Origin: an uncultured Thermococci archaeon
GTDB lineage: Archaea > CAYQAE01 > CAYVLA01
Direction: 5' to 3'
NCBI GenBank assembly: GCA_964549615.1
Contig: CAZJVP010000094.1
Span: forward strand, 1 to 52,119
DNA: 52,119 nt
Below the pieces are notes generated by a model that was not told where the DNA came from, did no database searches, and saw only the letters and a program-made list of their open reading frames with translations. A program made the translations under genes and the position numbers. Positions within the stretch are counted from its first letter, which is position 1; every line of letters starts with the position of its first letter. Positions 1 through 52,119 of the stretch are shown here, piece after piece.

Positions 1-448
1 AACCTACATCGCTGCGCCCGGCATCGTCCTCGTGCTGGGGCTGTCCTTCTTGGAAGCTTCGGCCGTCGCCATGCGATCCAAGACGACGATCACCGAGGGG
101 GCGTACCTTGAGCTTCATCAGCTCAAGGAACTTGTGCCCGAAAAATGCGCGATCGTCGGCATGGCCAGGGAGGCGTACTGGTACGAATCTGTTCTGCACA
201 AGAGGATCGTCAGCAGCACCTACGTGGAGTCCGAGGACTACTCTGACGAGGCTCGGCTATACATCGTCACCTCCGCGTCAGCGGTCCGCAATCCCAGACA
301 GGGGACCGTTCCATTGACGGCGCCTCAAGGGCCCTCCCCATCCCCCGGGCCGTTCCCCGGACCCCAGCGGCTCAGCCCCCTTGCAAAGCTCATCTTCAAC
401 GGCCGTTACATCACCGCCTACCTCATACCCCCGGGGCCGAGGACGTAG
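1..448 (+). CDS. 3' end of a membrane-associated hypothetical protein (5'-truncated by the window edge)
   Basis: Frame is open from base 2 (TYIAAPGIVLVLGLSFLE...). A hydrophobic segment is followed by a soluble domain with a Pro-rich insert (PQGPSPSPGPFPGPQ). Confidence 0.7.
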   Translation, partial: TYIAAPGIVLVLGLSFLEASAVAMRSKTTITEGAYLELHQLKELVPEKCAIVGMAREAYWYESVLHKRIVSSTYVESEDYSDEARLYIVTSASAVRNPRQGTVPLTAPQGPSPSPGPFPGPQRLSPLAKLIFNGRYITAYLIPPGPRT

Positions 449-486
449 AGCGCCATCTCGATCCGACCAATGCCCAAGAAATCCGA

Positions 487-493
487 TTTATAT
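487..493 (+). promoter_or_regulatory. Archaeal TATA box (TTTATAT) for the DUF72 gene
   Basis: AT-rich box in a GC-rich background, 28 nt before the ATG at 522, with purine-rich CAAGAAA upstream. Confidence 0.6.
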
Positions 494-521
494 GGGCCGT
501 CAACCCTTTGCCTAGAAGAGC

Positions 522-1355
522 ATGGGCGAAATCCGAATCGGCTGCAGCGGCTGGTCGTACGACGATTGGGTGGGATCGTTCTATCCGCCGGGCACTGAGC
601 CTGGCCAGATGTTCGGTGCCTACGTGCAGAGCTTCGACACCGTTGAGGTCAACAGCACCTTCTACAGGATCCCGAATCAATGGATGGTCAAGAGCTGGGC
701 ATCGAAATCTCCCCCTGACTTTTTGTTCTCCGCAAAGATGTACCAAGGCGTGACCCACGAAAAGGAGATGCGCTCGGTGAAGCCGGTCTACGACCAGTTC
801 ATGGCCGCAATGCTGCCCCTAAAGGGCAAGATCGGCTCCATACTCATCCAGATGCCCCAGCGCTTCAAGGCGACTGAGTCCAACTACGCGCTCTTGGAGG
901 ACTTCCTGTCAATGCTGCATGAGGATGTCGACTTCACGGCCGAGTTCCGCGATCGCTCCTGGTTTGACCAGAGGACGTTCAACCTGCTTGAGAATTACAA
1001 CGTTGCATTCTGCGTCGTGAGCCAACCGCAGTTCAAGGGCCTCATCCCGCCCGAGCCGGTCGTAACGGCCAAACATGCATACGCCCGATTCCACGGCCTG
1101 AACTACCAGAAATGGTATTCTGGAGAGGGCAGCGAAAGGTACAACTACCTCTACTCGAAGGAGGAGCTGTTGGAGTGGAAGCCCAAGATCGAGCACATGC
1201 AGGACCGGGCAACGAGGACCGTCTACGTCTACTTCAACAACCACCCGAGCGGCCAGGCACCGGCGAACGCTAAGATGATGCTTGATATTCTGGGCGCAAG
1301 GCCCAAGTTGCCTAAAGTTCTTCCGACAATGGGGACTCGACAGAAGACCCTCTAG
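522..1355 (+). CDS. DUF72 (YecE-like) TIM-barrel protein
   Basis: IGCSGWSYDDWVGSFYP, VEVNSTFY, YARFHG, YNYLYS and YFNNH motifs. Confidence 0.92.
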   Translation: MGEIRIGCSGWSYDDWVGSFYPPGTEPGQMFGAYVQSFDTVEVNSTFYRIPNQWMVKSWASKSPPDFLFSAKMYQGVTHEKEMRSVKPVYDQFMAAMLPLKGKIGSILIQMPQRFKATESNYALLEDFLSMLHEDVDFTAEFRDRSWFDQRTFNLLENYNVAFCVVSQPQFKGLIPPEPVVTAKHAYARFHGLNYQKWYSGEGSERYNYLYSKEELLEWKPKIEHMQDRATRTVYVYFNNHPSGQAPANAKMMLDILGARPKLPKVLPTMGTRQKTL

Positions 1356-1380
1356 GCCCGCCTCCGGAAGTACCGGTCCT

Positions 1381-1725
1381 TTACTGTCTCTTCCTTATCT
1401 CAAGCCAGCGCTGGGCCTCGGATCGGCCCTCGAAGCCCTCCCAGTTCTTTGACCTCTCAAGGCTGTCCAGAAGTTCCGAGACCCTCGATCTGAAGCCGTT
1501 GCGGACTTGCTTAAGTTCGGACTTCTGAAGGCCGGCGGCCTCGGCCCACTGGGACACCGCCGCGGGCATCTCGCCACCCTTTTCGTACAGCTCCTTGAAC
1601 TCCTCAAGCTCCAAAGTTTCGGCGAAAACGGACGCAAGGAAACGGCCAGCCTCCCTTGGGCCCCCCTCCTTTGTGTCCTTCATGATCCTGTCGAACTCCG
1701 CCCTATCGGGGCTGAACTCTGCCAT
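1381..1725 (-). CDS. Hypothetical protein, 114 aa, charged and helical
   Basis: ATG-start ORF convergent with DUF72 that fills the gap, with natural protein composition. No motif recognised. Confidence 0.6.
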   Translation of the reverse strand: MAEFSPDRAEFDRIMKDTKEGGPREAGRFLASVFAETLELEEFKELYEKGGEMPAAVSQWAEAAGLQKSELKQVRNGFRSRVSELLDSLERSKNWEGFEGRSEAQRWLEIRKRQ

Positions 1726-1865
1726 GTAGATCAGGCCGCGCTCGTGATGTTGGAAGATAAGTCTTTCCGGCCGTCGGCCGTCTCCAAACGGGCCTTGGCC
1801 GGTGCCCGGCTCGTCAGTAGCATGCTGTATGATCTGCCCGGGATGGTCTCAGATCAACCCGGGAC

Positions 1866-2714
1866 TCAGATCCCGAGGAGCCGTGAAGCGTTCTCGCGCC
1901 CGATCCTGCGCTTGTGCTTCAGCGGTATCCTCATCTTCACCAATAGCGGGATGATGGGTAGCTCCTGGCCAGGATGTATGCAGTCCGTCCCGAACAGAAG
2001 CTTCCTGGAGAACTCCCTCAGGAAATCCTCCGCGTGCGCCATGTCCCTCTCAAGCGCGTTGTAGCCAGACATGGCCGACAGGTCTCCGTAGACGTTGTCG
2101 AAGGCGGAAAGTAACTCCGCCACCCTGCCGCCCTCCTTGACGGGACCGGTGGGATATGTGGCCTTTGGATCCACCTCGCCGGATATCTCTCTCCACCACC
2201 CCGGTCCGTGCGCCAGGAACGTTGTACCCGGAAGGGTTCGCAGGACCCTCTCGAAACGAGGCAGGCCGACCGAATCGGTGTTTCGAAGGTTGTCCATGTG
2301 AAGAAGCACGGGAATGCCAAGGTACCCGCACGCCTCGTAGATCTTCATCGACCTTGGGTCGTCGACAGGCAATCCCGCAAGGTGTTCCCCGAATCCCCTT
2401 GCCCCTTTCCTGACGTACCTCTCGATCAGCCCGAGAAAGTCTGTTGAGGTGTCCGCCGGCCCCCTCCGCGGATCCACACAACAGAAGGGAACAAGCCGGT
2501 GAGGGAATCTTCTGCACGCCGAGATCACCTGGCTGCTCAGCACGTAATAGAAGGTCTCCTCCGGGTTCTCGATCGAGAGCACCACGGCTTTCTCGATCCC
2601 TTCACGATCCATCCTGGAAACCAGCTGCCTCGCCGTCTGGCCTTTCCCGGGCGCTATCTCGCCTATGTGCGTGTGCACGTCGATTAGGTGAAGGTCTCTG
2701 GCGCTGAGCCCCAC
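1866..2714 (-). CDS. Amidohydrolase_2 family metal-dependent hydrolase
   Basis: IDVHTH, GFGEH, PVLLH, LAHG and LLFGTD motifs. Start moved to GTG 2714, which follows a GGAGG and an ATTTAAG box near 2755. Confidence 0.88.
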   Translation of the reverse strand: MGLSARDLHLIDVHTHIGEIAPGKGQTARQLVSRMDREGIEKAVVLSIENPEETFYYVLSSQVISACRRFPHRLVPFCCVDPRRGPADTSTDFLGLIERYVRKGARGFGEHLAGLPVDDPRSMKIYEACGYLGIPVLLHMDNLRNTDSVGLPRFERVLRTLPGTTFLAHGPGWWREISGEVDPKATYPTGPVKEGGRVAELLSAFDNVYGDLSAMSGYNALERDMAHAEDFLREFSRKLLFGTDCIHPGQELPIIPLLVKMRIPLKHKRRIGRENASRLLGI

Positions 2715-2852
2715 CGCGGACGAGCCTCCCGCCTGCGCCTTTCGTCCCTTTCTTAAATCTATCGGTGCTTCTTCTTCGCTTCTCTGCCGCCGCCTTCTGC
2801 CGGGATCCTCAACACTTTTCATCGGTCCCGCCCATCCCGTTGCTGACTCCTG

Positions 2853-3953
2853 ATGTCACGCAAGACGCTCGGTGGCGTTGAGAGAAGCCTCCGAGAACTG
2901 AACTTCCAGGAAAACGACAGGGTGCCCATCGCGGGGGGCTTCATCTGCAAAGCAAGCTTTCTTGAGAAGGTGGCGGGGATGGGGCCCTTCTGGTCCAACC
3001 CCAGGGCGATAGCCATCGAGGCTTACAGGAAGCTTGGGACCGATCTGATCGTCCAGTTCGTCATGCCCAAGCGCCCCGAGGACTGCACCGATTCGACGAC
3101 GGCGACGAACTTCTCCAAAAGGAGCTGTCCGCCGCCTACCCACACGGCGGAGTCCGTGGTCGAGTTCGTCAACGATCTCCCCTCCCCGGCCGAGATCCAC
3201 AAGAACTTCGACTCAGAGGCCGTCTACAGGGATTTCGTCAGGGTCATGCTGGACGGGCAGAGGGAGATGGGCGACATGCTCTGGATTCCCTTCTGCGCAG
3301 CAGCCTGTCGCTTCATGTGGTACTCCGACTTCGGCTTCCGGCCATACCTTTTAGCGCTTGCCAGGTACCCAGATGAGATGGAGAGGCTGTTCCGATACTC
3401 GGGCGAGGAGGCAAGGCTGAGGAACGAGGCCGTCGCCAGGGCCATCCGCGACAGGGGTCTTCCCCCCTTCCTCTACTTCGGCGAGGACATCTGCTACAAC
3501 AGGGGACCGATGGTTCCGGTGAAGCTCCTCAGGGAGATCTACTTCCCGCACCTTAGACGGGCGATCCAACCCTTGAAGGATGCTGGGGCCAAAATCATCT
3601 GGCACTCCGACGGAAACATACTGCCCATCCTACGCGACCTGCTGGATTGCGGGATCGACGGCTTCCAAGGCTTCCAAGGCGAAACCGACCGCAGGCTTGG
3701 GGAGCTTGCAGCCATGAAGTCGAGATCCGGAAGGAAGCTGATCCTCTGGGGAAGCATTTCGGTCAGCTCGACCCTGCCCTTCGGCTCCAAGAATGATGTG
3801 AAGAGGGAGGTCGAAAGATGCATCGACGCGGCCGCCGAGGGCGGCGGCTTCTTCCTCTCACCTTCCAGTTCGGTCGGACCTGACGTGCCGGATGAGAACA
3901 TCTTGACCATGTACCGACACGCCGTGGAGTACGGCACCAAGGCAAGGGCGTAG
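2853..3953 (+). CDS. Uroporphyrinogen decarboxylase / MtaA-CmuA superfamily protein
   Basis: FGEDICYNRGPMV, IIWHSDGNI, LWGSIS, LPFGS..DVKREV and GGGFFLSPSS..PDVPDENI motifs. Confidence 0.85.
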   Translation: MSRKTLGGVERSLRELNFQENDRVPIAGGFICKASFLEKVAGMGPFWSNPRAIAIEAYRKLGTDLIVQFVMPKRPEDCTDSTTATNFSKRSCPPPTHTAESVVEFVNDLPSPAEIHKNFDSEAVYRDFVRVMLDGQREMGDMLWIPFCAAACRFMWYSDFGFRPYLLALARYPDEMERLFRYSGEEARLRNEAVARAIRDRGLPPFLYFGEDICYNRGPMVPVKLLREIYFPHLRRAIQPLKDAGAKIIWHSDGNILPILRDLLDCGIDGFQGFQGETDRRLGELAAMKSRSGRKLILWGSISVSSTLPFGSKNDVKREVERCIDAAAEGGGFFLSPSSSVGPDVPDENILTMYRHAVEYGTKARA

Positions 3954-3970
3954 GGCCTCTGGTTAGGAGA

Positions 3971-5995
3971 TCAAGTGCTCTTGGGCTTGCGCTTGGATGG
4001 CCTCTTTCGCGCCAGACGCTTCATCACGATCTGCACGTTCGCAGCTATGATCTCGGGCATTATGGGGCCTCCCCCGTAGGTGTCGTTGACCGGGTCGAAC
4101 GTGTCGGCAAAGAGGGTATCCCACGCCCCTTCCCTCACCGCCTCGGCCGAGAACTCGGATCTGAACATCCATTGGGGGTCGTCATGGTCGATCATCCAAC
4201 GGAGGACCGCCGTGGTGACTCCCCTCTGGTACGTCTCCCAGTCAATCTCGGGATCGACCTTGGCCCAATCGATGCCGAGCTGGTCCGACTTGTGGAAAAC
4301 GCTCAGCACCTCCCACTGCACGTGCTTGGATGTCCAGTCGCTCAGGAACCAACAGGTGCTGTTGAAGCATGGCTTGGTGTTGTAGATCATCGAGACGTCC
4401 ATGGGCTGCCAGAGGTGGGTGAACGGCAGCAGACACCTGATGAAGTGCCGAGCTCGCTCCAGGTACCTTTCATCTCCAAGATCCCTGTAGCCCAAGTAGT
4501 AAGCGATCGCTGCATTTCCCGCGGCAAGCAGGTTCGGGCTGCGTAGAGGGGTCTCCCACCAGTCTCCTCCCTCCGGTCGTTCGAACCTCATGGCAAACTC
4601 CAGAGCTTTCCTGGCCGCTTCCAGGAACCTCTCCTTGTGCAGCTTCTCCCCGGCCTGAAGGAGCGCGATCGAAGCCGTGGCACACAGGTCCAATGCCGAA
4701 TCCCCGGGTAGGCCCAGCGGCCTCCACAGGGCTGCCTTCTCGGTGAGGTTGGTCTTGTGCCTGCCGGCGGGATCGAACGGGAAATCTCCCTCGGGCGTTT
4801 GGAGCTTGAGCAGGTTCTCGGCATCATCGATCATCGCCCTGCGCCGCTGGGCTGCCGAGGCCCTTCTTCCCTGCTGCTTCAGGCACCAAGCAACCTTCTC
4901 CTTGAGGCCGCGGGCGGTATCTGCGCATCTGCCATGCCTTGCGTAGTCCAAGACGAACCGGGGCACGTTGGGAGAGCCCCTGCCCCTGAATCCCCATCCC
5001 TGACCGTCCACCCACAGGTGTGAGTTGTAGGCCTCTGCGATGCGATCTAGAGCATCTTCCCAATCGTACCGCGGGGCTCCGGGATCGGGCATGCCATTCC
5101 TCCTGACCCATTCGACCACGGCGTCCAAGCTGGTTCCATTCACCACCGAGATCGCGGCGTCGAGGTCAAGCCTCATGCCTCTCGGGACTGGAACCGGGGG
5201 ATCGGCTTCCAACTGGTTCTCCCTCAGTCCCCAGCGGGCGCTGGGCAGCATAAGGCCGAAGAGGTGATGGTTCATCCGATCAATGAAGTTTGGCGTAGCG
5301 AAGACCGGCTGCGGACATCTGATCCTACTCACGTGGGATAAGGCGGATTGATGCGGATCCCACGAAAGGCTTATGGCAACGCCGTCGTGGCTCAGTGCCA
5401 TCACGGGAATGGCCACCTTGTAGGGGTGGGGTGCAACCCTCAGGGCTTCGGGGTGCTCGAACCAGTCGGTGCCGCTTGACCACTCATCCCCGACGACCCA
5501 GTCGATTCCGGGAAAGATCGCATCGTGGCGAGCGCTCCCGAAGCTCCCGGCCCCAATCCGCAGCCAGATCCCCCTCAGGCTACGAAGCTCAATGGCAGCC
5601 TGGGCGACCAGCCTCATCCTGTAGCGAATCACAGCGTCGCCTGTTGGAAGCTCCAGCGTGACGGAGCCTTTCAGGAGCGGTCCGCCCTCATGGTTGGACG
5701 AGAGTGCCTCCCGAGATTGGACCTCGAACGTGAGCGCCTGCGACGCTTCGGTCTTTGCGAGTTTGGATTCCTTGGCTTCCAGACGCAGAGGCCTAGCATG
5801 GCCCGCGATATGGGCCTCAGCAAGATTCTCCAGGATCGCGAAGAACCTCGAGGGTCCATCCTGGCCTTTGCCGACGAGGAGTTCGCCCCAGCCCCAGCCC
5901 GTGATCCGCTTGTGTAACTCGAGGCGCAAGTAACGATTCTCCAGCACAGACGTCTCTCCCGCATAGCTTGCCTCCCGGTAGCGCGGCATCTTCAT
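3971..5995 (-). CDS. Hypothetical protein: beta-sandwich N-terminus plus probable (alpha/alpha)6 glycosidase-like C-terminus
   Basis: Long ORF with helical-hairpin repeats (ERFLEAARKALEF, DERYLERARHF) and PEGGDWWETP. Start moved to ATG 5995 after GAGGGA. Confidence 0.65.
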   Translation of the reverse strand: MKMPRYREASYAGETSVLENRYLRLELHKRITGWGWGELLVGKGQDGPSRFFAILENLAEAHIAGHARPLRLEAKESKLAKTEASQALTFEVQSREALSSNHEGGPLLKGSVTLELPTGDAVIRYRMRLVAQAAIELRSLRGIWLRIGAGSFGSARHDAIFPGIDWVVGDEWSSGTDWFEHPEALRVAPHPYKVAIPVMALSHDGVAISLSWDPHQSALSHVSRIRCPQPVFATPNFIDRMNHHLFGLMLPSARWGLRENQLEADPPVPVPRGMRLDLDAAISVVNGTSLDAVVEWVRRNGMPDPGAPRYDWEDALDRIAEAYNSHLWVDGQGWGFRGRGSPNVPRFVLDYARHGRCADTARGLKEKVAWCLKQQGRRASAAQRRRAMIDDAENLLKLQTPEGDFPFDPAGRHKTNLTEKAALWRPLGLPGDSALDLCATASIALLQAGEKLHKERFLEAARKALEFAMRFERPEGGDWWETPLRSPNLLAAGNAAIAYYLGYRDLGDERYLERARHFIRCLLPFTHLWQPMDVSMIYNTKPCFNSTCWFLSDWTSKHVQWEVLSVFHKSDQLGIDWAKVDPEIDWETYQRGVTTAVLRWMIDHDDPQWMFRSEFSAEAVREGAWDTLFADTFDPVNDTYGGGPIMPEIIAANVQIVMKRLARKRPSKRKPKST

Positions 5996-6382
5996 TTCCC
6001 TCGGGAAAACGGCTGGCCGCCGTTTGATAATGATGTCGGTCAACGATACGCCGCCTCGAACCGCCGCCTTCATCCGCCCGCGACGGCCATTGAAGGGCAC
6101 CTATTTCAACGTCGGGCCGGACTCGAAACCACCTATGCCTTGGCCGTTGATCTCGACTGCCGAGCCCAAGGCGCGCCCGAGGATGTGGCTCTGCCCGTTG
6201 CTCCCGGGCCGCCACCACTCAGGCGATCGGCGCACGGCTTGCCAACGAGGAAAAGATCGGGTGCGTCGCGAAAAGGTGGGGTGTCCGACGCGGGGCGCCC
6301 ATCCAAAAAGAGACGGGGTACCAACGCGCGCGGCCACGTTCGCGGAAATGAAAGGGAAAAACCCGGCAAGGGGTGAACGGTA

Positions 6383-7168
6383 TTGCCGACATGGGTATGC
6401 AGGACCTGTAGATATGAGTATACCGGGGCGGCTCCGCCGAGGGAGTGCCCCCAGTGCAGCGCTTCGTCGCGGGAATTCGTTGAGAAGAAGCCCAGGGAAA
6501 GACTAACCTACGATGGACAAGCGTTCGATGTGCTCCTGGTGAACGCGAGCAGCCACAGCGCCCACGGCTCAAGGATCGTCGCGGAGTTGGCCGAAAAAGC
6601 GCTCGCCCGAAGGGGAGTCAGCTTCAGGAGCTACAACCTCAACGAACACAACATCGAACATTGCTGGTGCTGCTACAGCATGCGGAACGCGGCGTGCACG
6701 TACCCGTGCAGAAACCAGCATGACGACATGCCGGCCTTCCACGAGATGATCATCAACTCCAAGGCGGTCATCGTGGTTTCGCCCATAAACTGGAACGGCA
6801 TGTCTGCAAGGCTTAAGGACTTCATGGACAGGCTCACCTGCATACAGAACCGGTGCCTATTAAGGAGGAGGGCCTTCACGATAGGGAAGGTCGTGGGGAT
6901 ACTCGTGAACGGACACGAGGATGGCGGAGTGAAGACGGCCATGGACATCTTCGTCTACTTCCAACAGTTGGGATACATCCTAGCGCCATTCGGATTCGCC
7001 TACAGAACGCACGGCGCGGAGCACGACACGAAGACGGACGAGGAGTTCTTCGCGAACGACGAGAAGCTGAGGCAGGAAGTGGAGGGAGTCGTCAACAACG
7101 TCGTCGAAATGGTCAGGCTCGACGCGGAATCGAAGATCAGGGACAAGATAATCCCCGTGTGCGAATGA
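6383..7168 (+). CDS. Rubredoxin-like zinc ribbon fused to a flavodoxin / iron-sulfur flavoprotein (FMN_red) domain
   Basis: N-terminal CRTC...CPQC, then CWCC..C..PC, SPINW.GMS.RLK.F.DRL. GGGGTGA SD before the TTG. Confidence 0.85.
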   Translation: MPTWVCRTCRYEYTGAAPPRECPQCSASSREFVEKKPRERLTYDGQAFDVLLVNASSHSAHGSRIVAELAEKALARRGVSFRSYNLNEHNIEHCWCCYSMRNAACTYPCRNQHDDMPAFHEMIINSKAVIVVSPINWNGMSARLKDFMDRLTCIQNRCLLRRRAFTIGKVVGILVNGHEDGGVKTAMDIFVYFQQLGYILAPFGFAYRTHGAEHDTKTDEEFFANDEKLRQEVEGVVNNVVEMVRLDAESKIRDKIIPVCE

Positions 7169-7192
7169 GTCTAGAGCGCGCTCGCCAACGTC

Positions 7193-9637
7193 TCAGTTCC
7201 GTCCCTGAATGCGCAACGTCACTATCTCATGGGGCAGGGAGGGAAATTGGATGACCCGTCCCCTAGCCTTCGCCGGCATCACGGGCTCCTCAAGAAGGTT
7301 GCAGATCCACGAATGCCCGGGACGGAAAGGAAGCTGGAGTCGGACCTCGCACCGCCGACCGATGGTCTCGTAACCCCTGACGATCAAATCCTGACCGGCG
7401 CGTTTCAACACTACCACCTCGAACGTGTCCGGGTAACACCGGAGAAACGATTTGGATGCGGCCTCGATGTGCAAGCCGGAAAGGCATAGGGGCGGCGAGT
7501 TGTAGGAGTGGGCCATCTTCGCAACCCCGGATGTCCTCCAAGACCGGGCGTGCGGATAGAGAGCGTACTGGAACGTATGGTCGCCCTCCTCGCGTGCCAG
7601 CACGCACCGGCTGTCGTCGTTCTCGTACTCCAAACCGAGCCTCTTCCTCGCCTCGTAGTACCCGGCGAAGCGGGAGAAAGAGCGCATGAGCACCATGTCC
7701 AAGCTTCCCTTCCTGACCCAGTAGCCGGCCGTGCCGCGGTTGAGAAGTGCCACCCCCTTCTGCCCGTCGTGGCAATCAACGAAGGTCTGGGCACAGAAGT
7801 GCTGGTCAAGCTGCCTCTCCGTCACCGCGAAAGGGGTCTCGTAACACGCACGAGCTCTGTCCCAGTCTAGATTCAGAGGGAATCGTACCTCCAACATCAG
7901 ATCGGCACCCCTGTAACCTAGGATGGCCGTCTCCATGTCGACGCGCTCCATCCCCCTGTACAGGAATATCCTCTGGAGACGCTCGAAATCCAGGAACTTT
8001 CCCTTCACCTCGATCCACGAACCCAGTCGATCCTCAAACGCCGCCACCTTCGGGCGAGCGAAGTCTTCCGGCCTGTGAACGCGTCCCGTGAAGGAAAGCC
8101 GGCCCTCCATATCCGGGTCATCCTCCTCCAAGGCCACCAACTCATTTCCGGGCCCCGCCAGAACCTCATGGCCCATCTTCTTGTGCAGGATGCTACTGAT
8201 CGATCCCGTCCTGGGGTCCACGGAGACGCGCAGGAACTCGTTTTCCATCGAGCACGGCCCACTCCGGCCTCCTTGATGGCGACTGCTCGGCTCGCGCCCC
8301 CCGACCCGGTACCTACGGAAGCCAAGCCCAGGAAGGTTTCGCGCCAAGAAATCCACGAAGGTGCCATCGTTGCTCGTCCGGATCCTGGTCGGGACTGCTC
8401 GCCGACCGTCTAGCAGTCCGCTTTCCACCTCCTCATGCCCAACCTCCACCGTGCAGACCTCTGTACGCGGGAAGCTCAGGCAATTGAAGGCGGCGAGGTG
8501 CTTGCCCCCCTTTCTAGCCCGGGCCAGCCGTACCGCGCACTGAATCGCCAACTGCCTTGACCTCTCCTTCACGTCAAGGAGCCTCTTCATCGCCCCGCGA
8601 TACACCGCGTCGTAGTGGCTTCCTCCGATTATGTCGTGGAAATGACAGTAGATGAGATTCTTCCAAAGGCCGTCCATCTTCATCGAAGACCTGCCTCCGA
8701 GAGACCATGCCAACGTGGACAGCCTCTCGGCGCACAGGATCCAGTTCTCCGCCTCCCGGTTTCTCTTCTTCAGTTCCACCCGGTTGTCGTAGGTACCTCT
8801 CAGGTCGCCGTCCAGAGGCGGGTTGAAATCCGTCCGAACCACGCGCCGCACCGGCCCCCCGGCAAGACGCTCGGCCAAGAAACGGCTGGGCGTGGATGGG
8901 CCGATCCAATCAACCTGCAGGCCAAGCTCCCTTGCAGCTCTGCCGACGATCGACCTGATCTGGCCCGAATCGTGGACTGGGACGGAAATGTCGCTTCCCC
9001 ATGGAAGCATGACCACGTCCGATGTCCTGTGTGCGCAGACCGCTGCAAGAACCGGCTTCACATTGTCGATCCCCGCAGCGTAATGGCCAGACATCCAGTG
9101 GGTCAGTATGCGGGAGCCGTCCGGTGACTCGTACCAGAACTCGCTGGGCATCTTCGCCGCCTGCGAGGGATCAACTCCCCGGGAAAAGACGAAGCAACGG
9201 TATCCGGACTTCCGGAGGATCTGAGGCAACTGGGTGCACTGCCCGAAGGTGTCGATGTTCCATGCGCACTGGACGTCAACTCCCAGGTTCTTGGAGAACC
9301 AACGTTTGCCGTAGAGTATCTGTCTGACGAGGCATTCGCCGTTAGGCTCCGCCACCTCGGGCTGGACGTACATCCCGCCGACCATCTCGAACTTTCCCTC
9401 CGAGATGCGCCGCGCAAGGAGATCTTTCTGGTCCCTGCACAGAGCTTGCAGCGCCGGCTTCACAACGGTGACTTGGTCTTGGCAGAAACAGTAGTCTGGA
9501 TCCCTCGCCATTATGCCTAGGGCGGCCTTCATGGTCCTCACTGCAAAGGCGTGCATTGTTCGCCGCGACCAATACCATTCGGTGTCTATGTGGGAATGTG
9601 GGACGACGTGGATCCGCAGGCGGGCTTTACTGGCCAT
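7193..9637 (-). CDS. Glycoside hydrolase family 38 (alpha-mannosidase-like)
   Basis: HSHIDTEW zinc motif, NIDTFG nucleophile and HFHDIIGGS. The ATG at 9637 overlaps the upstream stop (TGATG). Confidence 0.92.
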   Translation of the reverse strand: MASKARLRIHVVPHSHIDTEWYWSRRTMHAFAVRTMKAALGIMARDPDYCFCQDQVTVVKPALQALCRDQKDLLARRISEGKFEMVGGMYVQPEVAEPNGECLVRQILYGKRWFSKNLGVDVQCAWNIDTFGQCTQLPQILRKSGYRCFVFSRGVDPSQAAKMPSEFWYESPDGSRILTHWMSGHYAAGIDNVKPVLAAVCAHRTSDVVMLPWGSDISVPVHDSGQIRSIVGRAARELGLQVDWIGPSTPSRFLAERLAGGPVRRVVRTDFNPPLDGDLRGTYDNRVELKKRNREAENWILCAERLSTLAWSLGGRSSMKMDGLWKNLIYCHFHDIIGGSHYDAVYRGAMKRLLDVKERSRQLAIQCAVRLARARKGGKHLAAFNCLSFPRTEVCTVEVGHEEVESGLLDGRRAVPTRIRTSNDGTFVDFLARNLPGLGFRRYRVGGREPSSRHQGGRSGPCSMENEFLRVSVDPRTGSISSILHKKMGHEVLAGPGNELVALEEDDPDMEGRLSFTGRVHRPEDFARPKVAAFEDRLGSWIEVKGKFLDFERLQRIFLYRGMERVDMETAILGYRGADLMLEVRFPLNLDWDRARACYETPFAVTERQLDQHFCAQTFVDCHDGQKGVALLNRGTAGYWVRKGSLDMVLMRSFSRFAGYYEARKRLGLEYENDDSRCVLAREEGDHTFQYALYPHARSWRTSGVAKMAHSYNSPPLCLSGLHIEAASKSFLRCYPDTFEVVVLKRAGQDLIVRGYETIGRRCEVRLQLPFRPGHSWICNLLEEPVMPAKARGRVIQFPSLPHEIVTLRIQGRN

Positions 9638-12600
9638 CAAAGTCCACGCCCCTCGGAACGAACGCGAGCAGCGATCCCCGAAGGCTCGGTCATCATGAAA
9701 CGTCCGGGTTGGACTTCCCTCGTCTTGCCTGCGATCGTGACTTTGGCCCGGACATTGGCAAAGCCGCTCCACCTCTTTCCCGACCTTTCCAGCGCGATGC
9801 GACCGCCCACACGGACCTTGTCGCCCGGCCCGAACTCCCAAACGTAGGCTTCCGGGAAAGCGAAATCTCCAAGGTCTTCGGCCAGCGTGATGAGTCCCTC
9901 CTCGACTTTCTCGATCATAACCCACCGCTTCATCTCCCTGTCCACGAGCCGAGCTCCTTCGTAGTATCCGTGGGCGGCCAGCATTAGCTTCGTCTCGGTC
10001 CTCACCTGCCGGTCCCCGGCCCTTTCCCCCATCAGGCGCCCAATCCGGCCATTGGCTTCGAGCTCCATGAGCAGGCCTTCCGGAATCGCTTGCGCACTCG
10101 CGATCCTAAAACACGATGAGCGCTTTTCGTTGCTCATGAAAGCGATCTCGCCCTCTATTGCCTTGGGATTCAGTCTCGGCGCGTCGGTCTCGACATACAC
10201 GGAAGACCTGTCACCGTCCACCCTCAGCACCTTGCCGTCCAGCGCGTCACCCATCTCTATCTCAAGATCTCCACGCGCCAGCGCGACTCCGTCCATGAAC
10301 AATTTCGTTGGGCCACAATCGTCCTCGCTCAAAAGAAGGAACCGACCACGGAAGACCATCCCCATTGCTTCCAAGCGGGCATTCGGATCAAGGGAACTCA
10401 AGATGACGTGTTTCGTGGCACCCTCGCGCACCACCACTCCCACCGGGAAGGCCGACTCCACATCGCATCTCACGTCCACACGACGCGCAGACCGGATCCT
10501 CCCGCTTCCGGCATGAACCTCCCCGACGGCCGCGAACGCACTGGAAAGGCTTTGGCCGCGATTGCGCAGGACGACGTAGGTCAGGCAAGGCGGGTTGCCC
10601 GGGCGGAGAGGCGGGTTGCCCTTTGCCACAAACGCTTCCTCGCTCGGTAGGGGAAACAGTAGCTTCAGGACTGCGCTCTGGGAGCGCCACTCGGCCGCCC
10701 AGGGTCGGTTCGGTTTGCCGCTCATGACACCATAGAGGTAGGAATACCCGCTTCCCCGGTAGGAGTAGTAAGATCGTGCCTTGTCAGGCCTCTCAAGTTC
10801 CGGGTCATCGTAGAGAAATCCGTACGGGACGTCCTCCCCGGCCAGCGTCCCCGGTCTTGGAGACACCTTGATCCCGGTCGTCCTGAAACGGCCCTCAAAC
10901 CCGTGCACCGAGTAGTCGTGCACGCTTCCGCCGCCTACCCGGAAGATGTCCAGAAAAAAAGGATGCTCCCGGCCTATCAAGGCTATCGTTCTTCTGTACA
11001 GCGGTGCTTCCTCGTAGGTCCTCGGGGCCGACGCTTCAGCCAGTTGTACGAGGGGGCTGGAATGGAAGATCTCAAGCCGGCCCGCGCATCCCGTGTCCTG
11101 CCTCCTCTCGTCAACCACCACCGTGTTGTGGGAGATAGTGTTTCTTTCCCAAGCCGGCGGGGACTTCGACTCAGCCGCGAACTGTGGATACCCAAGGTCA
11201 GGCATCACCTTCTGGCCGAGGCCGAAAAGCTCGATGCCCAGCCTGTCGAAGTGGCCGTGACCGTCCATGTTGCCGAAAAACATCGAGCACTCGAGCCCCT
11301 TGGCCCTGAGGATGACGAGCCCGTATCCGCCCAAGCAGTCGCTGCCCTTCCTCCTCGCAGGCTTGGATGCCTGGTTGATCTCATCCCTGGAGATCGCGGG
11401 GAGGAACAGATCCTCATACGTGCTGAACCCTGATCTCGTCAACCTCGCGAACGATGGGGATCGGAACATCCGGTAGGCCTTGGCCGCGTCGCTGGGGGAT
11501 AACCTAACCCTCCCGGAGGTCACGGACCCCGAGTCGCCGATCGCCGGCGTGTACCTGCCCAAGCACAATATGCGCTCCGGCACCTCGAGCATTCTGCGGA
11601 GCTTGTCCTTGTCCGGGAAGTCTACGCCGAGTGACTCCAGATGCGTTGCGATGGAAAGTAGGTTGGATGACCAGCCGAAGCAGTAGCCCGGCGCGTTTTC
11701 GAATGACATCCCCTCCCGGTATATGTAGTTGTCCATTGCGTATCTGAGACCCTGGTGCCAGTAGCCCCCCTTCGGGTTGTTCAGCAAACGATCCAGCCAT
11801 CTGTCTGTAACTGCCTTCCGGCCTAGCGCCTTTACGATGACCAGGGCCGCGTGCTGGTGCATCCCGTAGTTGCCGACTATCTTGCCGCCCTCTATGCCAG
11901 CCAGGCCTTCAAGCAACAGCCTGTCCTCCAAGAACCTCGCTAGTTCATCACCCTGCATGCCCACGGCCCGCGCTGTCGAGTCCGTGATATAGGGCCTCAG
12001 ATTTGCGACCGACTCGGCCAGCTGCCTGATCACATTGGTCTCCCAGATGTAGTTCACGATCTTGCCCTGATATGAGCGGTCGAACTCGGTAGCGTACCTG
12101 GATTGCTTGTTGTGATCCATCTCGGGGTAGTACTGCGCTATCCTGTGAAGCATGATCAGGCATTTCCTTCCGTACACCTGCTTCCCAGTAAGCAGATAGG
12201 CCCTCGACAGATTCAGAACGGCAGGTATGAGGTACGAATACCAAAGCCAGTGGCAGTAGTAGGCCACGAACCAATGCTTCTTGGCAGCTCCTTCCTTCCT
12301 CCAGCCCCACCCGTCGTCCGGGTAGTCCCCGGTCAGGAGCGATCTATCCTGCAGCCCCGAATCCAAGAACTTCTGGAAATCGTTGGATGGATACTCTTCC
12401 CCCCCAACGGGACACCTCAGTTTCCAAGGCCGCCTGAACGGATCCATTATCCACGAATAGTTACCGAATCTGAACAGGTCGGCGCCGTGCACAGGACAGC
12501 CCTCAAAGCTTGTGTTGAATGCTCTGGGAACGCTGGGCGGAGGGACCATTCGTGCCAACTCGGCGTCCGAGATTTCGACCCAGCGCGACACGCTGTTCAA

Positions 12601-12684
12601 CACACGGGCACGGATCCGCCTCGCGTCAGGATGGTGTGCAACGTTAGCCCTAGCAACCTCGATCGAGCCGTAGACGCAACTCAT
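9637..12684 (-). CDS. Heparinase II/III-like protein (polysaccharide lyase-like)
   Basis: GNYGMHQ, ENAPGY, PAIGDS, HGHFDRLGIEL, PDLGYP and TISHNTVVVD motifs, plus N-terminal CPVH...CPVG. Start estimated at ATG 12684. Confidence 0.82.
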   Translation of the reverse strand: MSCVYGSIEVARANVAHHPDARRIRARVLNSVSRWVEISDAELARMVPPPSVPRAFNTSFEGCPVHGADLFRFGNYSWIMDPFRRPWKLRCPVGGEEYPSNDFQKFLDSGLQDRSLLTGDYPDDGWGWRKEGAAKKHWFVAYYCHWLWYSYLIPAVLNLSRAYLLTGKQVYGRKCLIMLHRIAQYYPEMDHNKQSRYATEFDRSYQGKIVNYIWETNVIRQLAESVANLRPYITDSTARAVGMQGDELARFLEDRLLLEGLAGIEGGKIVGNYGMHQHAALVIVKALGRKAVTDRWLDRLLNNPKGGYWHQGLRYAMDNYIYREGMSFENAPGYCFGWSSNLLSIATHLESLGVDFPDKDKLRRMLEVPERILCLGRYTPAIGDSGSVTSGRVRLSPSDAAKAYRMFRSPSFARLTRSGFSTYEDLFLPAISRDEINQASKPARRKGSDCLGGYGLVILRAKGLECSMFFGNMDGHGHFDRLGIELFGLGQKVMPDLGYPQFAAESKSPPAWERNTISHNTVVVDERRQDTGCAGRLEIFHSSPLVQLAEASAPRTYEEAPLYRRTIALIGREHPFFLDIFRVGGGSVHDYSVHGFEGRFRTTGIKVSPRPGTLAGEDVPYGFLYDDPELERPDKARSYYSYRGSGYSYLYGVMSGKPNRPWAAEWRSQSAVLKLLFPLPSEEAFVAKGNPPLRPGNPPCLTYVVLRNRGQSLSSAFAAVGEVHAGSGRIRSARRVDVRCDVESAFPVGVVVREGATKHVILSSLDPNARLEAMGMVFRGRFLLLSEDDCGPTKLFMDGVALARGDLEIEMGDALDGKVLRVDGDRSSVYVETDAPRLNPKAIEGEIAFMSNEKRSSCFRIASAQAIPEGLLMELEANGRIGRLMGERAGDRQVRTETKLMLAAHGYYEGARLVDREMKRWVMIEKVEEGLITLAEDLGDFAFPEAYVWEFGPGDKVRVGGRIALERSGKRWSGFANVRAKVTIAGKTREVQPGRFMMTEPSGIAARVRSEGRGL

Positions 12685-12938
12685 TCCAGGATGGCCCGGA
12701 TGGCGCGTTGAAATAGATGTTTCTGATGCTTCGATCGACAACGCCCTAGAACCGGCCAGCTTCCGCCAGCATGCCAACGCCGAAGCCCCTTTGGGCGATC
12801 TCAGGGCTCAAACGAACATGCGAAGCCGCCGAATCATCCGATGGAAACTGCCCGCCAACCGTTGTTCAACCTTGGTACTGCCCCTGCGCGATTGGCCGGG
12901 CTACTTTTCCCTGTCCATCCGAGGAAGGATCCCTTCCC

Positions 12939-13391
12939 TCATGAGGAATCCGAAGGCTCCTCGAAGATCTCGACAGCCCTCAGGCCTGCAAACGATAGGC
13001 CGGAGATGATGATCACGACCAACCCCAGCGCCGCATTGAACGCCATGCAGACGCCACCCGCCACGACCAACAAGACGGCTATCAGCTTGTATGTACGATA
13101 CCCCGACCGGCCCTCCTCGCTCCCAGCAACGATCGTCGATGTTGACCTCTGTTTGGCCTCTTTCCTCCTCACCTGCGCCCTCTCGACCTCCCGTTCGGGC
13201 GTCCATCCCGCCTTCCGGTGCCCGCCGAGGTAGCTGGCCACAGCCATCAGAAAACCGAACGTTACGCACGCAACCAACAGCAGCGTCAACGCCGCCCCGC
13301 CGGCCATCTCCCCGCTGAAATACGAGTAGAAGACGTAGATTCCCACCACAGCTATCGCCAGGAAGCACACATACCAGAGGAAGCTCTCCAT
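12939..13391 (-). CDS. Hypothetical 4-TM membrane protein
   Basis: Two pairs of hydrophobic helices separated by a charged loop. The ATG at 13391 follows GTGAGG. Confidence 0.7.
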   Translation of the reverse strand: MESFLWYVCFLAIAVVGIYVFYSYFSGEMAGGAALTLLLVACVTFGFLMAVASYLGGHRKAGWTPEREVERAQVRRKEAKQRSTSTIVAGSEEGRSGYRTYKLIAVLLVVAGGVCMAFNAALGLVVIIISGLSFAGLRAVEIFEEPSDSS

Positions 13392-13507
13392 CCTCACGCA
13401 TTCTCGCGTGCATGCAATCCATAAGTCTGTTTCGTGATTCATCCGGGGCCAATGGTAGGTCATGAAGATGTCAGATTTTTCACCTCGCGACTCCGATAAA
13501 TCCCGGC

Positions 13508-14056
13508 ATGGCCTACATACCGTGGAGACGAGTTGCCTCCTGGAACTGCACCAGCTGCGGCGTATGCTGCATGCGGTTTGCCGTGTTCCTCACCAAGGCC
13601 GAACGCGACAGCATGGTCGCCCACTTCGGCAAAAGGACGGTGGTGGAGCACGAGAGCGGCCCGAGGCTCCGAAAAATCGGCAGGAGGTGCTTCTTCCAAC
13701 GCTGGACGAACGGGACCTCCTACTGTCTGCTGCAGAACACCGGCCTGAAGCCCTCGGCATGCCGGATCTTCCCGTTCCTTGCTTTCCCCAAGCCCCTGCG
13801 CGACCGGCATGCCAAGGAGTCCTTCTTTGAATTCAACGACCATGAACTCTACATCTACGCTAACTCGCGCTGTCCGTCGCTTGTGTTGGGAACGCCCACC
13901 GCCTACCTGGTTGAGAAGGTCCTTCCCGAGATAGCCGAGATCGCGACTGTTGGTCGGCGGAGCCAGCGATACAGCACCTCGAACAGCGAGGCCCCGCCCA
14001 CGGAGCTCCTGGGCATTCCGTCAAGTAGGGACCGGCTCATCCCCTGGGGCATCTAG
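13508..14056 (+). CDS. YkgJ / CxxCxxCC family zinc- or iron-chelating protein
   Basis: CTSCGVCC, RCFF, YCLL, KPSACRIFPF and SRCP motifs. Confidence 0.85.
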   Translation: MAYIPWRRVASWNCTSCGVCCMRFAVFLTKAERDSMVAHFGKRTVVEHESGPRLRKIGRRCFFQRWTNGTSYCLLQNTGLKPSACRIFPFLAFPKPLRDRHAKESFFEFNDHELYIYANSRCPSLVLGTPTAYLVEKVLPEIAEIATVGRRSQRYSTSNSEAPPTELLGIPSSRDRLIPWGI

Positions 14057-14087
14057 TAGCAGCCTTTGCCCCAATGCCGCGGCCCCG

Positions 14088-15593
14088 CTACTCCCCGAAG
14101 ACTTCGGCCGTGAACGAATACAGCTCCGATGTTTTCCAAGCGTCGCGCTCCAAGCCGGCCTTGCTGCAGATCTCGGCAAGGTACCTCTGCCTGTCCCACC
14201 CGTTCTCTACGGGCACCTGGGGCAGCAACAGTCCCGAGGCCCCGTGGCCGACTATGTAGAGTCCGTCCCTTCCGACCACTATCTGCTCGGGATCCAGCAC
14301 GATCCTTAGCCGAGACAGCACGGAGATTTCTATCTTCACGTCAGCCAGCTCACTGGCCGACAGTGGCGGAAACCTGGGGTCCTCGCAGGCCGCTTTGACG
14401 GCAACGTCCCTGACGACCAACCACAGGGGATACTCCGGAAGCGTGTATCCGATGCAGCCACGCAGTGCCCCGGCCCTCTTCAGCGTCACGAACGCTCCGC
14501 TCCGCCCGAGCAGGACCGGATCGGTCGTTTGGTAGCTCAGCATCTCACCGGTCTGAAGATAGTGCGATATCGCTGACCTTGCCAATCTGAGCAGTTCCTG
14601 GCGGGACGCAGCGGCAAGGACGGACGACGCGTTGCCCCTCACTAGCGCGGCGGACAGGTAACCCACCACCGACGAGACATCGCCGGAGTAGCTGCCCGAA
14701 TCGCCGTACCTGAGGATCACCGAGGCGTTGTACCCCAGTCTCTCGCACGCAAGCATGACCGTCTCTACGGCCGCCAGCCCGCAAAGCTCGCAGGCCCCGC
14801 TTCGCGCCTTCAACTGCAGGCCCACGGGGTCGAACGCGTCGATCGATGATACCACAGCCTGGTCCAGCACGATTGCATTGGCCCTAGGGTGGTAGTGGGA
14901 AAGATCGGAGCTTGCAACCAGGAGAACCTTCTTGCCCTCGCAGCATTTGGCTATCGCTTCTGCTACCCGCGCCCACAATGCCGGGTCATTATCGTTGATC
15001 GCCATGGCCACGATCTTGAACTTGCCCAGAGTCTCCTGCAGGAAGGGGAGCTGAACCTCAAGCGAATGCTCTAGGTCGTGAGCCTTCGGTTGATAGTCTA
15101 TGTCGGGACTCGTACGGATGAGCGACGTAGAGATCTCCTCGTCTATCTCGACTTCTCCCAAAGGGGTGCTGTACCAGCCGCAAGGGTACACCGACGCCTT
15201 GCTCACGGCATAGTAGTGGCTGGGGCCCACCAAGATGACCGTGTCGTAGGCCCGCCCTTCCAGTTGCCTGTACGCCCAAGCCGCCACAGCGCCCGAATAG
15301 ACGTAGCCGGCGTGAGGGACTATGAGTCCACCTATCTCCTTGCCCGAGCACTTCGCCTCGGCCCCTGCGAGGAGATCCTCCACCATCTGCCTGAGTTCCA
15401 CTGGGTCACCGGGATAGAAACCTCCGGCAACTGCGGCATCCCTGAGCTTGGGCTCGTATGTGACCTCGCTGCCGCCCTCGCCTGTGCTCTGCCCATGGGA
15501 TCTGGGCCTCACCGTCAGATACCCAAGCGCCACCAAGACGACCGCAGCCGTTCCAACAGCCACCACGAGGAGGGGCTTTCGTAAGCCGTTCAT
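14088..15593 (-). CDS. AmmeMemoRadiSam protein B (Memo-like) and protein A (AMMECR1-like) fusion with N-terminal signal anchor
   Basis: AVAGGFYP, PHAGYVYSG, GPSH, EHSLEVQLPFL and SSDLSHY (Memo), then GAFVTL, LRGCIG and GLLLPQV (AMMECR1). The ATG at 15593 overlaps the amrS stop (ATGA). Confidence 0.92.
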   Translation of the reverse strand: MNGLRKPLLVVAVGTAAVVLVALGYLTVRPRSHGQSTGEGGSEVTYEPKLRDAAVAGGFYPGDPVELRQMVEDLLAGAEAKCSGKEIGGLIVPHAGYVYSGAVAAWAYRQLEGRAYDTVILVGPSHYYAVSKASVYPCGWYSTPLGEVEIDEEISTSLIRTSPDIDYQPKAHDLEHSLEVQLPFLQETLGKFKIVAMAINDNDPALWARVAEAIAKCCEGKKVLLVASSDLSHYHPRANAIVLDQAVVSSIDAFDPVGLQLKARSGACELCGLAAVETVMLACERLGYNASVILRYGDSGSYSGDVSSVVGYLSAALVRGNASSVLAAASRQELLRLARSAISHYLQTGEMLSYQTTDPVLLGRSGAFVTLKRAGALRGCIGYTLPEYPLWLVVRDVAVKAACEDPRFPPLSASELADVKIEISVLSRLRIVLDPEQIVVGRDGLYIVGHGASGLLLPQVPVENGWDRQRYLAEICSKAGLERDAWKTSELYSFTAEVFGE

Positions 15594-16768
15594 GACCACA
15601 CCCCTGGGATCTTGGCCCCGCAGAACCCACATCTATCGCCATCCATCTTGTTCATCAGGACGGCGAAGCCCACCCTCTGGATCAGCATCTGCCCGCAGGA
15701 GTGGCAGTAGGTATTGCTCGCTTGGTGCCCGGCCACGTTCCCGATGTAGACATACTTAATTCCCTTCTCCAAGGCTATCTCCCTAGCCCTCTCAAGGATC
15801 TGGACGGGGGTGTAAGGTAAGTGAACGAGTTTGTACTTAGGGGAGAATCTTGAGAAATGTAGGGGGCAATCCGTCCCAAGGTTTTCGACGATCCAGTCGC
15901 ACATATCCGAGATCATCTCCTCCCTGTCGTTCAGCGTCGGGACTACCAGGTTGGTTATCTCGATCCACACCCCCCTCTCCTTCATCGTAACCAGGTAATC
16001 TAGCACAGGCTGAAGCTGGCCTGAACACACCTTCTGGTAGAAGTCCTCGCTGTATCCCTTCAGATCCACGTTCGCTGCATCCATGACCCTGCAGAGCTCG
16101 ATCAGCGGTTCGACGTTCAGAAATCCGTTGGTGATGTCCAGATTCCTGATCCCCGAGTCGCGCGCGAGCTTACACGTGTCGTACATATACTCGTAGAAGA
16201 TCGAGGGCTCGTTGTAGGTGTAGGCTATGCACGATGACCCGCTCTTCGCAGCCATATCGACCACTTTCTCCGGCGGCATGTCGAAGCTCTCCAAGTCCTC
16301 GGGCCTTGCCTGGGAGATCTCCCAGTTCTGGCAGTAGAGACACTCGAAATTGCACCCGGCCGTCGCGATCGAGAAGGCGGATGCGCCGGGCAGGAAGTGG
16401 TAGAGCGGTTTCTTCTCTATGGGGTCGACGTGCCAAGTGCAGGGCCGGGCGTACACAAGTGTCGTCAACCTGCCATCCCTGTTCTCCCTCACTTGACAAA
16501 TCCCCCGCGTCCCTGGCGCAATGGTGCATCGATTGGGGCAGAGAAGGCATCTTACTCCACCCGTCTTGAGGGGCTCATAGTACCGAGCCTCCGTTCCCCC
16601 GATGGGCCGTCCGGACCCTCCTCCGCCCCCGGTTCCCTTCCTAGGGTTTGAGAATCCGTGGAGCGCGTACGCGCCCAAGGCTAGCCCCGCGCCCACAGCG
16701 ACAGCGGCCTTGATGAATCCCCTCCGGCTCGTGGGGCCTTTCCCCCTGCTGGACCCGGCATCCTCCAC
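15590..16768 (-). CDS. amrS: AmmeMemoRadiSam radical SAM enzyme with Tat-like N-terminus
   Basis: CLLCPNRC, DPIEKKPLYHF, GCNFECLYCQN (CxxxCxxC), AYTYNEP and YVYIGNV. N-terminal SRRGFIK followed by an h-region. Confidence 0.93.
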   Translation of the reverse strand: MEDAGSSRGKGPTSRRGFIKAAVAVGAGLALGAYALHGFSNPRKGTGGGGGSGRPIGGTEARYYEPLKTGGVRCLLCPNRCTIAPGTRGICQVRENRDGRLTTLVYARPCTWHVDPIEKKPLYHFLPGASAFSIATAGCNFECLYCQNWEISQARPEDLESFDMPPEKVVDMAAKSGSSCIAYTYNEPSIFYEYMYDTCKLARDSGIRNLDITNGFLNVEPLIELCRVMDAANVDLKGYSEDFYQKVCSGQLQPVLDYLVTMKERGVWIEITNLVVPTLNDREEMISDMCDWIVENLGTDCPLHFSRFSPKYKLVHLPYTPVQILERAREIALEKGIKYVYIGNVAGHQASNTYCHSCGQMLIQRVGFAVLMNKMDGDRCGFCGAKIPGVWS

Positions 16769-16793
16769 GTATCCAGAAGATCTCTCTCCGGTG

Positions 16794-16806
16794 CTTAAAG
16801 CTTTTC
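16794..16806 (-). promoter_or_regulatory. BRE + TATA (GAAAAG-CTTTAAG) for the amrS operon
   Basis: Located 25 nt upstream of the GTG at 16768, which is leaderless geometry. Confidence 0.6.
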
Positions 16807-17025
16807 AGGCAACCAGATGACCCCGGTCCCAATGGGGCGGGCCAAGTACCCCAAGCAGATCAGCATATCCTCCGGGCCGTGGGGGTCGCCCGAGATTAAG
16901 TCACGGACCTTCCCTGCAGTCCTCACCATTCCCGGGAAACCGCGAGGAAGTCCAGCTTGCTATGGTGCCCTCCTGGAGACGTAGGCCGAGGGCCTGCAAG
17001 TCTGCCGTCCGCGAAGGCGCTCGGC

Positions 17026-18471
17026 TTACGGCATCAGGGGCGCCAGCACGATGAGCAATATCTCGGAGATGCCCGTAATCGCTAGGCCGCTCACAAGTCC
17101 TATCTTCAGCCATCTGGAGAAGGGCATCGTGTAGCGCCTCTCCCTCTCCAGCATCCCAAGGGCCACGATATTGGCCGTGCTGCCCACCATAGTTATGTTC
17201 CCGCCGAAGCACCCGCCGAAAAGCAACGCCCACCAAAGGGGAAATGGGTCCGCCCCGAGTTGAGCAATGCTCTGCACGACGGGTATCATGGCCGATACGA
17301 GCACCACATTGTCCAGTATGCTTGAGCCAAAACACGAAACCCAGGTGATCATCGTTACCAGGCCGAGGTAACTCGCCCCGGCGAAGCTGGAGAGGTCCTT
17401 AGCAAGGACATCGGTCGCGCCGGTAAACTTCAGCGTCCCGGCCATGGCGAATAGCATTAGAAAGAAAAGCAGCGTCCACCAATCGACGCTCCTCTCGATG
17501 TACTGGCGGGCCCTGTTGCGTTTCCATAACATGGTTGCCCCCGCGCCCAGGATGGGGGCCGCCAGCAAGAGGGAGTTCTTGGAGAATCCCAGAAGCAGCT
17601 CCAGGCGATAGTGAAGAGCAATCAGGCACACCGTAAACACGAATATGCCCACACCGATCCTATACTCGCCCCCCTTGAAAGCTCCATCCACGAACCTGCC
17701 ATCCCCTTCCTTCTTCGATTCGGCCGCCATCCTCCGTTGCAGGAGCCGTAAATCCCTTCGGTACCACGCGAGCACGATCATCATCGTCATCAAGAGAGAG
17801 ACGAGCATGATGGGAAACGACCATCTGATGAAGTCCTCGAAGCTCAGCCCGGCACGCATCCCGATCAATATCCCGATGGGGTTCCCAAGCATCGTTCCTG
17901 CCGAGCCAACGTTGGTAGCCAGCACGCTTGAGATAACCAGGGGCACGGGATCGACGGCGTAGTGATCGGAGATCTCAAGGACTATGGAGACTATGAAGAT
18001 TATGGATGTCACCTCGTCGACCAGACACGCCAGGAGCGCGGAGGTTAAGCAGATCAGAAGCACAAATCTCCTAGCGCTGTTCTTCGAGAGAGCGAACAGC
18101 CTCAGGATCAGCCAGTTGAAGAAGCCTATCTCCTTGAGCATCCCCAAAATGACCATCATGGCGACGAGGAAACACACCACGTCCAGGGACGAGAAAGCGA
18201 TGAACTCCTCCACATCGATCGTTCGGGTCACGAGGAGTATCCCGGTCCCAAGGAAGGCTATGCCCAATCTGAACTGCCAGAAGAAGAGGGTGCCCAGCAG
18301 GGTCGACGAGAAGATTGAGATGGAGAGAACCTGTGCTTGGTTGAACCCGGTCTCCGAGCACACAACCGCGATGACGATCACGATTGAGACGAGAGCCAAT
18401 GATTTCTCCAGGATGCGTGAGGCTTGGGGCACGCGAAGTTCGCTCAGGTCCTCAGATCGGCGATCGCTCAC
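17026..18471 (-). CDS. ArsB/NhaD / SLC13 (IT superfamily) ion transporter
   Basis: About 12 TM segments with DEVTS, TNVGSAGTMLGNP, DNVVLV and GGNITMVGSTANIVA motifs. Confidence 0.9.
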   Translation of the reverse strand: MSDRRSEDLSELRVPQASRILEKSLALVSIVIVIAVVCSETGFNQAQVLSISIFSSTLLGTLFFWQFRLGIAFLGTGILLVTRTIDVEEFIAFSSLDVVCFLVAMMVILGMLKEIGFFNWLILRLFALSKNSARRFVLLICLTSALLACLVDEVTSIIFIVSIVLEISDHYAVDPVPLVISSVLATNVGSAGTMLGNPIGILIGMRAGLSFEDFIRWSFPIMLVSLLMTMMIVLAWYRRDLRLLQRRMAAESKKEGDGRFVDGAFKGGEYRIGVGIFVFTVCLIALHYRLELLLGFSKNSLLLAAPILGAGATMLWKRNRARQYIERSVDWWTLLFFLMLFAMAGTLKFTGATDVLAKDLSSFAGASYLGLVTMITWVSCFGSSILDNVVLVSAMIPVVQSIAQLGADPFPLWWALLFGGCFGGNITMVGSTANIVALGMLERERRYTMPFSRWLKIGLVSGLAITGISEILLIVLAPLMP

Positions 18472-18473
18472 GC

Positions 18474-18929
18474 CTATTCCTTCCCGGTCATGGTGAGGAT
18501 GCTCCTCAAAATGTCCTCTCGGGCGACGATTCCCACCAACCGATTATCCCTTAGGACGGGTATCCTCCTCACGTTCTGGACCAGCATAATCTTGGCCACC
18601 TCCACGATCGGCGTGTGTTCCTCTACGCAGACGACCTCCTTGCGCATGATCTCGCCGACCTTGATTGTCTCTAGCTGACTCATCCTCCTCTCGAGGCCCT
18701 TGTGGCCGAATACCTTAGTAAGCGCCTCAAACTGCTCTACATACGAAGGAAGGATCGTCCTTAGAACATCTTTCTCGGTGAACATCCCAATGACGTGATT
18801 CTCCTCGTCGACAACCGGCAGGCCGCTCATCTTCAGCTTGAAGAGCAGGCTCACCGCGTCCTTGACGGTGGTCTGCGGACTCAGGGTCACAACGTCCTTA
18901 GTCATTATCCTGCCTATCTCCAAACCCAA
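18474..18929 (-). CDS. CBS-pair domain protein
   Basis: IMTKDVVT..SGLPVVD..IGMFTEKD and IMRKEVV..RRIPV..VGIVAREDI. AAGGAG SD before the TTG. Confidence 0.92.
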   Translation of the reverse strand: MGLEIGRIMTKDVVTLSPQTTVKDAVSLLFKLKMSGLPVVDEENHVIGMFTEKDVLRTILPSYVEQFEALTKVFGHKGLERRMSQLETIKVGEIMRKEVVCVEEHTPIVEVAKIMLVQNVRRIPVLRDNRLVGIVAREDILRSILTMTGKE

Positions 18930-18954
18930 CCGCCCTCCTTTTGGAATCTACCAA

Positions 18955-19066
18955 GACTGCAACGGGGTTACGTCCCTGGCGCTCAGTTGCACCGGTGCAC
19001 GCGGCTTCTGGCGTGCGCCTGCCCTAGCCCTCCGATGCAGAAGGGCGCCCCGCAGTAACCCCAGTC
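18955..19066 (-). ncRNA. Putative structured 5' leader (candidate cis-regulatory RNA) of the CBS-transporter operon
   Basis: Nested inverted repeats: GGGGTTAC 18964-18971 / GTAACCCC 19055-19062, GGCGC 18978-18982 / GCGCC 19045-19049, hairpin GCACGC 18997-19002 / GCGTGC 19011-19016, and hairpin 19027-19046. Lies between a TATA (19078-19084) and the SD. Confidence 0.4.
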
Positions 19067-19077
19067 CAGAAGTTCTC

Positions 19078-19084
19078 TAATAAA
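19078..19084 (-). promoter_or_regulatory. TATA box (TTTATTA) for the CBS / transporter operon
   Basis: Strongest AT-rich box upstream of the CBS gene. It implies a leader of about 125 nt. Confidence 0.5.
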
Positions 19085-19340
19085 CCTTATCCACAAACCA
19101 CAAGCCCAAGAACCCACTTTACGGGGTCGAGGAGTCATGCACGCAAGACCCGAGGGGAGGTTCATCGTGTGGTCTTCCTTGGCGTTAGGGCCCCTGTTGC
19201 TGCCTTTCTTACGCGGCGCCTTGCTCGTGGGAAGAGCTTCACAGATCGGAAGAAATCCCAAGACGCCCACACTGTGGTATGCTAAGCGCGTGTCCAGCAG
19301 CTGACCCCTCAGAAGTGGCCCCGCCTGACGGGTGATCGCG

Positions 19341-21023
19341 CTACTTCCTTGGGGCGACGCGAAAGCTATCCAGGACATTCCCGTCGATGCTGACTGCCCT
19401 GACGGCCATGGACCTGCCCTCGACGTCCACTGCAACGTGGTGGAATGCGCTGGAATACCTCTCGTAACAGTCGACGTCGTAGACTTTGGAGTCCAGCCCG
19501 CCCCCACCGCCGCCGGTGATCACGACATGGATGTCGCCTATCCTGCCCCTTTCATAGTCGTGGCAGTGGCCATTGAACATGATCTCCAAGCCGTGCTGCT
19601 GAAACATCGGGATCAGCACGGTCCGAACCTCGGGGTTCCCGTCGAAGCTCTGCAGCCCCCATCCCACGCAGAAGCCGGGCTCGTGGAAGAATGCGATCCG
19701 GAAATCAGCCTGCTGGAACTCCGGCCTCTTCAGCTCGCTTAGCAACCAGGCGTGTTGGTCGCTGCCTTCGCAGATGTTGTCGTAGTTGTTCAGGACGAGG
19801 AACCGGCAGTTGGAGTATGTGAACGCGTAATGATCGGTGAAGCCTGGGTGCGAGAAGTAGCGAAAGAACCAGGAGAGATTGGCTTCGTTTCCCCCTCCCG
19901 CCTCGTGGTTTCCAACCACGTGGTACGATGGCACATTGCAGAAAAGTGAGGCCAGAGAATCGAAGTAGTCTCGCCAATGGGGATACAGCCTGCCGTCGGA
20001 TGCCGCATCCCCGACATTGACGACGAAATCCGGGTGATCGCTCGCCATGTTCTCTGCGATCCTCCGCGCCGTTTGCGACGAGTGCGTGTCGCCGAAAACG
20101 CAGAACCGAAAGGGCCGTGCTCGGGCCGGGGCCGTCCTGAACGCGTGGAGCGGCGTGCAGATACTGCCCGACCTCACCCTGTAGAAGTACCTCGCATCGG
20201 GCTCAAGGTCCTGGAGAGACACCTTGTGAATGGCACTGCGCCGGCCGTCTGAGGCAAGGAGGCCTAGTTGATCGGTGGTGCCGTACTCGATGACACCCTG
20301 GGTCTGCTGGCTGGTTTCCCACGCGACGACGATCGAATTCGGAGTGGGATTCTGTAGGTAAGGCAGCTTCTGGAAGAACCTCTCTTCCATCTCGGTGATT
20401 GCCTTGACGGAGAAGCCCTTGCATGCAAAGATCCCCTTCCCTTTGCAGTACAGGCCGGTTGCCCCCGGGGAAAGCCCGGGCACAACGAGGTCCCAGAGAA
20501 GCACATTGTCATGCCACACCCGAACCCTCTCACCGACCGCCTCCAGCTTTATGTCCTCGGTGATCCTGAAGTAGATGTGGGTGGGGATGTAGTCGGATTC
20601 GTACCGGTCGCGGCGAAGCTCCGTCTCGTTTCCCTGTTCAACCCTCACGAGGCGCCTGAAGCGGTCCTCTGGGTTCCTATAGTTCTTACGCTCCTCGTAC
20701 CTGACGTAGTCTCCTTCTCCAGTGTACCCGAAGACTACCCCTACCGAGCTGTCCCCAACATCACCGAGCTGGCGGATCTGTGCCTCCAAGCAGAAGCTCT
20801 GCAGAGGATGAGCTAGCACAACGCTGGGGAGAAGGATGCTACACCCTCTTTCGTTGCCCGGCGCCCGTCCGTCCTGCACGAGGAGGCCAACCTTAGCGTT
20901 ATACCAGTTTGACACGTAGCCCAGGTCCCTCTTCACCCATCCCAAAAGGGGCTTGCCTTTCTCAAAACCGTCGTGAAAAGAGAATGTGCCTGCGTCGCAG
21001 TTCTCCATCGTCTCGCCGACCAT
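19341..21023 (-). CDS. Metallophosphoesterase (purple acid phosphatase-like) with N-terminal ConA/DUF1080-like and FN3 domains
   Basis: PYLQNPT..SIVVAWET FN3 domain, then GDTH, VGD, GNHE, FHEP and GHCHDYER motifs. The ORF-track start overlaps the sulfatase, so the real start is probably ATG 21023 or 21008. Confidence 0.85.
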   Translation of the reverse strand: MVGETMENCDAGTFSFHDGFEKGKPLLGWVKRDLGYVSNWYNAKVGLLVQDGRAPGNERGCSILLPSVVLAHPLQSFCLEAQIRQLGDVGDSSVGVVFGYTGEGDYVRYEERKNYRNPEDRFRRLVRVEQGNETELRRDRYESDYIPTHIYFRITEDIKLEAVGERVRVWHDNVLLWDLVVPGLSPGATGLYCKGKGIFACKGFSVKAITEMEERFFQKLPYLQNPTPNSIVVAWETSQQTQGVIEYGTTDQLGLLASDGRRSAIHKVSLQDLEPDARYFYRVRSGSICTPLHAFRTAPARARPFRFCVFGDTHSSQTARRIAENMASDHPDFVVNVGDAASDGRLYPHWRDYFDSLASLFCNVPSYHVVGNHEAGGGNEANLSWFFRYFSHPGFTDHYAFTYSNCRFLVLNNYDNICEGSDQHAWLLSELKRPEFQQADFRIAFFHEPGFCVGWGLQSFDGNPEVRTVLIPMFQQHGLEIMFNGHCHDYERGRIGDIHVVITGGGGGGLDSKVYDVDCYERYSSAFHHVAVDVEGRSMAVRAVSIDGNVLDSFRVAPRK

Positions 21024-21126
21024 GCATCGACCAACCCATACGCGACCGAAAAATGGCTCCACACAAGCAGGCACACAGATTTCAGGCATCGGCCTGATCG
21101 CGCAAGAGCAAACTGAGGAAATCGGC

Positions 21127-22605
21127 ATGCGCATTCTGTACATAGATCTGGACTGTTGCCGGGCCGACCATCTGGGCTGCAATGGATACCCAAGGAACAC
21201 GAGCCCAAACATAGACGCGATCGCAAGTGAAGGCGTCACCTTCTCAAACTGCCACTGCGCCAACTCCCCCTGCGTTCCCTCGCGGGCCAGCCTTTTCCTA
21301 GGCCGCTTCGGAATCAACACGGGCATCGTGGCGCACCATGGGATAGGAGAACAGCTCCGCTGGACCGACATGTACCGAAGCCACCACTCGGACATGGAGC
21401 GCCCCACCCTGCCCATGCAGGTCTGGATGAGCGGCATGAGGACGGTGACCTTCAGTTGTTTCCACCACCGCCACAACGCATGGTGGTTTACGGCCGGCTG
21501 GGAGGAGATCCACACATTCACAAGAAAGCGAGGACGGGAGACGGCCGACGAGGTGAATGCTGCGTTCCTTCCCTGGCTTCGCGCAAATGGCAAGGCCGAC
21601 AACTGGTTCGCACATGTCCATTACTGGGATCTTCACAGCAGCTATCGCACACCTCCCGAGTGGATCGAAAGGTTCAAAGACTCGCCCGGGCCGCGCTGGC
21701 CCGATCAGGCGACAATCGATCGACATCAGTCAATGTACGGCCCGAGGACGGCGGTGGACCTCTACACCGGGTATGAAAGCCGCAAGGGGGATGGACCGGC
21801 GCGCCCCGTGGACTACATGCCCGACGCCATAAGAAGCGAGGACGACCTGAAGATGCTGGTCGATGGTTATGACGGGTCCCTCGCGTATGCGGATCACCAC
21901 ATTGGCCAGTTGGTTCAAAGCCTCGATGACCTCGGAGTCTTGGACGAAACGGCCATCATCGTCAGCGGGGATCACGGCGATTCATTCGGCGAACACGGAC
22001 AGTACATGGACCACGGCATCGCCAACGAGGCCGTCCACAACATCCCGATGGTCGTCAGATGGCCGGGAGTTACCAGAAAGGGCCGCTGCGATTCGCTGAT
22101 CTACGGCATGGACCTTGCGCCCACCCTGTGCGACATGCTCGGGTTTCGCATCCCGTCGAAGTGGGATGGCCGGTCCTTCGCTCCCGCGCTCAGGGGAGAG
22201 GACTTCCGCGGGTGGCCATACCAGGTTTGGGATCACGGCATCTACACCTTCACGCGGGCCGTCAGGACGCCCAGCTGGCTCATGATTACGGTGCTGCACC
22301 CCGGCCTTTACCCCTACGACGATCCGGTCATGTTACACGACCTCAAGTCCGACCCACACCAGGAGATCAACCTAGCCCGAGATGAACCCGTGGTCGTGGA
22401 CGATCTTTTCCGCTTGCTTGAGGGGTGGCGGGAAGAACAACTAGCGAAGGGCGGGGGGCCGGACCCACTCCTCCAGATGGTTCAGGAGGGACCCTTCATC
22501 TACTACACCCCCGAGCAGATGTTCGCCCGGCTTGAGCGCACGGGGCGATCGCACATCATACCCGAACTCAAGGCACGGCTCAACAAGTACCACCCCGGCC
22601 GTTAG
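21127..22605 (+). CDS. Cys-type sulfatase (formylglycine-dependent)
   Basis: ILYIDLDCCRADHL, CVPSRASL (CxPxR), HYWDLH, SGDHG and LHDL..DP.QE.NLA motifs. The ATG at 21127 follows GAGGA. Confidence 0.93.
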   Translation: MRILYIDLDCCRADHLGCNGYPRNTSPNIDAIASEGVTFSNCHCANSPCVPSRASLFLGRFGINTGIVAHHGIGEQLRWTDMYRSHHSDMERPTLPMQVWMSGMRTVTFSCFHHRHNAWWFTAGWEEIHTFTRKRGRETADEVNAAFLPWLRANGKADNWFAHVHYWDLHSSYRTPPEWIERFKDSPGPRWPDQATIDRHQSMYGPRTAVDLYTGYESRKGDGPARPVDYMPDAIRSEDDLKMLVDGYDGSLAYADHHIGQLVQSLDDLGVLDETAIIVSGDHGDSFGEHGQYMDHGIANEAVHNIPMVVRWPGVTRKGRCDSLIYGMDLAPTLCDMLGFRIPSKWDGRSFAPALRGEDFRGWPYQVWDHGIYTFTRAVRTPSWLMITVLHPGLYPYDDPVMLHDLKSDPHQEINLARDEPVVVDDLFRLLEGWREEQLAKGGGPDPLLQMVQEGPFIYYTPEQMFARLERTGRSHIIPELKARLNKYHPGR

Positions 22606-22714
22606 GCATAGCTCCAAACCCGCCGGCGGATCACACCCTGGGCCAGAAGACACGGCTCGGTCCGCGAGCGAGAAAAAGCTAATACCGGCCCGTCGTCCCG
22701 CATGGTGACCGGCA

Positions 22715-23842
22715 GTGGAACTCAGCGAGATCGTGTCGCAGACCTTCCTAGGCCCCTGGCAGGAAAGCCTACAAAGCCCTGACCGCGCTCAGGAAGAACT
22801 CCTCGCCAAGCTACTCTCAGGCTACGCCTGCACGCGCTACGGTACGGACCACCGTGCCCAGGACTGCGCAACAGTCGACGAGTACCGGCGAAGGTTTCCG
22901 CCAGTCACGTACACCGACCTCGTGCCCCACTTCAACGAGGTAAGGTTGGGCAACTACGCGGCCATACTCCCAGAGCCTCCTGAAGCATGGGTGATGACCC
23001 GCGGCACGACCGGAACGCGCAAAGTCATCCCAGTCACCAAGACCCACCTTCGCCAGATCATGACCTGCGGCGCTAGGGCGCTGCTGAACTTCTCTGTTCG
23101 CCACCGAGATGCTCGGATCCTCGACGGCGCGATCCTCAACCTGAACTTTCCGTCAGTTGTGGACACCATGCTGGTCGACGGCGTTAAGGTATCCTACGGC
23201 TACAGCTCTGGCACATACGCGAGGCTGAACCCAAGCCTGCGCCAGACCTTTCTCCTCCCCAGGCAAGAGGACATAGACGCCCTCGGCCCGGGCATCACGA
23301 GACGCGACTGGTTGGCCCGTTTCGAGCTGGTCTACCAGAGGGCAAAGGAACAGAACGTTACGGGCGTCATGGGCGTCTGCCCCGTCATCACGTCGTTTGC
23401 AAGGTACTGCAAGAGGAAGCACGGGGCCTACCCCAAGGATACTTGGCAGATGCGTGCCCTATTCTGCACGAGCGTGCCGAAGATCCACACCAGATACGAG
23501 CCGATCCTCAAGGCCCAGTACGGCGACGTACCCGTCGTTGAAATGTACACCGCTACCGAGGGGGCGTTTGCCCAGCAGCGCGACGAGCTGCCATATCTCG
23601 CGCCCAACTATGATGCCTATCTCTTCGAAGTCGAGCTTGGCTCGGATACCGTGATGCTTCACGAGATGAGACCCGGAGAATGGGGGAGACTGTTGGTCTC
23701 CTCCTGCCTCTTCCCCCGATACAGGATCGGCGATCTGATTGAGTGCATGGGCAAGCAGTACTTCAGGGTGTTCGGAAGGGACCGGCTCAGGACCCGCCTG
23801 GAACATGTGTTGTACAGGGCGCTTACCCGTTGGTTCCACTAG
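22715..23842 (+). CDS. GH3 (auxin-responsive / acyl-acid amido synthetase) family adenylate-forming protein, short form
   Basis: AQEELL..LL..YA.T.YG, MTRGTTG.RKVIP P-loop, EMYTATEG and RYRIGDLI motifs. Confidence 0.82.
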   Translation: MELSEIVSQTFLGPWQESLQSPDRAQEELLAKLLSGYACTRYGTDHRAQDCATVDEYRRRFPPVTYTDLVPHFNEVRLGNYAAILPEPPEAWVMTRGTTGTRKVIPVTKTHLRQIMTCGARALLNFSVRHRDARILDGAILNLNFPSVVDTMLVDGVKVSYGYSSGTYARLNPSLRQTFLLPRQEDIDALGPGITRRDWLARFELVYQRAKEQNVTGVMGVCPVITSFARYCKRKHGAYPKDTWQMRALFCTSVPKIHTRYEPILKAQYGDVPVVEMYTATEGAFAQQRDELPYLAPNYDAYLFEVELGSDTVMLHEMRPGEWGRLLVSSCLFPRYRIGDLIECMGKQYFRVFGRDRLRTRLEHVLYRALTRWFH

Positions 23843-24348
23843 GGCTTAGGGCTCCGCCTGGCCGCCGAGATCCCGCCCGCCACCACGATGATCCCGAACG
23901 CTATCAGCACAAGCGGCCACCATTCCTCGACTCCGGCAATCCCCCCCAAGCCAATCGCGCAAAGAATCAGCCCCCCGATGAGCGAACCCATCCTGGGGCC
24001 CCTGAAGGCCGCCGTCGACCGGAGCACAGCCTGACCGAGCAGTATGCATCCGATGCCGAACAGGAAGTACGGCCAGATCTCACCCTGGGGCAGCATATCC
24101 GCCTGCTGCAAGAGAACAAGGCTCCCCAGGAGTATGAGGATCAAACCGCCAACGAGAGGGGCGGACCGGTCTCCCTTCTCATGCTTTTCGCCCTTCTCCT
24201 CCTTCTCGTCCTTCTCCCCCTTCTCCTCCTTCTCGCCCTTCTCGCGCCTCCCCTTCGTCGCGCCTGCGGCTGCCACCGGGGCGCCGCACGAGGGGCAGAA
24301 CTTCGAATCATCCGCGAGCTGGGCTCCGCACTTCGAGCAGAATGGCAT
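23839..24348 (-). CDS. Zinc-ribbon membrane protein with EK repeats and 4 TM (LiaF/DUF5668-like)
   Basis: CSKCG...FCPSCG, then EKx repeats, GGLILILLG, IWPYFL and WWPLVLI. Confidence 0.85.
   Translation of the reverse strand: MPFCSKCGAQLADDSKFCPSCGAPVAAAGATKGRREKGEKEEKGEKDEKEEKGEKHEKGDRSAPLVGGLILILLGSLVLLQQADMLPQGEIWPYFLFGIGCILLGQAVLRSTAAFRGPRMGSLIGGLILCAIGLGGIAGVEEWWPLVLIAFGIIVVAGGISAARRSPKP
24172..24243 (-). repeat. Imperfect 9-nt in-frame tandem repeat (GAGAAGnnn, about 8 copies) encoding EKG/EKE/EKD/EKH
   Basis: Protein EKGEKEEKGEKDEKEEKGEKHEKG. The plus strand shows CTTCTC every 9 nt. Confidence 0.75.
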
Positions 24349-24470
24349 TCAGATCCCGTGTTCGAATCTCCCGGGGTTAATAAGAATTTCCCGAGACGAA
24401 CGGACCAGATCGCGCGCCCTGCCAGCGCGGGAATGACAGACCCCGGAGAGCGGACCGCATGGACCGCGTC

Positions 24471-26867
24471 CTACTGACCCTCCACGATGAATCCGTGGTA
24501 CCTGCCCATCCAGTAGGGCATCAGGAAGTAGGCTCCGTCGCCCTCGCTCCGTCCCTCGCCGCCCCAGTCCAGGTTGTAGGGGTTGGCGTTCCATCTCCTC
24601 ATGTTCCGGTTCTCGAAGGGGAGGGTGAAGACTTCCCCGGCCGCCAGCCGGGCTCGCACGTCGGATCTCTGGTAGTTAGATACGCCCCAGTCGAGAAGGT
24701 CGGGCGACATCCCCCTGAGTTCCTCCACCGACTCCTCCAGGTCGAAGTCGGCCCGGGTCGAGGCGCCATAGACGAAGTTGAAGAACGGGCTCCGTTCGGG
24801 CCTCTCTATCTGCCAGCTCCTCTCTATGCTCTTAAGGTAGATGGCACGAAGGGCGGGATCATCCTCGTACAGCAGCAAGGGATAGTAGGCCAGGAAGGCC
24901 AGCTCGTCGTCCGAGTGGTTGACATGTCCCGGCGGCAGTATCTTCTGGGAAATGATATTCAGGTGATAGTGGTGCTTCTCGATCAACTCTCGGTACGCGG
25001 CCTCGTACCTCTCCTGGCCCGTCATGTGGATAGCCACCTTCAGATGGGATAGGATCTCCAGAGCGTTGAGGCCGTGCTCCTCGGACCATGCTGGATCGTC
25101 GTTGATCTCCTTGGGGTTCCATACGCCCCATCGGGTTCTCTTGCCGTCCAGGTCCACGAGGTAGAAGGCATGGTCTATGATGTGGTCGGTGATGCGCCTT
25201 ACCAGGGCGGCCACATCTTGCTTCTCCTCCTTGTCGGCCACGAGGTCGTAGTAGATCGAGTAGGCAAAGTAGTGGCCGTCGATCTCGTCCGAACTGGTGT
25301 CGCCCTTCCAGTCCCATGATGGGTCGACGCTGCTCTGGTGCCACTCGCCCCCCGATTTCGCCACGTTCGTGGAGTCCCTCCTCACAGCGGCGCGGGCCGG
25401 AAAGCCCTCGATCCCCGTGAGCTGCTCGAGCCTCCTCATCGCCTCATAGCACTCCTTGGCATTCTCCTTGGCCTTCGGGTCGCCCGTGACGGCGTACCTG
25501 AAGGACTCGGCTGCAAGGTAGATGCCGGTCCAAAGTCCATCGTTGTCGCTCGCATCATAGGTCCAGCTCGAGAAGTCACCGGGGGCCGGTAGGTCTATGA
25601 ACTCGATGTAGCCGTCCCTCACATGCCTTGCCTGCACGATGTCGTTGATGAGGTCGGCCTTTTCCTGGAGCGTCATCCACCTCCCGTAGATCCTCCCCAC
25701 CCCATCCGGCGTCCCGATCCAAAGCGAGCCATCAGGACCGACAACCAGCGACCTGACGTCGTCGTTCGGCACCCAGCGGCGGCCCTGGTAGTAATGCCAT
25801 CTGCCATCCCTCAGTTCGCACAAACCAAACGAGGTCCCAACCCAGATCGTCCCATTCGTCCCGAAGCCAATACACTGCGCATCCTCGTAGGGAAGGCCGT
25901 TCTCGCCGGTGAACGAGTAGTAGTAATCCCTCCCGTCGAAGACGTTGACCCCGCCCGCGCTGCAGGCCCAGACGTCGCCGACATCGCTGACCGCCAGCAT
26001 CCTGACATCTGCCGAAAGCAGACCCATGGATCCCGAACGGCCGGTGAGGTTCTTCCACGCCTCGCCGTCGAAAATCCACAGGCCCCGGTCGGTTCCGGCA
26101 ATGACCGAGTCCCTCAGGGACACAATCGACCTTACGCTCAGGTTCCGCGTGGTTGGGTCCCACGACCATCGGCCTGACTCCAAGACGGCAATCCCGCGGT
26201 CGGACCCGAGCCAGATCCTGCCGCCTGCGTCCTTGGCGAGCGCGGTCGCCCTCCGATCCCCAATCCCATCGCCGAGAGGCGCCCATTTCCCGCCCTCAAG
26301 GACATAGGTGCCGCCTTCGAGTCCGGCTAGGAGCGAACCGTCTCCGCCCAACGCCAGGCAGCATGCAGCACCGTCCGGGAGGCCTTTGCCTTCCTTCCTC
26401 CAAGCTTTGTCAAGGCGGTATACACCGTCCTCGGCGGCTGCCCAGACCTCTCCAGCAAACACCTCCAGATCCCTTATCTCAACACCTTCCATCCGCAAGT
26501 CCGCTCCCAACTCCTCCCGGAAGTACTGAAGGTACGGCCCGATCCTCAAGCTCCTGTTACTCAAGCCAACCAAGGTTTTCTCCCTCCTAGGCAAGACCAT
26601 GTACCCGGCAGCCAGACAGATAACTACCGCGACGGATGCTCCGAAGAGAGCCAGCCTACGCCGTGAAGGCAGTCTCCCAGCCCGCCCAGCGCCGGCGGGA
26701 CAGGAATGCTTTCTCGCCGAGACGTGTTCGTGGCAAAAGATCCCCCCGCAGGCCCGGCATATGCTGGGCCTGTAGAGCGGCTTGCCGCACGCCTGGCATC
26801 TTCCGGCCCTCTCAGTCTCCCTCTTCTGAACCGCCAAACCACCGCACCTTCTGGGGGACGATGACAC
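24471..26867 (-). CDS. AN1 zinc finger, TM helix, regulator-type beta-propeller and putative (alpha/alpha) barrel enzyme
   Basis: CQAC-x9-CRAC-x4-C-x2-H-x5-H-x-C, TM LALFGASVAVVICLAAGYMVL, repeats IWLGS..G / IWVGT..G / LWIGT..G, and C-terminal SDNDGLWTG, WKGDTSSDE, NHSDDEL. Confidence 0.8.
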   Translation of the reverse strand: MSSSPRRCGGLAVQKRETERAGRCQACGKPLYRPSICRACGGIFCHEHVSARKHSCPAGAGRAGRLPSRRRLALFGASVAVVICLAAGYMVLPRREKTLVGLSNRSLRIGPYLQYFREELGADLRMEGVEIRDLEVFAGEVWAAAEDGVYRLDKAWRKEGKGLPDGAACCLALGGDGSLLAGLEGGTYVLEGGKWAPLGDGIGDRRATALAKDAGGRIWLGSDRGIAVLESGRWSWDPTTRNLSVRSIVSLRDSVIAGTDRGLWIFDGEAWKNLTGRSGSMGLLSADVRMLAVSDVGDVWACSAGGVNVFDGRDYYYSFTGENGLPYEDAQCIGFGTNGTIWVGTSFGLCELRDGRWHYYQGRRWVPNDDVRSLVVGPDGSLWIGTPDGVGRIYGRWMTLQEKADLINDIVQARHVRDGYIEFIDLPAPGDFSSWTYDASDNDGLWTGIYLAAESFRYAVTGDPKAKENAKECYEAMRRLEQLTGIEGFPARAAVRRDSTNVAKSGGEWHQSSVDPSWDWKGDTSSDEIDGHYFAYSIYYDLVADKEEKQDVAALVRRITDHIIDHAFYLVDLDGKRTRWGVWNPKEINDDPAWSEEHGLNALEILSHLKVAIHMTGQERYEAAYRELIEKHHYHLNIISQKILPPGHVNHSDDELAFLAYYPLLLYEDDPALRAIYLKSIERSWQIERPERSPFFNFVYGASTRADFDLEESVEELRGMSPDLLDWGVSNYQRSDVRARLAAGEVFTLPFENRNMRRWNANPYNLDWGGEGRSEGDGAYFLMPYWMGRYHGFIVEGQ

Positions 26868-26870
26868 AAG

Positions 26871-27911
26871 CTAAACGTACCATTGAAGGCTCCGACCCAT
26901 GTAGGACATCAGCGATGCGAAGAGATCCTTCGCATCGCGGTCCATCCCCGTCCTTTCGATCAACCTCAGGGCCCTCCCTGCATGCCGGGCTGCGATCTTC
27001 CTTGCCCCATCCACTGCGCCCGCGTCCCGGAGGACTGCCCTGAACGTCTTCAGACTGGTCTTGGACGACCTCAGAGCTGCAAGCTGATCGCCAGATGCAT
27101 TTCGGAGCGCCAAGACGACGTGCAAAGGCCTCTTGAGCGTCTTGAGATCGGATCCCGGCTGCCTGCCGTACTCCCGCGCAGCTGAGAAGACGTCGATGAT
27201 GTCATCCTGGATGTCGAAGGCAAAGCCCATCTGCTCTCCGGCCTTTCCAAGGAGCTCTAGGTCTCGATGGGCACCTGAAAGCAACCCCCCTATCCGGAGA
27301 GTTGCCCTGAAGAGGGACGCCGCTCGCCTCGAGGCCATCAGCCGCCATGTTCTCAAGTCCACGTCCGCGCCCTCCATCCACAGGTCAAGGGCCTGGCTTT
27401 CGTTGACATCCGAGTATGCCTTCGTCATCTCGCCAACGATGGCGATGGCTAGATCGTTGCCCAAGTCGGAGCCAAGGACCCGAGACAGCGAGAGACAGAA
27501 CGCGATGTTGCCCCCGAACACCGAGCATCCGAGCCCAAGGCGATCGTCCCGGAGCTCGGCATACTTGCGGTTGAGCGTCGGACCACCCCTGCGCGCCTCG
27601 TCCCCGTCCACCAGGTCGTCGTGTATCAGAATGCTGTGCCGATACAGCTCGACCGCGTCGCACGCAACGGCCAAGGCGTCTGGATCCCGAAAGCCATAAC
27701 CCCTGCACACGAGTGCGACGGTAAACGAGGCGATCCGCTTGCCGCCCCTCAGGGCGAATTCGCAGATCGAGTCATAGATGTCGGCGATCAGGGGATGATA
27801 CCGTGCCCTCCGTTGCGGTCCTGCGAGAAACCGCGCAAGGCTGGACTCCGCCCACGCAGAGTGTTTCTCGAGCTCCTTCTCCAGGATTCCGGTCGAACAT
27901 GCCGCCGACAA
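26871..27911 (-). CDS. Polyprenyl diphosphate synthase (GGPP synthase-like)
   Basis: GGKR, FARM LIHDDLVD..RRG and SARM IQDDIID. The in-frame TTG at 27911 lies 24 nt after TTTATAT. Confidence 0.9.
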   Translation of the reverse strand: MSAACSTGILEKELEKHSAWAESSLARFLAGPQRRARYHPLIADIYDSICEFALRGGKRIASFTVALVCRGYGFRDPDALAVACDAVELYRHSILIHDDLVDGDEARRGGPTLNRKYAELRDDRLGLGCSVFGGNIAFCLSLSRVLGSDLGNDLAIAIVGEMTKAYSDVNESQALDLWMEGADVDLRTWRLMASRRAASLFRATLRIGGLLSGAHRDLELLGKAGEQMGFAFDIQDDIIDVFSAAREYGRQPGSDLKTLKRPLHVVLALRNASGDQLAALRSSKTSLKTFRAVLRDAGAVDGARKIAARHAGRALRLIERTGMDRDAKDLFASLMSYMGRSLQWYV

Positions 27912-27935
27912 TGGCCGAGTCTCAGGTCGGCTCGG

Positions 27936-27942
27936 ATATAAA
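27936..27942 (-). promoter_or_regulatory. TATA box (TTTATAT) for the polyprenyl synthase
   Basis: Leaderless spacing to the TTG at 27911. Confidence 0.55.
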
Positions 27943-28047
27943 CCTTCCTGCCCGCCGGTGCCGGCCCTGGCCTGTCCAAGGCAGGAATTCGTTGATCGAC
28001 CGCGTTCAAATGGCTCGTCGCCCGACGTGGGAGAAGGAAGCAACTGT

Positions 28048-29298
28048 CTACCTAGCTCTGGTCGTCCCTGCCTCCCGGTACAGCATCCTCCTTATCATCA
28101 GGGCGTACAGGACGGATCCTGCAGCCATCGAGGTTCCCATGACGGCGCACCATTCGATGACGTAGATCCACAGGAGCGCCCTGTCCTTCGACTTGATGGC
28201 CTCATCAGCCAGCTTCGACAGGGCATTCAGGGCGCCTTCGATTGACTCCCGAGCCTCGTCAAGTTCAACCCGGCGGAAGTAGAGATCGCCGGCAGCTTTA
28301 TCCGCATCGATCTGGCTGAGCTTGTCATACAGGCTCTTCGAGCTTGCACCGAACTTCTCAGCGAAATCTATCACCGATATCACGAATAGCCTCTTCTCCC
28401 TGTAGTTGGCCAGCGAGATCCTTACGAGATGGTCTAGCTCCATGTCTTGAGGTATCGGCAGCCTCGCGGGAAAGTAGGCCATGTGGGCTAGGAAGTCGGC
28501 GCAGTACTCCCACCTGTAGAAGTCGGTCACCCCGTTGCCTCCCCAGTCGAACACCAAGGCCACGGACCTTCCCCTCCCAGGGTCCCAGGTTGCGATCATG
28601 GGGCTTCCCGGTGGATTCCTGTCCATGCGGGCGAGGACCTGGCCACCCTGCCTTTCGAACACCCTGTTGTGGGCGTAGAAGTACACCGTATTCCAGGGCT
28701 TGCCCTTGAAGAGAGGGTGCTCCGGATTCTCGGGGACCAGCCTGAAGACTTTGCCTAGGTCCCACCCCTTGCGGTCCTCGGAGCACTCAACAGGGAGGAT
28801 CTCCCCAACGGGGGTCGGCCCCCAGCTTGGGCAAGGACCCCAGCTCCCCTCCTTGCCGCCGAAGCTGGCTGGCCCGTCCACCATCATGAAACCCAGTCCG
28901 CCCTCCACAACGGAGTCCTTGATCCAGAACTTGAACTCATTCTTGAGATGATGGCTCTGCGCATCGGCAATTATGACCTCATCGTAGTCCGAAAGAAGGT
29001 TGGACCTGCTCCGAGGAAGGTACATCCTGTAGTACCTTAGAGCCAGCTCGACGCCCTTCTGATCCGTGCCCAGGATCCCGATCTCGCTTGGAACGGGCGT
29101 CACCTCGATCCTTGGGTCATCGCTGTAGTACGGGGTGGGAAATCCCGGGGCCATGAACGAATCCCCGAGGAAGAGGAGCCGGATGGCCCCGGTCTCCGGG
29201 TCGACCTTCGGCTGACCCAGCGCAGGAACGCAAACCACCAGGATGGATGAAAGGAATAGAGCTGCCGCCGCGCTATTCCGCATCATGCCCCTGGTCAT
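28048..29298 (-). CDS. Exported GATase1-like (DUF1355-like) protein with helical stalk and C-terminal TM anchor
   Basis: Signal peptide, GGLGFMMVDGPASFGG..WGPTPVGEILPV, WDPGRGRS, and tail ALLWIYVIEW...RRMLYRE. Confidence 0.8.
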   Translation of the reverse strand: MTRGMMRNSAAAALFLSSILVVCVPALGQPKVDPETGAIRLLFLGDSFMAPGFPTPYYSDDPRIEVTPVPSEIGILGTDQKGVELALRYYRMYLPRSRSNLLSDYDEVIIADAQSHHLKNEFKFWIKDSVVEGGLGFMMVDGPASFGGKEGSWGPCPSWGPTPVGEILPVECSEDRKGWDLGKVFRLVPENPEHPLFKGKPWNTVYFYAHNRVFERQGGQVLARMDRNPPGSPMIATWDPGRGRSVALVFDWGGNGVTDFYRWEYCADFLAHMAYFPARLPIPQDMELDHLVRISLANYREKRLFVISVIDFAEKFGASSKSLYDKLSQIDADKAAGDLYFRRVELDEARESIEGALNALSKLADEAIKSKDRALLWIYVIEWCAVMGTSMAAGSVLYALMIRRMLYREAGTTRAR

Positions 29299-30217
29299 GT
29301 TCTGCCTTCCTTATCCACTCTTCGTATACGTCCACCAGCGTCACCACGGAAGCTTCGTATGAGCGGACGCTTGCCGAATACTTGGCTATTTCCTGCATTA
29401 ATCTGCTCGTCTCGTCGCGCGACTTGAGGAGAAAGGAAACCGTGCCGTCCTCCGCCATCTCGTATGGCACTTGAAATGAGTTCCAGAACTCGGGATGAAC
29501 CGAGTCATGCGGCTTGACGTGCAGCCTGTAGGGCTGAGTCGTCGACTCGAAGAAGCTCGCCATATCGCCCGTCCTCATGACCGTGCCGTTCTTCCTCATG
29601 AGGACGAACCTATCCGCAAGCTTGCTCACGACCCTCGGGTTATGGTCGATCATCACTATTGTCGTGGACGACTTCAGCTTGGCCAAAAAGGAGATCATCT
29701 TGCTTGCCCTCTCGGTATCAAGAGGCGAAGTCACCTCATCCAGGAGAAGCAGCGAGGGCCTCTTCATCAGCGCGCAACCGACCCTTAAGACCATTTTCTG
29801 TCCCTCGGAGAACCCCTCGATCTTCTCTCCGAGCGAGTCCAACATCCCCATCTGTTCCAGAAAGGGCATGATCGATTGCCTCGAGGAACCTTGAATCCCC
29901 TCGAAGTAAGAAAGCGTCTCGCCCATGGTGAGCTTCTTGTGGAAGCCCAGCGTCGGAGATACGAAACCGATCTTCCTCCTGAGCGATCTCAGATCCGAGT
30001 AGAGGTCGACTCGGTCCAGAAGTATGCTCCCCGAATCAGGCGCGATGATACCTGCTATGATCTTGAGCAGGGTCGTCTTCCCACAAGCATTGGGACCAAT
30101 CACCGCGGTGATGGTGTTGGGGGCGGCCTCGAAGCTGACCCCGCCCAGTATGCTGACGGCCTTTCCCCCCAACCTGAAGCTCTTCGCAAGCCGGTCCACG
30201 CGTAGAGATGATCCCAA
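29273..30217 (-). CDS. ABC transporter ATP-binding protein (ABC-2 exporter type)
   Basis: GPNACGKT, variant signature FSEGQ, LLLLDE and H-loop IDH. Confidence 0.92.
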   Translation of the reverse strand: MGSSLRVDRLAKSFRLGGKAVSILGGVSFEAAPNTITAVIGPNACGKTTLLKIIAGIIAPDSGSILLDRVDLYSDLRSLRRKIGFVSPTLGFHKKLTMGETLSYFEGIQGSSRQSIMPFLEQMGMLDSLGEKIEGFSEGQKMVLRVGCALMKRPSLLLLDEVTSPLDTERASKMISFLAKLKSSTTIVMIDHNPRVVSKLADRFVLMRKNGTVMRTGDMASFFESTTQPYRLHVKPHDSVHPEFWNSFQVPYEMAEDGTVSFLLKSRDETSRLMQEIAKYSASVRSYEASVVTLVDVYEEWIRKAEHDQGHDAE

Positions 30218-30227
30218 GCGATTCCTC

Positions 30228-31070
30228 CTAGTAGTGCTCTATTGCTCCAAACGTCATCGCTCTTCGCTCGACCCACCGGTAAAACGCAACGCAGATCAGC
30301 ACACCCGCCGCCACGCCCGCTGTCATGAGTAGTATCGGATCCAACGAGACGCCGGAGAGGGCGAGCAGGGAATCCTGCGAGGTTGGCAACCTGCCCAAGA
30401 TGATGATTTCCCTGCAGACCTCCAAGCCCCTGGTGACCGGGATTATCCTCAACAGGCCCGGGAGCGCGGATACTGGCCAAGCAAAGCTGGCGAATGCGGC
30501 AACTGGGAAGAAGAACCCCGACCCCACCTTAAGGACCTGGAGGAAGACGCCGGCCGTCGCACCTATCTTCTTGAACATGAGCGAAAGTGACCCCATAAGC
30601 ACCGCCACGGTCAGAACGTACGCCCATGACAAAAGGATGACCACGGCCAGATAGCCAAGCCCTCCCAAGCTGGGGGATCTGATACCTGTGAGGGCAAAAA
30701 CTGGCAGGAAGATGGCAACTGCCATGAAAGCATTCACAATGCTCCGGGCGGCCATCTGGCTCACTATCAAGGTCAACGGTGAGACGTTGTTGTTCATCAG
30801 GGTGCCCAGCGTCCCCAGCCTCGCCTCCTCCGGAATGATTCTGGTGGCCTCAACGTATCCGTTCTCCATGAAGGCCCAGAAGAAGATGTTGACCAAGATG
30901 AATGTCTGGAAAGGGTAGTCCAGATACCGTGGGTCGGGTGAAACGACGTTGCCTATGAAACCGAAGGCGATCATCGTCGCCCCAAGGTACGCCGCGTCGA
31001 CCACGAGCTCGAACTTGTACTTGAGGATTATTCTGAGGTACCGCGCCACATTGCTCGCGAGAATGGCCAA
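30228..31070 (-). CDS. ABC-2 type permease
   Basis: Six TM segments with EARLGTL, GSGFFFPV and IIPVTRG motifs. Confidence 0.88.
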   Translation of the reverse strand: MAILASNVARYLRIILKYKFELVVDAAYLGATMIAFGFIGNVVSPDPRYLDYPFQTFILVNIFFWAFMENGYVEATRIIPEEARLGTLGTLMNNNVSPLTLIVSQMAARSIVNAFMAVAIFLPVFALTGIRSPSLGGLGYLAVVILLSWAYVLTVAVLMGSLSLMFKKIGATAGVFLQVLKVGSGFFFPVAAFASFAWPVSALPGLLRIIPVTRGLEVCREIIILGRLPTSQDSLLALSGVSLDPILLMTAGVAAGVLICVAFYRWVERRAMTFGAIEHY

Positions 31071-31185
31071 TTCCCGCCGCCAACCTTGAAGGGCTTCAGG
31101 CTGCGGCCAGATAAGTATTTGCTAACGGGAATCTACGGCGCCTATACGGGCGGCGGGGAGTTGGCAGGCCGCCGCGCCGCGGACC

Positions 31186-31362
31186 TCATCCCCTCTTCTT
31201 GAGAAGTATCGATCTGTTGCCCTTGATCTCTATGGCGATTCGGTCGCCCTTCCTCCATCCCAGCTTCTTTACAAGGTCCCTGGGAACGCTCGTCGTGTAC
31301 TGGGCAACCCGTCCTCCCTTGGGCAGGGTGTGAGTCTTCATCTGGAGCCGTATCGTGGCCAT
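31186..31362 (-). CDS. AbrB/MazE/SpoVT-like small DNA-binding protein
   Basis: QYTTSVPRDLVKKLGWRKGDRIAIEI..ILLKK pattern. Confidence 0.8.
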   Translation of the reverse strand: MATIRLQMKTHTLPKGGRVAQYTTSVPRDLVKKLGWRKGDRIAIEIKGNRSILLKKRG

Positions 31363-31463
31363 GTTCTCGCCGCCATCGCACACTTCCCAGCGGATTCTAA
31401 AAATGGGCCTGGCCGCCCAGCTGCGCCCATAAGAGATTCGCGGACGAGTCTGAGAAAATCACA

Positions 31464-32300
31464 TCATCCGATCACCCACTTCCCTAGCGGGACCGGCTTG
31501 TAGGGCAAGTTCATGAGCGCGATGAAGCTCTCCTTGTGGGTGGCCCGGTCAATCATGGCCGGGTTGTCCTTCGTGGGTCTGAACGTCGTCACCCGTTCAA
31601 AGGGGGGATTGAGTGGTATCCGGCCGAAGGTCTCCGCCTTCGCCCTCTCCAGAGCCCTTTTGGCTCCCTCCTCTATGAGATCCCGGGCTCGGGCAGGGTG
31701 CAGATGTACGGCCGCCAAGTTCCACCTCTCGTACTCCTCGCGCGGCAGTCCCTCCCCGCCCCTTGACTGAAGGCCACGCTTGACGGCCACCGTCTCGATG
31801 TCGGGAACGAGCTCGCGCGCCTCCTTCGTGAAGGCCAGATCCCCTGATCCGAATATCGACCTAACGCCAAGCTCGCTCGCACACATAGCGAGTTGTCCGA
31901 ACTCGCCGATCGAAACGTTGTTCACCGAAAGGTCATCATAACCGAAGCTCTGGGTGTGGGCCATGTGGGCGTAGATGCTGTTTGACTTCGCATGCTGCCC
32001 GACCCAGGCGCACGCATCAAACGTCTCGTCAAGCCCCAACGGCCACGGGCCCTCGGGCCACCCCCTCTGCAGCTCCACCCTGTCATCCAGCAGTTTGGGT
32101 GAAATCCCTCCGGGGCCGTGCCCGTCGGCGACCACTATCTCGTCCGCGCCCGCCTCAAAGAAACCCCTCACGGCGGCGTTAACCTCGAGGGTCAGGAACT
32201 CTTTCGCGGTCTCGTAGTAGCTGGAGCCTGGCCGGCACCAGTTCTCATGGTCGATGACGCCGGCGACTCCCTCCAGATCCGTCATTACGTAGATCCTCAT
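31464..32300 (-). CDS. dppA: M55 family D-aminopeptidase
   Basis: MRIYVMTDLEG (DxE), VADGHG, GQHA, MAHT, IGE and SGD motifs. Confidence 0.9.
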   Translation of the reverse strand: MRIYVMTDLEGVAGVIDHENWCRPGSSYYETAKEFLTLEVNAAVRGFFEAGADEIVVADGHGPGGISPKLLDDRVELQRGWPEGPWPLGLDETFDACAWVGQHAKSNSIYAHMAHTQSFGYDDLSVNNVSIGEFGQLAMCASELGVRSIFGSGDLAFTKEARELVPDIETVAVKRGLQSRGGEGLPREEYERWNLAAVHLHPARARDLIEEGAKRALERAKAETFGRIPLNPPFERVTTFRPTKDNPAMIDRATHKESFIALMNLPYKPVPLGKWVIG

Positions 32301-32349
32301 GCCCCAAGCCAAGGCCGCCGCTCTGATAAAGATGAATGCGGGAAGATGC

Positions 32350-32928
32350 CTAAGCCCGGTAGGGCTCCAATCTCTTCTTGTGGATGGCAGAAGAGACCAC
32401 GGCCTCGATCTGCCCCGGGTGCTCCAGCACGGTGATCCCCTCCATCGACCTGACCGTCTCTACGTTTTGAACATCCACTCTCCGGGTTGTGATCCTGATT
32501 CTCCTTCCACCCGGTATCTCCGTCTCGAGGGATCCCATCCTCCAGTCAACGGGGCATATGTAGACGGGCGTCCCGCCCTTGACCGCCTGGGCGACGCAGT
32601 TCGATACGAGGCTGTCCGCTATGCCGTGTGCGATCTTGGCCGTCGTGTTGGCCGTAGCGGGCGAGACGAATAGGAGGTCATACCGGCCCGTCTGCAAGGC
32701 ACCCGCAATGAAAGGCTGATTCGGCCCCCTCTCTACTGCGACCTTGCCGAACTTGTCCTGAAGCCTGTTCCAAAGCTTGTACCACTTGATGACGATCTCG
32801 GCGTTCCTAGAAGCAAAGGTCTTGACCTGCACAAGCGGGTTCTCGATGACCCTCTCCATCGCCTCCACCGTCTGCACCAACTGGTCCCCGGCTCCGGTGA
32901 TGCCCCAGGCAACTCTGAGTCTCCTCAA
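32350..32928 (-). CDS. afpA: Archaeoflavoprotein AfpA (HFCD family)
   Basis: VAWGITGAG, GALQTGRYD, PATANTTAKIAHGIADSLVSN and PVD motifs. Overlaps the stop of the upstream flavoprotein gene. Confidence 0.9.
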   Translation of the reverse strand: MRRLRVAWGITGAGDQLVQTVEAMERVIENPLVQVKTFASRNAEIVIKWYKLWNRLQDKFGKVAVERGPNQPFIAGALQTGRYDLLFVSPATANTTAKIAHGIADSLVSNCVAQAVKGGTPVYICPVDWRMGSLETEIPGGRRIRITTRRVDVQNVETVRSMEGITVLEHPGQIEAVVSSAIHKKRLEPYRA

Positions 32929-33539
32929 GCAGCCTCCCCCTTCAGGATCTTGGCCACCTCGACGAGCCGACCCACCGTCCTCTCAACGCTTCGCATCCCC
33001 GTCCGGTCTCGAGCAGCTCCCTCGGCGCCTTCGTCCCTTGACCAGACGCATGCCCCAAGGTTGGATCCGAACGCGCCCCCGCCGACGGGGATCATCTTGT
33101 TCGCCAGGAAGAAGGAGTGGATGCAGATGATGGAAGGCTCTTGCCCTCCCGCCCGATCCCCTCCGACCGCGATGGCCGCCCCGACCTTGTTCTTGAGCAC
33201 ATCGGGATCCCTCGCAACGATCGCCCTGCACCTATCCATGACGGCCTTGAGCTGGGCCGACACGCTTCCCTGGTAGACTGGCGTTGCGAGTATCCACGCA
33301 TCCGCCGCCTCCATCATCGGATAGAGCTCGACCATGTCATCCTTCTGGACGCATCCCTTCTTGGTGCGAACGCAGTAGTCGCAGTGGAGACAGAAATTGA
33401 TCCTCTTGGCCCTCACGGAGAAGAACTGAACTTCCACGCCGCCCTCAGATCGAGCGAACTCAAGTGCCTTCTTCAGGGCATACTCGGTCGACCCTTGACG
33501 AGGGCTGCCGCACACCCCGAGCACCCTTATGCTTGCCAT
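32925..33539 (-). CDS. Iron-sulfur flavoprotein (Isf / multimeric flavodoxin)
   Basis: GSPRQGST, CLHCDYC-x5-C, TPVY.GSVSAQLKA..DR and GGDRAGGQE motifs. Confidence 0.92.
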   Translation of the reverse strand: MASIRVLGVCGSPRQGSTEYALKKALEFARSEGGVEVQFFSVRAKRINFCLHCDYCVRTKKGCVQKDDMVELYPMMEAADAWILATPVYQGSVSAQLKAVMDRCRAIVARDPDVLKNKVGAAIAVGGDRAGGQEPSIICIHSFFLANKMIPVGGGAFGSNLGACVWSRDEGAEGAARDRTGMRSVERTVGRLVEVAKILKGEAA

Positions 33540-33673
33540 CCGTTTGCCGCGAGCATCAGGGGGGCCACGATCCGGCAAGAAGCGTCGTTTGACGTCTGGG
33601 ATCACGTTGCCTGGCATTGGGGAGCACGAATCGGTCCAAGAAGATATATATCGCGATCCGTCAAGCAGCGGGT

Positions 33674-34306
33674 GTGGATCTGCAGTCCTATTTGACCTTC
33701 GGGGTCAGCCTGTTCACGATAGTCGATGCCATAGGGAACGTGCCCTTCTTCGTTGCGGCGACGGAGAACTTCGCTGCGCCTGCTAGGAGGTGGGTCATCG
33801 AGAGGGCTTCGTTGATAGCTGCCGTGGTGTTGATGTTCTTCTTGTTGGTTGGCAAGGTGATCCTCGATCTTCTCAGCGTGACGTTGAGCAGCTTCCAGAT
33901 AGCCGCCGGCATAGTCCTGTTCATAATCAGTTGGGATCTCATGCTGGCCAGGACGTCGGGAACCAAGAGCACGGAGGACGAGAGGAACGAGGCACTCTCC
34001 AAGGACGACATCGCGGTCTTTCCCCTTGCCATACCCCTGCTCTCCGGTCCCGGTGCCATAACGTGGTGTATGTACAACGGAAGCCGGAGCGCGGGCATCG
34101 CATCCAAGGCCATAATGCTCGGCATCGTGGCGATCGTGATGCTGATCTCCTTCGTCATACTGGAGACGGGTGCCGCGATCATGGGGGCAATAGGGGTAAC
34201 TGGGATGAAGGTCATTCGAAGGATCATGGGACTTCTGCTTTCGGCCGTGGCGGTGAATTACGTGGTCGAGGGCGTGAAGAACACGTTACCCCACATGCTT
34301 GGCTAG
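33674..34306 (+). CDS. marC: MarC family membrane protein
   Basis: IVDAIGNVP, FQIAAGIVLF, IAVFPLAIPLLSGPGAI and RIMGLLL motifs. The GTG at 33674 follows a GATATATA box. Confidence 0.9.
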   Translation: MDLQSYLTFGVSLFTIVDAIGNVPFFVAATENFAAPARRWVIERASLIAAVVLMFFLLVGKVILDLLSVTLSSFQIAAGIVLFIISWDLMLARTSGTKSTEDERNEALSKDDIAVFPLAIPLLSGPGAITWCMYNGSRSAGIASKAIMLGIVAIVMLISFVILETGAAIMGAIGVTGMKVIRRIMGLLLSAVAVNYVVEGVKNTLPHMLG

Positions 34307-34315
34307 GACCTCGTC

Positions 34316-35743
34316 CTAGGTCATGGCGATGAGCCTGAGCCGCTGGAAGCTCCCTGGGTCTTCGACCCAAAGCGCATGGGGCCGCATCTTGGGCTTCGTG
34401 CCCCAAAGCAGCACTGTGTTGTTGATGAGCCTGGCCTTGAGGTAGCAATCCGACAACGCCATCAGTCTCTTCCTAACCGCAAGGTCCCTGAACACAATGC
34501 TTATGTGCAGTCCTTTGTCCCGTCTGACTTGTGAGGCGTCGCTGCCTGCGACCTTCAAGGACGCCTTTCGCCCATACATAGACTCGATGGTATCGTAGCT
34601 CACGATCGAGAGCACCGGCGACCTCCCCGCCTCGCCGAGAGCCCGTCTTAAGGCAAGCCACGATTTGTGATCCTCCGAGATGTCCTCCCCCGGTGCAACC
34701 ACGGAGCAATGCGGGTCGCTGGGCTCGCACGCCCCGAGCTCCGCTATCCTCAACTGGTTCGCCAGGAACCTTTGGCGAACCTCCTGCCATCGACTCTCGT
34801 CGAACATGCGCTGAACTATCATAAGTTCGGCCGCCGCGTCGCGGGTGCCTGCAGGAATCACCATGACCCCGCGGCCCTTCAGCAGGAAGTCGGCAACGAG
34901 GGGATAGCAAAGGGTCTCCAGAACGCTCGACGGCGTCTCGCGGTCCACCTCAATGGTCACATAGCTGCCTCTGGGGAAGCCGCCGCCGAACATGCTGTCG
35001 AGTTCCTGTATGCCGGTGGCGAAGCGATCCCTGGTCTCGGGTAGAGGCTTGGGATAGCCCGCCACGCTGAGTTCGAACCGGCCGCAAGAGAATCCGGGCG
35101 CGTCGGTGACGGCGAACCTTCCGCCTTCCAGGGTATAGAGATGGTCTCTCTCTGCCAGCTGAAAACCGCGCATCTTCTCGATCCTCATCCTTCTGACAGG
35201 TTCGCCCTCCACCTCGACGCTCTCGAGGGTTATCTGGGCATCAACCGAGTGCTGGAGGGGACCCGGTTCACCCTTCTCCCTCGCAAGTATGACGGTGCAC
35301 CCCATCTGGTTCATGACCTCGGCCATGGCCCTCTCGACCTCGACGGATGGCCTTCCGTCCTTTTCGGCCAGTCCCTCCCAAGGGTCGATGGCCATTACCA
35401 GATCCTTCTCGGCTCTTTCCGTCATCAACACGGCGAAGTCAGCCATGTCGCCGACCTCGAGCTGCTCGACACCATTTTCCCCACCCGCGGGCCCCGCGTT
35501 TGTTATGTCGACGAACGTGCCTCCCTTTATCTCCTTGCAGATGGGGAATCTGGCGAAAACCATCTTCATCGGGATTCGGGTGGACATGTAGCTCACCCTG
35601 CGGCCCTTTCCCGCCAGCAGCGCCAACAAAGTCAGGCAAAACACGGTCTTGCCAGCGCCGGGCCCTCCCACGACCTCAAGCGATCCCCGCTTCTCGCACA
35701 GCTCCTGGATCTCCCGAGGCAGTGCAACTCCAGATGCGTCCAT
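34316..35743 (-). CDS. GvpD/RAD55 (KaiC-like) two-domain ATPase, paralog 1
   Basis: GGPGAGKT, MAIDPWE and IEKMRG. The second domain (ATGIQELDSMFGGGFPRG) lacks Walker A. Confidence 0.85.
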   Translation of the reverse strand: MDASGVALPREIQELCEKRGSLEVVGGPGAGKTVFCLTLLALLAGKGRRVSYMSTRIPMKMVFARFPICKEIKGGTFVDITNAGPAGGENGVEQLEVGDMADFAVLMTERAEKDLVMAIDPWEGLAEKDGRPSVEVERAMAEVMNQMGCTVILAREKGEPGPLQHSVDAQITLESVEVEGEPVRRMRIEKMRGFQLAERDHLYTLEGGRFAVTDAPGFSCGRFELSVAGYPKPLPETRDRFATGIQELDSMFGGGFPRGSYVTIEVDRETPSSVLETLCYPLVADFLLKGRGVMVIPAGTRDAAAELMIVQRMFDESRWQEVRQRFLANQLRIAELGACEPSDPHCSVVAPGEDISEDHKSWLALRRALGEAGRSPVLSIVSYDTIESMYGRKASLKVAGSDASQVRRDKGLHISIVFRDLAVRKRLMALSDCYLKARLINNTVLLWGTKPKMRPHALWVEDPGSFQRLRLIAMT

Positions 35744-35753
35744 CTCCCTTCAC

Positions 35754-35912
35754 CTATCCTTGGCAGCACTCATGCATCGATATCTTCCGGCCGCCACGGT
35801 CTTCCGGTCGCCTATTGAAGTAGTCCATCAAACCGACAGTCAGGGTCGCGACAATCACAAGACTTTCGGGGAATGCCCAGTGTCTGCCCGGAAGGACGAA
35901 GATTCTTCGCAT
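35754..35912 (-). CDS. Small hypothetical peptide, 52 aa, paralog of 36477-36701
   Basis: MRRIFVLPGRHWAFPESLVIVATLTVGLMDYFNRR...CCQG. Its TAG overlaps the AGGTGA SD of the ATPase. Confidence 0.45.
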   Translation of the reverse strand: MRRIFVLPGRHWAFPESLVIVATLTVGLMDYFNRRPEDRGGRKISMHECCQG

Positions 35913-35989
35913 AAGGCAGATAATCTCTCGACCAAAGCACGGCGAATTTGGCGTACGTCCCTGCCAAACGATTAAGTCGAAATGCCCGT

Positions 35990-36013
35990 CCCGTCGGGCC
36001 TCAGCCCGACGGG
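35990..36013. terminator. Perfect 10-bp hairpin (CCCGTCGGGC-CTCA-GCCCGACGGG); terminator, processing site or operator
   Basis: Inverted repeat seen directly between the small ORFs. No long U-tract. Confidence 0.45.
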
Positions 36014-36065
36014 CACCTTGCAAGAAGTCACCTCTTTCCTAGCCTGGAACAGCAGCCAGGATGCC

Positions 36066-36236
36066 TCAAGCCTTCAACCCGGCTGCGGCTGCGATGGCGA
36101 GCATCCTTTCACACACCGAGGCCCGCCTTTCGCGATCGACCGAGGAGACGGAGTCTATCCAAACCCGCTCGGTCGTCGCCGGGATGCCAAACATGAAAAC
36201 CAAGTACACGAGAACAAGCAGAATCTCAAACACCAA
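36066..36236 (-). CDS. Small single-TM protein, 56 aa (not in the ORF track)
   Basis: GGAGG-5nt-TTG start. Translates as MVFEILLVLVYLVFMFGIPATTERVWIDSVSSVDRERRASVCERMLAIAAAAGLKA. Confidence 0.5.
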   Translation of the reverse strand: MVFEILLVLVYLVFMFGIPATTERVWIDSVSSVDRERRASVCERMLAIAAAAGLKA

Positions 36237-36476
36237 GGACGCCTCCGACCATTCCCTGGGGCCCGTATTCCAATGCCTCGGTCCCTCCTCTCTAAATCTG
36301 AGCCAATCCTCGAACCGATATTAATGGAGGAGGAGGCTCCTTCGATTTTCTGTGAGAATCTCAAATCACCGGCCGGGGGAATGTTCCCCACCATCAATCG
36401 AGACATCCTTGAGAACCGATAGCGATCCGCGGCCGGAAAAGCTGCACAGGCCTTGCTTCCCAGTGCCGCTTCGAGC

Positions 36477-36701
36477 CTATCGCCCTACGTAGATCTTAGG
36501 ACCACTATTCCTTCTCCGATGGGTGTAATCCTGGTCTACGGGGAAGGAGAAGTAGATGCGCTCCCTCCTGGCTTCCCGCCTTTTCACGATCACCCCGGCA
36601 ACGAAGGTCAAGCCGACGGTGAACGAGGCAACCAGCACCACGGCTTCGGATCCTGAAAGGTGATTGGTCCACTGCAGTATCTGCAGGAACAGTGCGTCCA
36701 T
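36477..36701 (-). CDS. Small single-TM protein, 74 aa
   Basis: TM AVVLVASFTVGLTFVAGVIV followed by KRREARRER. CTTAATAG box (36725-36732) at leaderless spacing. Confidence 0.65.
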   Translation of the reverse strand: MDALFLQILQWTNHLSGSEAVVLVASFTVGLTFVAGVIVKRREARRERIYFSFPVDQDYTHRRRNSGPKIYVGR

Positions 36702-36916
36702 TGCACGACTGCTTGGCCGCCTGCCTATTAAGGCTCCAAGAAGATCGGAATGCAGCCGATCAAAACCATCTCATCCACATCTTCTCCTGACGTTACAGCG
36801 CCTCCCCGGCGGCCGGCATCGCATATCCGGTGCCGCTCACGGCCGACCGCAAGATTGGCCAAGGACGAGCGATGGGTAGGACATCACTTATAGGCTCAAG
36901 CTGTTGGGCGCTGGAC

Positions 36917-37846
36917 ATGCACCAATTCTCCCTCTCCTTCAGGGGTTACACGGGCGATTATGACGCGAGGCGTCGCCAGGTTCTGGCCAAGTTCCTTGAA
37001 CTCATCGGCTACGACCGGACCCCGTCGGGCGAAGTCGACCTTAGCCTAGAGTCGAAAGACATGGTCGACGGCCTACGGAGGCGGCGGTATCTGGCGAGCA
37101 GAGGCGACTGGGACCCGCAACCCATCTACGAGATCATGGCCTCCGGCGTTGGGAACGGCGCCACCATCGTCGCCCTGCATGGCCACGGAAGCGATCCTTT
37201 CTCCGGAATCTACGACTATGTATACGGCTTTGCCCGCCGTGGCTACCGGGTGGTCATGCCCATCCTCTTCGGCACTATGGAGCGGGAGACCAAAGGGCTA
37301 AAGCCCGACTGGCGCAACATGTGCAGGGAGTGGTCGATAGAGGCCGACTGTCTCGGCGTCAGCGTGCTGGGCGCCAGGCTCTACGATGCAAGGCTTGCAT
37401 ACGACGCCTGCATGACGCTTGAAGGCGTCGATCCAAACAAGATAGGCTGTGCTGGGCTATCCATGGGCGGCGAGTTGTCGCTGTACCTCGCAGCTCTTGA
37501 GCCCGGCATAGCTGCCTGCGTCTCGGCCGGCTTCCTGTCCACGTTCGAGTCCCTGCTTCTGCGCATGCGGAACTGCCAGTGCTATTCAATCCGGGACTGG
37601 CCGAGGTACTTCGACATGCCCGACATCGCGGCGTGCATTGCGCCTGGGCCTCTTCAAATCCAGAAAGGGGAGGACGATCCATGCTTCGACGCAGCAGACG
37701 TCGCGCAAGCCTGCGCGCAGGTGCGGTCGGTCTACGACTCCCTGGGTGCCACGCGCGCCTTCGAGTACAGAACATACCCTGGCGGCCACATCCTCAATCA
37801 GGACTTGGCGGACGAATGGTTCAAGAGGCACCTGTTTCATCGCTGA
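36917..37846 (+). CDS. Alpha/beta hydrolase (dienelactone hydrolase / acetylxylan esterase-like)
   Basis: LHGHG, GLSMGG nucleophile, GEDD and GGH. The ATG at 36917 follows CTTATAG. Confidence 0.88.
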   Translation: MHQFSLSFRGYTGDYDARRRQVLAKFLELIGYDRTPSGEVDLSLESKDMVDGLRRRRYLASRGDWDPQPIYEIMASGVGNGATIVALHGHGSDPFSGIYDYVYGFARRGYRVVMPILFGTMERETKGLKPDWRNMCREWSIEADCLGVSVLGARLYDARLAYDACMTLEGVDPNKIGCAGLSMGGELSLYLAALEPGIAACVSAGFLSTFESLLLRMRNCQCYSIRDWPRYFDMPDIAACIAPGPLQIQKGEDDPCFDAADVAQACAQVRSVYDSLGATRAFEYRTYPGGHILNQDLADEWFKRHLFHR

Positions 37847-38216
37847 GAGATCCGTTCTGGAAAAGTCAACCAGAGATGGGATTCCCCCACATTGCCTGCG
37901 GATGGCCGCGATTCCACGGCGAGAGGAAGGGTGACCAACGCATCCCACCCAATGCCGCGGAACGAGTTCGGTGGAGATGAACTGCCGACTCAGGAGAGCC
38001 TCGCTTCCCTCAAGACCGACCAGCCAAAGACCACATGCGCCTGCCAGCCGCACCTAAGGGCGGGAGGGCGCACCGTGCACGGCACGGACAGGTTGCGGCT
38101 CGTCGGGCCAACTCTTGAAGGGCCCGCTTGCTACCGGCCGGAAGATCGAAAAACGATATTTCGAACGGCCCCGAAAGGATCATATTAATGAGCTCATCGG
38201 ACCTCGCGATGCCTCG

Positions 38217-39278
38217 ATGCCGGGCGCAGACTCCCTGGAGAAGCACGGGCCGGCACAACCTGCGCCTCCCAATCCCTCCAAGACGAGGATTGCCAAGATC
38301 CCCCCGGGAGGCAGGACGTTCGCCCTCGTCGTCACCGTCCTGATGGTGGTGGCGAGCCTAGCTTACATGTACTTCTACCTAACCACCAGACCGTCTCCGC
38401 AGAACGTCACCAAGCCGGTCGAGGGCAAGCACGTCGACCCTCTGACGAAAGCCCTTAGCATCGTCTTCGTCATCCTAGCGACCTGGCTGGTCTACCTTCT
38501 TCCGTCAAGGGCCTTGGACTCCCAGGCTAAGGCACATCCCGAACGAAAGCCCGACTTCGTCATGATCAAGGGGCTGATAAGGTCGCTGATGCTCTTCGTT
38601 GCAGCCTTCGCGATAATCAGCATCCTGGTGGGAGGCCTGACGGTCGTCTGGGGATTCATCGGCGGCTTCGCTGGGATGTTCCTGGGCTGGTCCCTGCAGG
38701 GTCCCATCTCGGGCGCGGTCGCGTGGATCATCGTCACCGTTAAGCGTCCGTTCAGGATCGGAGACAGGATATTCTTCCCAAGCTGGGGGCTGATCGGGGA
38801 TGTCTTGGACGTCGGCGTCATGTACACACGCCTGAACCAGGTCGGCGGAACGGTGGGAAGCGAGGAGAGGTCCAACCGGGAGATACTCATCCCGAACGCC
38901 ACCCTGTGGGGAAGCGTCATCATAAACTACACATCCCAGTTGGCCGCCGGCGACGAGAAGAGCGAGCGTTTCCTCCTAGACGAAGTTGTAGTCAGGATAA
39001 CCTTTGACTCCGACTGGGACGAGGCTGAGAGGATCCTCCTGAAGGCTGCCAGAGAAGTCACATACGACATAATCGAGGAGACGGGAGTCCAACCCTACAT
39101 TAGGTCCGACCTCTACGACTATGGCGTTTACATGCGTCTGCGCTACATGACGCTCGCGGTCGACAGGCCGAGGATAGTGCACGAGATCACAAAAAGGATA
39201 ATCAAGTACATCCAAGAATCCAAGAAGGTGGATCTCGCCATCCCCTTCGTGTACTCCTTCAGGCACGGGTGCAGATAG
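38217..39278 (+). CDS. mscS: Small-conductance mechanosensitive channel (MscS family)
   Basis: GWSLQG..SG, RPFRIGDRI, GDVLDVG.MYT, IPN and INY motifs. CCGAAAG + ATATTAAT promoter at 38171-38189. Confidence 0.9.
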   Translation: MPGADSLEKHGPAQPAPPNPSKTRIAKIPPGGRTFALVVTVLMVVASLAYMYFYLTTRPSPQNVTKPVEGKHVDPLTKALSIVFVILATWLVYLLPSRALDSQAKAHPERKPDFVMIKGLIRSLMLFVAAFAIISILVGGLTVVWGFIGGFAGMFLGWSLQGPISGAVAWIIVTVKRPFRIGDRIFFPSWGLIGDVLDVGVMYTRLNQVGGTVGSEERSNREILIPNATLWGSVIINYTSQLAAGDEKSERFLLDEVVVRITFDSDWDEAERILLKAAREVTYDIIEETGVQPYIRSDLYDYGVYMRLRYMTLAVDRPRIVHEITKRIIKYIQESKKVDLAIPFVYSFRHGCR

Positions 39279-39351
39279 TGTTTGGAGAGAACGGCTGGCG
39301 ACGTGCTCGGCTCAACCACGCTCCGGCAGGTGCAGGCAGCCGGGTAGACCA

Positions 39352-39651
39352 TCAACGCTGCGCCGGGACCTTCCTCGAGTACACCGACCCAGCTGCGTAT
39401 TCCCTGGATAAAACGTAGCCAGGCGGCACGCTTTCGACCCGCGTGCCCAGCTCCAAGCAAAGCGACTTGAACCTTTCGACGTATTCGCCGGACGATATCC
39501 TGCCGGCTTTGAGCTGGAGTCTCAGGTCGCGTTTCCTTCTCTCAAACTCGCCGGTCCGCGGGTCGTCGGCCCGAAGCTCCACGAGAGTGCCGTCGGGGAA
39601 ACGCCAGAGGAAATCCCAACGCGTCCGCCCCCGCCCGAAGATCCATGGCAT
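39352..39651 (-). CDS. Hypothetical 99-aa protein with SHOCT-like motif
   Basis: MPWIFG... with LKAGRISSGEYVERFKSL. Divergent from ATPase paralog 2. Confidence 0.55.
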   Translation of the reverse strand: MPWIFGRGRTRWDFLWRFPDGTLVELRADDPRTGEFERRKRDLRLQLKAGRISSGEYVERFKSLCLELGTRVESVPPGYVLSREYAAGSVYSRKVPAQR

Positions 39652-39888
39652 ATAGGAAAGTGGTGGGCCAGCGATAACAAAGTTTCTCAGGAACGGGTTG
39701 GCTAGACGCGCAAAGGAAGCTTTCACGACGGAAAGCCGAAAAGTCTCAAAAGAAGATCAAATTGCGCTAACTTGCCGCCCAATATCATTGCACGGATTGC
39801 GATGATCGCGACCAATCTCTCGAAAACCGGGAAACGTCGTTTTAAGCAATGAAGCCATGGGGTCTAGCGTAGGACGGCCGGTGGTGGA

Positions 39889-41310
39889 TTGGAGGCTGTC
39901 CCTGTCATACCAGAGGAGATCATTGACCAGTGCCGTAGAGGCGGGTCCCTGCTCATCGGAGGCGGACCTGGGAGCGGCAAGACGATCCTTGCGTTCTCCC
40001 TACTTCACGCTCTGAAAGCCCTTGGGCACAGGGTGGTGTTCGTTTCAACCCGGCTGCCAACCGGCACCTTGTTGGAAACCACGCCCCTGTGCAGAAGCCT
40101 TGGGCTGGGGAACCTAGTCGACGCTTCGATGCAGCGACCCTACTACCAGGACTCGGCGGTGACGAGCATCCCCATGTCCGGCGTCTCGGACCTTTCGATC
40201 TTTCTCCAGAAGAACGCCGACAGGGATACGGTCGTGGCGCTGGACTCGTGGGACGCCCTCTTGCAGAGGGAAAAGAACCCACATAGCGAGGTATACGCGC
40301 TCGCCTCCGAGATGCTCAACCGCACCCCTGGCAGCCTCATCATGACCTCGGAGCAGCCGGGCGAGTTCAATCCTCTCCAACACGTTGTGGACGCTTACCT
40401 GACCCTCGGCATCGAGGAGGTTGAGGGCGACAGGCTCAGGTTCCTGAAGGTGGAGAAGATGAGGGGGAGGGTCGTCTCCACCTCGAGCTACCTCTTCACG
40501 CTTACCGAGGGCGTCTTCAGGGCATACGATCCCCAGAACTGGTGGCTACACGCAAGGCCGTTGAAGGCCAGCAGGCTGCCGGACCCCTTGCCGGAAAGGG
40601 CGAGCTTCTTTTCGACAGGCATCCCGAAGCTTGACAAGATACTCGGCGGAGGTTTCGGGCAGGGATCCACCGTCGGAATCGAGGTTTCCCTGGATGCGCC
40701 TCACGAACTGTTTGACCTCACCTATCTTCCGACCGCCTTCGATTTCCTGGTCAAGCGACGGCCCATGCTCATCCTTCCCCCGGAGGCAAGGGATGAGGAA
40801 AGCATCTGGGAGACTGTGCGAAACCTCCTAGGCGAGAAGCTTTGGGAGTCGACCAAGGCCAACATCATCGATAACTACGTGAAGGTGCTGTCCTTGAGAC
40901 CGCCCATGCCGAAGGATGTGCAGGGCGACGGCTTGGGCCAGGGCATCGAGAGCGACCTTGCCATATGGAGAAAGGCTAGGAAGGAGATGAAGTACAAGTT
41001 TGCACAGCCGATGCTGTACGTCATCGGATACGACACCCTGATCAGGAGATACGGCAGCGAGTCGGTGGAGCCCATCATGAGCAAGAACATCCTGGAGACG
41101 CGAATGCTCGGCGATCTCATGATCTCGGTCGTCACGGACGATCTAGATTCCAAACGCTGCCTCATGGCCATCTCTGACTACTACCTGCAGCTGAGGCTCG
41201 TCAAGGGGATCCCCCTGCTGAGGGGAATAAAACCCAGGACAACATCCTACATCGCGTCCCTGACGAACCGCTCTGGATTTCCCAGCATGGAGCTTGATTC
41301 CATCTCCTGA
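39889..41310 (+). CDS. GvpD/RAD55 (KaiC-like) two-domain ATPase, paralog 2
   Basis: GGPGSGKT, VALDSWD and VEKMRG. The second domain (STGIPKLDKILGGGFGQG) lacks Walker A. TTTTAAG box at 39840-39846. Confidence 0.87.
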   Translation: MEAVPVIPEEIIDQCRRGGSLLIGGGPGSGKTILAFSLLHALKALGHRVVFVSTRLPTGTLLETTPLCRSLGLGNLVDASMQRPYYQDSAVTSIPMSGVSDLSIFLQKNADRDTVVALDSWDALLQREKNPHSEVYALASEMLNRTPGSLIMTSEQPGEFNPLQHVVDAYLTLGIEEVEGDRLRFLKVEKMRGRVVSTSSYLFTLTEGVFRAYDPQNWWLHARPLKASRLPDPLPERASFFSTGIPKLDKILGGGFGQGSTVGIEVSLDAPHELFDLTYLPTAFDFLVKRRPMLILPPEARDEESIWETVRNLLGEKLWESTKANIIDNYVKVLSLRPPMPKDVQGDGLGQGIESDLAIWRKARKEMKYKFAQPMLYVIGYDTLIRRYGSESVEPIMSKNILETRMLGDLMISVVTDDLDSKRCLMAISDYYLQLRLVKGIPLLRGIKPRTTSYIASLTNRSGFPSMELDSIS

Positions 41311-41375
41311 GATGCCATGATCGCCGCGGGTTGATGCTTCCCGATGTCGTTCGCCCGGACGGCCCAGCAAGTCCC

Positions 41376-43055
41376 TCATTGAAGTCGAAACTTGACGTCA
41401 CCGAAGGGAATCCCCGCCGCGTCCGTCACCCTGAGCGAGAAAACCCAGTTGCCATGGGAGTTCAGGGACGTGACCGAGAGACGCGTTCGGCCTTGTGGAA
41501 TCTTGACCCGTATCTTCTTCTCGAAGATGTACCGGTCCCTGTAAAGGAAGCCGTGGCCTTCCGGCGGGTAGCTAACCTCGCTAAAGACAACGCGCTTGCC
41601 CAGTCTAACCACCAGTCCGTCATCCCACCCCAGGTTCAGATAAGCCGTTCTGCGCTCGGGCGAGAATAGGAAGGTTGAGAAGTGGGCGGAGGCATCGTCC
41701 GTGTTGCGCCAGTCAAAGATGTAGATGCAGCTCACGATCCCACGGGGATCCATATTGTCGAACGCAAACCACCGGACGACCCCGTCGCGGCCGTGATATG
41801 GCTTCTGCGGATCTATCGGCTCCAGGAGGGCTTCCTCGGCCGCGTATTCGGGGTGGGAGCGGGTGTTGCCCAACAAGCCCAGAACCCACCATCGACCAGG
41901 GGTTCCGAACAGGTCGCAGAGCTCCTCCCCCGTCAGCTCGCCCCGATCGAAGCCGGCCACCGCGTCACGCAGCCCCTTGAGTTCAGGCAAAGGCAGCTGG
42001 GCCTTGTCACGTAGGATGCTATGCCAGTCTCGAACATCTATGTCTGAGCCCTTGATCTGGGGCATGGGCAGGCCGTACTTTTCCTCAAGCCTTGAGGAGT
42101 GGATGTACCATGTCGGGGCCGAGCTGAACGACCAGACATAGCGCTTGGCAACGCTGCGGAGGATGGCCATTTGCTGCCGCAGCTCCGCCGCCTCCTCCTT
42201 CCACGGTCTGACCGGATATCCCTGCCCACCCGTCTCAACCATGTGGAGAGGCCATACGCCAGGTGCAATCGTGCATCGCGACCGCCAGTAATCCAGGTCC
42301 TCATCCTCCAAGAGCGAGGGCATGGCGCAGTCTTCGAAGCGCGATGCGGCCAGGTTCGTCACGGGGTCGTTGAGGCAGTATGTGAACTCCGTGCCCAGAT
42401 GCATTCCGCCTGGCGCATCCCGCCGTGCCATCTCCGACAGGAAACCGAATAGGTAGTTGCGCGCTACCGGGCGGCAGCGGAGCACGCCAGGAAGCGTGAA
42501 CACGACGGCCTGTGGGAACTCGTCCAGAAGAGCGGCCGCACTCGCCCTGCCTTGGGCCCTTGCAGCCGTGAGCAGGTCGCACACGGTGTAGCCTTGATAC
42601 GTGTAGATGGAGTTGCTGACGTCATAGCGAGGATACGGGTATTCGACGTCAACGCACACGCCGCGGAATCCCAGATCGGCCGCAGCCCGACCGAGCGCGC
42701 CGAAGTGCGACGACATCTTCTCAGAGTAGCTACGAGAAAGGAGGGCCTGCGACGACGGCCACTGCCCGTCGGCGGGAAAGTGCACGGTCAGAAAATTCTC
42801 GCCTGCCCCTGCAGCGTTGAGCGCCGCGACGTTGAGCCTGGCCCTATCCGACCACTCACGATCTTCCGGATTCCTGTCAAGGCCTAGGAACCGAGGGATT
42901 CCGTCTTCCCAGGACCCTATGTTGAAGAAGAAGCCATCGTATATCCTGGCAACATCGCCCGCGTGGTCGTCCAAGTAGCGATTCGGACGAACCGAATAGC
43001 ATATCACCTTTGGCCCTTTGTCAGAAGGTTTGACGCGATCGTCCCCAAACTTCAT
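41376..43055 (-). CDS. Hypothetical protein: GH-like TIM barrel plus C-terminal PA14/GLEYA-like beta-sandwich
   Basis: GFRGVCVDVEYP and HLGTEFTY, with C-terminal LNLGWDDGLVVRLG...WVFSLRVTD. Start moved to ATG 43055. Confidence 0.65.
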   Translation of the reverse strand: MKFGDDRVKPSDKGPKVICYSVRPNRYLDDHAGDVARIYDGFFFNIGSWEDGIPRFLGLDRNPEDREWSDRARLNVAALNAAGAGENFLTVHFPADGQWPSSQALLSRSYSEKMSSHFGALGRAAADLGFRGVCVDVEYPYPRYDVSNSIYTYQGYTVCDLLTAARAQGRASAAALLDEFPQAVVFTLPGVLRCRPVARNYLFGFLSEMARRDAPGGMHLGTEFTYCLNDPVTNLAASRFEDCAMPSLLEDEDLDYWRSRCTIAPGVWPLHMVETGGQGYPVRPWKEEAAELRQQMAILRSVAKRYVWSFSSAPTWYIHSSRLEEKYGLPMPQIKGSDIDVRDWHSILRDKAQLPLPELKGLRDAVAGFDRGELTGEELCDLFGTPGRWWVLGLLGNTRSHPEYAAEEALLEPIDPQKPYHGRDGVVRWFAFDNMDPRGIVSCIYIFDWRNTDDASAHFSTFLFSPERRTAYLNLGWDDGLVVRLGKRVVFSEVSYPPEGHGFLYRDRYIFEKKIRVKIPQGRTRLSVTSLNSHGNWVFSLRVTDAAGIPFGDVKFRLQ

Positions 43056-43213
43056 GCCCAAGAACCAACCTTCGATGCGCCGCGGCCAGTCGGGAAATAA
43101 ATCTTGTCCAAGAGGCGCCCGCACCCTGCCGAGGCCGCCTGGTGACCCCGCCCGCATTCCGCTGCAGGACGGGCCGGGAAATCATTTAATTTGGGCGGCT
43201 CCCTGCGCTCGCC

Positions 43214-43837
43214 ATGGCGGGCATCAAGACGCTTCTCTTTGCGGGAGGCCAGATACACGATTTTAGGGGATGCGGCAACGAGATCGAGAACATCCTCAGG
43301 GCGGACGGCTCCTTCGATCTCACCAAGGTGGAGGAGGATCTTTCGGTCCTAGAGCGTCTCAGCCCCTATGAGCTGCTCGTCTTCTACTACACGGTGGGCC
43401 AGATCACCGACGCGCAGCGAGATGGCCTCTCTAACTTCATAAAGGCCGGGAAGGGCTTCGTGGGAATACATTCGGCCGCGGACTCCTTTAGGGAAGACCC
43501 GGCCTACAGATCGATGCTCGGGGGGTTCTTCGTGACCCATCCTCGCTTCAGGAGCTATCAGGTCAGCGTCGTCGACCCGGAGCATCCCATCACCAAGGGG
43601 CTTGACGAATTCATGGTCGAGGACGAGCAATACATCACGGACTACGATCCCAGGGTCAACGTCCTTTGCACGGCCCTTTACAAGGGAAGGGCAGTTCCGG
43701 TCGCCTGGACAAAGGCGTGGGGGAAAGGCAGGATATTCTACCTCGCTCTCGGGCACAACCCCCAGGCTTGCCGGGGGGAGATGTTCAAGGTGCTGCTGAC
43801 AAGGGGGGCAAAGTGGGCGGCGGGAAAGCTGGCCTGA
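43214..43837 (+). CDS. ThuA-like (class I GATase fold) protein
   Basis: GKGFVGIHSA, GGFFVTHP, HPITKGL..F...DEQY and WGKGRIFYLALGH motifs. Confidence 0.9.
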   Translation: MAGIKTLLFAGGQIHDFRGCGNEIENILRADGSFDLTKVEEDLSVLERLSPYELLVFYYTVGQITDAQRDGLSNFIKAGKGFVGIHSAADSFREDPAYRSMLGGFFVTHPRFRSYQVSVVDPEHPITKGLDEFMVEDEQYITDYDPRVNVLCTALYKGRAVPVAWTKAWGKGRIFYLALGHNPQACRGEMFKVLLTRGAKWAAGKLA

Positions 43838-43878
43838 GGGCCAGGAAAGTTTTCAAGGAGCGGGCTTCCTGACGGGAC

Positions 43879-44301
43879 ATGGACAAGGACTGTATTTTCT
43901 GCATGATAGCGCAGGGAAAGGCACCGGCAAGCATGGTCTACCAAGACTCAAAGACCCTTGCCTTCATGGACATCTACCCGGTCAACCCCGGCCACGTCCT
44001 GGTCATCCCTAGGAAGCATGCTGCGTGCCTGGCCGACCTTGACCCTGAATCCGGGGCCGATGTCTTCAAGCTAGCGATGAGGATAGCGTCGGCCATCAGG
44101 AAGACGGATATCCGTTGCGAAGCGGTGAACCTGATCCTCGCAGACGGCGAGGCGGCAGGGCAGGAGATCTTTCATGTGCACCTCCACGTCGTTCCGAGAT
44201 ACCCGGGCGACAACTTCTCGATGTCGACCCATAGGCGGATCGTGGCCTCGAGAGAAGAGCTGTCCGATCTAGCGGCAAAGATATCGCGTTCCATGTCCTG
44301 A
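43879..44301 (+). CDS. HIT family hydrolase
   Basis: CIFC, PVNPGHVLVIP and AGQEIFHVHLHVVPR motifs. Confidence 0.95.
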   Translation: MDKDCIFCMIAQGKAPASMVYQDSKTLAFMDIYPVNPGHVLVIPRKHAACLADLDPESGADVFKLAMRIASAIRKTDIRCEAVNLILADGEAAGQEIFHVHLHVVPRYPGDNFSMSTHRRIVASREELSDLAAKISRSMS

Positions 44302-44326
44302 TCGCACGGTGCCAGGCCTGCCCACT

Positions 44327-45421
44327 TCAGGCACTCGGCCCCGGGAGGAAACGCTTTACGAACTCGAACGCCCCGTCCCCACGGAACTCGTGCCCTCCGT
44401 CGAACTCGGTGTACACGAACCTCTCGGCGATTCCGAGCTTCTTCCAATGGATCGACGCGTCCTCGACCTGGGATCGGGCGCCCTCCACCCTGAAATGCTC
44501 ATCCCGTCTGCCCACCTCTATCATGAGGGCTCGCGGGCAGATCAGGGCGCAGATCTCCGGATCGGTAAGCTCGTTGAGGTAATTGAAGAAGCACCAATCC
44601 GGATGGGCATAGACGGCTCGATCGTTGAAGAAGCAGGAGCTCACCGCCACCGAGATCCTCCTGTCCAAGGCAGCGGCGTACTGGGTGTACAGGCCTCCGT
44701 AGGAAAGCCCCATCATCGCAACCCGCCTTGGATCAACCTCCCCCCTCTTCAGGACCGCGTCGAGCCCACGCAGTATCTTCCAAAGCTCTATGGCTAGGAT
44801 GGAGGTGCCGAGGTACCTCGCCGATGCATCGAGGTCCAGTCGCGTCGGCCCCGACATGCTCTCAGTTCCGCGGTACGGGAATATCAGCGCCGGAGCCCAG
44901 ACCGCGAAGCCCTCCTGAACTGCCCTTTGAACCATCCAGCCGTAGTTGCCGGGCCCGTCCCTCCCGAAGCCCGACATGAGCTCCGGATTGCCCCCGCCCC
45001 CGTGTTGGCAGATCATCAGCGGGCTGGGCTGGTCTCGGTCTTTGGGAACGAACAGCAGGCCGTAGACCTCCACGCCCTCCAGCACCTCGTGCCACATCCG
45101 GTAGATGGTCGCGTAAGCATCGGTGGCCACAAGGCGGTACCGAGGTTCTGAGCCAACCGTCGGTCCGCTGGGAGGATACCCGATCCTCGCACAGAGCACC
45201 TTCCTGTACCTGTCGGTGGACCGCTCGTAGGCCCGTTTGCTGGAGTGGTCGGGGCGAAAGAAGGCCTTCCGCCTTTGCTGTGACTTGGATTGCAGGGATT
45301 TGAGGTACGAGGCGATCTGGTCAAACTGCCGTTGCCGTATGTCATGCGAGGCCTCGATGTCCTCGCAGTATCTGCCTGGGAAGCCCTGCGACGCACCCGT
45401 CGTCGCCTTTCGTTTCGCCAT
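44327..45421 (-). CDS. Alpha/beta hydrolase (dienelactone hydrolase-like)
   Basis: CQHGGGG, GLSYGG, GRRD and GGHEF motifs. Confidence 0.87.
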   Translation of the reverse strand: MAKRKATTGASQGFPGRYCEDIEASHDIRQRQFDQIASYLKSLQSKSQQRRKAFFRPDHSSKRAYERSTDRYRKVLCARIGYPPSGPTVGSEPRYRLVATDAYATIYRMWHEVLEGVEVYGLLFVPKDRDQPSPLMICQHGGGGNPELMSGFGRDGPGNYGWMVQRAVQEGFAVWAPALIFPYRGTESMSGPTRLDLDASARYLGTSILAIELWKILRGLDAVLKRGEVDPRRVAMMGLSYGGLYTQYAAALDRRISVAVSSCFFNDRAVYAHPDWCFFNYLNELTDPEICALICPRALMIEVGRRDEHFRVEGARSQVEDASIHWKKLGIAERFVYTEFDGGHEFRGDGAFEFVKRFLPGPSA

Positions 45422-45504
45422 AGGGGCTGCTCGGAATCGGTCGGAAAAAGTGTAACGGTCCAAACTCGCCCGCCGTCCCCGCGCGAATCCGGTTCAGGGC
45501 TGCC

Positions 45505-46512
45505 CTAGAACCCGGCCTCGATTTGCACGAGGACCACCTTCTTGATCACGACCGCGCAAACTAGGAGCCCCGCAGCCCACAGCCCCGATAACAGCAGGAC
45601 CCTGCTGACGGTCCGCCTCTCTCTGGCTTTCTGGGCCTCCTCCCGTAGTCTTGCCTGCTTGTTGTTCGCCTCCTCGATCTTGGCTTCGAAGTCCCTGCTG
45701 GCCTCGGAGAAGTGCACGCTGCCCTTCGCTGCCCAGCGAACCGAGTTGGTGAATAGGCGTATGAAGTTTTCGTCCCGCACGAGATTTCCATAGTATGCAT
45801 CGACCCTCGAATTGGAGACGACCCATACGCCGGGAAGCGCAACCGACCTCCCGCCCGCATCGCTCTCGCTTGTCAGGACGATGGGCGCGCCGGTGGCCTC
45901 GTCCCTGTAGACGACCGAGTAGGCCCCAGGCACTTCCACGTAGTTGCCAGCCTCGTCACCGCTCAAGTAGATACCCATGCTTACGAGCTGGAACCTATCC
46001 GGCAGACCTAGGCTGATCTCAGTGTCCTGCGCCTCCGTGTAGTTTCGTGCCCTCATACCAGTTCCGTATTGTTGGGCCGACACGTTCGCGCGAACCGGGA
46101 AGACCCGCCTGGCTAGTTGGCCAGCGGACGGCTCGTAGCAAACCGCCCCGAGGCCCACCAGGCCCCCTCCGTTCTCGAAGAACGCCGACAGGGGCTCGGC
46201 GAGGTCGCCGATCTCCGCCGCGTTCGAACAGTAGATGACGACGCACTCGGTGTGCGGTAGGGCCGTCGCGAGCGCAAGAAGGTCCGGCTTCGTTACGACC
46301 CTGACGTCGCTGCCTATTCCCTCGGCCGCCTCCAACACGGATGCAAGCATCTCCGCGAATCCGGAATCCGTCCCGCTGTACAGAAAGACGGTCGGCCTCA
46401 TATCGACCGTTGGCGCCCACACAATGACGGCCATCATGCCTAAGACCAAGACCAACGCGACCGACCCTTCCATCCTGCTACCTGGCCTTGCTCCCGTAAT
46501 GCTCACCTTCAC
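45505..46512 (-). CDS. Exported GATase/ThuA-like protein with coiled coil and C-terminal TM
   Basis: N-terminal hydrophobic segment, FFENGGGLVGLG, GGRSVAL, LFTNSVRWAA, a coiled coil and a TM. Confidence 0.75.
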   Translation of the reverse strand: MKVSITGARPGSRMEGSVALVLVLGMMAVIVWAPTVDMRPTVFLYSGTDSGFAEMLASVLEAAEGIGSDVRVVTKPDLLALATALPHTECVVIYCSNAAEIGDLAEPLSAFFENGGGLVGLGAVCYEPSAGQLARRVFPVRANVSAQQYGTGMRARNYTEAQDTEISLGLPDRFQLVSMGIYLSGDEAGNYVEVPGAYSVVYRDEATGAPIVLTSESDAGGRSVALPGVWVVSNSRVDAYYGNLVRDENFIRLFTNSVRWAAKGSVHFSEASRDFEAKIEEANNKQARLREEAQKARERRTVSRVLLLSGLWAAGLLVCAVVIKKVVLVQIEAGF

Positions 46513-47372
46513 GCCATGATGTTGATGATGGGCTGGTCAAGGAGGACGCCGTCGAGGTAAGCCCTGATCACCTGAACCACCGAGATGTCGGCCCTCCCGG
46601 GCAGCGGGGTGGAGGCGAAGCTTGCGGGGAAAGCTCGGGGATCCACGGTGAAGGTGACCGTGAAGGTGTCGTCCTTTTTCACGGCCTTGTAGTTGAGCAC
46701 GCCTCTAGGGGCCTGGGATATCGGAAGCTTGGACTCCGGCCGCACCTCGTCATCACGAAGATAGCCCGTCTGATCCGTGTTGTGGGCGATGCTGAGGGAA
46801 ACGACGTTCTTTTGGGGAATGAAGAAGAAGCCGGACTCCCCTTCAAAGTAGTAGTGCCCCCCGTTCTCGTCCAATATGGCCCCGTAGGTCAGCGGGGCGC
46901 GGAGCGCCAGCTGCTGGCCGGACAGCGATTCCAGAATGCTGCTGTAGTCCCAGAGCACCATCCGACAGCCAATCCCTTGAAATTCGAAGGTGTGGCTGAA
47001 CTTTTCCGGCCGGATCCCTAGCCACTCGGTCTGGTTCCTAAGCCATGCGACCTTCACCGCGTTGTTGAGCACCTCCTCAGGATCATCCTCGGCGCTATAC
47101 TGCCTCTGCGGATCGACCAGGTCCTCGGGTCGCAGCGTCTTCTGGGTCAATATGGAGAACCTGAGGAGCAGATCCTCAAACCCTTCCCTGGCCACGACGG
47201 CGAAGCTGAAGGTTGCTCTCTGATTCGCCACGATGGCCGATGGGTATTCGTTCCTCAGCACTTCGAGCGGGCTTTCTACCTTTTCCCTCGCTATCGTCAG
47301 GACCGTGAGCGTGGAGAGGATCAGCGACACAACCGCCAAGCCAATGACCCTTTCATCGAACCGCAAAAGCAT
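46509..47372 (-). CDS. Hypothetical signal-anchored beta-rich protein
   Basis: N-terminal TM VIGLAVVSLILSTLTVLTIA. Coupled to both neighbours (6-nt gap; GTGA overlap). Confidence 0.7.
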   Translation of the reverse strand: MLLRFDERVIGLAVVSLILSTLTVLTIAREKVESPLEVLRNEYPSAIVANQRATFSFAVVAREGFEDLLLRFSILTQKTLRPEDLVDPQRQYSAEDDPEEVLNNAVKVAWLRNQTEWLGIRPEKFSHTFEFQGIGCRMVLWDYSSILESLSGQQLALRAPLTYGAILDENGGHYYFEGESGFFFIPQKNVVSLSIAHNTDQTGYLRDDEVRPESKLPISQAPRGVLNYKAVKKDDTFTVTFTVDPRAFPASFASTPLPGRADISVVQVIRAYLDGVLLDQPIINIMA

Positions 47373-47378
47373 CCGACC

Positions 47379-48581
47379 CTACACGAATCTGGTCGTCCTG
47401 ACCTGCCGGTAGAGCCTCCTCCTTACCAGCAAGCTCCACAGCACAAAGCTCGATACCAGGAAGGTTGCGCTGGTAACCAACCATTCGATCGCATATACCC
47501 AGAACAGCGCGGTTCTTCTTGCGTCCTTCGCTATCTCCTCTGCCTCGTCGAACTTTCGAAACGCAAAGGCCATCGTGTTCTGGACCTCCGAGAACTCCTG
47601 CCCTAGATATTCCTCGTTGGCCTTCAGGCGTATCTCCTGCAGCCCCATGATCGCTGCCTGGAGTTTCTGGGTGTTGGCCGAAAACCTGTCGATGAAGTCC
47701 TTCAACGCGATCAGCATGTCCATCCTGGTGGTGAACTCCCGGAACATCGACTTCAACTGGTGGAAAACCTCCACGTCCTGAATGAGCTTCCTCCGCGTCG
47801 AGTAGAAGACCATGTTCATCACTATGTCCGCAGCGTACGGGTTCTCAGGGCCAAGCCACGTCTCCCCGTATTTTATGAAGCCCCCGCAAGTGATCGTCCT
47901 TCCCTTGCCGTAGTCCCACACAACCAGGAAAGGAACCTTCCCGTAGGCCGGGAAGTTGCCCACCTGCCATGCCAACACACCCGCCCGCTCCCTCGCGATG
48001 ACGAACCTGGAGGTGAGACCGGGAACGTCCTCCACACCGTATTTCACGAAGGGGGTCAGGACGGGATCGGGGAAATCGCGGTTTATCGAGACCTTGTAGG
48101 GGCCGAGCATGCTTTCGCCACCGCCTCCCCTCGCCACCACCGCCGGTGCGTCGTTGGGGAAGGCCTGCTGGGTGAGGGATATCGCCCAGGCAGAATGGAT
48201 CTGGGAGACGATGCTGAAGACGCTCCCGTCATTATACCCGCCCGCACCCTCCTCGATCAGGTCGTGCATCCACTCGTCCTGCTTTGGACTGAATATGTAG
48301 TACTCGGGCTGGCAAAGCATCAAGTAGTCGTACTGCTTCATCTCCTCGTATGTCCGCGGGAAGTAGAGCCTCAAGGCTTTCACCATCATCTTGATGTCCC
48401 AGCCCACAAAGCACGGCACCCCCACGTATCGGACGGATGGGTCCTCTTGGAAGTACTTCTCAAGCAGCATGTTGCCCGTGACCAGGCCCACAAGGAGGAC
48501 GTTAATCCGATGCCCCTTGCAGTTCTGCACGTTGACCGAGAGCAGAAGCGTGATGACAAAAAAGAGCCCCGGCTTAGCCAA
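47379..48581 (-). CDS. Exported GATase1-like protein with C-terminal TM anchor, paralog of 28048-29298
   Basis: Signal peptide, LRLYFPRTYEEMKQYD, VWDYGKGRT and tail ALFWVYAIEW...RRRLYRQVRTT. Start uncertain (TTG 48581 chosen). Confidence 0.78.
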   Translation of the reverse strand: MAKPGLFFVITLLLSVNVQNCKGHRINVLLVGLVTGNMLLEKYFQEDPSVRYVGVPCFVGWDIKMMVKALRLYFPRTYEEMKQYDYLMLCQPEYYIFSPKQDEWMHDLIEEGAGGYNDGSVFSIVSQIHSAWAISLTQQAFPNDAPAVVARGGGGESMLGPYKVSINRDFPDPVLTPFVKYGVEDVPGLTSRFVIARERAGVLAWQVGNFPAYGKVPFLVVWDYGKGRTITCGGFIKYGETWLGPENPYAADIVMNMVFYSTRRKLIQDVEVFHQLKSMFREFTTRMDMLIALKDFIDRFSANTQKLQAAIMGLQEIRLKANEEYLGQEFSEVQNTMAFAFRKFDEAEEIAKDARRTALFWVYAIEWLVTSATFLVSSFVLWSLLVRRRLYRQVRTTRFV

Positions 48582-48840
48582 CCATCCCCGCCGCCGGACA
48601 AACGCCACACGGCTTCTTCCTTCCGCCCCGCTTCCGTTAGGCCCATTCGCGTTTCCTACTCTGCACGAAGACATGCGCGCTGCGTCCTCCTTGCTGTGAG
48701 TCCAGCAGGGCCGCAAGAGCTATGCTGCGGGCCTTGGCGACGAACGCCGCCGATGTGGGGCTTATAAAGATTGCCATTGGCCATCGAGCATTGAACATTG
48801 AACCAAGATTGAATATCGATACACTCAAGCACCTCCCAAG

Positions 48841-48850
48841 TTATTTAATA
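48841..48850 (+). promoter_or_regulatory. TATA box (TTATTTAATA) for the surface protein gene
   Basis: Strong AT box about 32 nt before the TTG at 48883. Confidence 0.55.
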
Positions 48851-48882
48851 GGCGAGAAGCAGCCAGCAGTAGCAATCCGTGA

Positions 48883-50223
48883 TTGGCCGTGGACAGATCC
48901 AAGTCGGTGCTTCTCGTTTCACTCCTGCTGGCAGCTCTCCTGTTGAAGTGCGGAGGCAACGTTACAGAAGTTGAGGCCTCTTCCTCGACGTTTCAGGGGG
49001 ACCTGATTCTAACCGGAAATAATGTGACGGTTATCGAGAACAAAGAGTTTGAGATCAACGGAAGCATAATCGTCCAGGGGAATGCGACTTTGGTTCTGAG
49101 GAATGCTCTGCTGAATTTCATGCAAAGCGCGGGATCCCGGTTCGGCTTGATCCTCCGAAACCCCTCCGGCGGCAATCCACGTCTTTTGATAGAGAACGCC
49201 ACGATGCTCGGAAACGACTACTATCTCACGTGCGACTTGATGAAAAACTCCTCAGCATCGGTGTACAGACTCGTAGCTCCAAAGCTGTATCTCTACGCGC
49301 ATGAATCGTCCACAATGATGATCTCGGATTCTACGATACTTGACGTAGGCGGCATGGGGCGTTCCGTCGTGAGCCTGTCGAATTGTTCGTTGTGGGCCGC
49401 GGAGGTTCGAGATGATTCGACCTACAAGCTGGTCGGTTGCACGATCGACATACTGCAAGCATACAGCACCCAAAGCATAGACGTGGTTGGCTCCTCGGTC
49501 AAGGACTACGTCGCACTATCCACTCGGGCGGCAAACTGCTCAGCAGATCGACTTGTCCCGGGCCTCGTCACGAAGTGGAGCTTTCCGCGCAACTGCTCAG
49601 TTCTGGTAGCTCCGGGTGGTAAGGCTTCAAACCTCACGTTGATGGATACTCAAGTGAATGGCTGGGTCTTCACAGCCTCTGATTCAAATGTCAGAATATC
49701 AAACTCGAATCTGCGGGGAGTCTACTGTAGCGGCACCACCAATCTGATGCTGACGAATTCAACAGCTCCCCAGATGCAGGAGAACATCAGGGATCTGTCT
49801 CAGGTTGTTGTCCGCTGGTACCTCGAGGTTCATGTGGTCGACTCAATCGGGCAGGACGTTCCGTCCGCGGACGTGGAAGCCCGGTTCTCAAACGGAACGG
49901 CAGCGGAATGGAAGTTGACCGATTCAGACGGTTGGGCAAGGTTGACGTTGATGGAGAAGCTGCTGAATGCTACTATGGTGCATCGAGCTGGCAGCTACTC
50001 AGTTAGAGCAACATATGGACCGCATTCAGCCGCCACGACGGTAGACATGACCGAGAGCAAGAGGATCACGCTCAGACTCCCAGACGTTGTGGTTGCGGAG
50101 TCTCATCTGTTCCTCACTCTGCTTTTGTTCCCGGCCTTGGCGCTTTTCACCGCACGGAAGCTGGATACGTTATCGGTACAGTCCCTTCCAGAAGCGGAGG
50201 GTTCTAGGCCACCAAGCGAATAA
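48883..50223 (+). CDS. Cell-surface protein: signal peptide, parallel beta-helix, CarboxypepD_reg-like domain and C-terminal TM
   Basis: GDLILTGNN..VIEN and INGSIIVQGNATL repeats, VHVVDSIGQDVPSADV..TDSDG.A, and VVAESHLFLTLLLFPALALFTARK. Confidence 0.75.
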   Translation: MAVDRSKSVLLVSLLLAALLLKCGGNVTEVEASSSTFQGDLILTGNNVTVIENKEFEINGSIIVQGNATLVLRNALLNFMQSAGSRFGLILRNPSGGNPRLLIENATMLGNDYYLTCDLMKNSSASVYRLVAPKLYLYAHESSTMMISDSTILDVGGMGRSVVSLSNCSLWAAEVRDDSTYKLVGCTIDILQAYSTQSIDVVGSSVKDYVALSTRAANCSADRLVPGLVTKWSFPRNCSVLVAPGGKASNLTLMDTQVNGWVFTASDSNVRISNSNLRGVYCSGTTNLMLTNSTAPQMQENIRDLSQVVVRWYLEVHVVDSIGQDVPSADVEARFSNGTAAEWKLTDSDGWARLTLMEKLLNATMVHRAGSYSVRATYGPHSAATTVDMTESKRITLRLPDVVVAESHLFLTLLLFPALALFTARKLDTLSVQSLPEAEGSRPPSE

Positions 50224-50545
50224 CATGATTCTACGCACAAGAGAGAACCATCGAAGCGGGGACCGAACTCGGGGTTGTCGATGAATGCTGGGTCACCAGG
50301 AGGTCTGACTGCTGCGAGAAAGCCACCCACACTAGATACCGGCGGGTTACTGCTGGAGAAATGCACCTTATCAGGGTCGATTGCGTTAGCAGCAGTATCT
50401 AGGACTTGAGGTGTGACTCTGGCCCCAGCGTCGTCCTGAACGGAGAACGAGACCATTGAGGCATTGAAACATCGCGCTCTCATTTCCGATCTCACCACCC
50501 CCGACAGACATATTAGTCGAAAGCCCAGTCCGCCCAGAGGTAGTT

Positions 50546-52119
50546 ATGGTCAGGGTCTACTGCATATGTCTTGACGGCGCCCCGCCCAACCTCTTGGTGC
50601 GGTTCGCCAGGGACGGGACCATGCCCAACCTCGGGAAGATCCTATCGGAGGCCTCTTGGTCCCGGGCCCTACCGTCAATTCCCACCGTCACCTCGGTCAA
50701 CTGGACGACCATGGTCACTGGGCTGCACGGGGGAACTCACGGAAGACCTTACTCCAACCAACAGGTCAGGTACTTCTGGGAAGCCGCGGAGGAAAAAGGA
50801 ATCCGGGTCGGGCTTGCCAACATCGAACACAACGAGCTGCGTGGCTCGAGTTTCTACGTGGAGCACGCCAAGGTGATCGCAGATGCGGCCACGATGAAGG
50901 TGAACTCGGGGGACGCCGGAAGTTTCCCCATCAAGACGCAGGATGGCGCTGAGATAGCCGAAGCGCGCTTCGAGATCTCAGATCATCTGAGGCTGGAGAT
51001 CCAGGGCTTTACGACGGCCCGAATCCGAGCAAGAAGAGACGAGATGTCCGACTACGCGCTGTTCCGGGTCAATGACCACGAGAGGACCCCGGTCTGCACG
51101 AGGGCAAGATACGACAGCGGGGGCTCGACCCTTTACATCTCCCCTTTGCGAAGCACGCAAAGATTCGCCGACCCCCCAGGCATCGAGGGCCATCTCATAT
51201 CGATCGCGGGGCCACCTCCGGTCAGGGGATTTCCGCTATTCCACAGGGGCGTGGCCGATCTCAACGTGGCCATAGAGGAGGAGGCGTATCATGCACGTTG
51301 GTTTGGAAAGGTAGCGGCCCATGAGATGGGCGCGTCCGAGGACGGCCTCTGGTTCCACAGACACAACACCACCGACGGGGTGGGCCACTTCTACCTCGGC
51401 CTGGTAGACCCGGGCGCGCGGGCCTACGACCCGTCAAGCCTAGAAGCGAACTGGTCCGCGCTCAGACGCTGGTACTCGACGGTCGACTCGATCTTCGAGG
51501 AGATCCTCAAGGCTGACCCCGAGGCCCGATTCGCCATGTGCACGGACCACGGGAACATCGGCTTCTCGAGGATTGTTTCCGTGGGAAAGCTTCTCGTCGA
51601 CAGCGGCCTCGCCAAGCCGAACCCGGAATCCCCCCACATCCTCGACCAAAGAGCATCCGCAGCCTTCCTATCCTCAAACGAGATCTTCATCAACTCCAGC
51701 CATGCCCCAGGCGCGGATGCCAGCTATGAGGCAATAAGGTCCAGGATCATAGAGCTTCTGCGCAGCTTGGTCGACCCGAGCACCTCGCGGCACGTAGTCT
51801 CCCTAGCGGTCAGGAGGGAGGAGGCAAGCGCGCTGCTGTACTGGGGAAAGGCGAGGGGCGACATCCTCTACTTCCTTGAACCCGGGTATCTGTGTCCAGG
51901 ACCGTACGTGATGGAGGAGGTTTTCAGGGACGCTCCCGTCCCCAAGCACGGGGCTGAACACTTCGGATGTCTTCCGGGATACGAAGACGACATCGGCTCA
52001 ACCTATTCGTTCATGGCTTTCTCCGGATACCCGGGAGGAGAGAGGGACGTCGGCGCACTCGGCCCCGTCCACCTCGTTGACTTCGCCCCAACCGTCCTTG
52101 CGATGATGGGCATGTGCGC
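50546..52119 (+). CDS. Alkaline-phosphatase superfamily nucleotide pyrophosphatase/phosphodiesterase (3'-truncated, absent from the ORF track)
   Basis: GAGGT SD then ATG 50546: MVRVYCICLDGAPP, PTVTSVNWTTMVTG..GTHG, DGVGH, TDHG and HLVDFAPTVL. Runs off the window end. Confidence 0.88.
   Translation, partial: MVRVYCICLDGAPPNLLVRFARDGTMPNLGKILSEASWSRALPSIPTVTSVNWTTMVTGLHGGTHGRPYSNQQVRYFWEAAEEKGIRVGLANIEHNELRGSSFYVEHAKVIADAATMKVNSGDAGSFPIKTQDGAEIAEARFEISDHLRLEIQGFTTARIRARRDEMSDYALFRVNDHERTPVCTRARYDSGGSTLYISPLRSTQRFADPPGIEGHLISIAGPPPVRGFPLFHRGVADLNVAIEEEAYHARWFGKVAAHEMGASEDGLWFHRHNTTDGVGHFYLGLVDPGARAYDPSSLEANWSALRRWYSTVDSIFEEILKADPEARFAMCTDHGNIGFSRIVSVGKLLVDSGLAKPNPESPHILDQRASAAFLSSNEIFINSSHAPGADASYEAIRSRIIELLRSLVDPSTSRHVVSLAVRREEASALLYWGKARGDILYFLEPGYLCPGPYVMEEVFRDAPVPKHGAEHFGCLPGYEDDIGSTYSFMAFSGYPGGERDVGALGPVHLVDFAPTVLAMMGMC

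Follow-up and report, generated by a model that had tools for sequence, protein, structure and literature searches.

Since their chemistry depends on SAM, on a strong reductant and on an oxygen-sensitive cluster, radical SAM enzymes are regarded as working only in the cytoplasm, and we know of none that acts outside it. Tat, on the other hand, exports folded complexes, and Tat-exported Fe-S proteins are well known, among them the NapG-type ferredoxins and the Rieske-type signal-anchored proteins. The AmmeMemoRadiSam system brings a radical SAM enzyme (AmrS, TIGR04337) together with Memo (AmrB, TIGR04336) and AMMECR1 (AmrA, TIGR04335). Human homologs of both Memo and AMMECR1 are linked to disease; to our knowledge, neither family has an agreed biochemical function. 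Burroughs et al. 2019 reportedly proposed that the canonical system, which is cytoplasmic, modifies nucleotide bases or isoprenoids, and a passage in PMC2034487 proposes that it modifies RNA bases.

The locus described here lies in a 52,119-nucleotide stretch of archaeal DNA, hereafter the window. Its proteins pass all three TIGR models well above the cut-offs and share with the canonical system an intact CX3CX2C motif, the extra four-cysteine groups, the Memo His/Asp/Cys columns and the AMMECR1 RGC motif. What sets them apart is that AmrS has a Tat-type extension of 60 residues and that AmrB and AmrA are fused into one protein with a signal anchor. The signals are real and conserved, cluster on the AmrS tree and are matched between AmrS and the fusion, and Tat genes are present. 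As in NapG- and Rieske-type Tat substrates, a cofactor-loaded Fe-S passenger is predicted to stand behind an RR signal whose h-region may stay as an anchor; unlike them, the passenger is a radical SAM enzyme that also needs SAM. In the literature searched, we found no description of a radical SAM enzyme as a Tat substrate and no publication on an export-tagged AmmeMemoRadiSam system.

Architecture of the tagged pair

The amrS gene (15590..16768, minus strand, as are all features of the pair) encodes 392 residues from a GTG start. Residues 61-391 match TIGR04337 at 392.7 bits (cut-off 220), and the Radical_SAM domain PF04055 scores 65.3 bits. The CX3CX2C motif (C139/C143/C146) is invariant in 25 of 25 aligned sequences, as are two further four-cysteine groups, giving 11 invariant cysteines in three groups. 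The nearest solved structure is PFL-AE (PDB 3c8f/3cb8; E 4.3e-7 over residues 135-285), with which AmrS has the radical SAM core in common. AmrS differs from PFL-AE in its two extra cysteine groups and its export signal, and scores 49.7 bits against the 231.75-bit cut-off of the PFL-AE model TIGR02493.

The 60-residue extension of AmrS carries the twin-arginine motif SRRGFIK at residues 14-20 (16709..16729). The initial annotation had AmrS beginning with this motif; the motif is there, but 13 residues precede it. The other elements of that description, namely a hydrophobic stretch, an AYA and a glycine-rich linker, were all found after the motif and ahead of a full TIGR04337 core. Residues 21-36 (16661..16708) form an h-region of 16 uncharged residues, AAVAVGAGLALGAYAL, with AYA at residues 33-35, and a variable linker follows at residues 37-59 (16592..16660), with GTGGGGGSG at residues 46-54 (16607-16633). 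AmrS thus combines the S/T-R-R-x-F-L-K consensus near its N-terminus with an uncharged h-region. With Pfam PF10518 (TAT_signal), residues 13-32 score 20.4 bits (E 4.9e-4), slightly below the gathering score of 22.7; the model is short and AmrS a near miss, and the homolog P0120 has a precomputed PF10518 mark. When ORF starts across the whole genome were scanned for a Tat motif plus hydrophobic stretch, RR gave 17 matches, KK none and the reversed motif four. These counts, together with conservation of the motif in relatives, place the SRRGFIK signal above chance.

All five nearest relatives of AmrS keep [ST]RR.F[LIV]K, and the linker differs among the nearest relatives in length and sequence while its flanks are conserved. 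Compared with a 70%-identical relative in another Hadarchaeota genome (L014), 24 of 57 aligned signal-region residues are kept, 20 of those 24 by different codons, which points to purifying selection on the signal. Where AmrS has AYA, near relatives have TYA, GFA or AYG, so cleavage is uncertain, and the h-region may belong to a signal that is cleaved off or may stay in place as a signal anchor.

The stored gene call for amrS is 300 residues long and starts at V93. A wrong start, with the extension untranslated and AmrS an ordinary cytoplasmic enzyme, would fit this call and could appeal to the GTG that opens our longer frame. It is nevertheless very improbable: starting at V93 would drop the invariant C74, C77, C81 and C91 and the first 32 positions of the TIGR04337 profile, there is no ATG in frame ahead of residue 162, and the only in-frame ATG, GTG or TTG codons between the RR motif and the conserved core, V25 and L31, fall inside the hydrophobic stretch. 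The conservation of the extension as protein while its codons differ also speaks against it. The downstream start that might have undone the initial annotation is therefore not borne out. Upstream of the GTG, a purine-rich stretch followed by TTTAAG (16799-16794) was read as a putative archaeal promoter (16794..16806), centred ~28 bases from the start, on the basis of the archaeal BRE/TATA consensus and spacing; given this promoter, the amrS mRNA would possibly be leaderless or near-leaderless. A well-placed Shine-Dalgarno sequence is absent ahead of the GTG.

The amrB-amrA fusion (14088..15593, 501 residues) begins where the stored gene call P0121 begins. Its start codon, an ATG at 15593, shares bases with the amrS stop (15592-15590) in an ATGA, so that the components are co-encoded, as expected of an AmmeMemoRadiSam system. 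The fusion scores 275 bits with TIGR04336 (cut-off 26) and 167.9 bits with TIGR04335 (cut-off 99). Its Memo domain (14649..15437; PF01875, 209.6-211.8 bits) has His/Asp/Cys columns that are invariant across 36 aligned sequences; its AMMECR1 domain (14097..14591; PF01871, 171.2-174.6 bits) has an invariant RGC motif, R378, G379 and C380, and 1vaj as its closest solved structure (E 2e-38). A single N-terminal TM helix of ~21 hydrophobic residues (15510..15572, residues 8-28) follows the basic MNGLRKP and is predicted to be a signal anchor; the coupling, basic N-terminus and helix bear out the initial description of this protein. The charges around the helix are balanced, with R5 and K6 before it and R29 and R31 after it, and the topology of the fusion therefore rests on its relatives. 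The five nearest all have a hydrophobic N-terminus, and more distant bacterial relatives bear Sec or lipobox signals.

Conservation of the signals among homologs

Homologs were sorted with a home-made classifier based on hydropathy and regular expressions, which differs from SignalP and TatFind. Among the best 120 AmrS homologs, 72 had an RR motif with an h-region and 26 a Sec/TM-like hydrophobic N-terminus. Thirteen had an extension without a strong hydrophobic stretch, several of these being KR/RK variants or truncated gene calls, and the remainder comprised five signal-Memo-radical SAM fusions, two short sequences and two without the core motif. The RR motif is kept in homologs from many phyla; loss of RR conservation, named in the initial annotation as grounds for abandoning the export reading, is thus not what is seen. 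As a control, the best 120 homologs of a signal-less paralog from the same genome were put through the same classifier: 75 were short, 27 hydrophobic and five Tat, five had an extension only and eight lacked the core motif. Among the best 120 homologs of the fusion, 86 had a hydrophobic N-terminus, at least 20 of these with a lipobox-like cysteine.

The initial annotation had also called for a check of whether tagged AmrS co-occurs with tagged partners. In a census of 123 loci, both genes could be classified at 36, and 28 of these had a signal on both. One further locus (L138) combined an AmrS signal with a partner just below threshold that looked signal-like by eye. Co-occurrence thus holds, with a Sec or lipoprotein signal on the partner in 28 of 29 loci (29 by eye), and a clear AmrS signal beside a clearly signal-less partner was found at none of the 36. 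Two classifiable loci had a signal on neither protein and five on the partner only, so strict co-export does not always hold. The association between AmrS signal and partner signal is weak (~p = 0.03 by hand calculation, with related rows and only two of 36 in the neither class), and the argument for concordance rests on the 28 of 29 (29 by eye) and the tree, not on a Fisher-type test. A cultured bacterium, Dethiosulfatarculus sandiegensis SPR, carries a signal-bearing pair.

On an AmrS tree built from core columns only, the signal label changes seven times; shuffled labels need 29.5 changes, and none of 500 shuffles was as low. AmrS of the window and the other Hadarchaeota copy form a pair with a support of 100, and this pair sits in the group to which all 81 signal-bearing rows belong; the signal-less paralogs of the same genome fall outside this group.

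Tat genes, paralogs and neighbouring genes

A profile search found TatC in the genome at 191.3 bits and two TatA/B genes at 60.5 and 49.2 bits, one of them ~400 bases upstream of tatC, so the lack of Tat machinery that would have told against export does not apply. TatC is present in both Hadarchaeota genomes that bear the tagged pair and in nine of 10 other genomes with an RR-bearing AmrS. The tagged system occurs in two of five genomes of the phylum. The genome of the window also encodes signal-less AmrS, Memo and AMMECR1 copies, which makes the tagged copy an accessory system; AmrS of the window is 45% identical to the signal-less AmrS (C1), in an alignment that begins only at residue 61.

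Other signal-bearing loci share with this one a Tat signal on AmrS, a Sec signal, lipoprotein signal or anchor on the fusion, and translational coupling. The present copy differs in being archaeal, in the non-cleavable look of its fusion anchor, in coexisting with a housekeeping signal-less set and in having no adjoining accessory genes, which lie on other contigs. A polytopic SpeE-fold membrane protein is found near signal-bearing AmrS at 35 of 82 loci, compared with one of 27, and DUF362 at 25 of 82, compared with 0 of 27. In a 21-row alignment, the SpeE domain lies opposite the K+R-rich loops, and it appears to face outward; its glycine loop is without the Asp of true spermidine synthases, which in those enzymes excludes SAM. 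A CxxCH motif of the haem-c attachment type occurs at a conserved position in 11 related sequences, five of which form one clade, and in one clade it lies in the linker. The CxxCH motif and the SpeE-fold and DUF362 neighbours are independent hints of an outside location. This genome encodes a NapG-like Tat protein and, elsewhere, a DUF362/NapG/NapH-like module.

No conserved transporter or electron module is encoded within the window itself. The CitMHS permease and CBS-pair genes upstream of amrS (17026-18929) were considered as a SAM/ion transport partner and rejected, as no homolog lies near AmrS at any of 43 genome loci, L014 among them; none appeared in the 122-locus census either. At L014, the upstream genes are Peptidase_M55, Flavoprotein and MarC. 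Sulfatase maturation, suggested by a sulfatase gene at 20986-22605, was dropped since AmrS is not of the anSME/SPASM type by profile search. On the other side of the pair, a CxxCxxCC gene (13508-14056) is convergent and without a signal. GC content is 0.57-0.62 over 9-22 kb, with no island signature.

Location, chemistry and significance

The reading that accounts best for the conserved signals, the matched partners and the Tat genes is the one proposed in the initial annotation, action at the outer face or in a membrane-tethered form. We consider it likely, though by no means assured, that both catalytic parts lie outside the cytoplasmic membrane as an accessory extracytoplasmic version of AmmeMemoRadiSam, so that a chemistry otherwise placed inside the cell probably takes place at the outer membrane face. 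Counting against outside catalysis, SAM and low-potential reductant are cytoplasmic, and the literature searched yielded no precedent for an extracytoplasmic radical SAM enzyme. Both points would favour a tether at the cytoplasmic face, where the N-termini would hold the two enzymes, or where the Tat-like signal would be a vestige for chaperone binding, as in NarG; SAM and ferredoxin would then be available and a membrane lipid substrate would be reached from inside. The balanced charges at the fusion helix, the five loci with a signal-less AmrS next to a signal-bearing partner and the sub-threshold Pfam match are in keeping with such a tether. We nonetheless judge it unlikely. The full S/T-RR-x-F-L/I-K motif and h-region are kept across phyla, under apparent purifying selection; basic residues ahead of the helix place the passenger outside by the positive-inside rule; and the cleavable Sec signals and lipobox cysteines of bacterial partners, the linker CxxCH of one clade and the seemingly outward-facing SpeE-fold neighbour all run counter to an inner-face location.

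Less likely still is action before or during export, in which AmrS would modify its partner, itself or a Tat cargo once in the cytoplasm and then leave in complex, with no radical chemistry outside. Tat's export of folded complexes would allow this, and the nearest solved relative, PFL-AE, is an activase with a protein as its target. Moreover, two of the five signal-less AmrS with signal-bearing partners directly follow a DUF362-like gene, and at one of the loci (L140) the upstream frame opens with an RR motif, which fits hitchhiking. However, the fusion, with a Sec-type anchor of its own, would be translocated apart from AmrS and in an unfolded state, AmrS falls far below the TIGR02493 cut-off, and without turnover outside it is difficult to account for the outward-facing SAM-fold and Fe-S neighbours.

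Returning to the outer-face reading, we infer the following location, substrate, SAM source and electron source for the tagged pair. Within the cytoplasm, AmrS would bind its iron-sulfur centres and other metal centres and, once folded, cross the membrane via TatA/TatC, directed by SRRGFIK, to be tethered by its uncleaved signal or released after AYA. The translationally coupled fusion would enter the membrane so that its N-terminus stays in the cytoplasm and the two catalytic domains face outward, and the exported pair would then modify some component of the envelope or of the outer membrane face. Because an outer-face location implies a surface substrate rather than RNA or DNA, as the initial annotation had argued, an isoprenoid lipid, a lipid-linked glycan or a surface protein would be a likelier target than RNA. 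SAM might be carried out bound to folded AmrS or be presented by the outward-facing SpeE-fold protein; for electrons, the DUF362/NapG/NapH-like module is one example of the Tat-exported Fe-S proteins that might supply them. More tentatively, and short of what we would call probable, radical SAM turnover may occur outside the membrane in both archaea and bacteria, with SAM supplied through the SpeE-fold protein, electrons through Tat-exported Fe-S, DUF362, DsbD-like or haem modules, and an envelope target such as an isoprenoid lipid.

If confirmed, export tags on the members and partners of a large, conserved clade would overturn the assumption that radical SAM enzymes are strictly cytoplasmic, and would mean that both SAM and low-potential electrons are available on the outer side of the membrane. 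The search for the function of Memo and AMMECR1 is narrowed, since cytoplasmic RNA would, if the reading is true, be excluded as the target of the tagged branch. An archaeal genome with both tagged and signal-less sets allows the two systems to be compared in one background, and outside turnover, if true, would give the long-unexplained Memo and AMMECR1 families a role in membrane chemistry.

Export signals on AmrS and its partner

The amrS gene (window positions 16768 to 15590, minus strand; 392 aa) opens with a GTG at 16768, the first start codon past an upstream TAA, and its reading frame contains no ATG ahead of residue 162. NCBIfam TIGR04337 matches residues 61–391 (392.7 bits; cut-off 220), and residues 1–60 form an extension ahead of this core. 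The extension has a basic n-region closing with SRRGFIK (residues 14–20), sixteen uncharged residues (21–36) containing AYA at 33–35, and a Gly-rich linker that includes GTGGGGGSG (46–54). The hydrophobic stretch, AYA and linker are as the initial annotation described; the RR motif is also present, but 13 residues precede it, so that AmrS does not begin with SRRGFIK as had been claimed. Pfam TAT_signal scored 20.4 bits on residues 13–32, narrowly missing its 22.7-bit threshold.

A wrongly set amrS start is very improbable. The database gene call (P0001, 300 aa) does start elsewhere, at an internal GTG (V93), but a V93 start would delete C74, C77, C81 and C91, all invariant in 25 aligned family members. 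Because it loses these four cysteines we consider the call wrong; because it also removes the Tat signal, the feature goes unseen in automatic annotation. Between the RR motif and the conserved core, the only in-frame GTG or TTG codons are those of V25 and L31, both within the hydrophobic stretch. A TTTAAG box lies ~28 bases upstream of the GTG and would, going by the archaeal consensus, presumably suit a leaderless mRNA. Compared with L014, the locus of the nearest relative (titled Hadarchaeota; 70% identity), the extension keeps 24 of 57 aligned residues, 20 of them with different codons. The kept part is the RR motif and h-region, and the linker varies in length and sequence among the five nearest relatives. 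As judged from these alignments, a translated signal with a spacer behind it would be expected to look like this.

The gene for the Memo-AMMECR1 fusion (14088..15593, minus strand) starts at ATG 15593, a start shared with database gene call P0121, and overlaps the amrS stop as ATGA. The protein begins with MNGLRKP and ~21 hydrophobic residues, in agreement with the coupled fusion, basic N-terminus and TM helix first proposed; downstream is a Memo domain (TIGR04336, 275 bits), and the fusion also has an AMMECR1 domain (TIGR04335, 168 bits). By every membership test the window proteins belong to the AmmeMemoRadiSam families. AmrS falls outside the PFL activases, even though PFL-AE is the closest relative with a solved structure.

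Directly upstream of amrS on the same strand (17026–18929, minus) are genes for a CitMHS/ArsB-superfamily permease (481 aa; best NCBIfam match MamN-like, far below cut-off) and a CBS-pair protein; neither is kept beside AmrS in the nearest relative or other loci. Positions 7193–12777 and 19341–22605, which encode a GH38 alpha-mannosidase, a 1046-aa heparinase II/III-like protein, a purple-acid-phosphatase-like protein and a sulfatase, are a glycan and phosphate scavenging neighbourhood; the purple-acid-phosphatase-like and sulfatase ORFs overlap by ~600 bases, which makes a wrong start in one of them probable. A GATase1_like (PF07090) protein is encoded at 28048–29298 (minus).

Distribution of signal-bearing and signal-less copies

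The genome (3.2 Mb, 104 contigs, 99.5% complete) encodes TatC (191 bits) and two TatA/B genes, one of them ~400 bases upstream of tatC. A crude scan for a Tat motif plus hydrophobic stretch at ORF starts gave 17 matches genome-wide, versus none with KK for RR and four with the motif reversed; the matches include three DUF362 proteins, a NapG-like polyferredoxin and a lipobox-bearing solute-binding protein. TatC was also found in nine of ten other genomes with RR-bearing AmrS, the tenth being a 1.9-Mb bin of unknown completeness.

When the N-termini of the best 120 AmrS homologs were sorted by a classifier with a hydropathy threshold, 72 had RR plus an h-region and 26 a Sec/TM-like hydrophobic N-terminus. 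Thirteen had an extension under the threshold (several being, by eye, KR/RK variants or truncated calls), two were short and two lacked the core motif, one of these being the window's own truncated call. The remaining five (P0012, P0019, P0024, P0026, P0072) are single-chain proteins of ~650 aa in which a Sec-like signal is followed by Memo and finally by the radical SAM domain; here both activities would ride on one signal. Source names among the 120 include Woesearchaeota, Altiarchaeota, Chloroflexota, Omnitrophota, WOR-3 and Ignavibacteriales. As a control, the best 120 homologs of the genome's signal-less AmrS paralog, sorted by the same classifier, comprised 75 short, 27 hydrophobic, five Tat, five extension only and eight without the core motif. 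Among the best 120 fusion homologs, 86 had a hydrophobic N-terminus (with a lipobox-like Cys in at least 20), 21 were short (some resembling internal-Met gene calls), 12 were missed by the anchor regular expression (signal by eye in ten) and one had an extension without a hydrophobic stretch.

A census of 123 loci (43 from genomes, 80 from metagenomes; one dropped because it had no strong AmrS match) contained 82 AmrS genes with a signal (55 RR, 18 KR/RK, nine hydrophobic only), 34 without, and six cut by contig ends. Of the loci, 39 showed a Memo gene, and 36 of these allowed both N-termini to be classified. AmrS and partner were both signalled in 28, and in one more (L138) the partner fell just under the threshold but has a signal by eye; two loci had neither signal, and five had the partner signal only. 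The suggested co-occurrence of the two signals is common, but the last five loci (L105, L113, L126, L140, L158) are evidence against a simple both-signalled rule: by hand check their AmrS is genuinely short, and the fusion has a signal or lipobox. For 52 signal-bearing AmrS genes, no Memo gene lay within the locus sequence examined.

In a FastTree tree of AmrS cores (columns from the first cysteine onward; 118 rows, seven left out for length or a missing motif), the signal label changed seven times versus a shuffled mean of 29.5, and no shuffle out of 500 came down to that count. All 81 signal rows fall in a single group of 97 rows (support 92); within it the window AmrS pairs with L014 (support 100) amid mostly bacterial rows, and the genome's signal-less AmrS paralogs lie outside, on long branches. 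Because only FastTree was used and the root was not inferred, the tree is taken to show clustering, not which way any transfer went.

AmrS is encoded in this genome by four genes scoring above the family cut-off, and Memo and AMMECR1 by two each; the copies outside the window lack a hydrophobic N-terminus. Its stand-alone Memo gene follows a ribosomal-protein-S2-like gene, an archaeal arrangement. Window AmrS shares 45% identity with the signal-less copy on contig C1, in an alignment that begins only at residue 61. That copy (C1:1184-2155, on a contig of 2159 bases) and C20:281279-282244 are nearly identical, each at a contig end, and are probably one gene split or duplicated by assembly. The stand-alone genes occur in all five genomes of the phylum examined and the fused signal-bearing pair in two (the present genome, G000, and G003, whose AmrS frame reads the same as that of L014). 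Both of these have TatC, and the sole TatC-less genome of the five lacks the pair. No island was apparent in GC content around the window copy, which is an archaeal member of the system sitting beside a housekeeping signal-less set.

Pointers to an outside location

Eleven related AmrS sequences (P0060, P0096, P0104, P0107, P0120; L016, L052, L089, L100, L133, L156), five of them in one clade (support 99), carry CxxCH at a conserved position after the signal and ahead of the first Cys group, with a conserved CH..H behind it; window AmrS lacks CxxCH. Haem c attachment is confined to the outside of the membrane. The insertion may be a haem-c site, with the proviso that the motif alone is no proof of haem. 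Neighbours of signal-bearing AmrS (n=82) also differ from those of signal-less AmrS without Memo (n=27): a polytopic membrane protein with a spermidine-synthase (SpeE) fold is present in 35/82 versus 1/27, DUF362 in 25/82 versus 0/27 and DsbD_2 in 6/82 versus 0/27. When 21 rows of the SpeE-fold protein were aligned, the loops rich in K+R lay on the opposite side from the SpeE domain, provided that a 48-residue hydrophobic block is two helices; this is a rough positive-inside argument, not a topology prediction.

The genome itself encodes such a polytopic protein, with a central SpeE-fold domain (C58:3372-6140; L070), 29% identical over 760 residues to one adjoining an exported-type AmrS in L035. 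Its glycine loop reads GGGAGG; that of true spermidine synthases is GGGDGG. A module at C104:109907-112437 (L069:4408-6938) encodes a Tat-signal DUF362 protein, a Tat-signal NapG-like polyferredoxin and a NapH-like membrane Fe-S protein, through which low-potential electrons might reach the outer face. Both loci are unlinked to the window.

Proposed mode of action

The reading we favour, with somewhat better than even confidence, is that AmrS would be loaded with its metal centres in the cytoplasm, exported folded by Tat, held at the membrane or released there, and would act with outward-anchored Memo-AMMECR1 on an envelope or membrane molecule. The Tat route suits a passenger with 11 invariant cysteines in three groups. 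We infer the location, the substrate, the electron source and the SAM route, with SAM either staying bound for reuse or coming from the SpeE-fold protein.

Alternatively, AmrS and the fusion could be tethered at the inner face, or the signal could be vestigial. This seems unlikely to us: the RR motif and h-region are the kept part of the extension, and the CxxCH motif, enriched neighbours and SpeE-domain orientation are independent hints of an outside location. Action before export, with the proteins hitchhiking, is less likely still. In two of the five partner-only loci (L105, L140) the short AmrS directly follows a DUF362-like gene, and the upstream frame in L140 opens with an RR motif; this hints at AmrS co-exported as a passenger. 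The earlier inference of an outer-face or membrane-tethered system is supported.

Burroughs 2019 reportedly proposed nucleotide-base or isoprenoid modification for the AmmeMemoRadiSam system. RNA base modification is proposed in PMC2034487. Six papers mentioning AmmeMemoRadiSam were, by their titles and the first lines of their abstracts, on subjects other than the system or its export, and a literature search on radical SAM enzymes with twin-arginine signals, signal peptides or a periplasmic location offered nothing relevant. The export-signal-bearing AmmeMemoRadiSam is apparently a new, undescribed variant of a known system.
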